From IMG/VR virus record IMGVR_UViG_3300037608_000255, positions 1 to 43,220 of that record: a stretch of DNA of 43,220 nt, one strand, 5' to 3'. Origin of the DNA: a virus. Lineage: Duplodnaviria > Caudoviricetes. This document shows, piece after piece, positions 1-43,220 of the stretch; within the stretch, counting starts at the first letter, position 1; every line of letters begins with the position of its first letter. The notes below the pieces were generated by a model. That model saw nothing but the letters and a program-made list of their open reading frames with translations, was not told where the DNA came from and did no database searches. The position numbers and the translations under genes were made by a program.

Positions 1-969
1 TGGAACAAGGAAAAGGGTATTGCCGTTCCCATCCTTCTCGTTAAGATCGAAATTCATGGAAGTATCAACAAACTTGAGTTCGTTATCACCCAGAGAACTT
101 ATAGTGCCTGTTCGACGAGGGAAGATGATCTCAAAATTCTTGGTTTGCTCCCAAATGCCGTAGTTCGCTATTCCTGTAGCGCTCTCGATGTAACTCTGGC
201 TCTTCGTTTTGTTGGGCAAACACAACCTGAAAGCCCTGTATTTTGTAGTATTTATATTTCTAGATGATCCGTATACACTCAACCGAGTAACGATATTGGT
301 TGAAGAAGTTTTCTCACGGGTAAGCTCATATAGGCCTTTTCCACGCCCATACTCAAAAGTGAAAGGGAAAACATTACCTGTAGCCCCAATATTTAATGTT
401 CTTACCCCGTTTTGCCCGATAACAATAGAAAATTCAGTGTTGAAATTTGCCTCGGAGCAAAGAGATTGCACTACAGATAAGCAGTTATCGGTATCAGAGA
501 AGGTTAACGTTTTAGTCTCTGTTTCGAGAGGATAAGTGCCCAATATCCACTTATTTGGGAAGACCCGATTTGCATTGGATATTAGCACATCAAGAAACAT
601 TTTCAGATCCCCAGTTAGCGAATCGCCCGATAGGTCCTGAATCTCATTGTTGGTAGTATCAACGTTCACGCTATAACTCGCCCTCAACAAATCGTACTGC
701 ACTCCCTCAAATTGAAGATCATACACAAATTTTCGCTCCGAATATTTCTTTTCTTTGGCGGGGGTGTTCAAAGTGTAATCTCTACCAATTATGGTGATTT
801 TGTCTCCAATGTAGAAGTTAAGCTTAGTGGCCGATTCAACAGTAATATCAACAGTGTCCGCCCCGAGCAATTCTACCTGTTGATTAGCCCTAGTGATTGC
901 GCTTACATTCTCCTTCGATTGTAGTATTAGGGTGGTGTTATCCAAGTGGGTAACTATAATTTGCTCCAT
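1..969 (-). CDS. Tail-associated (Tal/baseplate hub-like) protein, 5' part only; runs off the window edge
   Basis: Missing from the ORF track. ATG at 969 (MEQIIVTHLDNTTLILQ...FEYGRGKGLYELTRE...IVTRLSVYGSSRNI), 323 open codons to position 1; lies directly downstream of the Dit-like gene. Confidence 0.75.
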   Translation of the reverse strand, partial: MEQIIVTHLDNTTLILQSKENVSAITRANQQVELLGADTVDITVESATKLNFYIGDKITIIGRDYTLNTPAKEKKYSERKFVYDLQFEGVQYDLLRASYSVNVDTTNNEIQDLSGDSLTGDLKMFLDVLISNANRVFPNKWILGTYPLETETKTLTFSDTDNCLSVVQSLCSEANFNTEFSIVIGQNGVRTLNIGATGNVFPFTFEYGRGKGLYELTREKTSSTNIVTRLSVYGSSRNINTTKYRAFRLCLPNKTKSQSYIESATGIANYGIWEQTKNFEIIFPRRTGTISSLGDNELKFVDTSMNFDLNEKDGNGNTLFLVP

Positions 970-1610
970 ATCAATGTTCCATTATGGGTTAGTGCTGTAA
1001 TTTCATCAATATTGCCTGTGATTAGGATAAAGAAATCGCCATTAACAAGATAGTTGTGCGTTACTACTTGGCTTGTACCACTCACATCATAGGTGTGCGT
1101 TCCGTCACCCCAGTAAATGTTTACCAACTTGGGTGTGGTAATGGTTAGTGTAACCGTTTTGTTCGCATCGCTGGTTCGGGTGTACTTAATAACCCTTTTT
1201 AATGGTTCGGGTTCTTTTAATTTTAGAGTAAATCGGCCCACCATTTGCCCATCGTTCCAAACCTTTTTGATATCAATATCACTGTCCATTAATACCTCAT
1301 ACAACAGAGGTTTTGTAGGGTCTACAGTTACGGTTAGCCTTCTGGTTCCAGTTTGATCGAATAAAGAAAGGAAGGTATTGCACTGGGTTAAGAACAACTC
1401 TTTAGTTTCAGCAATTATAAAGCAATCAAGCTTTATATCTCTTGGCTCGTAGTATCGCTTGGATAAATCAATCACCTCTCCATGATAATCTGGCCAATTG
1501 TGGGCTAAACCTTTCTTGTAACTCGGTTTGCTTAACAAGCCATCGGATGCGGACACGTGAACCCCATAAGTTGATATATCCACTTGATCTATAAGGTAAG
1601 TAATATTCAT
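954..1610 (-). CDS. Distal tail (Dit-like) protein
   Basis: 218 aa; follows the tape measure region; beta-rich with a YEPRDIKLDC segment typical of siphophage Dit-like proteins. Confidence 0.6.
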   Translation of the reverse strand: MNITYLIDQVDISTYGVHVSASDGLLSKPSYKKGLAHNWPDYHGEVIDLSKRYYEPRDIKLDCFIIAETKELFLTQCNTFLSLFDQTGTRRLTVTVDPTKPLLYEVLMDSDIDIKKVWNDGQMVGRFTLKLKEPEPLKRVIKYTRTSDANKTVTLTITTPKLVNIYWGDGTHTYDVSGTSQVVTHNYLVNGDFFILITGNIDEITALTHNGTLIWSKL

Positions 1611-1612
1611 AG

Positions 1613-2131
1613 CTAGTAAGTTTTTTTGTTTTTCTCCACAATTTTCACAACTGAATTCTTGCCCTTGGTAACAAGGATTATTTCCGCATCTCCATACCGA
1701 TTCATAACCACTTTAGCATCACCGAAAGTCTTAACTTTTATCTTCGTATTATCGAAAACATCCACCATTACAAAGGCACAATCTTTGGCTTCTAGGTTGA
1801 GCGTACTATCGTTTTTTACGAATATTTCACTTACGTGATGTTTGTTTATCTCAACAGAGGCTTTGCAAGTGCCTAGCGCCACAACTTTTCGCCCATTTAG
1901 GCTACTAAACTCCTCGTCGAGATGTATACCATACTTCTCAATTTCTCCCTTATAATTTGCCCTGATATAATCGTTAGAAGGGAAGTTGTTCGCGAGACAG
2001 AAATCTATCCCATTTAGATACATATTGGCCAATCCCTCAACCGAATCAATGTTTTTGAGGTCTTGGTACCATTCCTCGCATATTCCCTTAATTCTTGCCT
2101 GTTTTGCAATATCTCTTCCAATTCGTTTCAT
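1613..2131 (-). CDS. Hypothetical phage protein in the tail module
   Basis: 172 aa, tightly packed between the tape measure and Dit-like genes. Confidence 0.7.
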   Translation of the reverse strand: MKRIGRDIAKQARIKGICEEWYQDLKNIDSVEGLANMYLNGIDFCLANNFPSNDYIRANYKGEIEKYGIHLDEEFSSLNGRKVVALGTCKASVEINKHHVSEIFVKNDSTLNLEAKDCAFVMVDVFDNTKIKVKTFGDAKVVMNRYGDAEIILVTKGKNSVVKIVEKNKKTY

Positions 2132-2147
2132 AACATAGTGTTTTGTT

Positions 2148-5100
2148 TTATAACCCAGAAGACCTCAAGGAGTCTCCACTGGCCATAGATTTTAGCACGC
2201 TCAGAATGTCAGGAAGCGTGGCATTGTGAGAGGTGTTACTGGATATCTGCTGCAAAGCCAACAGTTGGTTTCGCATCACGCTAATGCTCTCTATCTGATT
2301 AATTCTTATGGCATTAATGTAGCCACTCATTAGAGAGGCTGTGTCGTCGCTCATGCCCTTTATTGCTCCAGTTAATGCAGATGTGTTGTCGTCGCCTGTG
2401 AAGTATTTTTTTATTTCATCTGGTAGCATGGCCAAGGCTTCTGATAATCCAGAGCCTAGTGCCGATAGATCATTGCCCATCAGAATGGCAGATTCCATGA
2501 TGGCATCAAATCCAAGGAAGTTCCCCGCTCCATCAATCCACTTGGACATGTATTGATTGATAATCTTACCAACCGGTTCCTCCACCAACTTTTGAATCAG
2601 CATTTTTCTGATCACATTGCCCACTATATCATCTACCTTCTTGCCCCAAGCCTCGGCTGCATTCTCGCCCGCCATAAAGGCATCAATTAGCGCGTTGCCT
2701 AACTCACTCGCTGCCGATGAAACAGAGGACCCAAGTATATCCTCACGCATGCCGTTGATAATGTCAATTATCTTGCTGCCATTCTCATTGGCTGCATCGT
2801 AGTATTGATCCACCTTTGCCTGATCAGCCCTTTTTTTTGACCTTTCAGCACTAGCCATTTTAAGCTGCTCTTCTCTCTGCTTGCGCAGGTTGTCAATCAA
2901 CTCTTTTTGGCTAGTATAACGGGAACTGCCAAGTGCAGCATCTATAGCACGCTCTAGCCTTTTGTAGGCCATTTCTAACTGCCGAACATTCTTCTCGTGC
3001 TCCTTTATGCTTTGATCAATTTTTTTAGTTTTATTGCCCGTTAACATGCTGATACCGCTAGCAATTACACTAATTGTTCCTTGGATGATTTGGAGAGGGT
3101 TCCCCGATGCTATTCCCATGGCCAAGCTGGCTGCTGCCCCCATTAACGATGATATGTCCTCAAGCATACCTTTTACCTGATCGGACATTTGGATTCCAAG
3201 CTTATCGAAAGAACCTATCACCTCGTCAAACGTTCCTTTCACTAAACTGACCGAACCGGCTAAACTCTTGGCTATATCCTTAAAGTTTGCTGATGATTCT
3301 TCGTCCTTATATTTTTTTAGCGCATCGGAAAGGGCTAGAAAAGGGTTTTTTTGCTGAATATAGCCTGTTACCTCGTTGATCTTGTTCCGAAGCACATCCA
3401 TATCCTCTGGGTTTAGATCGAGGGTACTGAACTGCTCCTCTATCTTATCCCTTAATTTGATTAGTTCTGCTGCGGTCACCTTGTCAAGATCACTGAATAG
3501 AGCCGTCCAATCGGCAGAGCCGATAAGGTTCTCTGTGGCCAATGAGGATAGAGCCTTTGATTGCGCCTCGTTGAGTCGCTGAACCAATTCCTCGTTATTG
3601 TTCTCTGAAGCCTTGAGCCTTTTTTGGTCAAATTCAGCCACAATGGCATCTTTCTTCTGCTCGTAGCTGCGGTACTGGGCAAGCAGCTGCTCATACTCGG
3701 TATCGCCAGCCGCTGCCACATCCTGATCAAACTTCTTGGTGCGGTTGGTCATAGCACCCTGTACAGCCTTTTTTTCTTCGGGGTCGGTTGTTTCTTCCAA
3801 CTTCTGCCGTAAAAGGGTCATGTCATTGGTGTATTCTTCCTGTAACCTCAATTTTCTGGATAGATAGGTGGCATAGGTATTCAACAATTGCCTTGTCTGC
3901 TTCTCGGCCTCGTCAGCAGTTCCTTGGTTTAACTCGTCGAGCAATCCCATCTTTTCTGCCCCCAACTCGCTTTTATCGCCCTCCAATTTCTTCTTTTCCT
4001 GCTCAATCAGTGCGAATTTTTCGAACACACTTTCTGCAAGGTCTAATTGTCTCTTGAGGGATTTTTCGTACTCCTGCAATGCTTTTTTTGCGCTGTCATC
4101 CTGTGGCCCTTTCTTATTCCTAGTGGGGTCAAGTTTATCCAGTAGTTTTTCTTGCTCTTCAATCTGCTTAAGCAGGGCACTTCTGTCCTGATCGGTGGTA
4201 GCCTTCTTGTACTGATCCTTTAGTTGATTAACTAAATCTTCAACAGCCTTAATGCTTCCTTCAATGTTTTCCTGTGCATTCTGCCCTAGGCTATCAAGTA
4301 TTTTCTTCTCCTCTTCGGAAAACTTTAGTGACATATTCAATATATCCTCTGCCTCTGCCTCTAACATTTTCTTCTGTTCTTGCAGTTTGGTGTATTTTTT
4401 ATTAACAACCTCCTCTTCAAAGAAAGTGTCTCCAGAAAGAACAGATTTTGTAACTCTTTGGGGTGTTTTCTCAAGGTCGAGATCGATTTTGGTTATTTCC
4501 TTGGCTTTTTCTGCGTAAATGTCCTTAGCAGCCATAGCCTTTGCCCTAAAAAGCAGTGATTGAATAAACTCATCCTTGCGCTCAACGAATAACTTTTCGG
4601 CCTCGTTCACAGCGTTAATTGAAACACCTAGCTCGTCGAACAACTTCTGGTTACTGCGAATAAACTTCTCTTTTGCCTCAATACTGTCACCAAGGGCATT
4701 CCATTCGGCTGCTAATTGATTAACCGCTGCTATAGGTTTGTACGCAGCTTCGGTTACCGCCTTATTAAACTCCTCCTGTTTCTTTCGCGCTTCGGCCTGT
4801 TGGCTCATAAACCTGTTCATAAGGATTATTACCCCCGTAATGGCTACCGATAAGCCCAGCGTGAGGGTTGCCATTAGCACTCTAGCAGCAACTGTAGATA
4901 CACCCATGGCGGTAGCTACCTTTGCCTCGGCAATTGCCAAGTGCTCCTTCGCTTTGGTTAAAACAACCAAGGAGAAGTAACTATCCTTGTTCAGGGTTTG
5001 AGCCACCTGTTGTAGTCCAATGGTAATGGCCATTAGCGACTGCACTTTTACCATTATTTTCTGCAAGTTCTCATTCTCGCCTGCAAATAAGCCAATGGCT

Positions 5101-5693
5101 CCCTGTGCAGCCGAAAAAACCCCTGCAAAACCCGATACGGTGGATATAATACCCTGAAACAACTTCTCGTCGTTGGCCATTACCCTCGCCTGTTGGGTAG
5201 CATCGTCGTAAGCATCCTGTAGTCGCCCAACCTCCTCGCGAAGCTGTTTAAAGCCATCCGTGTTTCGAAGTCCAGCCTGCTCCATTCTAATCAACTCCTC
5301 GCGGGCATTCCTTAACTGGGTGCGGAACGACACTTGCGCCTTTTCGTTCTTTTTGACCTCACCCTCTAGCATTGTTAAGGCCTTACGCTCACCGTCCAGT
5401 TCGGCTGTAACCGCAGCAGCTTCCTGCTTTAGCTGAACCTGTGCTTTCCCTGGTGCCATCTTGTTGATCTCGGAATTGAGTTTTTTTAACTCCCCCTCCA
5501 ACTTGGCGATAACATCCTTTTGAATCTTTATATTTTCAGCGGTTATCCTAAAACTATCGTCAATTTTCTCACTCCCCTTTACGGTTTCATCAGAAAATCC
5601 TTTTATTCTTTTCTCCGCTTCGCTAATCGCTTTAATTAACCCCTCGTTATTCAAACTTGAGTTAAAATGTAGTGCCCCGCTATCTGTTTCCAT
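2148..5693 (-). CDS. Tape measure protein
   Basis: 1181 aa, coiled-coil and Ala-rich with hydrophobic stretches; follows the tail chaperone. Confidence 0.9.
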   Translation of the reverse strand: METDSGALHFNSSLNNEGLIKAISEAEKRIKGFSDETVKGSEKIDDSFRITAENIKIQKDVIAKLEGELKKLNSEINKMAPGKAQVQLKQEAAAVTAELDGERKALTMLEGEVKKNEKAQVSFRTQLRNAREELIRMEQAGLRNTDGFKQLREEVGRLQDAYDDATQQARVMANDEKLFQGIISTVSGFAGVFSAAQGAIGLFAGENENLQKIMVKVQSLMAITIGLQQVAQTLNKDSYFSLVVLTKAKEHLAIAEAKVATAMGVSTVAARVLMATLTLGLSVAITGVIILMNRFMSQQAEARKKQEEFNKAVTEAAYKPIAAVNQLAAEWNALGDSIEAKEKFIRSNQKLFDELGVSINAVNEAEKLFVERKDEFIQSLLFRAKAMAAKDIYAEKAKEITKIDLDLEKTPQRVTKSVLSGDTFFEEEVVNKKYTKLQEQKKMLEAEAEDILNMSLKFSEEEKKILDSLGQNAQENIEGSIKAVEDLVNQLKDQYKKATTDQDRSALLKQIEEQEKLLDKLDPTRNKKGPQDDSAKKALQEYEKSLKRQLDLAESVFEKFALIEQEKKKLEGDKSELGAEKMGLLDELNQGTADEAEKQTRQLLNTYATYLSRKLRLQEEYTNDMTLLRQKLEETTDPEEKKAVQGAMTNRTKKFDQDVAAAGDTEYEQLLAQYRSYEQKKDAIVAEFDQKRLKASENNNEELVQRLNEAQSKALSSLATENLIGSADWTALFSDLDKVTAAELIKLRDKIEEQFSTLDLNPEDMDVLRNKINEVTGYIQQKNPFLALSDALKKYKDEESSANFKDIAKSLAGSVSLVKGTFDEVIGSFDKLGIQMSDQVKGMLEDISSLMGAAASLAMGIASGNPLQIIQGTISVIASGISMLTGNKTKKIDQSIKEHEKNVRQLEMAYKRLERAIDAALGSSRYTSQKELIDNLRKQREEQLKMASAERSKKRADQAKVDQYYDAANENGSKIIDIINGMREDILGSSVSSAASELGNALIDAFMAGENAAEAWGKKVDDIVGNVIRKMLIQKLVEEPVGKIINQYMSKWIDGAGNFLGFDAIMESAILMGNDLSALGSGLSEALAMLPDEIKKYFTGDDNTSALTGAIKGMSDDTASLMSGYINAIRINQIESISVMRNQLLALQQISSNTSHNATLPDILSVLKSMASGDSLRSSGL

Positions 5694-5905
5694 TACATCA
5701 TCATGTTAATATGATTCATAATACTTTGGGCATTTTCTCTGTTCAGTTTAACCTTATCGTCCTCTTTTTCCTCATAATCATATGATGGAAGGTCAGACAT
5801 TATGCGCTGAACTACAGACCATGCGATGCCGTTGTGTAAATAATCCCACGTCCATCCGAAGTGCGCACAAATTGCACCCCGTCGCCCATATGGACTTTTT
5901 AACCC
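5693..5905 (-). CDS. Tail assembly chaperone -1 frameshift extension (gpT-like)
   Basis: Open -1 frame GLKSPYGRRGAICAHFGWTWDYLHNGIAWSVVQRIMSDLPSYDY...NMMM* begins at C-AAA-AAG-GGT-TAA; its TAA overlaps the tape measure ATG. Confidence 0.7.
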   Translation of the reverse strand, partial: GLKSPYGRRGAICAHFGWTWDYLHNGIAWSVVQRIMSDLPSYDYEEKEDDKVKLNRENAQSIMNHINMMM

Positions 5906-6456
5906 TTTTTGTTTTCCTCTACCAGAATCGGCATCGTTGTCCGGGCTGCTGACATCAATCTGATAGAGTTCGTAAAATCCCCTAAATTGCTTATGGTGCT
6001 AATCAACATCACATACTCAAACAGCAATGAAGGTTTCACGTTATGGAAGAATATTTCTGTTAACTCATCAAGCCGTTTATTGTCGTAGCGGTATTTAATA
6101 ACGCCCCGTTTTTTCTCTGCAATCACATAATTCTGCCCAATAACCGCTATTGCAATAATTTTGGCCATGCGTCGAGAGTGCTCATTGGAAAGTTTCTTGG
6201 CTTCACAAACACCATCTTCCGAGCGCATAATAGCCTCGTCGATAGATAGCTCTATTTGCTCTGCCGATATGCGATCCAGTATTGATAGGGTAGGCTCGTG
6301 AATTACAAAGGTTAGGTTTTCAAGTCTTCTGGTTGGTTTTTTTAAAAACCCAAGAACGCCCTTCCTTTCCTGAACGTATTGACTGACCTCAATAACCACC
6401 CCCTTGTTGATTAACCTGTTTAACTCTTGCTTTTCTTTTTCAATTTCTTGTTTCAT
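5899..6456 (-). CDS. Tail assembly chaperone (gpG-like)
   Basis: 185 aa between the major tail and tape measure genes; ends in the slippery run CAAAAAG. Confidence 0.75.
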   Translation of the reverse strand: MKQEIEKEKQELNRLINKGVVIEVSQYVQERKGVLGFLKKPTRRLENLTFVIHEPTLSILDRISAEQIELSIDEAIMRSEDGVCEAKKLSNEHSRRMAKIIAIAVIGQNYVIAEKKRGVIKYRYDNKRLDELTEIFFHNVKPSLLFEYVMLISTISNLGDFTNSIRLMSAARTTMPILVEENKKG

Positions 6457-6471
6457 CAGGCTTTGGTTTTT

Positions 6472-6504
6472 AAAAAGCCCCGAAAGTTTTGTTTCCGGGG
6501 CTTT
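6472..6504 (-). terminator. Intrinsic terminator/attenuator after the major tail gene
   Basis: AAAGCCCCG...CGGGGCTTT stem followed by a T run on the minus strand. Confidence 0.7.
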
Positions 6505-6532
6505 CGGTATCTCAATATTTACTGTAATTCAA

Positions 6533-7294
6533 TTATGCTCCTGCCTGTGTTACTGGAACGTAAGCGGTTAAACCATCGGCTACGATAGTGACAACGGCAG
6601 TACGGCTCTCCGAATTGGTGTTGGCCGAAACCTTAACGGTAACAACCTTCAAGTTCCTTGTAACCGTAATCCATTCGTCGTTAGATGGTGCAGCAGCGTA
6701 GGTAACGTTGCCAGAAGATGCAGCAGTAATAGTCTTACCGGTAGTGTCAGCAGCAGCGGTGAAGCTTAACGATGTAGGACTAACCTCTAGTCCAGATGTA
6801 CCATCGTATGAGTGGATAGGCTTTCCAGAGGAAACAGCCATTGGGGTTACAGTGAAATCAACCATAAATAAACCTTTTGCGCTCAAATCAGCGTTGATAA
6901 CTGCTTCAATGTCGGCATTGGGAATGTCAATCCACAAACCTTGCTCTGTTTTCACCCTTACGGCCTTATTAGCTACCGCCTCGCTACCGTCAAAACCCCA
7001 CTTGGGAGCCTCTACAGTACCCACGTTGGTACCACCAATGTAGTCGATGAGCATTTGCACATCAGGGTCCATGATCGAAAAATTGAGCACAGGCATGCTC
7101 TTCGTTTTCTTCCGAACCTTGGGTGCTGATTTTCCTTCTTCAAAGTGTTCTGTTACTTCTGAAGCGGCTTGAGCCACCTTGCAGGTGTCTCTGTATGTTG
7201 CACCAATTTTGGTCAGCGAGCCAGGCATTGTGCCAGTAGTGCTGGCAATACCTACTTGTATCTCGGCTAAACCTAATGTTATCAATGATCCCAT
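6533..7294 (-). CDS. Major tail (tube) protein with a C-terminal Ig-like/BACON-like domain
   Basis: 253 aa; C-terminal LEVSPTSLSF...WITV...ANTNSESRTAVVTI...VTQAG matches the BACON pattern; synteny. Confidence 0.8.
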   Translation of the reverse strand: MGSLITLGLAEIQVGIASTTGTMPGSLTKIGATYRDTCKVAQAASEVTEHFEEGKSAPKVRKKTKSMPVLNFSIMDPDVQMLIDYIGGTNVGTVEAPKWGFDGSEAVANKAVRVKTEQGLWIDIPNADIEAVINADLSAKGLFMVDFTVTPMAVSSGKPIHSYDGTSGLEVSPTSLSFTAAADTTGKTITAASSGNVTYAAAPSNDEWITVTRNLKVVTVKVSANTNSESRTAVVTIVADGLTAYVPVTQAGA

Positions 7295-7308
7295 TGTTTT
7301 TTGTATTA

Positions 7309-7716
7309 TTAATGAATAATCCAGTTAATTCTAATATTCACAAAATGCTGCGAAATGTCTGGTTCCGTTAAAGTGCTCTGATTTTCGACCACGATCTTAA
7401 TTCCTTGTATGCTAGATGATCTTATGGCTGAAAGAACTAAAGCCGACAGCTGCTTCAGCCGAACCCTGTCTTCTACTTTCTGTTGTATACCACCTATTGC
7501 AACTGTTTTATCAGCTACATGAACATTAATGTTCGTTGTGGCTAACTGGGGTTTAAATTCTTGGGTAAGGGCTATTGTGCTGATTACAACATCTTCTTTG
7601 TCTGAATTTAATGGCCTTTGCCCAAGATATATACCTCCGTTAAGTTCATCGGTTAACGCTTGGTTCTTTTTTAGGTCTTGATAAACTATACTTTCAATAT
7701 CGTAGGTCTGTTTCAT
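7309..7716 (-). CDS. Tail terminator/completion protein
   Basis: 135 aa neck-region gene immediately upstream of the tail tube gene. Confidence 0.6.
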   Translation of the reverse strand: MKQTYDIESIVYQDLKKNQALTDELNGGIYLGQRPLNSDKEDVVISTIALTQEFKPQLATTNINVHVADKTVAIGGIQQKVEDRVRLKQLSALVLSAIRSSSIQGIKIVVENQSTLTEPDISQHFVNIRINWIIH

Positions 7717-8210
7717 TAGTCAAACGCTTTATAAATGTTGCTCTTTAGGTCTTCTAGCATTCTAGGAAGTTCTTGTTTGGCTAACTGTTCTGCCGTTGTA
7801 AGCACTACATATGGTCGTTTTGACTTCAATTTATACGCCCCATTCGCTTCCAGCGCCAATGCATAGTTCATTCCTGCAACCACAACCAGTACTATTCCTT
7901 TGCCTCTAAACTTCTCCCCAATCTTGTTGGCTAAATTTCTGCCCGTTTTCGCGCCTTCTGATCCCGATTTTACTTGTTCAAAGCTTTCGTGAACAGAAAC
8001 ACCATCCTTGAAGATGATGTATCCAATTGAACTTCTTAAGTTTCCCGTTTGGTCATGAAATCCGATTTCTGGGGGAAGTTCTCTGGCGTGGATCACACAC
8101 ATTTCTCCAAGCATTTTCATCCTCTCAATTTGTCTTCTTTCTACAATATCAAGGAACTTGTCGAAACGTTTGGCCACATCTGCCTGTGTGAATGTTGGCT
8201 TTAAACCCAT
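7716..8210 (-). CDS. HK97 gp10-like tail component
   Basis: DQTGNLRSSI and YALALE motifs; synteny. Confidence 0.7.
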   Translation of the reverse strand: MGLKPTFTQADVAKRFDKFLDIVERRQIERMKMLGEMCVIHARELPPEIGFHDQTGNLRSSIGYIIFKDGVSVHESFEQVKSGSEGAKTGRNLANKIGEKFRGKGIVLVVVAGMNYALALEANGAYKLKSKRPYVVLTTAEQLAKQELPRMLEDLKSNIYKAFD

Positions 8211-8536
8211 AGCCTGCTGTTCATTTGCCCTTGGGAGAAATTTAAAACATGCCCCTTCGCCCTTGGATTAGCCAAAACATCGTTAATAGATGTTATTTTT
8301 ATCTCTGTACCAAACTCAATATTTGCAGATGACTTGGGCAGGTATACGGTTGAAGAAAACGCCACCGCCTTTCCGTCAGGACCGTTAATTAACTTTCCCG
8401 CTCCGTTGGTCTCCTCCCTGCAATTAGCATGTAATACCCACTCGTCAACCGGACCAGTCCAATTGCCTTCGTTATCCTGAACGGACTCGCTCACCAAGTG
8501 AACGAACAGGAAGTGGGGGTACTGCTTCACTGACAT
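8201..8536 (-). CDS. Head closure/head-tail adaptor protein
   Basis: 111 aa beta-rich neck gene with QDNEGNW; synteny. Confidence 0.6.
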   Translation of the reverse strand: MSVKQYPHFLFVHLVSESVQDNEGNWTGPVDEWVLHANCREETNGAGKLINGPDGKAVAFSSTVYLPKSSANIEFGTEIKITSINDVLANPRAKGHVLNFSQGQMNSRLWV

Positions 8537-8537
8537 A

Positions 8538-8846
8538 CTACCAAGAGTTTGAACGGTTTCTGATTTGAGGTTTGAGAAAATTAGGCTTACCCAACTCGCT
8601 ACACAGCGATTTGTACCAAAGCTTCACGGCATCCATATTCCACGACTGGGAGAAACCACCCTCCGAAACGTTGGCTAAAGGTAGAATTGCCGAGAACGAC
8701 TTGTGCATTGCCTGTTTACAGGCGATAATATTGAGGGACCCGCTTAAAGCAGGGTTCTCAACCATTATCAAATCCACATCATCATCGGTTAGCCCAAACT
8801 TTGCCAGCTGTGCTTTAAGATAGTCTCTGTTAGTGTTAATTGCCAT
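8538..8846 (-). CDS. Head-tail connector protein
   Basis: 102 aa helical protein with an NVSEGGFSQSW motif, directly after the capsid gene. Confidence 0.65.
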   Translation of the reverse strand: MAINTNRDYLKAQLAKFGLTDDDVDLIMVENPALSGSLNIIACKQAMHKSFSAILPLANVSEGGFSQSWNMDAVKLWYKSLCSELGKPNFLKPQIRNRSNSW

Positions 8847-8854
8847 GGCTATAA

Positions 8855-8888
8855 AAGATTAACAAGGGGCTATGCTGCAAGCCCCTTG
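8855..8888 (-). terminator. Intrinsic terminator after the major capsid gene
   Basis: CAAGGGGCT/AGCCCCTTG 9-bp stem followed by TTAATCTTTT on the minus strand. Confidence 0.65.
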
Positions 8889-8894
8889 GGTAGT

Positions 8895-9986
8895 TTACTT
8901 ATTCCAAGTAGTGCCATTCACCTGCATAAGAACAGAGCGACCAGCCAAGTTCCACGCGGGGAATAGGTTGGCAATACCCTCGGTCACCTCCTTAAGAGGA
9001 GAAGCATTGGAGTACTTCTGAACCATGGTGTGACCGTTCATGGCCTTAATGGCCTCGGTCTTCACGTTCATGTCTATAGGACGCTTCCAGTGGGTTTTAC
9101 CCAGTATTTTACTCTCCGAGAAAAGTACTACATCATCCTCGAAAGGATTGCCAGTTGTACGGCTACCATCGGGGAGTTCAATTGTGATATCCTGATCAAC
9201 AGGCACAATTTGAAGCCCACCAAAATTAACCTTACGCATAAGCATGGAATTTACGTCCTGTAGAGCAGGAGAGTAAGGCAAGTTGGCTGCATTCTGTAGG
9301 TATGAAGCACAGAATTTAACCACCTCGTCAACCGCTACCAACTTCTCAAGGGTAGCCACGTTCATAAAGGCAAACTTGTAGTTAGCCCCTATAAGCTTAC
9401 CAATCTTAATGGCAGCGGGAAAGTCCTTGGTGATAGGTTTGGCTGAGGCTGTGGTAGCCCAAGACGTGTTCACACCAATCTTGTGTGTCGATGGCATTTG
9501 GTAATCCACATTATACTCAGTAACCACACCGTGGTTATTGGCATTAGTGAACGCCACTTTACCAAGGGAGATTTGCTTTAGAGCAATCCACTCTGCACGG
9601 GCAGCAACGCCATCCCAGCAGTACTTGGTGTCCTCTGCCCAGAATTCTACGATTGCTCGTAGGTCAGGATTTTGGCTCGCCATGGCCAGCATGATGTCAT
9701 ACTCTGTGAGTTCGTCTTCCAACTTCTCACGGCTGATGGCGATTTTTGGAATATCACCCTGAATTCGGCTAATAGCCTCGCGGGTCTTTTTGGGAATGGT
9801 AGCGCCACGGCTTACCAAGTCAGCAGCGATTTTTAATCCTGCTTGCCCCTCCAACATCTTCCACGTAAGGAAAGGAGTTTCAGTTAGAGGGAATAGGGTA
9901 GGGTAGTAGTAAGGCTTAAGGTCGTAGGTATTTATTACCGCCTGCATGTCCTTCTCGTTCAACCCTTGCATTAATGTCTTTTGCAT
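8895..9986 (-). CDS. Major capsid protein (phage capsid E-like)
   Basis: 363 aa; follows the scaffold and decoration genes and is followed by a terminator; YPTLFP, IPKIAISR and ARAEWIALKQIS segments resemble the lambda-E-like family. Confidence 0.85.
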   Translation of the reverse strand: MQKTLMQGLNEKDMQAVINTYDLKPYYYPTLFPLTETPFLTWKMLEGQAGLKIAADLVSRGATIPKKTREAISRIQGDIPKIAISREKLEDELTEYDIMLAMASQNPDLRAIVEFWAEDTKYCWDGVAARAEWIALKQISLGKVAFTNANNHGVVTEYNVDYQMPSTHKIGVNTSWATTASAKPITKDFPAAIKIGKLIGANYKFAFMNVATLEKLVAVDEVVKFCASYLQNAANLPYSPALQDVNSMLMRKVNFGGLQIVPVDQDITIELPDGSRTTGNPFEDDVVLFSESKILGKTHWKRPIDMNVKTEAIKAMNGHTMVQKYSNASPLKEVTEGIANLFPAWNLAGRSVLMQVNGTTWNK

Positions 9987-10020
9987 AATTTATGTTCCTT
10001 TCTATTTTTAGCGATAAGGG

Positions 10021-10848
10021 TTAAACATACTTAATTCCAGAGAGCTGCGACTTAACCGCATCAGGAATAACGGGGCCGTTAGCCTCCTTAACCACTGCGA
10101 TAAGCCACGCATCAACAAATAGGTTGTCATTTGCAACCACATCGTAGTTACTACCTGCAATGGCGATAGCAGGAGCCTGTTTGGAGAGTGCATCAAAACT
10201 CTTAACGGTTGTACCGTTAGAGGCAGTAACAACAGTTAACGCTTCGTCGGCAGCTACAACCTGACCAGTGGCTGCACCTAAAGTCAACTCGTCGTACAGG
10301 TCGCTACCACGATCAATATTGGTAACCTGCTTTCCGGTCATTGATGCCCCCTTGATGTAGTCACCTACAGCAATGGTATGACCTTTCTTCACCTTTAGCG
10401 CAGTTACGTTGTTCGCTGCTTCGGCATAAGCCAAACCGGTGTGGTTAACCGCTGTAACAGCCACAAGGATAAGTTTGGCATCTTCGGCAAGAGCGCTTGA
10501 AAATGCTCCTGCTAGGGTAACAACGTCCTTGTCGGCGTTGGTGGTCTTGTCAATGGCGGTGATGGTGGCATGCATGGTTGCAGCCTCATCAGCGATCTTG
10601 TCACCCACTTTGAAGTGGTGACCCTTGGCAATCTCCAGCGAGGTACCGGAGCTGTATGCAGTTACTACCTTGCCTGTCTTAACAACATTGTACATGCCGT
10701 CAGAGCCAGCACACAATGGAGTTCCTTCATTCAAAGCAGCACCGCCCAAATTCGCCACGGAAACTGTTACACCGCCAGGGATATCCGCCAGCCTGTGTAT
10801 GATAGCCTTGATGATTCGGCTATCACTCTTTCGTTCGATTTTAAGCAT
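10021..10848 (-). CDS. Head decoration/fiber-like protein with an internally duplicated domain
   Basis: 275 aa, Ala/Thr/Val-rich, between scaffold and capsid; two KGH-x3-GD-x-I...ID...D...TL repeats. Confidence 0.6.
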   Translation of the reverse strand: MLKIERKSDSRIIKAIIHRLADIPGGVTVSVANLGGAALNEGTPLCAGSDGMYNVVKTGKVVTAYSSGTSLEIAKGHHFKVGDKIADEAATMHATITAIDKTTNADKDVVTLAGAFSSALAEDAKLILVAVTAVNHTGLAYAEAANNVTALKVKKGHTIAVGDYIKGASMTGKQVTNIDRGSDLYDELTLGAATGQVVAADEALTVVTASNGTTVKSFDALSKQAPAIAIAGSNYDVVANDNLFVDAWLIAVVKEANGPVIPDAVKSQLSGIKYV

Positions 10849-10876
10849 TTGCTTTAATTTTTTTGTTAAACTTCAA

Positions 10877-11572
10877 TTACACTTCTTTGCCCCCAAGGTT
10901 GCTTTCGGGCTTTGTTTTACTATCGATATAGGAGTTCACGGCTGACGAAACGCCATCCTTGTTTTTTGCTCCCATAATCGGCTTGGTTTGCCCAGACAAC
11001 CCCTTATCGGCTAACTCCTGATTCAGTGCCATGATGTCCGTTTCCACCTCACCCAAGTATTCGGCGAATGTCTCCTCGTTCTCAAAGTTCATTCGCTTGA
11101 AATCTTTCAACTTCTGCGACTTGAACGCATCGGGAACATTGGTTAACTTACTTTCCATTTGCTGAAGCCTTGTCTCGGTGATTTTTTGACCTTTAAAAGA
11201 GCTTATTTCCTTTTGAAGAGGCTCAACAGCAGCCTTAATGGCGGTGGCTATAATCGCTGCGATGTCGTTCGGGTCGGTAGATTTTGGATCCGTCTGCTTG
11301 CCGGGGTCTTGATCCTTTTTCTCTACCATTTCATACTTCTTCCTAAGATTAGTTTCATAGGTCTTGTTGGCGTCGGATATCTCCTTGTCCACTTCGCTGC
11401 GCCAGTCCTTTACAAAGCTGTTCACCTTTTCAGGAGTAAGTTTTTCTACAAGGGCTGTTGCTGCTGCTTCGTCATCGGCCTGTAGCGATATAGCTCCTGC
11501 TAATTGCGCCAGTCCATCTTTACGCACGCCTGCGAACCTTGCGGTGAGTAGTGCGAGAATTTTGTCTTTCAT
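10877..11572 (-). CDS. Capsid scaffolding protein
   Basis: Charged helical protein upstream of the capsid genes; likely start MKDKILALL at 11572. Confidence 0.7.
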   Translation of the reverse strand: MKDKILALLTARFAGVRKDGLAQLAGAISLQADDEAAATALVEKLTPEKVNSFVKDWRSEVDKEISDANKTYETNLRKKYEMVEKKDQDPGKQTDPKSTDPNDIAAIIATAIKAAVEPLQKEISSFKGQKITETRLQQMESKLTNVPDAFKSQKLKDFKRMNFENEETFAEYLGEVETDIMALNQELADKGLSGQTKPIMGAKNKDGVSSAVNSYIDSKTKPESNLGGKEV

Positions 11573-11621
11573 TGTGTTCAAATTTTGGGTTAAATCAGAT
11601 TTATGATTAGTAAAATTAAAA

Positions 11622-11636
11622 GTATTACAGTGATAC
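11622..11636. promoter_or_regulatory. Palindromic box GTATTACAGTGATAC (copy 1 of 6)
   Basis: In the divergent intergenic region upstream of the scaffold gene; matches GTATYAC-N-GTRATAC. Confidence 0.7.
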
Positions 11637-11702
11637 GATAGAGTTTAATTTCAAAAGTTATCAATTAGTTATGATTTTTTATAAATTATTTAACAACATG
11701 AC

Positions 11703-11747
11703 ACATCTATTCAATAAATGTTATATATTTGTATCACAGTAATACAT
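11703..11747 (+). promoter_or_regulatory. Promoter repeat A: -7 TATATTTG plus palindromic box (copy 2)
   Basis: TATATTTG at 11724-11731 fits the Bacteroidota TAnnTTTG element; GTATCACAGTAATAC at 11731-11745; 43/45 identical to 16724-16768. Confidence 0.75.
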
Positions 11748-11774
11748 TAATTAATCACTTAACCCCGCAACAAA

Positions 11775-12056
11775 ATGGCGAAGACAACAATGACAACGGT
11801 AAAGGCTTTCATAAGGAAGAATGCCGACAACATTTATGTAAAAGTTAACAGTTCGTTTTCAGGAATGACCGATTGTGTTGAAGATGTTGAAGATGAGTTT
11901 AGTTTGGTTAGCTCCGATAAGGCGCTAGGTCATCAAGGAGTTTATGTAGTTGGAAACTCTCGTGACTACATTAGAGAGTACAACGATGGAAAGTTCAAAG
12001 GCTTTAAAATATCCAACTGTTGTGGATCTGGAATCCTAGCAACTAAAATTAACTAA
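11775..12056 (+). CDS. Hypothetical phage protein
   Basis: 93 aa, first gene after promoter repeat A; CCGCAAC leader. Confidence 0.75.
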   Translation: MAKTTMTTVKAFIRKNADNIYVKVNSSFSGMTDCVEDVEDEFSLVSSDKALGHQGVYVVGNSRDYIREYNDGKFKGFKISNCCGSGILATKIN

Positions 12057-12094
12057 TAATAAGGGGTAAAATCCCCCACAAAACCGCAACGATT

Positions 12095-12325
12095 ATGAAC
12101 GCGAAAAGAAGAAAAGAACTTGAAAAAGTGACGGAATTAATCGAGCAGGCCAAATGCACCCTGGAACTTATGAAAGAAGAGGAGCAGGAAGCATTCGACA
12201 ACCTGCCGGAATCATTTCAGTCTGGAGAGAAAGGTGAACGAATGGAGGAAGTAATTAACTACCTAGATGATGCATTTGGTGAACTTGAAGCAGCAATCGA
12301 CAACATTAATTCAGCCATCGAATAA
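12095..12325 (+). CDS. Small acidic helical phage protein
   Basis: 76 aa with about 21 D/E residues; CCGCAAC leader. Confidence 0.75.
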   Translation: MNAKRRKELEKVTELIEQAKCTLELMKEEEQEAFDNLPESFQSGEKGERMEEVINYLDDAFGELEAAIDNINSAIE

Positions 12326-12338
12326 CCCCACATTAAGT

Positions 12339-12590
12339 ATGAAAACAAAGTTACCTGAGTCAATCAGCTCTAAAGAGCAAGCAGAAGCGTTTTTGGACGA
12401 GTTAATTATTAATAATGAGGCGTATCACCCTGAGGACGACGCATGCGATACAGACTGGTCACTTCCTGAGGATCAAATCCCAACCGCTGAAGAATGCGAA
12501 AAGTTGAACGCTTTAATGGGTGATATTAATAATATCGATGGATTTGATCCATGTGAATATATCCTTTCAAAATTTTCAAATAATCTTTAA
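12339..12590 (+). CDS. Small acidic hypothetical protein
   Basis: Likely start MKTKLPES at 12339; 83 aa, about 20 D/E versus 5 K. Confidence 0.7.
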   Translation: MKTKLPESISSKEQAEAFLDELIINNEAYHPEDDACDTDWSLPEDQIPTAEECEKLNALMGDINNIDGFDPCEYILSKFSNNL

Positions 12591-12591
12591 T

Positions 12592-12606
12592 GTATCACAC
12601 TAATAC
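12592..12606. promoter_or_regulatory. Palindromic box GTATCACACTAATAC (copy 3)
   Basis: One mismatch to the consensus; ends 2 nt before the likely MTase start at 12608. Confidence 0.6.
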
Positions 12607-12607
12607 T

Positions 12608-14134
12608 ATGTTCAACAGAGACTTTTATCCAACGCCCAAAAGCGTTATCGACTTAATGCTATCACAGGTCGATTTGATAGGCAAGGTTGTATTGGAACCC
12701 TCGGCAGGTTCAGGAAAATTAATCGACTACGCTTTGCAGTTCGGTGCCAAGGGGGTGCTTTGCTGCGAGATCAACGAGGATCTTGCCAGAATTTGTGGAA
12801 GCAAGGGCAGGCTGATAGCCCGAGATTTTTTAACAGTTAGAAGTGAGCAGGTAAGCCATATTGACCTAATCATAATGAATCCTCCTTTTTCGGCTGAAGA
12901 GGACCATATCAACCATGCATGGAACATAGCCCCTGGAGGCTGTCAGATAGTATCCCTATGCAACTGGCAGATGTATAGCAACTCTTTTACAAGGAAAAGA
13001 ACTGAACTTAAAAATCTAATTCTTCAAAACGGCTCAATTGAAAATCTTGGAGATGTATTTACCGATGCTGAAAGGTCAACAGATATAGAAATTGGGCTTG
13101 TGAGACTTTTTAAGCCCAAGTTTGGTGAAGATGAGTTTGATGGTTACTTGTTTGATATGAATGAAGAGCAAGACGAACCTGTCAACTTAACTGGGGTGAT
13201 GAAGCACAACGAAATACGGGAGATTGTGAATCGATATGTTGGTGCGGTTAAGATGTTCGACTCAGTTATGGAGGCAAACAAAACGATCAACAACCTTATT
13301 CAACCCATTTCCAAGGGGTTAGGTATAGGCTTTGGAGCATACCAAACTTATACTTCAAGGGGAGTTCAAACCAAGGATATTAATCGAGAATCATTCAAAA
13401 AGGAGTTGCAGAAATCGGCATGGGCATCTGTGTTTGATAAGATGAATATGCAGAAATATGTTACAACTGGTGTTATGTCAGACATTAACAAGTTTGTTGA
13501 GCAGCAGCAGCAAGTGCCGTTTACTATGGGCAATGTATTTAGGATGCTTGAGATAATAATTGGAACACATTCAGGACGAATGGATATGGTTCTAGTAGAG
13601 GTTTTCGATAGGATCTGCGAATTATCCGCCGACAACTCCGAGGCTGGTGAAAAATGGAAGACCAATAGTAACTACAAGGTAAATCGTAGATTCATCAGCA
13701 ATTGGGTTTGTGAGTACGATAATCGCTGGCCAACCAACCATGTAAAAATTAGGGTTGGACATCGTGAAACGCTTATCGATGACACGGTTAAAGCCCTCTG
13801 CTTTATTACTGGCAAAAGCTATGATCAGGTGATGCTGATGGAATACACCAATAACTGGGGCAGTAAGGAACGATGCCATAAGAGTCTTTACAGTTTCTTT
13901 AATTATAACCATACCCCTTGGGGTGAGTGGGTGCAATGGAATGAGTTCTTTAGGGTGCGAGGCTACAAGAAGGGTACCATGCACTTCGAGTTTGTGAGTG
14001 AGGATGTGTGGATGGAGTTTAATATTCGAGTGGCCAAGATCAAGGGTTGGCAGCTACCAAAAAAAACCGATAACAAGCGCAAAGGCACTGAACGTACGAG
14101 GCAAACAGGGGTTGAACTTTTTGAAACTGTTTAA
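12608..14134 (+). CDS. Amino-DNA methyltransferase fused to a DUF4942-like domain
   Basis: DFYPTP, VLEPSAGSG (SAM binding) and IMNPPF (catalytic) motifs; C-terminal FFRVRGYKKGTMHFEF typical of DUF4942. Confidence 0.85.
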   Translation: MFNRDFYPTPKSVIDLMLSQVDLIGKVVLEPSAGSGKLIDYALQFGAKGVLCCEINEDLARICGSKGRLIARDFLTVRSEQVSHIDLIIMNPPFSAEEDHINHAWNIAPGGCQIVSLCNWQMYSNSFTRKRTELKNLILQNGSIENLGDVFTDAERSTDIEIGLVRLFKPKFGEDEFDGYLFDMNEEQDEPVNLTGVMKHNEIREIVNRYVGAVKMFDSVMEANKTINNLIQPISKGLGIGFGAYQTYTSRGVQTKDINRESFKKELQKSAWASVFDKMNMQKYVTTGVMSDINKFVEQQQQVPFTMGNVFRMLEIIIGTHSGRMDMVLVEVFDRICELSADNSEAGEKWKTNSNYKVNRRFISNWVCEYDNRWPTNHVKIRVGHRETLIDDTVKALCFITGKSYDQVMLMEYTNNWGSKERCHKSLYSFFNYNHTPWGEWVQWNEFFRVRGYKKGTMHFEFVSEDVWMEFNIRVAKIKGWQLPKKTDNKRKGTERTRQTGVELFETV

Positions 14135-14136
14135 AT

Positions 14137-14373
14137 ATGCAGCTTACGATATTCCATCAGCTAATAGGATTGCCCTGCAAATGTTTAGGCAAGAATGGGA
14201 TAGTTGTGGATGTCTGCTTTATTGGCGGTGAGCCTCATGTAATGATTCACACCCAGTTTGAAAAAGCCTCGCTTTCACATTTTCATTCAAGGAAGTGGAT
14301 TTACAGTATAATATACTCAGTTGAAGAATTTAATAATCAAAGAAATGGAGAGACTTCAAGAATTAATGAATGA
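14137..14373 (+). CDS. Hypothetical protein
   Basis: 78 aa in operon context. Confidence 0.5.
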   Translation: MQLTIFHQLIGLPCKCLGKNGIVVDVCFIGGEPHVMIHTQFEKASLSHFHSRKWIYSIIYSVEEFNNQRNGETSRINE

Positions 14374-14713
14374 AATATCTGAATGGTCAGATAATACTTT
14401 CGGAGAGTTACAAAGAAACCCAGCAATAGTTCATCACCTAAAAAAAGAGGTTGATGAATTAATACAGGCACTTGATTACACCCACTTGCTCGGAATTGAC
14501 GAAAGTGTTGGAGCCGGGGAATTTGGAAGACAACTTTCAAAAACAAAAATGGAGTATGCAGACTGCTTTATGCTTTTGCTTGATTCAGCTCATCACTTTG
14601 GTTTAAATGCAGAGAATATTTTAGAATTAACCCGTGAAAAACTTGGCATAAACAAGGCTCGAAAATGGGGTAAGCCCGATGTGAATGGGATAGTTGAACA
14701 TATCCGTGAATAG
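14345..14713 (+). CDS. MazG-like dATP/dGTP pyrophosphohydrolase (DUF550-like)
   Basis: WSDNTFG...HLKKEVDE...EYADCFMLLLD...KLGINKARKWGKP pattern; likely ATG at 14345. Confidence 0.75.
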   Translation: MERLQELMNEISEWSDNTFGELQRNPAIVHHLKKEVDELIQALDYTHLLGIDESVGAGEFGRQLSKTKMEYADCFMLLLDSAHHFGLNAENILELTREKLGINKARKWGKPDVNGIVEHIRE

Positions 14714-14714
14714 T

Positions 14715-14972
14715 ATGGAGAGAAATTCAATCCGCTACATTTTATTCCTCATTGATTCGAAAATCAAAGACCACGATGGGAAGATATTCTGCTCGCTCAG
14801 AGATGCCCGAGAATATGCCAAGGATACGATTAAAGAAAAGTATGCAGACAAGGCTGTAGTAGGGATGTTTGTGTGGGATGAAGGGGCAAGAGAAATGCTG
14901 ATCACAATGGTTGAAACAATCGGTTTTAAAGGAGATAAAATGGATGTACTTCAATTAAAACTTTTTAAATGA
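14715..14972 (+). CDS. Hypothetical protein
   Basis: Likely ATG at 14715; ends QLKLFK, resembling a QLxLF clamp-binding motif. Confidence 0.6.
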   Translation: MERNSIRYILFLIDSKIKDHDGKIFCSLRDAREYAKDTIKEKYADKAVVGMFVWDEGAREMLITMVETIGFKGDKMDVLQLKLFK

Positions 14973-14978
14973 AAATTT

Positions 14979-16463
14979 ATGATGAATCTACTATACATAG
15001 ATCTCTTTGCTGGGGCAGGTGGCGTTACAACAGGCGTTGAGAACGCTAGGCTGAATGGCGCAAAAGTCGCAAAAGTTATCGCTGCAGTAAATCACGATCC
15101 GATTGCCATAGCTAGCCATTCGGCTAATCACCCTGAAACACATCATTTTATTGAAGACATCAAAACCTTAGATGTTTCAAAACTTGTTGCAATTGCTAAT
15201 GGGGCAAAAAGAGAAAATCCTGAAGCGAAGCTGGTTCTGTGGGCAAGTTTGGAGTGTACCAACTTTAGTAATGCCAAGGGAGGGTTGCCCAGGGATGCCG
15301 ACAGTAGAACTTTAGCCAACCATTTGTTTAGATATATAGAGGCGTTGAATCCTGATTACATTCAAATTGAGAATGTGAGGGAGTTCATGAGTTGGGGGCC
15401 ACTGGATGATAATGGCAAACCTGTATCAAGGCTTGAGGGGCAGGATTACATTCGTTGGGTAAACAGAGTGAAAGTTTATGGCTATGATTTTAATTGGCGA
15501 TTATTAAATGCTGCCGATTTTGGGGCTTACACTTCAAGGGTAAGGTACTTTGCTCAGTTTGCGAAACAAGATCTACCAATAACTTGGCCTGAAACAACAC
15601 ACTCAAAGGATGTGAGTGGAACGTTATTCAATACATTAAAACCATGGAAACCTGTTAAGGATGTTTTGGATTTAAACGATGAAGGCGAAAGTATATTTAA
15701 TCGCAATAAGGATTTATCTGACAAAACCCTTGAGCGAATACATGCAGGTTTAGTGAAATATGTTGCTAATGGTAAAAAAGAGTTTCTTAGTAAGTACTTT
15801 TCAGGGAAGCCAATGCATAAGAATATTAGCATTGATGGTCCATCGGGTGCTTTAAAAACAAAGGATAGTCATGCGCTAGTAAAGTGTTTTATAAGTCAGT
15901 ACTATGGCAATGGTGGGAATAGTTCAATTGATAGACCTTCGCCAACCCTCACTACCAAAGATCGTTTAAGTTTAATATGGATAGACAAACAATACTCTGG
16001 TCCTCATAATCATCAGAACGCAAACTCCCCAATGGGAACCCTCACAACCATTCCCAAAGCGAGCCTTATGAAAGCCTTTATCCTTAATCCCTCTTGGGGT
16101 GGCCACAACGGAAATATAGATTCTCCATGCTGTGTGATCGTTGCCCGACAGGACAAAGCACCATTATACTTGGTTGCAGTTGAAGAAGGTAATATTGCCA
16201 TTCCTGTATACGAGAGCGATACCGAGGCTATGATTAAAATAAAGGAGTTTATGGCTCTTTACGGCATTATTGATATTAAAATGCGAATGCTTCGGGTGAA
16301 GGAGTTGAAACTAATTACAGGATTTCCTGAATCCTATGTTCTCAAGGGGAATCAGAATGATCAAAAGAAATCCATTGGGAACGCTGTACCATGCATTGTT
16401 CCAAGAAGAATGGTCGAATCTTTAAGCAGAAAAATAATAGAAACCAAATTAAAAGTAGCCTGA
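14979..16463 (+). CDS. C5-cytosine DNA methyltransferase
   Basis: DLFAGAGG (motif I), SLECTNFS (catalytic Cys, EC variant), IENVREF (motif VI), RVRYF (motif VIII), IGNAVP (motif X). Confidence 0.9.
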   Translation: MMNLLYIDLFAGAGGVTTGVENARLNGAKVAKVIAAVNHDPIAIASHSANHPETHHFIEDIKTLDVSKLVAIANGAKRENPEAKLVLWASLECTNFSNAKGGLPRDADSRTLANHLFRYIEALNPDYIQIENVREFMSWGPLDDNGKPVSRLEGQDYIRWVNRVKVYGYDFNWRLLNAADFGAYTSRVRYFAQFAKQDLPITWPETTHSKDVSGTLFNTLKPWKPVKDVLDLNDEGESIFNRNKDLSDKTLERIHAGLVKYVANGKKEFLSKYFSGKPMHKNISIDGPSGALKTKDSHALVKCFISQYYGNGGNSSIDRPSPTLTTKDRLSLIWIDKQYSGPHNHQNANSPMGTLTTIPKASLMKAFILNPSWGGHNGNIDSPCCVIVARQDKAPLYLVAVEEGNIAIPVYESDTEAMIKIKEFMALYGIIDIKMRMLRVKELKLITGFPESYVLKGNQNDQKKSIGNAVPCIVPRRMVESLSRKIIETKLKVA

Positions 16464-16738
16464 TGACAAATACCTACAAGCGTGACAAGTGTGTTCACGT
16501 ACACTTTAAAGACTCTGGAGCAGATTTTTACTTCGGATCAATTGCAGCCATATTTTACTTGTTCACCCCACAGGACGTAGGGGTAACCCAAAATCGATTG
16601 TATCAGGTGAAGCTTGAACCGGGTAAGCCATATAGAAACAAAGTGTGCACCATTAATGTCGGCCCTCTTTACCGTAAGAGAGGGAACAGGAATAATGTTG
16701 TAAAATTATTAGATGTAAATAGAACATATATTCAGTAA
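16463..16738 (+). CDS. Hypothetical basic phage protein, possibly DNA-binding
   Basis: ATG overlaps the MTase stop (TGATG); FYFGSIAAIF segment. Confidence 0.6.
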   Translation: MTNTYKRDKCVHVHFKDSGADFYFGSIAAIFYLFTPQDVGVTQNRLYQVKLEPGKPYRNKVCTINVGPLYRKRGNRNNVVKLLDVNRTYIQ

Positions 16739-16768
16739 ATGTTATATATTTGTATCACAGTAATACAT
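16724..16768 (+). promoter_or_regulatory. Promoter repeat B: -7 TATATTTG plus palindromic box (copy 4)
   Basis: 43/45 direct repeat of 11703-11747, directly upstream of the Dam-like gene. Confidence 0.75.
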
Positions 16769-16774
16769 AAATTT

Positions 16775-17623
16775 ATGTCAGGCAATAAAAGTAAGATAAT
16801 AGCCTTTAACTATTTTGGCGGTAAGTTTACTTGGTTAGATTACTTGTACAGTGAATTCCCGAGTAACTTCAAACACCTAATTGATTTGTTTGGGGGTAGT
16901 TTTGTGGTATCTCTCAATTATAAAGGGAATGTAATTAAAACTGCCAATGAACTTAATAATGACATCACAAACTTTTTCCAAGTTTTAAGAGATCACGAGG
17001 CTGAATTAATAAGGCTATTACTGCTCACACCATGTTCCGAGGCAGAATATAACAGTTGTTGGGAAAACTCCAACAATAATATCGAGCAAGCCCGTCGGTT
17101 TTATGTAAGAGTGCGCCAATCGTTTTTTGGCCTTGGCGCACAACGTAAAAACAAGGGTTGGCATATGGCTAAAACTAAAGTGAACGCCAAGGGAGGGGAA
17201 ACTGTTAGCAAATGGAATAACTCTATTTCAAAACTCTACACCGTTGCTAACGTTATCAGATCTAATTTTCAGATTACCCCCTTCGATTATGCCACATGTA
17301 TAGATAAAATAGACTTTGTTGATGCCTTTTTTTATTGCGATCCGCCTTATAGTAAACGAAGCAGAGCAAGTTTTAACGATTATAAGTATGAGTTTTCCGA
17401 TCAAAACCATTATGAACTGGCCAGTAAACTTAATGCCATTAAAGGCAAAGCCATGGTTAGTGGTTACGACTGCTCCCTTATGAATGAGTTGTATAAAGAT
17501 TGGAGAAAAGTAAAATTTCCAATCAAAAAAAACAACATCAGATCTGGCGAAGTTCAGGAAGTAATTTTCATGAACTATGAAAAGGAATACGCTACCCCAA
17601 ACCTTTTTAAAAGTAGTATTTAG
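16775..17623 (+). CDS. D12-class N6-adenine DNA methyltransferase (Dam-like)
   Basis: YFGGK, DLFGGS and YCDPPY motifs; likely start MSGNKS at 16775. Confidence 0.9.
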   Translation: MSGNKSKIIAFNYFGGKFTWLDYLYSEFPSNFKHLIDLFGGSFVVSLNYKGNVIKTANELNNDITNFFQVLRDHEAELIRLLLLTPCSEAEYNSCWENSNNNIEQARRFYVRVRQSFFGLGAQRKNKGWHMAKTKVNAKGGETVSKWNNSISKLYTVANVIRSNFQITPFDYATCIDKIDFVDAFFYCDPPYSKRSRASFNDYKYEFSDQNHYELASKLNAIKGKAMVSGYDCSLMNELYKDWRKVKFPIKKNNIRSGEVQEVIFMNYEKEYATPNLFKSSI

Positions 17624-17655
17624 TATCGTCTTCCTGATGTCAGGAAGATGATACT
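17622..17655. repeat. 16-bp-arm near-perfect palindrome, possibly a terminator
   Basis: AGTATCGTCTTCCTGA-TG-TCAGGAAGATGATACT with one G.T pair, followed by TTT. Confidence 0.7.
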
Positions 17656-17698
17656 TTGTATCGATTGTTATTATTAATCTTTTAAACAATAAATAATT

Positions 17699-18313
17699 AT
17701 GGAATTTCAAGATTTAAAAGACAAAGCCAAAGAGCTTTTAGAGCCATTAGAGCAAAGGTATTACACATCATTGAGTGATGTTCATTGGGTTACACAAGAT
17801 GGCCACGATGTTGAAGGTGATTATTGTGAAAATTGCATTGAAAAAGCTGTCAAAAATGCTCGTAAATCTCTCAAAGAAGAAAGGCAAAAAGTATTAGCCA
17901 AATTCAAAGAGGTTGAAGAAACTGGCAAGTTTAATGGCGAACAAGTAAAAAGCAAATACACCGATACCGAAATTAAGAAAGCCAAGCGGTATGAGTTAAA
18001 ACAATTAGGTGTTTCAAAATTCAGTAGCACTTATAATCATGGTGGTGGATATGAATCTGATAATTTTTTGACTTGTGAAATTTGCGATAAAGAATTAAAC
18101 ATTTCAATTCTCCCAAACGACCAAAATCTTCAATACATTATTGAAGATATGGAAGACGGAAAGATTGATGACCAAACAGGATATAGAGCATATTGGCTGC
18201 TTTACAACTCATGGGATGAAGAAAGTGAGCGTTATAAGGATGAATTTGAGTTAACCGTCAAATTGGCTAAAAGAGTTATTGAAATACTCGATGTCGTTGC
18301 GGTCGGTTCTTAG
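17699..18313 (+). CDS. Hypothetical protein with two CxxC motifs (cassette-like gene 1)
   Basis: 204 aa, acidic, with CENC and CEIC; stop is followed immediately by the attC-like site. Confidence 0.8.
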   Translation: MEFQDLKDKAKELLEPLEQRYYTSLSDVHWVTQDGHDVEGDYCENCIEKAVKNARKSLKEERQKVLAKFKEVEETGKFNGEQVKSKYTDTEIKKAKRYELKQLGVSKFSSTYNHGGGYESDNFLTCEICDKELNISILPNDQNLQYIIEDMEDGKIDDQTGYRAYWLLYNSWDEESERYKDEFELTVKLAKRVIEILDVVAVGS

Positions 18314-18318
18314 CATCT

Positions 18319-18412
18319 CGCTAACGGCTGGGGGTAAGAACGCAGGGGAGGAGTTCCCGAAACACTCTCCTATCAGCCGAGAAGCCCCTGTGGTTTTTAC
18401 CCCTTGTTACCG
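18319..18412. other. attC-like recombination site
   Basis: CGCTAAC...GTTACCG ends; arms GGGGTAAGAAC/GTTTTTACCCC and GCAGGGG/CCCCTGT with a bulged G at 18392; inner AGGAG/CTCCT stem; GC-rich in AT-rich context. Confidence 0.7.
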
Positions 18413-18448
18413 CTTGGCTTTTATTATTAACCTTTTAATCATACAATT

Positions 18449-18754
18449 ATGAAATTTATCGTATCAACAAAATGCTTTCTAAAAGCAATTATGAAAGCGA
18501 TGGAGTTAAAAATTAATTGCTTTGAGTATGTGTATGCTAATCGAGAAATTGTCTTTACTGATGATTTAAAATTAACAATACACGTTTTAGAGGGAGCTTT
18601 TCACAATTCAAAATACACCTTTGACTTTTTTCAAGTCGTTCGGCTATGTAATTTCCTAAACGAATTACAAGAGCAGCCTATTGTTGTCGAAATTGAGCAA
18701 TACGACGAAAATAATTTATCAATCGAGTTATCGCAATTTGTCGTGTCTTTTTAA
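18449..18754 (+). CDS. Beta-clamp (DnaN) domain-I-like small protein (cassette-like gene 2)
   Basis: 101 aa; MKFIVS start and LNELQEQPIVVEI...ENNLSIEL resemble Bacteroidota DnaN domain I; flanked by 13/15 inverted core sites. Confidence 0.55.
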   Translation: MKFIVSTKCFLKAIMKAMELKINCFEYVYANREIVFTDDLKLTIHVLEGAFHNSKYTFDFFQVVRLCNFLNELQEQPIVVEIEQYDENNLSIELSQFVVSF

Positions 18755-18812
18755 GCTTAGCGGTAACGATTATATAGCACTTTAAGCCCATATCTAACTA
18801 ATCCACAAGATT
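18753..18812 (-). other. Putative attI-like junction next to the recombinase gene
   Basis: AAGCTTAGCGGTAAC is complementary to GTTACCGCTTGGCTT (18406-18420) but has no hairpin body; a second GTTAGAT core lies on the minus strand at 18792-18798. Confidence 0.45.
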
Positions 18813-19610
18813 ATGTATGATTCTATTTTAAGAATTTACGAACAAAAGCTTAAATACCTCAACTACTCAAAGAGGACTATTGGGGTTTACAGCCATTACG
18901 CTAGTAAGTTCCTTCAAACAGTGGGGAAGTATCCACAGCACCTTACATCATCTGATTTTCAGGGCTACCTAAATGGGTTTAATTTTACTTCCATTTCACA
19001 ACAAAATCAGATTATTAACGCGATCAGGTTCCTTTATGAAAAGGTGCTCAATCGGAAATATGATAAGGTGGATTTTACCCGCCCAAGGCGTGAAAAAAGG
19101 TTACCGCAAGTGATCGATTCTGCTTTTCTGGTTGAACGAATTAATGCTATACCCAATTTAAAGCACAAATCCATTCTAATGTTGGCGTTCTCGGTTGGGC
19201 TTCGGGTTAGTGAGGTTATAAACCTTAAGATAGAGGACATCGACTCTGAAAGAATGCTAATAACCATTAAGCAGGGGAAAGGAAGAAAGGATAGGATTGT
19301 GCCCCTCTCGCCAAACCTACTCACCACCTTAAGGGAGTACTACAAGGCCTACAAGCCCAAAGGTTTTCTTTTTAACGGACAGTTTTCAGATCGTTACTCT
19401 GCCACCAGTTGCAACCAGATAGTAAAAAAATACCTTGGAGACAAGTACCATTTTCACAGCCTTAGGCACTCATGTTTCACTTCGCTATTGGAATCTGGAA
19501 CCGATTTGAGGATTATTCAAAAGATTGCTGGACACGCCAGCAGTCGTACAACAGAGGTTTATACACACGTTAGCAATAGAATATTGGGCAGGGTGCCACT
19601 TCCGATGTAA
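18813..19610 (+). CDS. Short integron-integrase-like tyrosine recombinase
   Basis: 265 aa; N-terminal YSKRTI...QQNQIINAIRFLYEKVL...RPRREKRLPQV as in IntI-like proteins; catalytic GLRVSE, KGRKDR, HSLRH, GH and Y intact; appears to lack the IntI-specific insertion. Confidence 0.85.
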   Translation: MYDSILRIYEQKLKYLNYSKRTIGVYSHYASKFLQTVGKYPQHLTSSDFQGYLNGFNFTSISQQNQIINAIRFLYEKVLNRKYDKVDFTRPRREKRLPQVIDSAFLVERINAIPNLKHKSILMLAFSVGLRVSEVINLKIEDIDSERMLITIKQGKGRKDRIVPLSPNLLTTLREYYKAYKPKGFLFNGQFSDRYSATSCNQIVKKYLGDKYHFHSLRHSCFTSLLESGTDLRIIQKIAGHASSRTTEVYTHVSNRILGRVPLPM

Positions 19611-19660
19611 CCAAACCTAAACAGCAAATAATCGTATAACTAAACACATAATTTAAGATA

Positions 19661-19924
19661 ATGGAAACTATAAACTACAAGAACCTTAAAGGTGAAGACC
19701 TGTTTACCTATTTCACAACCGATCATCCTGATAAGGAGTACTCTGGGGTAGTTGCCTTGCTTCCCTATGCGGTGGAAGATTGGCAAGAGGCCCTTAGTCT
19801 ACTTGAAAGGGTGGTTAAACAGGGAAAACGATTTGTTGCCATTTATCCTGAATTAGATTCTGTTGATGTGTCTAGTCTGGAAAAGGTAGGACAAATACCC
19901 GATGGTTTTTTGTTTATTGAGTAG
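19661..19924 (+). CDS. Hypothetical acidic protein convergent with the MuF gene; candidate immunity protein
   Basis: 87 aa; its stop lies 5 nt from the MuF stop. Confidence 0.65.
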   Translation: METINYKNLKGEDLFTYFTTDHPDKEYSGVVALLPYAVEDWQEALSLLERVVKQGKRFVAIYPELDSVDVSSLEKVGQIPDGFLFIE

Positions 19925-19929
19925 AGTCG

Positions 19930-21846
19930 TTATTTTAAGGTCCTAATGAATTCTATCATTTCTTCGTAAATGCTGGGCATGTATTTTTTGAAAACTACGT
20001 TACCCAAGAAAGCGTTTTCAAAAGCATGTGCCAAATATTCTGCCTCCTTCATTCCAACGGTTTTGAAATACCTAGTTGTGTGCCCATCGCCATAACTAAC
20101 TACCAATGATTTAATCGTGTCTCTTGTCGAACCTATTTGCTCTAGTACATCCCATTTGGTTATCCCCATTTTAGTGAACGTTTCTGCCTTCATGTGGTAA
20201 ATTTTTGAGGACAAATCCTTTAGCTTATGATCGATGTATGCAACCCGAGACATCTTTGTTGTCAGTTTTGCGTTAACGTATTTACTCGTAGCATAATCGT
20301 ACTGCCTATTCCATACAGTGAAGGTATCCTTTTGTCTTAACCAGGTGATTTGCTTTGCTCTTAAATTGGCGAGATCAGGGGAGAGTTTTAACCCTCGTTG
20401 CCAATCAATAGCGTGTCCGTATTCGTGATAAACGACAGCCTTTTTGTGCCAAGCAGAGTTTTCGTTTCGTTTCGAATTACTCAAATGCACTCTACCCACA
20501 CTAAAGTATGCACCTTCCCCTTTTGGGGATATGGTTAATCTTATCGGTTTATTTGGATCAAGAAGGTTGAAAAATTTCTTGTCAAATGAATAGTTTTCTC
20601 CTAACAGGTATTCGCTTTTGGGCGTAAATTGGTTTGGCATCATTGCCGAGACTTGAATATCCTCTTTTGGTTGATTGCTGCTGACCGAAACGGGCGGGGC
20701 GATTTTCATTGGTTTTACAAAACCACCCACAAGTACACCCCCTTTGAAATTATCGCGCACAAAGTAGGGCTGCGATTTCCACCCCTGCGAGCGTTCTGCA
20801 TTGCTCAATACCCAATCATTAAAACCTCTGGGCATTTCGGTAACCGTATTGCGAGAGGTGAACTTCTTATACTCCTCCCCACGAACAGCAGCCCTTAACT
20901 CGTTCAACTCGTCAGTATTGTACTCGTCGGCATCCATCAGGATCGGAACGGCATAGCACATGCATTGCGGGTGCCAGCCTTTAAAAATAAACGTTTTTGG
21001 ATACCTGCCTTTTAGCTGGTCGCATATCTCCACCTTACCGGGGTTGCTTTTCTCCCATTCCACAAGGAAGGACTCATGCTTGTTCGAAACTTTCACCTCG
21101 AATCCCACCACAAAGTCCAACTTCTGCCAACGAAGGTGATCGGCCTCCCGGTAGGCCATATTAATTTCGGAGCGGGTTAACCTCATCGCATTCTTATAGC
21201 TGCTACGATACTTCCCTTGCCCAGGGTTGAAGGCCTTGGCGTTTTTCGAAAGCACAAGATTACCGTGTTTATCCCTAACCCTCCTGAATAGTTTATCTGG
21301 ATCGACCAAGTACCCCCTCAACTCCTTCGATAAAACCTGTGCTGATTTACCCTCACCAAGCCCAATATCTAAACCCAGTTCCATTTGAGTTTTGAACTGA
21401 TCGGCATACCGCCATATCCTTTTCGACAGATCAAGACCATCGACCTTACGCTTTTGGAAAGCATCAAGGGCATCAAGGTTTCTGTCCTGATACTTCTGTA
21501 GTAGTTTTTTTGATATTTTGGATGTGTTCAGGATGTGGTTCAGAAACTCGTCATTCTTCTTACAGGCATAGAGCCATTCTCGTTTGCTGCCATTGATCAC
21601 AACAGCCTGCATTCGTGTGGCTAGGTTGTTAACTATTTGTTGTGCCTTGGCGTTGGCGCTGGGGTAGTCGGAAAGGCTAAACGGATTATTTGGGTCAATA
21701 GTAATTCTATCACCAAGCATGGCAAAGTCATTAATTGCCTGCTGATATATGGCATCAATGGCCGTTAAGTACTCCTGTGTCTGCCTGTAGTGAGCAGCAT
21801 CGAAGCCTTGAATAGAAAAACCCGTTTTAAAGCTCTTTTTAGCCAT
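19930..21846 (-). CDS. MuF-like head morphogenesis protein with a C-terminal zincin (HEXXH) domain
   Basis: RLTRSEINMAY...ICDQLKGRY...WHPQCMCY MuF motifs; C-terminal VYHEYGHAID...EYLAHAF. Confidence 0.85.
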   Translation of the reverse strand: MAKKSFKTGFSIQGFDAAHYRQTQEYLTAIDAIYQQAINDFAMLGDRITIDPNNPFSLSDYPSANAKAQQIVNNLATRMQAVVINGSKREWLYACKKNDEFLNHILNTSKISKKLLQKYQDRNLDALDAFQKRKVDGLDLSKRIWRYADQFKTQMELGLDIGLGEGKSAQVLSKELRGYLVDPDKLFRRVRDKHGNLVLSKNAKAFNPGQGKYRSSYKNAMRLTRSEINMAYREADHLRWQKLDFVVGFEVKVSNKHESFLVEWEKSNPGKVEICDQLKGRYPKTFIFKGWHPQCMCYAVPILMDADEYNTDELNELRAAVRGEEYKKFTSRNTVTEMPRGFNDWVLSNAERSQGWKSQPYFVRDNFKGGVLVGGFVKPMKIAPPVSVSSNQPKEDIQVSAMMPNQFTPKSEYLLGENYSFDKKFFNLLDPNKPIRLTISPKGEGAYFSVGRVHLSNSKRNENSAWHKKAVVYHEYGHAIDWQRGLKLSPDLANLRAKQITWLRQKDTFTVWNRQYDYATSKYVNAKLTTKMSRVAYIDHKLKDLSSKIYHMKAETFTKMGITKWDVLEQIGSTRDTIKSLVVSYGDGHTTRYFKTVGMKEAEYLAHAFENAFLGNVVFKKYMPSIYEEMIEFIRTLK

Positions 21847-22025
21847 TATTTTCTCTCCGTATAGTAACTACACTCCTTTAGCCACGATCCAACTTTAACG
21901 CCCTTGGGATTGCGAACTGGGTGGCTGCAATCGGTAAGATGATTGCTTGAAATTCCACTTCCTGAAATACACTTGAGGCAATCGACCAGCTCTACATTAT
22001 CTTTTTTAACTCTTCTCTTGGCCAT
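21846..22025 (-). CDS. Small Cys-rich protein (59 aa)
   Basis: Missing from the ORF track; MAKRRVKKDNVELVDCLKC...DCSHP...KECSYYTERK; TAATG-coupled to both neighbours. Confidence 0.7.
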   Translation of the reverse strand: MAKRRVKKDNVELVDCLKCISGSGISSNHLTDCSHPVRNPKGVKVGSWLKECSYYTERK

Positions 22026-22216
22026 TACTCGTAAATTTTATGCTCTGATAATTCGTGCTCATTATACCATCGCTCTTCTATATCTAGTCCGAACGTTACC
22101 AAGTATTCCCACTTTCCTGTGAGTAGATCAAAACGAGCATTAATAACCACCCCTTTAGGACTCTCGGGGGTAATGTGGAAAACCGTGTTGTTTATATTGT
22201 ACCGTCTTTCCTTCAT
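22025..22216 (-). CDS. Hypothetical protein
   Basis: 63 aa, translationally coupled to the portal gene. Confidence 0.65.
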   Translation of the reverse strand: MKERRYNINNTVFHITPESPKGVVINARFDLLTGKWEYLVTFGLDIEERWYNEHELSEHKIYE

Positions 22217-23691
22217 GCCGGTGTAGGTTCGAATACGTTGAATGAGCTCCGATTAGATTCTTCGGTCTTGTACTGCTCATAATCCTCCTCTGGGTTGTTA
22301 GTTAACCCTGCTTTTTGGAAAGAGGCTTTTTGAGAAATAACTGGGTTCCCGCCATTCGCATCTTGCCATATCTTTATCTCGGCAGCTTCATCCACAATCA
22401 TGTAAGGGATGATCTCTGGCTCAATAAACAGATCCTCTGCTGCGCTTGCCAGTTTGTTGTTAAATTTGCCTATGTATGCCTTCACTATGTTGATGCGACG
22501 CTGTAGGTACTCGTCTAAAACCTCCTGATGATCGGTAACCTTTAGGTGTGCGTCGAGGAACAACAGCTTTAGGGCAATTCCAGAGATAGCACCTATCCCT
22601 TTTACAGATTCGAAGCTGATATCAGGAGTTTGCGTGATCGTGTAAATCATTCGTAGCAGGGTGTCAATTTCCAGCTTAACAGCCTCTGGGGCTTGCGCCC
22701 AGCTCAAGTAGTTGGCTTCCGATCCCTCTTCACCCTCAATAATAGCCCCGCTTTCACCCTTCTTTGAAAACCCCTTTATTTCACCACGTATGAATATTTT
22801 GGGAGCAGCGTGGTAATCGTTGGTGTCGGCAAAGTTCGATAACAGTTTCTCCAGCCTATCGATCAACACTTGCACATCATCCCACTCTACCTGTGGTTGA
22901 TAACCATATACAACTGGAATTTTACCAATTTCAATCTTTTTGGGATACCCTTCAACAAGTTTATACCCTGTTGACTCTTGTACCCATAGGTATTGAAAAT
23001 CGGATGTATAGGTTTCAAAATATCTTTTCTCAACTCCGTTAACCGTTACCACAAATTCTCTTGAAAAGGCTATCATATCACCATTATCGTCGAAGTAAGG
23101 GTAGAGGTTATCACCAAATAACGGAGAAAATATTGCGCAGCGTAATTTGTGCTTACTATTAAAGCCATAGGTTTTGTTCGACTTTTCAACAGGATACCAT
23201 ACTTCGGCCACCTCTTGGCAACTAAACAGATTACGGGCCACCTTACGGTTGAGCGATTTGCTCTTGCAGTCGTACATGACCCTCTTTATTGCCTTAACAA
23301 CAGCCTTCTGTAACTCTCCCTCTGCATCTGCATTCAGCTCAACTGGGTTGCCAAAGGTGAATGCAACAGCCCTCTTCACTATAAGCTTTTGAAGTGCCAA
23401 TGCCACCCTTTCTACTGCCTGCATTCGATACCCAGTTGCCTCCGTTCCATCCATAACACTCACCGTGTTCTCTGATGGTTGAAAGTCGGGGTCGTCTGGA
23501 TCAATCTTTACCTTTTTGTCTGGCCTCTTGATTTTATCGAATACATCGTGCTGTAAAGGGTCGAGTTGTTTGGTGGTTTTGGCACTGTCGGGAGCACCGT
23601 AAATCCTGCCCTTTTTCAACTTTTCTACAACAATGTTAGGGGTTGGCAATTCCTCGCCTTTCCCTGCTATAATTTCGTCAATCTCACTCAT
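22213..23691 (-). CDS. Portal protein (SPP1 gp6-like)
   Basis: 492 aa after TerL; GKIPVVY, TPDISF and SGIALKLLF motifs. Confidence 0.9.
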   Translation of the reverse strand: MSEIDEIIAGKGEELPTPNIVVEKLKKGRIYGAPDSAKTTKQLDPLQHDVFDKIKRPDKKVKIDPDDPDFQPSENTVSVMDGTEATGYRMQAVERVALALQKLIVKRAVAFTFGNPVELNADAEGELQKAVVKAIKRVMYDCKSKSLNRKVARNLFSCQEVAEVWYPVEKSNKTYGFNSKHKLRCAIFSPLFGDNLYPYFDDNGDMIAFSREFVVTVNGVEKRYFETYTSDFQYLWVQESTGYKLVEGYPKKIEIGKIPVVYGYQPQVEWDDVQVLIDRLEKLLSNFADTNDYHAAPKIFIRGEIKGFSKKGESGAIIEGEEGSEANYLSWAQAPEAVKLEIDTLLRMIYTITQTPDISFESVKGIGAISGIALKLLFLDAHLKVTDHQEVLDEYLQRRINIVKAYIGKFNNKLASAAEDLFIEPEIIPYMIVDEAAEIKIWQDANGGNPVISQKASFQKAGLTNNPEEDYEQYKTEESNRSSFNVFEPTPA

Positions 23692-23709
23692 AACCTATAT
23701 GTTTAGTAA

Positions 23710-25203
23710 TTAAAAAACTCCTGTTAAATCCTTTGCCCCCGATTTACCTTTGCCTCTCCACTCAACTGTTCCTGTGATACAGTCGGGCGCATCATCGTGT
23801 GAATTCTTTCCCACTTTCATATAACTTGTAATTGCTGTGAAGAAAGCGGGCCACATTTTATCCCAACCCCTTGGGAAATAGACAAGATTCTGTGCATCGG
23901 CAGACTTACTAAATATCCTTACCACCTTATTGTCCTTCTGGTGGAACCACTTGAATCGGGTCTTATTATTTTTAAGCACTCTGGTCTGCTTCTCAACATT
24001 TCTTGCAAACCCTCGCCCTCCATTATTGCTCTCGATGATGGCCACCTGCGTTTGATTCTTGGTAAGCATTTCTGCCGTTTTTGGCTCGGTGTACTCCATC
24101 GGTTTTTGTGTGTAGAGGATATCGGTCACATAGTTAGCATCCTCAGTCTCCACATAGCAAATCGAGCAAAGGAAATCCTCCCCAGTATCTGCTGTATCTG
24201 TATAATTCTTCCTAACTGCCTTGGCGCTAAACGGAATAATATCGTACTCTCGGAACCCCTGCTCATACATCAAACCTTGCAATGGTTTAGGGTCTTGCTG
24301 GTATAAACTTTCGAATACATGGCTATTCCTTACCCTCACTGCATCCAACTTCTCAAGGTTGTGTCGCTCTGGCCACAAAGGCTCGCCCTCTTCCCTTGGA
24401 TCGTACTCATTCGGCTTACCCACCTTTATGGCTTGGTAAATAATAACCACCCAACCGTTAGGGTTTGTAACTGGGTCGTAAATTCCCTGCTGCTCAAGCA
24501 ATCGGCCTGCAAGGTCATTCTGATGCCAACGGGTAAATACTATCAATTGCTGGCTATCGTTGTGAAGCCTTGTTTCTGCAACAGTGTCATACCAGTCCTC
24601 AACCGATTCTCTCACCGTTGGCGACCATGCTGTTTTGGCATCCTTGTAGATATCATCCATAATCAGCATATCAACGGGTTCGCCCGTCAATGGACCTCCA
24701 ACACCTACAGTCTTAAACCCTCCTCTATATCCAACAATCTCGCACTCATCGGCATTTCTTAACCACGATCCCGCAACCGTTGTTACATTGGAAGAGTTAA
24801 GCTTTGTGTTGGGAAATATTTCGGCATATTCAGGGGTATCAATTATCCTTTGAATCTCCCTGTTGAACTTTCGGGCCTTTGGGGCAGAGTAAGACACCAC
24901 TGCAACCTTCTTATCAGGATTTTTCCCTAACACAAAAGAAGGAAGCCTTCTGGTAGAACCCTCTGACTTTCCGTGCTGGGGTGGCATGAACACCATCAGC
25001 TTTTTGATCTCCCCTTCTGCAAACTTGTTAAGAACGTTGTAATACCTTGTGTGAAACGGTGCTGGAACAAATGAGGGCATAGTAGCCCTTGTGTAAGTGA
25101 GCAGGCTGTTTCTGCTTTCTCTAATTAATCGCTCATGAAGAGCTTCTATGTAGGCAACCTTCTCACTCTTGTTCATTTTTGCCCAACTTTCGCTCAAGTT
25201 CAC
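23710..25203 (-). CDS. terL: Terminase large subunit
   Basis: Walker A MPPQHGKS, Walker B LIMDD, TRWH coupling motif, nuclease DTAD and HDDAPD. Confidence 0.93.
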   Translation of the reverse strand: MNLSESWAKMNKSEKVAYIEALHERLIRESRNSLLTYTRATMPSFVPAPFHTRYYNVLNKFAEGEIKKLMVFMPPQHGKSEGSTRRLPSFVLGKNPDKKVAVVSYSAPKARKFNREIQRIIDTPEYAEIFPNTKLNSSNVTTVAGSWLRNADECEIVGYRGGFKTVGVGGPLTGEPVDMLIMDDIYKDAKTAWSPTVRESVEDWYDTVAETRLHNDSQQLIVFTRWHQNDLAGRLLEQQGIYDPVTNPNGWVVIIYQAIKVGKPNEYDPREEGEPLWPERHNLEKLDAVRVRNSHVFESLYQQDPKPLQGLMYEQGFREYDIIPFSAKAVRKNYTDTADTGEDFLCSICYVETEDANYVTDILYTQKPMEYTEPKTAEMLTKNQTQVAIIESNNGGRGFARNVEKQTRVLKNNKTRFKWFHQKDNKVVRIFSKSADAQNLVYFPRGWDKMWPAFFTAITSYMKVGKNSHDDAPDCITGTVEWRGKGKSGAKDLTGVF

Positions 25204-25672
25204 CTATGCGCTTATCCAACTCCTCATCGGTTAAGGCAGAGAATAGGTCCTTACCATCTTTCCCTGTCAACTCCCCGTTATACTTATTCTTCCAATTCTC
25301 GGGTTCGGCATTGGTTAGGGTGAAGATTATGGCTGCAGTGTCTGGCTGGAAGTGCTTATCAACGATCTTCTGCTCCTTAATCTTTGGCTTCCTTTCCTCA
25401 TTCTTCCCCGCCTCGACGTATGTTGTGTGCTTCTCCTGAATTGTATAACCAGTAAGTTTTTTCATTAATGATCTTTTTGCCTCCTTGGCAAAGAGTTTCA
25501 TCCTATCATCTATCGCCTGATCAATAACTTCAGCAAATTCGGGCTTGTTTTTTAGCCAATCGTAGTAGGTTTTGGGGTTAATGCCAACCTGTTGGCACAC
25601 CTCACTTATTGTGTAATTGTCTGAACTTAACAGGTCGGTGATTGCATTAACTACTTTTTTGCTGTATCTCAT
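25163..25672 (-). CDS. terS: Terminase small subunit
   Basis: N-terminal HTH (ISEVCQQVGINPKTYYDW), PDTAAIIFTLTN motif; overlaps terL. Confidence 0.85.
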   Translation of the reverse strand: MRYSKKVVNAITDLLSSDNYTISEVCQQVGINPKTYYDWLKNKPEFAEVIDQAIDDRMKLFAKEAKRSLMKKLTGYTIQEKHTTYVEAGKNEERKPKIKEQKIVDKHFQPDTAAIIFTLTNAEPENWKNKYNGELTGKDGKDLFSALTDEELDKRIGELERKLGKNEQE

Positions 25673-25742
25673 AACGCTACTCCTTTTAGGCTCAATATCT
25701 TACATTTATTACCCTGATTCTTGTAATAATTTATTATTCAGG

Positions 25743-26297
25743 TTATTGCTTCATCTCGCACTTAAACCCTCTATCCATCAACTCACCATGTAGGGCCAAT
25801 AATTGCCCCGGTTCGTCACAATGAATGACCAAACTTGAGGTTGACCCCATGCTTGACTCGGGGTTGGATTTAGCATCTTGATCCTCTTCGGGAATAAATA
25901 TTCCCCATTCCTCTGGGTCAACATCCCAATCCTCCTGTATCTTGGCAATGGCTGTTGGCTCCCACTGGAGATTTGCCTTTGAGGTTGCATTGTCGGCCAG
26001 TGCCAACTCTCTGCCCTGTTTTGAGTCTATATCAATGTCTGTTCTTTTTACAGCCACCAATTGGGTTCCGTCGGTTTCAATAATAATAACATTCTTCAAG
26101 CCTATGGCCACAGCCGTCTCCGTTGACTTGTTTCCTGCTATTATTCGATTGTTTTTGTCGAGCAGTATTGACCGACCAGCCCCAAGTTCTCTGAATGATT
26201 TCTCAATAAGGTGCGTGCCGTACTCCGTGCCCTTGTTGGCGTTCAGGTTATCGGGTAGTAAATTGTCTATGCTTTCGTTTGTGATGCGGGGTTTCAT
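25743..26297 (-). CDS. ParB-like N-terminal domain protein
   Basis: NANKGT...GRSILLDKNNRIIAGN...LALADN; likely ATG at 26297; upstream of terS. Confidence 0.7.
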   Translation of the reverse strand: MKPRITNESIDNLLPDNLNANKGTEYGTHLIEKSFRELGAGRSILLDKNNRIIAGNKSTETAVAIGLKNVIIIETDGTQLVAVKRTDIDIDSKQGRELALADNATSKANLQWEPTAIAKIQEDWDVDPEEWGIFIPEEDQDAKSNPESSMGSTSSLVIHCDEPGQLLALHGELMDRGFKCEMKQ

Positions 26298-26321
26298 GCT
26301 TTTGCTTTTGTTGTTAATTAC

Positions 26322-26359
26322 CAAATATATAAAAAGACGTATCACCGTGATACGTCTTT
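26322..26359 (-). promoter_or_regulatory. Putative packaging/late promoter with a perfect 27-bp palindrome (box copy 5)
   Basis: Minus-strand TATATTTG at 26329-26322; AAAGACGTATCAC-C-GTGATACGTCTTT at 26333-26359. Confidence 0.7.
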
Positions 26360-26385
26360 AGGCAAAAAGATATAAAGTATTTATA

Positions 26386-26739
26386 CTACATCAATCTCGC
26401 CAACCTTTTCACCTCATCTTTAGCCTGAAAATACTCCTCTGGTTGGTAATTCCTGATCACTTGGGTATCTTTCAACAGAGTAATGCGCGTCAGCCTGTTT
26501 TTTAAAGCGTTCATAAACTGATCGTGTGCGTGAAAGGAGAGGGGGTGGTAAGGAAATTTTAACCCGTTGTCAATCTCAAAGGTGAGTATAAAGTTGTCTC
26601 CCATGGTTTTATTTGCCCTTGCTCTCCCTTTGAGGTAAACAACCCAGCCCTGAAGAAATATTAACATGAAAGTGGTTATAATGGCAATAGCTAGCCATAA
26701 TTCCTTGCTTGAGAGCAAATTTAAAAGTAATGGTTTCAT
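26386..26739 (-). CDS. Hypothetical protein with an N-terminal transmembrane helix
   Basis: 117 aa; hydrophobic at about residues 14-35. Confidence 0.6.
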   Translation of the reverse strand: MKPLLLNLLSSKELWLAIAIITTFMLIFLQGWVVYLKGRARANKTMGDNFILTFEIDNGLKFPYHPLSFHAHDQFMNALKNRLTRITLLKDTQVIRNYQPEEYFQAKDEVKRLARLM

Positions 26740-26751
26740 AACTGAATCATT

Positions 26752-27573
26752 TTAGTTAAACATGTTGAAGTACTTGTCTACACAGTTTTCGGGTAATGAA
26801 AAAGAATCCCTTGCAACACCTGCCTGATTAAGCAGTGTATCCTTAAAGTAAATATTGGTGGCGGGAATGATCTCGAGTACCTCCTCCATAAAGGCACGAA
26901 TTAGCTCAAAGTGATGCTTTTCACCCGACTTTAAGCCAATTTTAAACAGGTTACAGTATGGCGCAGCCTGTTCGATCATCGATAGGCTGTCGGCAAAGTT
27001 GATAATGGGTTCGATGCTGGCGAAGTTTTTGAACCCTGCTTCGTGTAGCTTCCGCATGGCCTCTATGCGCTCTGCGTTGGTTGATGCTCCTTTTTCAAGT
27101 TCGTCGTGGCCCGTGAGGGTGAAGCCAAAGGCGATGAGGGACTGGATATGAGAAGATATAGGTGGTAGGTAGTCGAAAAACCAGTTTTCGTAATGGATGA
27201 ACTTTACCGATTTGGTAAGAATTTTAACGGGAATATTCAACTTTATACACTCCTTTGTTGCTAGCGCCGTAAGTTTTATTGTTTCCACTAACATGGGATC
27301 CGTGGTGAAACTAAAGAAAAGCCCATTTACCCTTAGATCGTCCAAATTCGCTTTGAGTTCCCTATTGAATATTTCCAAGGCGTGTTCTTCGTCTTTAAAG
27401 CATTTCTTCAGGGTTGGGTTTTCTCCCCCCATTGTACCGGACAGGATTCCTTTCTTACAATAGCAATATTCGCACCCGTTTGAGCATCCAACATAAAAAT
27501 TACAGGCCCACTCGCTGTACTCGGCTGCTTTGCCCTTGGGCTGATATATAGCCTTGCCGTTAAATCTACTCAT
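26752..27573 (-). CDS. Radical SAM protein
   Basis: CSNGCEYCYC (CxxxCxxC), FTTDPM, ILTK and SIEPII motifs. Confidence 0.85.
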   Translation of the reverse strand: MSRFNGKAIYQPKGKAAEYSEWACNFYVGCSNGCEYCYCKKGILSGTMGGENPTLKKCFKDEEHALEIFNRELKANLDDLRVNGLFFSFTTDPMLVETIKLTALATKECIKLNIPVKILTKSVKFIHYENWFFDYLPPISSHIQSLIAFGFTLTGHDELEKGASTNAERIEAMRKLHEAGFKNFASIEPIINFADSLSMIEQAAPYCNLFKIGLKSGEKHHFELIRAFMEEVLEIIPATNIYFKDTLLNQAGVARDSFSLPENCVDKYFNMFN

Positions 27574-27820
27574 TGTTTTTAATTTTATCTGGTTTTAAGC
27601 ATGACATGGCTATTGGGTGAAATGGGTTGCCGAAGGTTAAAACGGTTAACCATATCTCTCCTGTTTCTTCCACCTGTTTGCGCTCGGCCTCGTTAAGTTC
27701 GAAGCACATGGTGACAGGGAAGGTAGTATCCTGCTTGTCAAGAAAAACAGGAAGGGTTTCGTACTGGGGTTGCCCCTCGGCAATGCGAAGGTTAACCTCT
27801 TTAAATTCTTTTGCTTTCAT
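27566..27820 (-). CDS. Hypothetical phage protein
   Basis: 84 aa in operon context. Confidence 0.7.
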   Translation of the reverse strand: MKAKEFKEVNLRIAEGQPQYETLPVFLDKQDTTFPVTMCFELNEAERKQVEETGEIWLTVLTFGNPFHPIAMSCLKPDKIKNNE

Positions 27821-27849
27821 ACCTTGCTGATTGGTTCAATAATTCTATT

Positions 27850-28290
27850 TTACAATTCGAAATTCCAGAATGATAGTTTGCCTTTAATGTTCAGTATAGG
27901 CTCATCAAACCTGATGGGGTTGGCAAGTACCCAGTTGTATGTAGGCCTCACCCCTTTAGGACAAGTAACATAATTTTCCTTTATTGGGATGGTTTGTGTT
28001 TTCTCTGCCCAAATGCTAGGATGATTGATTACGCAGTTAACTATTTCTACAGAGCCAATAATAGAACCTTTTGGAAATAACGTATCAAATGATTGCTTGT
28101 AATTAAGTTTCCCATCCGCTTCATATATCTGCTCTGGTGTTAATATTTTTGAAAATGGCTGTTGCTTGGCTCTTCCTGCATGTATCAAAACTCGCCCTCG
28201 GAAATTGGTTGGCCAAGTTCGGTTCTCAATATCCTTAACCCCGGCAACAATTAGTGAAGCCCAGGGTTGTTTTATCGTGATTGCTTTCAT
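27850..28290 (-). CDS. ASCH domain protein
   Basis: MKAITIKQPWASLIVAGVKDIENRTW...GRVLIHA...KGKLSFW signature. Confidence 0.9.
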   Translation of the reverse strand: MKAITIKQPWASLIVAGVKDIENRTWPTNFRGRVLIHAGRAKQQPFSKILTPEQIYEADGKLNYKQSFDTLFPKGSIIGSVEIVNCVINHPSIWAEKTQTIPIKENYVTCPKGVRPTYNWVLANPIRFDEPILNIKGKLSFWNFEL

Positions 28291-28292
28291 GG

Positions 28293-28505
28293 TTACTTGG
28301 TTTCAAATTTCTGCTTGTACATCCACTCCTGTAACAGGATGGTTTCGCTGTCGATTATCTTGACGCAGCTCTTGGGCAGCCAAGTTTTATCGCCCTCACA
28401 ATCGAACAGGATGGCGTTGTTTTCGGGCTTGTTAACCAATGCCCTTGCGAAGATTTTAACGGCTGGTTTGCCGTTCACTTCAAAATGGTTTAACATTGTG
28501 CTCAT
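28293..28505 (-). CDS. Hypothetical protein
   Basis: 70 aa with WLPKS; CCGCAAC leader. Confidence 0.7.
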   Translation of the reverse strand: MSTMLNHFEVNGKPAVKIFARALVNKPENNAILFDCEGDKTWLPKSCVKIIDSETILLQEWMYKQKFETK

Positions 28506-28528
28506 AACGTTGCGGTTTTTAATTGATA

Positions 28529-29035
28529 TTATAGTTGTTTTACTTTAAGGCGAATGGGAAAGCCCGCCCAGTTCCAAGCCAAAAGGGCTGCATCGCGGGT
28601 CTCCTGATTAGACTTACTGGGAAATCCTACTATGAATTGTGACACCTCGGCGTGGGTTATCTTCCCATCCTTACCACTCCAACACTTCCGAAGAGGTCGC
28701 TGCTCTATATAGTTTAACCCGTAGTGCTTACACATCTCCACAATTTTTCTTCCCGTTTCATGATTTCGGCCTACGGCATTACCCTTGGCTGCTGCCATGG
28801 CGGGTGAGTCTCTTCTGGCCACATGCCAATTTGATTCGTTTAACCAACCGGCTTCAACTACGATCAGGTGGCTAAATTGCACCTTAAAATCTTTTCGCTC
28901 CTTTAGGTAGTCGAGTAGGGCAGGAAAGGGCATGGAGTATAACTCAATTCTCCTGGTGTAATTGGTGGATAGTACAGCAACTCCCGATTTCTCGCAGTCA
29001 GGGTCTATCCCAATGATATAATCGTATTTAGTCAT
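28529..29035 (-). CDS. RuvC-like Holliday junction resolvase
   Basis: IIGIDPD...VVEA...NQETRDAALLA RNase H-fold pattern; likely ATG at 29035. Confidence 0.7.
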   Translation of the reverse strand: MTKYDYIIGIDPDCEKSGVAVLSTNYTRRIELYSMPFPALLDYLKERKDFKVQFSHLIVVEAGWLNESNWHVARRDSPAMAAAKGNAVGRNHETGRKIVEMCKHYGLNYIEQRPLRKCWSGKDGKITHAEVSQFIVGFPSKSNQETRDAALLAWNWAGFPIRLKVKQL

Positions 29036-29045
29036 TTTAGTATGA

Positions 29046-29285
29046 TTAATCTTGGAGTAATTCGTCGAGGCTTCTTTTATTTTGCTCCGCTTTTTTTCTT
29101 TCCTCCTCTTCAATCCTTTTTTGAAGCGCATCCTCTGTCAAAATGTAATTTGTTTCGGTACCACAGCATTTCTTTGCTTTTTTCCCGCTGCCACATAGGC
29201 AGGGTATATTCCTTTGTAGCTTGTAATGTTTGAGAGGGCTTCCATCATTACAGATAAAAGTCACCATTTTTTCATCTTTGCTCAT
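29046..29285 (-). CDS. SEC-C motif protein
   Basis: RNIPCLCGSGKKAKKCCG. Confidence 0.8.
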   Translation of the reverse strand: MSKDEKMVTFICNDGSPLKHYKLQRNIPCLCGSGKKAKKCCGTETNYILTEDALQKRIEEEERKKAEQNKRSLDELLQD

Positions 29286-29286
29286 A

Positions 29287-29463
29287 TTAATGGGTTGTTG
29301 TTAATATTATTAGCCTGATTAACTTAATAATTACCAATAAGAGAAGTTTGGAAAGAAGTATTGATACCACTATAGTTCTGATGTTGGTTTGAAAATATTG
29401 ATAACCATTTAGGGTGAAAACAACCTCTTTGTCAAGAAATTCTTCAAACTTATTCTGACTCAT
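29287..29463 (-). CDS. Small membrane protein (58 aa)
   Basis: Missing from the ORF track; MSQNKFEEFLDKE...IVVSILLSKLLLLVIIKLIRLIIL; fills the gap in the operon. Confidence 0.5.
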   Translation of the reverse strand: MSQNKFEEFLDKEVVFTLNGYQYFQTNIRTIVVSILLSKLLLLVIIKLIRLIILTTTH

Positions 29464-30076
29464 GCTGGAGTGTTTTTGTGAAAGTATTACATGCTTTACT
29501 CAACCGGTCCTCTACACCCTTCGCCCAAACCCTGAACGCCTTGTTGTAATTATACTCCTGATAGTACATGCCTCGGTATCTTCGGGCATCCTGATTACTG
29601 CGATTAATCAGCCCAGCCACCTCGTCAGGGGTCATTCTATCTTTAAGAAGGCAATGGTGGGTAAATATTAGCCTACAGTAAAACCATTCGCGAGATCGGC
29701 TTACTTTGGTGTATTGCTCATAAGGTATTCCCGTAACCTCTGTTATGGCTTCTTTTAACCTGTCTACCAGTTGCATTTCGTTAAGAATGTCCTCATGTAG
29801 CACAACCAACCCTAGTTCTTCGGCCACGAATTTTTCAATCCGAGCCCCCTTGGAATTTTTCCAATTGCCCAGAAGCATAATGGCATTGCACCCCATAAGC
29901 AATTCGATGTCCTTTACCAGATGTTCCTCCCAAGAGGTATTGAATGGCAACCCGTTTTTTAAGGGGTTAATTGGGTTTAGCCCTATGTTTTCGAGCAGAG
30001 TTTCTGCCCCTTCGAAACGCTCTTGTGCCTCTTGGAGTTCTAACCCCGTTATTTGTCCTGAAATGTAAACTCTCAT
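29450..30076 (-). CDS. DUF4406-like protein with a C-terminal helical/HTH-like domain
   Basis: MRVYISGQITG...NP...CNAIMLLGNWKNSKGARIE signature. Confidence 0.8.
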   Translation of the reverse strand: MRVYISGQITGLELQEAQERFEGAETLLENIGLNPINPLKNGLPFNTSWEEHLVKDIELLMGCNAIMLLGNWKNSKGARIEKFVAEELGLVVLHEDILNEMQLVDRLKEAITEVTGIPYEQYTKVSRSREWFYCRLIFTHHCLLKDRMTPDEVAGLINRSNQDARRYRGMYYQEYNYNKAFRVWAKGVEDRLSKACNTFTKTLQHESE

Positions 30077-30078
30077 AA

Positions 30079-30555
30079 CTAAAATTCGTTAGGTATATTA
30101 AACATCTCTTTTTCGTCCTTGCGAACATAAAATAGCTTGCCTGTTATCATAACCTTTGCATAATTACCCCAACTGGCTTCATTTTTCCCAACTAGAGTGC
30201 ACAAATCATGGTAAGAAAGAATCTTGACCCGTTTATCAAAACTCAATATATTGGCAAGCGTAGGGGTAGGGTATTGGCAAGTGTCAATAACATGATTTAC
30301 TGCATCGTTCAACCGTTGATCGGAAAACCCCTTATCAATTATTCGACTTTTTAGTATGCTGTAAAAGTCACGATCCAATTCTGGAAAAGCCATTTTTATT
30401 TTTGCCACATTCCGTGCAAAAGTCTCTTGCATTAGGCATCCAAGGTATACACTCATATATGTTTCGTTATTTTCCTTGGTGAAAATCTGTGGAGACGATT
30501 TCAGCAAGATCTTCCCATGTTGCTCCTGCTTTTTTGCTAATTGATTTGTTTCCAT
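30079..30555 (-). CDS. Hypothetical replication-associated protein
   Basis: 158 aa overlapping the end of the initiator gene. Confidence 0.6.
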   Translation of the reverse strand: METNQLAKKQEQHGKILLKSSPQIFTKENNETYMSVYLGCLMQETFARNVAKIKMAFPELDRDFYSILKSRIIDKGFSDQRLNDAVNHVIDTCQYPTPTLANILSFDKRVKILSYHDLCTLVGKNEASWGNYAKVMITGKLFYVRKDEKEMFNIPNEF

Positions 30556-31204
30556 TTTTATTTAAGGTTTTAGCCAAAAAAATATCAATGTATTTAACGC
30601 CATTTTTGTCCTTATTGCGAAGTTTGAGAGGTGAAAGGAAGTTTGTAGACCAAAAATCATCACAACGAGCCCACTGAACTGCTGATTTGATTTGATCCTC
30701 TTTATAACCATCTATTCGGATCAACTTATCAAAGAGGTCGAGGGAATTTTCTGTAATGTACTTTTCGTGAAAGAAACCTTTGGCCCACTCATTAATTTTT
30801 TTAGAAATTTCGAGGGTATTCTTAATACTATTTATATTATCATTTTCATTTCTATTTTCATTTCCCATATGTTTATCATATGTTGTTTCATATGTTGTAT
30901 CATGTGTTTCTGTTTTTTTTCCTGCTGCTTTATTCTTTTTCCTTGATTCACAGTAGTTTTTACGTTTTATTGACTCTTCGCGCATTCTCTCGTTATAATA
31001 CCCCCCCCCCTCATCGCGGACAAACTTTTTTATCACAGGTGAATCAAGTGTTCCACATATGTTAATCATATGATTTTCTGGGATGGCTCCGTGTTGATGT
31101 TGTTCGCATAAGAGCGTGATATACTGACCTCTCTGTTCCATCGTGAGAAATGTTACCCCACTCAGAAAGTCGCTCGTGTAAAATAGAACGGCTGGATCTT
31201 TCAT
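30467..31204 (-). CDS. Replication initiator (DUF1376/YdaU-like N-terminus)
   Basis: MKDPAVLFYTSDFLSG...EQRGQYITLLC; C-terminal DDFWSTNFLSPLKLR; internal iteron-like repeats. Confidence 0.75.
   Translation of the reverse strand: MKDPAVLFYTSDFLSGVTFLTMEQRGQYITLLCEQHQHGAIPENHMINICGTLDSPVIKKFVRDEGGGYYNERMREESIKRKNYCESRKKNKAAGKKTETHDTTYETTYDKHMGNENRNENDNINSIKNTLEISKKINEWAKGFFHEKYITENSLDLFDKLIRIDGYKEDQIKSAVQWARCDDFWSTNFLSPLKLRNKDKNGVKYIDIFLAKTLNKNGNKSISKKAGATWEDLAEIVSTDFHQGK
30866..30910. repeat. Iteron-like repeats, putative replication origin
   Basis: CATATGTT-type repeats at 30866, 30877, 30889 and 30901 beside an AT-rich tract; two more at 31056 and 31067. Confidence 0.6.
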
Positions 31205-31221
31205 AGTTGATGCGGAATTAA

Positions 31222-31244
31222 GCCCCCGACACTTGGCCGGGGGC
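31222..31244 (-). terminator. GC-rich hairpin upstream of the initiator gene
   Basis: GCCCCCG/CGGGGGC stem with only a weak U tail. Confidence 0.45.
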
Positions 31245-31251
31245 AAATTTG

Positions 31252-31995
31252 CTATACTTCAATAATGGCTATATCAGGGCAAATGGCTCTAATTTGCTGT
31301 AGCTGCTCGTCAATAGCCTTGTCTCGAACATCTTCCATGGTGGCCTGCGCCCCAGGGGATATTAAGGCAAAGGCTACCTGCCTACCGTCGATCTTGGCGA
31401 AGGTTTCTACCTCAATAATCTCGGGTTTTGAGCCCTTAAAAATGGGGATCACCAGAGAGAATACTTTGGGAAGGTTAGAGTTAACCACCTGCTCGAAATT
31501 ATCGGTCTTTCCTCCACCCTCGTTCACTGATCTTTCGATCTTATTGTTGATGCTGGCGGTGAAATTTAACAGCGAGGTTACCAGTTTCATGTTATCCTCA
31601 GGGGTTGCAAAAAACACCCTGTTCATTTTGAAGAATAACCCCAACTCTGTTGGTGTCCAAACCTTACCAGTGTTAATGCCGAACTCTGCAAACCTTGGGT
31701 GTTCCTCTAATTTTCCCACAACCTTGCCCTTTTCGTACTCGTCGTTCTCGTTAAGGATCAAATCAATGGCAATAGCCTCCCTGTTCACAAGTATGTGGCA
31801 ACGCTTCTGGTTAATTTGGTCCTCCTGATCACGCCTCTTTTTTAGAAACTCAAGGGGTGCACCTAGCGTTCCGTTGATGTTTGTTTTAACCGGGGGCTTA
31901 ATTGCTAACTCATTAGCAGTGTCAACCTCCCTGATAATTACCTCGGCTCTCTCCATCCCTGGGGCGAGGTTGATAACAATTTTCTCGTTTTGCAT
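31252..31995 (-). CDS. Hypothetical phage protein
   Basis: 247 aa in the early/middle operon. Confidence 0.8.
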   Translation of the reverse strand: MQNEKIVINLAPGMERAEVIIREVDTANELAIKPPVKTNINGTLGAPLEFLKKRRDQEDQINQKRCHILVNREAIAIDLILNENDEYEKGKVVGKLEEHPRFAEFGINTGKVWTPTELGLFFKMNRVFFATPEDNMKLVTSLLNFTASINNKIERSVNEGGGKTDNFEQVVNSNLPKVFSLVIPIFKGSKPEIIEVETFAKIDGRQVAFALISPGAQATMEDVRDKAIDEQLQQIRAICPDIAIIEV

Positions 31996-32062
31996 AAATG
32001 ATAATTTTTTGTTGTTAATGATAAATAATTGCGGATAGTGATAATTTACTTACAGAACAAGA

Positions 32063-32491
32063 CTACTCGTCGGTGCCTGTGCGTTTCATTTGGAATATAG
32101 TGCCCTGAAACTCGTCGGCATAGGCTGGACGGCTTTCAACTAGTTCGCCCTCTTCGTTGTAGTACCCCACCTCACGGGTTTTTGGGTCGATGAATTTGAA
32201 ACATCGCTCTACAACGTGCTCCGACTTATTTTTAAGACCAACAAGAATCCTATGTTTCTCCTTGTTCAGTGGCTCTAACTTATCCTTGAATTCAGCCATA
32301 ACCTCCTTCTTTTTCTCTTCTATATCGTTAATTTTTATGGCTGTTTCTGATAACTCCTCCTTCATCTGGGTTAGCTGATCGGGGGTAAAGCGTTTCATAT
32401 ACCCTTTTTCCTCTATGGCATCGCAGTTATCGGACAGGAAGGCAATACGCTGTTCACCTATTTGAACATCTTTAGCTAATTCTCTTTGCAT
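32063..32491 (-). CDS. Hypothetical coiled-coil phage protein
   Basis: 142 aa in operon context. Confidence 0.8.
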   Translation of the reverse strand: MQRELAKDVQIGEQRIAFLSDNCDAIEEKGYMKRFTPDQLTQMKEELSETAIKINDIEEKKKEVMAEFKDKLEPLNKEKHRILVGLKNKSEHVVERCFKFIDPKTREVGYYNEEGELVESRPAYADEFQGTIFQMKRTGTDE

Positions 32492-32513
32492 AATTGAATT
32501 TTGTTATTAGTGA

Positions 32514-32738
32514 TTAATCGCAATATGATCTATGGCAGTGTGGGCAGCCTGTTACCAACTCTTTTTCTGCTTTTTCAACAGAAATACCTGTTTTGTATTT
32601 CCCTCGGTCAATTTGTTCGTAGATATTCCGTTTGCAATTCCAGCAAACACCGCTTTTAGGGGCGAATTCTGGATATCCATTTGCCTTCTGAAGATCTTAT
32701 TGAGACTTAATTGCCTTATTCACGTCAAATGTTTCCAT
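32514..32738 (-). pseudogene. Zinc-finger phage protein interrupted by an in-frame TAA at codon 14
   Basis: METFDVNKAIKSQ*DLQKANGYPEFAPKSGVCWNCKRNIY...TGCPHCHRSYCD; TAA at 32699-32697. Confidence 0.7.
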
Positions 32739-32739
32739 T

Positions 32740-33480
32740 TTAAAATGGGGTTTTATTAAAGTTAATTTTCAGGCCTTTATCGGCCACATGAACGCTTTTG
32801 CCTGTTACCCTGTGAACTTCTCTTTTAAACTCTCCGGCATTACTGTTGCCGTCGCTCAAGTGAATGAGCACAATATTGTTCACGGCTTTCAAATCGTTTG
32901 CCTCAAGGGTTTCAATGCACGTTTCAAGGCTCATATGGCTCTGTAGGGTTCTGTTGCGTACAGCAAGGGGAATTTTCCCTGCTTCGATATTCTTCTGCAG
33001 TATCTCGGTGCTGTAGTTGCACTCGATCAGGATGTTATTCAACCCCTCAAATCGGTAGGGAGAGTAGTAACTGTCGGTTATGAACAGTACATTACCCGTT
33101 TCTGGGTGATTGATCAGGAAACCAAGGGGTTCGGCTGCGTCGTGCTTAACCTCGAAAGGAAGTACCGTGAAGTTGCCAATGTTAACCTTGTTGCCCGATT
33201 CTAAAAGCAGCGGATGAAAATTACCCTTTGGTTTAATTGCATTCATGGTACCGGCAGACATCCAAACGTTGATCCTGTTGTACAAAAACAGCTGAGTGTA
33301 TTTGGCGTGATCGCCGTGTTCGTGGGAGCATAAAGCCCCCACGATTTTTGACACATTGAAATCTACCGCCTTTTTCACCTCAAGAATCGACACCCCGCAC
33401 TCTATCACCAGCGCCTCGATCTCGTTTTGAAGAACGTATGCGTTGCCACGGCTGCTTGATCCTAATACCTGTAATTCCAT
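32740..33480 (-). CDS. MBL-fold metallo-hydrolase
   Basis: LGSSSRGN, SHEHGDH, HDA and HLS motifs. Confidence 0.9.
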   Translation of the reverse strand: MELQVLGSSSRGNAYVLQNEIEALVIECGVSILEVKKAVDFNVSKIVGALCSHEHGDHAKYTQLFLYNRINVWMSAGTMNAIKPKGNFHPLLLESGNKVNIGNFTVLPFEVKHDAAEPLGFLINHPETGNVLFITDSYYSPYRFEGLNNILIECNYSTEILQKNIEAGKIPLAVRNRTLQSHMSLETCIETLEANDLKAVNNIVLIHLSDGNSNAGEFKREVHRVTGKSVHVADKGLKINFNKTPF

Positions 33481-34385
33481 TAGAAATTACGTTTGCGCTC
33501 GCCTTGTGGCATCTCCATTGTACCTTGTACTGGCCTTGCTTGTGCATCTGGATGAACTTTTTGTTCTGGTTGTCCTTGCGATTGACTATTTTCAGGGGTC
33601 TTCCCGTCACTTTTTTCGGGACTTTTATCTCCCATCGATAGGGTGTCCTTATTGGCTTTATCAGCCTTCTCCTTGGCTACCTTGTCGGTTACATCCTCGA
33701 AGGGGACATCGGTAACAGAGCTATCGGAATCGGCATCACCAAAATCACAACCAGTGATGTACTCGTATAGAGCTTTTTTAGCCCTTCTTTCAGCCTTACC
33801 CCTCAGCTGATCGTGCGAACTGTAACTATCCTTTTTTACAGTGGCCATAATGGTGAACCCATTCTTTTCCCCGTTATGGTCGTAGGTTATTTTTACTGGA
33901 ATCTCGGCAAATCCAGCATTCTGTCCATTGTCGAAGCCGATGTTAAGAAAGTACTTGACCCCCAGTTTTTTCAACAGGTAAGTGTAGCCCTCTTTGGTTG
34001 GGTACATACGCTCGGCAATAATGTTCATCTGGTTGCCTGTTGGCATTAGCCCAATGGCCACCGCGTCGATAATGGCATCGCGTACAATTGATATAGCGTA
34101 TAATGGCGCTATTTGTCCTTGCTTGTTAGGTCTTCCATTGCGGTCGGTTAAGAACCCAATTTTAGTGTTCATCAGGGGCATGAATACCTCCTTCATAACC
34201 TCGTCGGTTAACGCCTCTCGTAACATTTTCACCACGCTTACAGCGGTGAAGGCAGCGCCAAAATTGTTAACGATTTGAAGGGTCTCGGCATCCTTACAGG
34301 CTATTTCGAACTTCTTTTTAGCCTGATCAATAATTGAAATCTCGTTGTTTTTCTCCATTGTTGCGGAATTTTGATTGTTAGACAT
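33480..34385 (-). CDS. Putative single-strand annealing (RecT-like) protein
   Basis: Lies between the SMC-like ATPase and the MBL nuclease; disordered C-terminal tail; family call is from synteny only. Confidence 0.5.
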   Translation of the reverse strand: MSNNQNSATMEKNNEISIIDQAKKKFEIACKDAETLQIVNNFGAAFTAVSVVKMLREALTDEVMKEVFMPLMNTKIGFLTDRNGRPNKQGQIAPLYAISIVRDAIIDAVAIGLMPTGNQMNIIAERMYPTKEGYTYLLKKLGVKYFLNIGFDNGQNAGFAEIPVKITYDHNGEKNGFTIMATVKKDSYSSHDQLRGKAERRAKKALYEYITGCDFGDADSDSSVTDVPFEDVTDKVAKEKADKANKDTLSMGDKSPEKSDGKTPENSQSQGQPEQKVHPDAQARPVQGTMEMPQGERKRNF

Positions 34386-34408
34386 TAAATAATTGATTGA
34401 TTAATAGG

Positions 34409-36427
34409 TTATTGAATGGTTAAAACCTTTTCTTTTGTCACCTTCAGGAAAACCATCTGCGAACCTGTGGGAATGTATAAGTTCACACTCTCTGCCCTAT
34501 CGCAGAATATTGGAGCCGATACCTGAAAGAATTTCGATAGAGCATTGATAATATCTAACCCTGCGTTGATTTCGCCCTCGGTATTGGTTGCTGATATGGG
34601 TACCCCCAAGGTATCAACAGCTATACACGCCTCAAACTCATTGCCCTCGTTGGTGGTGTCGAATAGTTTGAATCGAACAATTTTGAACAGGCTGTTTATA
34701 GGCTGCTCAATCTTATCAATCTTCACCTTCATAAACTCTTCAACAAGGAATACCTCGCGCTCGATGTCGGCAATTTGCTGGGTTAGCTTGGAACCGTCTG
34801 CTTTTAGGCTCTCAATTTCCTCCTTATGTTTGGCTATCAAGTCGCGTTCGGATAGTTGCTTTTTGAGCACATCGCGCCTATCGGTTAACTCTTGTTTTTT
34901 GGCGGACAAATCGGAGTTGTCAATTGGTTTCACCTCCTGAATGGTAGAAGTAATGGCGTTGATTTCCTTCTGAATGGTTACCCACTCGGGTATGGCTTCG
35001 GCAATTACCTCTTTGGGAACCACAACGGGGGTGCTGTTAAGCTGTTGTTTCAAGGTCTCATACTCTATGTCTAGAGCATCAATTTCTTGGGCATATCCTT
35101 TTAAGGATTTCTCCACCTCATCCATGCGAAGGTTAAGGGCTTTCAACTCTTCTGTTTGTGCAACGCCCAGCTGATTTATTTCATCAAGCCTTGTTTCCTT
35201 TGTTTTTATAAACTCAAATTGAGCCTTATCCTGCGCCTCCTGATGTTTTCCTTGGGCCAATTGGTCGCCACACTCGGTTCCGAATACTGGGCAAATTAAG
35301 CAACCAGCCACGGCTTTGTATTCGCGCTCATTCTCCTGCTCCCATTGGGTGCGAAGTTTCTCAATCTCTTTAATTACAGTCTCGGTTTGCTTAACAAGTT
35401 TTTCACCCTCCCTTTGGGTTGCCGTGCGCTCCTCGCTTATGCTGTTGAATTTTTTTAATGAGGCCGTTACCCTATTCTCTAGCTCATTGCGCAATTGATT
35501 GGCTTCGAATGCATCTTTTTGAGCTTTCTCTTTGGCCTTCTGCACCAACTCCACCTGCTTGCTTTTCAGGGTGTTAATCTGCCCTTGTTTTTCCTGAATG
35601 TTGTTGTACTGATCACGTATTGCCTCTGAACGATCGCTCATTTTGAGCGCAATGCCTAAAATTTCAGCATCTACCTCCGTTAGTTCGCGCTCAACAGCTG
35701 CATAGTCTTTGGCCTCGGGTGTTAACCGAGTTGTTTGATCGATGCGGGGCTGGATATCCTCAAGGGCCTCGTTAAGCTTTGCAATCTTGCTTTTTTGCTG
35801 CTTCTTATACTCCACCAAGGGGTCGCCCACTATGTTTTTAACAACGCTTGTAAACTCATTAACTCTGGATAGGAGTTCAGCATATTTAGGTCTCTCAAAG
35901 GCTATTTGCTCGTTGGATTCAATCTCGGCAATCTTGAATAGGATATCCCTCTGTTTGGCCCAATTAAGATCAAGAAATGCGTTAGGCTTGGTGATCAGTT
36001 TGAACACGGTTTCGTCGATAATACCATCGATAATAGCCTTGTACTCGCCTGCTTTCTTGGGCACGTCGTTCACAAAGAATAGGGTTTCATTGCCCTTGTA
36101 AACCTCCTCTGATTTACCCCGGGGGCGTGACCATATTTGGCGAAATATGCGCTTAAGGTGGTATTGTGCACCATCAACCTCAAGAAGCCCGTAAACCTCT
36201 GCGTCAACTCGGTCGAGCCTTACGTTATTGATGATAGGGAAAATTTCGTGATCCTTTCTGTCGAACTGATCCTTCCCGAACAGGAGCCACGTAAATGCAT
36301 CAAATACCGTGGACTTGCCCATGCGGTTGTCTCCCGAAATGGTGGTGTGCTCTCCAAAATTTACTACCAGTGATTTGTGCTTCTTGAAGTTGGTGAGCAC
36401 CAATTGTTTTAAATTTACTCTTTTCAT
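34409..36427 (-). CDS. SMC/Rad50-like ATPase
   Basis: Walker A GDNRMGKST, long coiled coil, central CPVFGTEC hook-like motif, C-terminal PIFCDRAES. Confidence 0.85.
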   Translation of the reverse strand: MKRVNLKQLVLTNFKKHKSLVVNFGEHTTISGDNRMGKSTVFDAFTWLLFGKDQFDRKDHEIFPIINNVRLDRVDAEVYGLLEVDGAQYHLKRIFRQIWSRPRGKSEEVYKGNETLFFVNDVPKKAGEYKAIIDGIIDETVFKLITKPNAFLDLNWAKQRDILFKIAEIESNEQIAFERPKYAELLSRVNEFTSVVKNIVGDPLVEYKKQQKSKIAKLNEALEDIQPRIDQTTRLTPEAKDYAAVERELTEVDAEILGIALKMSDRSEAIRDQYNNIQEKQGQINTLKSKQVELVQKAKEKAQKDAFEANQLRNELENRVTASLKKFNSISEERTATQREGEKLVKQTETVIKEIEKLRTQWEQENEREYKAVAGCLICPVFGTECGDQLAQGKHQEAQDKAQFEFIKTKETRLDEINQLGVAQTEELKALNLRMDEVEKSLKGYAQEIDALDIEYETLKQQLNSTPVVVPKEVIAEAIPEWVTIQKEINAITSTIQEVKPIDNSDLSAKKQELTDRRDVLKKQLSERDLIAKHKEEIESLKADGSKLTQQIADIEREVFLVEEFMKVKIDKIEQPINSLFKIVRFKLFDTTNEGNEFEACIAVDTLGVPISATNTEGEINAGLDIINALSKFFQVSAPIFCDRAESVNLYIPTGSQMVFLKVTKEKVLTIQ

Positions 36428-36456
36428 TTTGTTGCGGGTTTTGTGGTTAATTACTA

Positions 36457-36726
36457 TTATTCAGTTGCTCTTTTAATTACATTCCTGATGTCGTCGTGTA
36501 AAGGGGAATCCTTGTTGATTTTTAGATGTGAGTTAATGGCATCGTTTATAAAATCGAGTAGCTCTAGCATATCGGGGGCTGTGGAAATCAGTTTGGCATC
36601 GGATTCTCCCATATCCCTTCCGTTGTTCATCTGCTCGGCAATTGTTTTGCCGTTCTCGGATTCTATAGCCCAACCGTATTGCCTTTCTACAGCCTTCCAA
36701 GGGCCTGGAGTGTTTTTAGTTTTCAT
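36457..36726 (-). CDS. Hypothetical phage protein
   Basis: TPGPW...DAKLISTAPDMLELL, a common phage motif. Confidence 0.75.
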   Translation of the reverse strand: MKTKNTPGPWKAVERQYGWAIESENGKTIAEQMNNGRDMGESDAKLISTAPDMLELLDFINDAINSHLKINKDSPLHDDIRNVIKRATE

Positions 36727-37123
36727 TTGCCTTTTTTATTGGGGTTAATACGATCCAACCTTTGTCGTTATTCCCGTTGGCCTCGAAGTATCCCACCTTG
36801 GAATCGCTTTTAAAAAACTCAAAGAACTGGTGACCGAGAGTTTTTGATGTGAACCGGTAGTTGGGGCGCGAGGGGCCTGCCTTTCTTAAGTAGTAGGAAT
36901 CCTCCTCTGGCTCCTCCTTGAAAATGTAGGCGCAATTATTCTTTTTAGAAAATCCGAACATCACAGCATCTTTATCAGTGCAACCAAGCAGTTTGGCTAA
37001 CTTTTCGAACACCACAAATCGGCCTGCCTCAAACTCAACCTTTAAAAGGGTTTTCTCCCGGCACATAAATTGCCCTGTTGAGCCGTGCTTTCTTCTGAAT
37101 ATCAATACATCATCCATCTGCAT
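36716..37123 (-). CDS. Hypothetical protein
   Basis: 135 aa in operon context. Confidence 0.7.
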   Translation of the reverse strand: MQMDDVLIFRRKHGSTGQFMCREKTLLKVEFEAGRFVVFEKLAKLLGCTDKDAVMFGFSKKNNCAYIFKEEPEEDSYYLRKAGPSRPNYRFTSKTLGHQFFEFFKSDSKVGYFEANGNNDKGWIVLTPIKKANEN

Positions 37124-37420
37124 CTACTTTATCTCGTTATTACTCTTCATTACCCGTTCCAACTGGTTCAGGTCGCTACGCCACTCGTCGATCATCCAGG
37201 GCATAGCCGTTGCACCCGCAGGGCGTGCACATTTTCCCTCCTCGGTGGCAATAGAGCGCATATAGTAGTCTCGCATCTGCTGACGACGAAGAGGTGTCAT
37301 TCTGTCAAACCTGCTGCCTTTGGGCAGGGTAAGCGCATCAATAACTGCGCTTGTGCTCTCGGTTTGTAGGCTTTGGGGGTCTAGAGCTCTGCCTAAAATC
37401 CCGTACAGATCTGTTCTCAT
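37124..37420 (-). CDS. Hypothetical protein
   Basis: 98 aa, coupled to its neighbours. Confidence 0.6.
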   Translation of the reverse strand: MRTDLYGILGRALDPQSLQTESTSAVIDALTLPKGSRFDRMTPLRRQQMRDYYMRSIATEEGKCARPAGATAMPWMIDEWRSDLNQLERVMKSNNEIK

Positions 37421-37719
37421 TTTCGTTCCTCCGTGGTTAGGTAGCTTGCCCGGTTGGCTGTTTTGGCTACAGTTTCAATTTGAATTCTGTTAATTCGTAT
37501 GCTGGCATTGCGGTTCCCGTCTTTTATGGCAAGGATTAATCCCTCCTTTATCCATCGGTTAACCACCGCTTCGCCGTATAATCGATGGGCCTCCCTTAGC
37601 TTTAGGTAAGGTTTTATAAGCCCTGCATCCTGTAAGGCTTTTTTTGCCCCCACTTCAGCAGCATCAATCAGCGCATTACGATATTCTATCTCTGTTTGGG
37701 GTAGTGGCATTTTTGGCAT
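37417..37719 (-). CDS. Excisionase-like winged-HTH protein
   Basis: YLKLREAHRLYGEAVVNRWIKEGLI pattern. Confidence 0.55.
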   Translation of the reverse strand: MPKMPLPQTEIEYRNALIDAAEVGAKKALQDAGLIKPYLKLREAHRLYGEAVVNRWIKEGLILAIKDGNRNASIRINRIQIETVAKTANRASYLTTEERK

Positions 37720-37900
37720 GGTAGTTTTTGTTTACATGGTTGTTTATGATTACTACCGATGCAACCAAATTGACGAATGTGATCAGGTAGTAAATAGTAT
37801 AAAACGAAAGGCTCTTCTCTCCAGTTGGTTCCGCCGTGGCGGCTAAAAGACACACGATGAAATGTATGAAGATGGCAGTTCCTTTAATGCTTTTGTCCAT
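37676..37900 (-). CDS. Small two-TM membrane protein
   Basis: Two hydrophobic segments; likely start MDKSIKG at 37900. Confidence 0.55.
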   Translation of the reverse strand: MDKSIKGTAIFIHFIVCLLAATAEPTGEKSLSFYTIYYLITFVNLVASVVIINNHVNKNYHAKNATTPNRDRIS

Positions 37901-37910
37901 AACATAGTTT

Positions 37911-38294
37911 TTAAATGTCAAATTCAAATGTGTCAATCTCTCTTCTCACCCTTCTTGCGGTGCGGCATTCTACTCGGCTACTTCGGAATGTCCTGTAAAT
38001 GTCATTATGCTTAAATATTTGGCTTGGGAGTATAACGATCAACAAAGCCAATGACACTAGGCTTCGCTTAATAGGGGAGAGGTCGAATGAAATGCCGAAG
38101 TTTTTACAGAACCACCAAGCCGAAAGCTCGTTAACCTTGGTGCACCCTGTTTTTTCGTAAATACTGCGGGCGTGATTCTCAACGGTACGCTCGCTGATGA
38201 AGAGTTTCTGTGCCACTTCTTTCTTGGTGGCACCCCAGGCCATGTACTTGGCCACCTCATTCTCGCGTTTGGATAAGGTTGCGGTTGCGATCAT
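37911..38294 (-). CDS. LuxR-type HTH regulator
   Basis: LSKRENEV...GATKKEVAQKLFISERTVENHARSIYEK. Confidence 0.85.
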   Translation of the reverse strand: MIATATLSKRENEVAKYMAWGATKKEVAQKLFISERTVENHARSIYEKTGCTKVNELSAWWFCKNFGISFDLSPIKRSLVSLALLIVILPSQIFKHNDIYRTFRSSRVECRTARRVRREIDTFEFDI

Positions 38295-38297
38295 GGG

Positions 38298-39086
38298 TTA
38301 ATCCTCCAACGCTTTACTGAACTTGTTAACAAAGTAAACCTGTCCTTTCCCCGTCACCTTTGGGGTGGTTGAAACCAGCACCGTGCCATCAGGCTTGGTG
38401 ATTGAGGTTTTCTTTATTTCAAACAGCCCTGTCTCCATGGCGCGCTGGGTTGGCATGTTGTGATGCTCACCTGTTTTTCCTAGATATCCATTGCTGCGCA
38501 TCCACTTGAATAAGCGGTTTTGACCTATCTCGTAGCCATTCTGAGTGATGATTTTAGCTAACTCAGCCATAAGGCATGATCGGCTGCTGGTTTCAACGGC
38601 TTGGGCAAAACGCACCCTGGGCATGTTGTGCAGGTTAATCTCCTCCTGTAGGGCTGCTTTGCTCTCGGCAAGTTGGCGCTGCTGGCGCTCCGATTTTAGT
38701 TCGGTTAGTACGCTTATCATAGCGTCAGGGTCAGAGATAGCCTTCTCTACAAAGGATTCGGTTGCGTAAACGCCGTGTTTTCGGATAGATGGCGCAACAT
38801 CATAACATAACCAGTCTTGGAATGCTTCTGCTTCGGGTTTTCTTGATTGAAACGTTGTTTTGTAAATATTTCCTTCATCAACGTAAACCATTGGTTGTAA
38901 CCCTCCGTTAGTAGGGGTGTCCACAGTATGGATACCCTTTGGGTTTAACCTTGTTTTCACATTATTGTGATTAATTATTCCCAAAGCATTGCACACATCG
39001 GCCAAGCAAAATAGCGCTTCCCCATTATTACTTTTGGCTACTCTCACTTCGCCAAACTTGCTGTTGCTGAAAACTTGTAGATTCAT
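38298..39086 (-). CDS. Antirepressor (BRO-N plus ANT/KilAC)
   Basis: FCLADVC...SRKPEAEAFQDW...PSIRKHG; IGQNRLFKWMR...VTGKGQVYF. Confidence 0.9.
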   Translation of the reverse strand: MNLQVFSNSKFGEVRVAKSNNGEALFCLADVCNALGIINHNNVKTRLNPKGIHTVDTPTNGGLQPMVYVDEGNIYKTTFQSRKPEAEAFQDWLCYDVAPSIRKHGVYATESFVEKAISDPDAMISVLTELKSERQQRQLAESKAALQEEINLHNMPRVRFAQAVETSSRSCLMAELAKIITQNGYEIGQNRLFKWMRSNGYLGKTGEHHNMPTQRAMETGLFEIKKTSITKPDGTVLVSTTPKVTGKGQVYFVNKFSKALED

Positions 39087-39277
39087 ACAAGCTGCATTTT
39101 AGGGTTAGTACTCTTTTTGTTCATCCTTTTAGCTAAAGTTTGGGTCTCACGCAATACCCTCTGGATTCCTTCCTTTCCCATTTGCTCTTGAGCAAATAGC
39201 ATCAGTTCTTTAACCTCGTGGCTTAAGTGTAGCCTTTGGTCGCGCTTCTGAGCTTTGGTCATAGTTGTGCCCCCCAT
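39083..39277 (-). CDS. Hypothetical protein
   Basis: 64 aa, coupled between cro and the antirepressor. Confidence 0.55.
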   Translation of the reverse strand: MGGTTMTKAQKRDQRLHLSHEVKELMLFAQEQMGKEGIQRVLRETQTLAKRMNKKSTNPKMQLV

Positions 39278-39507
39278 ACTTCCTTTACTCCGTACTTGGC
39301 GAATATGGCTTCAATGGCCTCTGCCTCGGTTACCTTCGGAACAACCTCACCCTTTAGGCGTCTGTTCCAGTTTGGACGGGTGGTTATGCCAAGGGCATTC
39401 ATAATGTCTTGCCTTACCGCTGGTATATCCTTTTGTTTCACCTGTCCAAAGCCTTTTTGGAATGAAAATCTTCCCTCCATAGTCTTGTCAGTGTTAATAA
39501 TTAGCAT
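39259..39507 (-). CDS. Cro-like HTH protein
   Basis: Small protein divergent from cI; start may be 39480. Confidence 0.65.
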   Translation of the reverse strand: MLIINTDKTMEGRFSFQKGFGQVKQKDIPAVRQDIMNALGITTRPNWNRRLKGEVVPKVTEAEAIEAIFAKYGVKEVWGAQL

Positions 39508-39569
39508 ATATTTGCTATTTGTTAGTGGTTTATAAAGTGTTTACTTTGTATTATTAAATATTTACAATG

Positions 39570-39621
39570 CAAATATAGAGGATACTCTAATATATTGCAA
39601 ATAAAAATAGAGTAAAATCTA
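39570..39621. promoter_or_regulatory. Lysis-lysogeny switch: lytic promoter and repressor operators
   Basis: Minus-strand TTTG(39601-39598)-N20-TATATTTG(39577-39570); TAGAG-GATA-CTCTA at 39576-39589, TAGAG-TAAA-ATCTA at 39608-39621, and a third copy at 39798-39811. Confidence 0.7.
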
Positions 39622-39645
39622 ATATATTTTACAAATATTTTATAT

Positions 39646-40368
39646 ATGCCTGATAATAAGACTATTTCAGAGCGAATAAAAGAATACAGGGACTCTAAAA
39701 AAATTAAAAAAACACATTTTGAGGCTTTGTGTGGACTGTCAAACGGGTATCTTAATTCTGTAAGTAGCCCAAGTGCTGAAAAATTAGAGGCAATACTTAG
39801 AGTATGCTCTGACCTGAACAGGGAGTGGGTTATAACAGGAGTAGGTGAAATGATTAATCATGCATCCGAGGTTAACGACCCCCCAGTAAAATATGAGCTT
39901 AAGGAAAAGGAGTATACCTCGCACCTAGAGGTTAAGCTGGTTACCACTAAAGCAAGGGCAGGGTTCTCGGAATCGTACTATGCCGAAGAGTATTTAGAGG
40001 ATATGCCCACTCTACTGATTGAGGCCGACAAAGAATACAGAGGAAAATACTTGGCCTTTGAGGTGGATGGTGATAGCATGGAGCCAGAGTACCACCCCGG
40101 CGATGTGGTAATTTGCCGTGAGATAAAGCGCGACCTTTGGCGGTACAAATTGCATTACGATACATGGGATTTTGTTATTGCCCACGGAACGAAAGGAATT
40201 ATGCTCAAGCAGATAATGGATCACAATGTGGAGACAGGCGATATTGTTTGCCACTCTATTAATAGCGATATGCACCCTGATTTCACAATAAACCTCCGCG
40301 AGGTGGCTTTTTTATATAACGTGGTTGAGCATCGGATTTCGGGGAAGAGCAAGAGGAGGTATAGGTAG
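39646..40368 (+). CDS. CI-like repressor (HTH plus S24 peptidase)
   Basis: N-terminal HTH ending EWVITGVGEM; ARAG cleavage-site region; VDGDSMEP catalytic Ser. Confidence 0.9.
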   Translation: MPDNKTISERIKEYRDSKKIKKTHFEALCGLSNGYLNSVSSPSAEKLEAILRVCSDLNREWVITGVGEMINHASEVNDPPVKYELKEKEYTSHLEVKLVTTKARAGFSESYYAEEYLEDMPTLLIEADKEYRGKYLAFEVDGDSMEPEYHPGDVVICREIKRDLWRYKLHYDTWDFVIAHGTKGIMLKQIMDHNVETGDIVCHSINSDMHPDFTINLREVAFLYNVVEHRISGKSKRRYR

Positions 40369-40393
40369 TTCAATGTTTGTCAATTTATTGATT

Positions 40394-41104
40394 ATGGGAA
40401 TAATTCAAAAACTATTTGGGAATAGAAAAGAAAAGAAGGTTTCTATTTCAACTGTGGCTAAAGATCATATTCCACAGGGCGCAGTGATTTATGCTGAATC
40501 TGAAATTCCTGAGTATTGCTTAATTGGAAATCTAATATTTGAAAAAAAATATGAAGAGGCAATTGCATTAGGGAAAAAGATGCTTGCTGAAAATCCTTAT
40601 TCAGCAGGAGTTCATGTGAATTTAATGGATGTTTATTTTAAATCGAGAAGTGAAAATATTGAATACTTTGAGTTATCAACAATTCACGCAAAACAAGCAA
40701 TGATTTGTGGTCATAATACGGGTTACGTACAAAACAGACTTGTCATTAATTTAGAAAAGGAAAAACATTTTCATCAAGCAGTCCAACTTTGTGACATTAT
40801 TATATCAGATAAATTCAATTTTTCGTCACATGGAGCAGGAAAAAAAAGCGATTTTAAAACCAGAAAAGATAAGTTACTATGTAAATTATCTCAATCAAAT
40901 GACAGTGAATTGGACAGCCTGTTTACCTATGACCAATTGTTGACTATTTATAAGAATATTGAAGAAAACAACAACCAAGAGGCAAAGCAAATAGCAAAAA
41001 GCGATGAAATGAAGAAGAAATACGAGCAATGGTTTAGCGAAGAGGAGACTAATAAAAGAGCCGATGAATTAAGAGATGCAATATATGGAAACTATAAAGA
41101 TTAA
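40394..41104 (+). CDS. Hypothetical TPR-like lysogenic accessory protein
   Basis: AT-rich helical protein (KKYEEAIALGKKML); start 40373 or 40394. Confidence 0.65.
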   Translation: MGIIQKLFGNRKEKKVSISTVAKDHIPQGAVIYAESEIPEYCLIGNLIFEKKYEEAIALGKKMLAENPYSAGVHVNLMDVYFKSRSENIEYFELSTIHAKQAMICGHNTGYVQNRLVINLEKEKHFHQAVQLCDIIISDKFNFSSHGAGKKSDFKTRKDKLLCKLSQSNDSELDSLFTYDQLLTIYKNIEENNNQEAKQIAKSDEMKKKYEQWFSEEETNKRADELRDAIYGNYKD

Positions 41105-41264
41105 GGTTTTGGAATACTACAACCGCCCCGGCTACTACCCGTACATGCCCAACGAGCTGTTCAGCATACTCGAGCAGGCTTTTTTGGAAGATAAGGAATT
41201 TGTCAATGTTCCTAAGTATCTTTTCGACGCTATGATAAATGTACTAACCCCTAATCCCAACTAG
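41085..41264 (+). CDS. Hypothetical protein
   Basis: Likely ATG at 41085. Confidence 0.55.
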   Translation: METIKIKVLEYYNRPGYYPYMPNELFSILEQAFLEDKEFVNVPKYLFDAMINVLTPNPN

Positions 41265-41266
41265 AC

Positions 41267-41593
41267 ATGGAAGCCAAAGTCGTTAGACCCGAAGCGCACA
41301 ACGTGCAGCGCCGATTCTTCGAGGCCATTGAAATGCTAATTGATCTGGGTAGGATGAACAGCCTTGCGGCTTTCTGCTCGGAGTATGGGCTGCACAGGCC
41401 AAAGTACTCCAACATCAGAACCGCCATAAACGACCCCAGCAAACCCGGAACGGGGTACAAGTTCATCGATATCGACGCGCTGGCCTACCTGGTGAGGGAT
41501 TATGGCGTATCCTCGGAATGGTTGCTGGTGGGTAAGGGTGATATGCTCTCATGGGTTCCCAGCCTGATTGCCAACCAACACGAAAGGGGCTAA
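41267..41593 (+). CDS. XRE-like HTH protein
   Basis: 108 aa; YGVSSEWLLVGKGDM is a typical repressor HTH ending. Confidence 0.65.
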   Translation: MEAKVVRPEAHNVQRRFFEAIEMLIDLGRMNSLAAFCSEYGLHRPKYSNIRTAINDPSKPGTGYKFIDIDALAYLVRDYGVSSEWLLVGKGDMLSWVPSLIANQHERG

Positions 41594-41609
41594 CTGATTA
41601 GCCCCTTTC
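41582..41609. terminator. Bidirectional terminator
   Basis: Perfect 12-bp stem GAAAGGGGCTAA/TTAGCCCCTTTC between convergent transcription units. Confidence 0.75.
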
Positions 41610-41745
41610 TCTCGCTATCTGCGGGTGTTCCTGCTGCTAAAATCTCAGATTCGACCGTCCCAACGCTTTTTACTCGGTTTCAAACGGCGTTCCCCGGAGC
41701 AATGCCCTCCCTCCTTGATTCCAAAACACCCTCTCTTGTGGGTTG

Positions 41746-41818
41746 TAGCGAGGATTGGACTCGAACCAATGACCTTCAGATCATGAATCTGACGAGCTGC
41801 CAACTGCTCTACCTCGCA
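41746..41818 (-). tRNA. tRNA-Met (CAT), initiator-like, CCA not encoded
   Basis: Cloverleaf: GCGAGG/CCTCGC acceptor with 1:72 mismatch, GAGC/GCTC D stem, TCAGA-TTCATGA-TCTGA anticodon arm, TTCGAGT T loop. Confidence 0.9.
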
Positions 41819-41829
41819 ATGTTATAATG

Positions 41830-41849
41830 CAAATGTATTACAGTAGTAC
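41830..41849 (-). promoter_or_regulatory. tRNA promoter -7 element overlapped by a palindromic box (copy 6)
   Basis: Minus-strand TACATTTG at 41837-41830; GTATTACAGTAGTAC at 41835-41849. Confidence 0.6.
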
Positions 41850-41921
41850 GAACAATCCAATATTTAATTCAATTATTTTACAACTTTACACCAAAAATTA
41901 TATACAACTTTTACCCTTCTT

Positions 41922-43220
41922 TTATATACACTGGTTTTTTAGGCAATCCAATACCAGCCTGTTTGCAGTGTCAACGCGGCCAAAGTCCTTCTCGATGTAA
42001 ACATCGGCCATCCTTAACCCTTGATCCACATGGTTAAGGGCAAGATCAACATCATCTTTAGAAACATCGCACTTATTGCGAGCAATGGTGGCCCAGCTGT
42101 GGCGAGCGTAGTATGTAGAGAGGGCAATATCAATCTTTGCTGCTTTGGCCACAACCTTAAGCCCCTTGTTCACGTTGCTGCTAAATATATGACTGGTGGT
42201 GTATCGGGAGTAAAAATCGAAAACCCGCACCCCTTTTTTGTCGATATACTTCTCAATTATTGCCTGCGCCTCGGGTTCAACTTTAATCGAGATAAATGCC
42301 TTATCCTGTCGTCTACCTCTCGTTTTTTGTCTCTCATACTCCAAGCGCCCTTTTTTTAAGCGGGTAACTTCGTACATGTCGGCCAAATTAATTCCCACGA
42401 GGTAAAAGGAGAGCAAAAATACATCCCGGGCAAAAATTGCTCTATCCAGCCCTATTTCCTCATCGGTAAGATTAACTACGGCCCTAATTTCCTGAATGGT
42501 TAGGTTTCTTTTCTTGTTCTCGGGTCGCCTTTTTAGCTTGTACTTTCGGAAAGGGTAGTGAATAATGCGCAGTTCATCCCTGTCCTCGTCGTTAAATTCT
42601 TCCATGGCAGCGTTGAACAGCAGCCGAACGTCGGTCATGTAATCAAACAGGGTGACATCCGAAACAGGGGGGCGTTTCGTTGTTACGGTTTTGCCAAACT
42701 GATTTTTTCTTTTAATAATTCTATCCGTTTTCAAAAACTCCTCGAACTGGGCAAGAAATTTATAGGTTATCTCGGTAATTGACAGCCTTTCTCGGCCATT
42801 AATAAAATCGACCAATGCATTCACGGTTCGTTTCAGGTTATTTGCCGTGTTTTGCCTACCTTTTAAGCGGATCTGCTCAATATGTTTACGGGAAAATTCT
42901 ATAAAATCGATACTATGATCCGTGCCGGGCTTAGCTTCCTTCTGCAGGTAATTTGCCAACTCCTTGGCGGTGTATAGTTCTATCCTGTTACCAAGTTTCT
43001 GCGATTTAATATCCTCATACTTGGCTATGCGCCTATTGAGCTCATTTAAAATGTAAACATCTTTTAGGCTAAAGGTTTTTTTATTTATCTGCTTGTCGGT
43101 AACGTAATACTCGGTATTGATGTAGCATGATTTTCCTTTCCAATAGAGCCGAATAGAAACAGGGTATTTCTCATCCTGTCGCCTTTGATGTTCAAAAACA
43201 CATATTTTAAAAGTTGCCAT
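41922..43220 (-). CDS. int: Phage tyrosine integrase (Bacteroidota type)
   Basis: 432 aa; N-terminal arm-binding-like domain; GINLAD, RQKT, YYARHSWATIA, LNH and catalytic Y (DVYI). Confidence 0.9.
   Translation of the reverse strand: MATFKICVFEHQRRQDEKYPVSIRLYWKGKSCYINTEYYVTDKQINKKTFSLKDVYILNELNRRIAKYEDIKSQKLGNRIELYTAKELANYLQKEAKPGTDHSIDFIEFSRKHIEQIRLKGRQNTANNLKRTVNALVDFINGRERLSITEITYKFLAQFEEFLKTDRIIKRKNQFGKTVTTKRPPVSDVTLFDYMTDVRLLFNAAMEEFNDEDRDELRIIHYPFRKYKLKRRPENKKRNLTIQEIRAVVNLTDEEIGLDRAIFARDVFLLSFYLVGINLADMYEVTRLKKGRLEYERQKTRGRRQDKAFISIKVEPEAQAIIEKYIDKKGVRVFDFYSRYTTSHIFSSNVNKGLKVVAKAAKIDIALSTYYARHSWATIARNKCDVSKDDVDLALNHVDQGLRMADVYIEKDFGRVDTANRLVLDCLKNQCI

Follow-up and report, generated by a model that had tools for sequence, protein, structure and literature searches.

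An I2-less tyrosine recombinase beside hairpin-headed gene cassettes in a Bacteroidota phage: a probable cassette exchange platform

Integrons are defined by the I2 insertion of their recombinase, which is held to confer recombination of single-stranded sites and for whose origin intermediates are described as lacking (available text of PMC7790495). The accessible part of PMC8618304 counts Bacteroidota among the phyla with integrons and says nothing further of them, while that of the IntegronFinder 2.0 paper names one complete integron in Bacteroidetes proper (PMC9024848). Smyshlyaev et al. 2021 (PMC8138268) distinguish 'integron-like' tyrosine recombinases, in which the insertion is 'not fully conserved'; 144 proteins of this subgroup come from Flavobacteriia, 71 from Bacteroidia and 49 from Cytophagia. 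By its accessible description, it is a classification of proteins, with no sites or arrays given for the Bacteroidota members. Qi et al. 2023 (PMC9892861), who describe phage integrons and CALINs, treat P12002L_attC1, a HattCI call, as an IntI-type attC without integrase; it is the one of six sites without verified recombination by IntI1. Our covariance model recognises P12002L_attC1 as a member of the hairpin family described below, heading a DNA methyltransferase gene; the dedicated recombinase and the inverted layout that we describe do not appear in the accessible text of that paper. Likewise, the word 'integron' is absent from the main text of a paper on cultured Polaribacter phages, which takes their integrase as a sign of lysogeny (PMC8776804, accessible part). 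In the open-licence literature, we found no description of the present system of hairpin cassettes and recombinase, which is apparently undescribed so far.

The DNA analysed here, called the window, is the whole 43,220-nt virus record of a temperate tailed phage. A domain search found genes for a capsid, an SPP1-type portal, a terminase, an S24 repressor and a BACON-domain protein. A block of accessory genes on the + strand, which includes two DNA methyltransferases, ends with the feature under study: two small genes and a short tyrosine recombinase (Table 1). Genomes encoding relatives of this recombinase are nearly all from Bacteroidota. We read the feature as a platform on which a Bacteroidota phage exchanges gene cassettes, with a probability of about 0.8. 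The three ORFs, all on the + strand, lie where an earlier, sequence-only reading had placed them, and the contrast it drew between AT-rich genes and a GC-rich hairpin holds: the GC content is 35% in gene 1, 31% in gene 2 and 41% in the recombinase, against 54.5% in the hairpin. The recombinase is also, as had been said, distinct from the phage integrase, a separate protein of 432 aa encoded at 41922-43220 beside a tRNA-Met (region 41745-43220).

Table 1. Coordinates of the cassette array and recombinase in the window.
Feature	Position	Strand	Remarks
Perfect 16-bp palindrome	17622..17655		Left boundary of the array, in place of a head hairpin of gene 1; z -5.8; no match to the family model
AT-rich leader of gene 1	17668..17697	+	80% similarity to that of gene 2 (18421-18450)
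Gene 1, 204 aa, no known family	17699..18313	+	Cargo of a decayed cassette; 3' end box kept, head hairpin lost
3' end box of cassette 1 (..ATCTCGC TAAC)	18314..18325	+	One base shorter than in L173
attC-like hairpin, 88 nt, TAACG..TGTTA	18322..18409	+	Heads cassette 2; more stable fold on the + (coding) strand
Cassette 2, 442 bp, from behind one AAC to behind the next	18326..18767	+	Hairpin body, leader, gene 2 and end box; predicted mobile unit
Right core and flank, GTTACCGCTTGGCTT	18406..18420	+	13/15 complementary to the far end of cassette 2 itself
Gene 2, 101 aa, no known family	18449..18754	+	4 database matches, itself included
attI-like junction: cassette end AAGCTTAGCGG TAAC, then GATTATATAGCAC	18753..18780	+	TAAC begins 49 nt ahead of the ATG of the recombinase
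Short tyrosine recombinase, 265 aa	18813..19610	+	R131, K156, H215, R218, H241, Y250; no I2 insertion

The recombinase is built of two domains, Phage_int_SAM_4 and Phage_integrase by domain search, and had rightly been called intact: all its catalytic residues are found, and an alignment shows them kept across 67 relatives. The lack of the IntI-specific I2 insertion is borne out as well, with about 37 alignment columns of IntI1 and Shewanella IntI absent from the window protein and 35 residues between matched stretches, against 83 in 2A3V. It falls under every curated family cut-off tried: it scores 148.4 bits against 265 for TIGR02249, 106.9 against 435 for NF011946 and, with the Xer families, 165.7 against 220 for NF040815, 127 against 335 for TIGR02224 and 125 against 330 for TIGR02225. 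With XerA, XerC and XerD it shares its size, its two-domain build and its best matches by sequence to a solved structure, which are XerA enzymes (4A8E, E 5e-35); it differs from them in these low scores, in belonging to a clade apart from host XerC/D, and in its link to variable cassette arrays. At 265 aa and two domains, it has neither the arm-binding N-terminal extension nor the attachment-site position of a prophage integrase.

In a tree of 49 proteins, 23 short forms group in one clade (98/92). Adding 16 longer forms from chromosomes gives a clade of 39 members (100/98) that stands apart from three IntI and seven host Xer proteins. The tree is unrooted and holds just three IntI rows because a search of plasmids for varied IntI enzymes yielded hardly anything but IntI1; it therefore does not separate a lineage that never had I2 from one that lost it. 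The present family probably supplies many members of the 'integron-like' subgroup (PMC8138268, accessible part).

The sequence-only reading had asked whether variable genes separated by similar hairpins lie upstream of homologous recombinases, and would have been refuted by fixed neighbours and no repeated hairpins. The neighbours prove variable and the hairpins recur. In the viral loci among the best 80 of 156 relatives, hairpins of the form YAACG..GTTR number 378 in 392,539 nt upstream of the recombinase, against 6 in 507,532 nt downstream; in the reverse orientation there are 2 upstream and 0 downstream. At least one lies within 1.5 kb in 55 of the 57 loci, again among the best 80 of 156, that have 1.5 kb of upstream sequence. 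Once duplicates and bodies outside 20-1500 nt are dropped, 319 cassettes remain, which form 312 sequence clusters.

The hairpins are imperfect and their stem covaries. For the covariance model, we took 42 sites from other phages and left the window hairpin out; the model has a stem of 20 pairs, and two-sided changes are seen in 14 of them. Next to the core, 42/42 sites have a G.T pair, whose G was set by selection of the sites, and the partner T recurs in 314 of 319; a second G.T pair in the stem is present in 37/42. Beside the AAC, the 5' arm carries a bulge of 2-4 nt (279/319). The window hairpin does have the bulged base on its 3' arm and the spacers of 5 and 2 nt that had been noted there. 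The bulged G is not conserved, and as a family landmark it is ruled out: 237 of the 263 family hairpins have no bulge on the 3' arm. The conserved structural marks are the 2-4-nt bulge next to AAC and the two G.T pairs, rather than an extrahelical G. The covariance model found no hairpin in the stretches of Ingeline and Freya_10 that were searched; it misses sites with long loops, and a looser scan gave several hairpins in Freya_10.

The cores depart from the integron consensus, as had been stated: RYYYAAC occurs in 28 and GTTRRRY in 31 of the 319 cassettes, and just YAAC and GTTR are kept. The cassette ends are complementary to each other, the four bases after GTTR pairing with the four before the next YAAC in 252/319; within one and the same hairpin they do so in 10/319, and shuffled controls average 10.8 and reach 19 at most. 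When the sites are re-formed from these ends, the coding strand folds better in 309/319. This strand also bears the longest ORF in 301 cassettes, with 6 on the opposite strand and 12 without any; the ORFs are thus inverted, as proposed, relative to classical integrons, where the ORF stands before attC and points off attI.

A degenerate classical (IntI) integron captured by the phage would have the SAM_4 domain, the AAC/GTT cores and the overall layout in common with this system, and the family may belong to the 'integron-like' subgroup (PMC8138268, in its accessible part). Against such an origin, which we consider very improbable, stand the absence of I2, the 148 of 265 bits with TIGR02249, the separate and well supported clade, and consensus cores in fewer than 10% of sites. 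Moreover, the one family site tried with IntI1 gave no verified recombinants (accessible part of PMC9892861).

In the window, the hairpin of cassette 2, with CGCTAAC at 18319 and GTTACCG at 18406, is the sole match under E = 1 to the covariance model (27.5 bits, E 0.0034) and the sole + strand match in the pattern scan. Its significance comes from the family-model match and not from its folding score, since on its own it reaches only z -1.3 to -1.55 against shuffles (16-18 of 200 as good), which is not significant. The complementary cores at 18406 and 18753 had been singled out before, and their 13/15 match holds up: 2 of the 6,597 GTTR/YAAC pairs lying 100-1500 nt apart in the window reach this value, the other being inside an antirepressor gene. 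On re-forming the site, the folding energy goes from -19.0 to -27.8 kcal/mol. Cassette 2 is intact.

Gene 1 had been counted among the cassette ORFs. This calls for a correction: gene 1 is a decayed cassette, and neither the family model nor the pattern scan finds a hairpin at its head. Its homologue in another locus, L173, is 82% identical and sits in a complete cassette whose end box is the same; five further homologue loci have no flanking hairpin. Compared with L173, the missing base in the end box of cassette 1 displaces the near-invariant T of the family at -7. The leader shared by genes 1 and 2 is ruled out as a general cassette motif (12/319). Searches with the two genes gave no Pfam or NCBIfam family and no usable Atlas match, and direct viral scans returned the identical contig only. 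Two sequencing runs with window DNA, whose contig sets are uninformative on rare circles, contained no excised form, joint or variant; both are DNA runs, and the list of runs with this sequence includes none of RNA, and there was no empty-site relative of the window phage among 15 portal loci.

The junction between the array and the recombinase is of another kind. The sequence-only reading had proposed the recombinase-proximal AAC (18765-18767) as attI-like since no hairpin follows it, and folding agrees. Moreover, the junction is kept among the relatives: AAC followed by a box of the TATTATATATA type stands 40-91 nt before the start codon in 76/76 testable loci, namely the window and those 75 of the best 80 of 156 viral relatives that have at least 120 nt upstream. 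The pattern, NAAC and then an AT-alternating box, was picked after viewing the sequences, and in these 76 loci (best 80 of 156 relatives) AAC, TATA and T(-7) are invariant; the T at -7 lies outside the pattern, yet is present in all 76. End complementarity extends to this junction in 51/56 cases. Among 24 pairs of loci whose first 300 nt past AAC agree to at least 90%, pairs that are not independent of each other, the preceding 60 nt differ in 15 and are identical in 9. In 80 genome loci, an upstream junction was seen by eye in 14, nearly all of them with short forms. A non-hairpin attachment site where cassettes join is thus found beside the recombinase in the 76 loci, and again in the phage comparisons that follow.

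Related phages were compared for gain and loss of cassettes, a check that the sequence-only reading had suggested, and their differences fall exactly at AAC. Six homologous cassette pairs were found among the arrays. One cassette of 223 bp occurs in L028, L040 and L033, once directly at the attI-like site; its head hairpin is 98-100% identical amid different neighbours, so the hairpin travels with the gene after it. The two phages closest to the window, L002 and L003 (enzyme 85-86%, portal 77-84% identity, with gene order conserved around the enzyme), differ from one another by a single 1,341-bp unit at AAC, made of a hairpin and a TnpB-like gene. Isolates of the Polaribacter phage Freya (44.0-48.9 kb) encode an enzyme of the short clade, 35% identical to that of the window. 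Relative to Freya_10, all six variants compared diverge right after CAAC (6/6): Freya_1, _2, _5 and _9 by deletions joined to the attI-like site, Freya_8 by a hairpin-to-hairpin deletion and Freya_6 by another cassette at the attI-like site. Freya_3, _4 and _7 match Freya_2 and _6 in lengths and positions.

These discrete gains and losses argue that cassettes are almost certainly exchanged at AAC. As the comparisons indicate, the unit is a head hairpin, an ORF and an end box, with breakpoints just after AAC, both from hairpin to hairpin and from hairpin to attI-like site. One could instead invoke homologous recombination between repeated intergenic elements, or assembly errors, as the hairpins are alike and most loci are metagenome assemblies. 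However, random hairpin pairs are just 52% identical, and the Freya genomes derive from plaque-purified isolates (accessible part of PMC8776804). The breakpoints lie exactly after AAC, also at the attI-like site where no stem is shared, which largely refutes this explanation; we find it barely credible.

The sites are shared with chromosomes. The model has matches in 32 of 80 genome loci, 13 upstream on the + strand and 19 downstream on the - strand. The 19 downstream arrays lie behind longer enzymes (mostly 300-385 aa), with the AAC junction just past the stop codon and genes in the classical orientation. In one chromosomal array, G001, the pattern scan counts 150 sites in 160 kb on one strand, against 4 on the opposite one, and the repeats of this array, about 125 nt long, recall sedentary chromosomal integrons. 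Its ends are complementary in 130 of 138 cases; the ORF is opposite to the folded strand in 100 of 138, on the same strand in 11 and absent in 27, which is the classical orientation. Altogether, 51 of 151 sampled Bacteroidota genomes have a site match, G001 included, with 25 candidates scored per genome. On the whole, the comparisons support the sequence-only reading well. Of the 'phage integron' class that it put forward, the phage version with inverted ORFs stands; the system is not confined to phages, given its longer chromosomal relative, and it is not an integron by the IntI definition.

As hosts encode long forms beside the same sites, these could act in trans: the cassettes might be moved by the host's longer relative, and the phage enzyme might just resolve phage DNA multimers at the adjacent site, in the fashion of Xer. 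P12002L, with family sites and no annotated recombinase, would fit such a division of labour, as would the XerA enzymes being the best solved-structure matches. However, the arrays are polarised to the phage gene, 5/6 Freya changes end at its attI-like junction, and the recombinase family is a clade apart from host XerC/D. The phage Danklef also argues against it: the N-terminal part of its enzyme and the attI-like junction are gone and, in a Polaribacter host, its array is unchanged. Danklef_1 and _5 are identical across 9,001 nt spanning the array, and in all five Danklef isolates the distance between a shared array match and the record end is equal. As a broken-enzyme control, Danklef is suggestive only, and it is imperfect because its host strain differs from that of Freya and because the attI-like junction is absent. 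We judge action by the host relative quite unlikely; the phage recombinase itself probably catalyses the exchange.

It is likely that the substrate is the folded single-strand hairpin, with resolution by replication. The coding strand would fold, and the enzyme would bind the AAC/GTT core and a second TAT box 10 nt in. One strand would then be cut within AAC and exchanged. The junction would be resolved by replication, since partner sites do not have the same bases behind AAC; in tyrosine recombinases, the second exchange is blocked when no sequence is shared past the crossover. The excised circle would re-form a fully paired site and re-enter at the attI-like junction, so that the newest gene would adjoin the recombinase. 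The 2-4-nt bulge and the G.T pair beside AAC may stand in for the extrahelical bases and the I2 of integrons, and the ORFs would face the recombinase to be read in the phage + strand transcription unit.

We prefer the single-strand reading because partner sites share no sequence after AAC and because complementary ends are of use solely once a site has re-formed and folded. Ordinary double-stranded exchange at short AAC-centred sites, with the hairpins as RNA or regulatory passengers, has in its favour the missing I2 and the fact that phage hairpins fold on the mRNA strand, where G.T pairs could equally be G.U; 36 of 121 cassette ORFs even start inside the hairpin. On chromosomes, however, it is the strand antisense to the genes that folds, as the G001 counts above show; since hosts and phages orient genes oppositely, folding would follow the AAC crossover and not the mRNA. 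Rfam searches matched only the tRNA in the window and nothing at E 0.1 in four arrays. We hold double-stranded exchange to be unlikely.

Against the exchange platform as read here stand also the absence of I2, which is said to confer single-strand recombination (accessible part of PMC7790495), and a window array that is short and partly decayed.

Scans for a cassette promoter identified none, their counts being at chance level. A sigma-70-like match at 18796-18769 on the - strand (13 matches against 12 expected) would be directed antisense to the ORFs. TAnnTTTG, the motif that we assumed for the scan of hairpins and spacers, is present in 27/319 hairpins and in 1/75 attI spacers.

The system works like an integron yet fails IntI membership. 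It has in common with classical integrons a tyrosine recombinase beside one non-hairpin junction, a polarised array of single-gene cassettes, imperfect hairpins with AAC/GTT cores, a crossover within AAC, complementary cassette ends and one strand that folds better. It differs from them in its lack of I2 and in cores that are free to vary yet covary. The conserved extrahelical base of the 3' arm is missing, and a 2-4-nt bulge and a G.T pair are found beside AAC. In phages, the folded strand carries the ORFs, which point to the recombinase, and on chromosomes many arrays follow the 3' end of a 300-385-aa enzyme.

A Pfam match was obtained for 21 of 120 cassette ORFs of at least 95 aa. The cargo comprises 9 DNA methyltransferases (one more is weak), the Thoeris inhibitor Tad6, an RNA ligase, two ADP-ribosyltransferase domains and others. 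On balance, we lean towards a second kind of integron: an I2-less lineage that would recombine folded single-stranded hairpins through a different structural code, with superintegron-sized arrays in Bacteroidota that current tools miss, and with a short version in phages whose inverted cassettes would stock methyltransferases and other counter-defence genes.

If true, single-strand recombination without I2 would have an example among living systems, and an I2-less enzyme acting on hairpins would make the origin of such recombination directly testable. With sites in a third of the sampled Bacteroidota genomes (51/151) against one named integron (accessible part of PMC9024848), a large gene-capture system may be unannotated. 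The 'integrase' of Freya, Leef and Danklef may not be the lysogeny marker that it was read as (PMC8776804, accessible part), and these cultured marine phages are a ready test system. For phages, the platform would be a mechanism for fast turnover of accessory genes.

Within the viral loci L001-L080, the best 80 of 156 relatives, 121 cassette ORFs reach 95 aa or more. In 36 of them, the reading frame opens inside the head hairpin and reads through its 3' arm.

In the window, a scan with the family model found no hairpin left in the two methyltransferase genes next to the array. These genes may nevertheless be old cassettes, because methyltransferases are the commonest annotated cargo in other loci. 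Contigs of both sequencing runs break at 16724-16773; another contig shares with the window only the beginning of the D12 methyltransferase gene. The second 13/15 inverted pair, in the antirepressor gene, is probably due to chance.

Features of the window and of related loci.
Feature	Location	Strand	Context
C5 and D12-class methyltransferase genes	window 14979-17623		immediately before the array
Second GTTG..CAAC inverted pair (13/15)	window 38368-38597		within the Bro-N/KilAC antirepressor gene; without hairpin
Cassette with a 388-aa TnpB/IS605-type gene	L002:2697-4037		present in L002, absent from L003 (the phages closest to the window)
Array of about 150 hairpin sites, Polaribacter sp. R77954	G001:C1:1899000-2036000 (L176-L182)	single strand	chromosomal
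P12002L_attC2 of Qi et al. (PMC9892861)	L161:29226-29242	opposite to family sites	directly beyond a methyltransferase gene

Upstream of its TnpB-type cassette, L002 carries methyltransferase and EcoO109I-type nuclease genes on the opposite strand, which terminate in a cassette-type end box. Together, they possibly form a host-oriented cassette.

Among cultured phages, Leef_1 (L167:3828-6000) possesses the enzyme, the junction and hairpins. Ingeline (L166:7700-7970) has the enzyme and a junction-like AAC, and the hairpin scan found none there. In Danklef (L224:6970-7492), the recombinase gene keeps its C-terminal part, which is fused to a hairpin start, but lacks its N-terminal part; the junction is missing too.

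The Polaribacter array comes after a 371-aa relative. Some chromosomal loci of the long form (L125, L140 and L144) display a fully classical layout, with the array upstream of the recombinase and its genes directed away from it.

Finally, P12002L_attC2 in reverse resembles the junction that closes the attC1-headed cassette. This would account for the 'divergent' sites of Qi et al.
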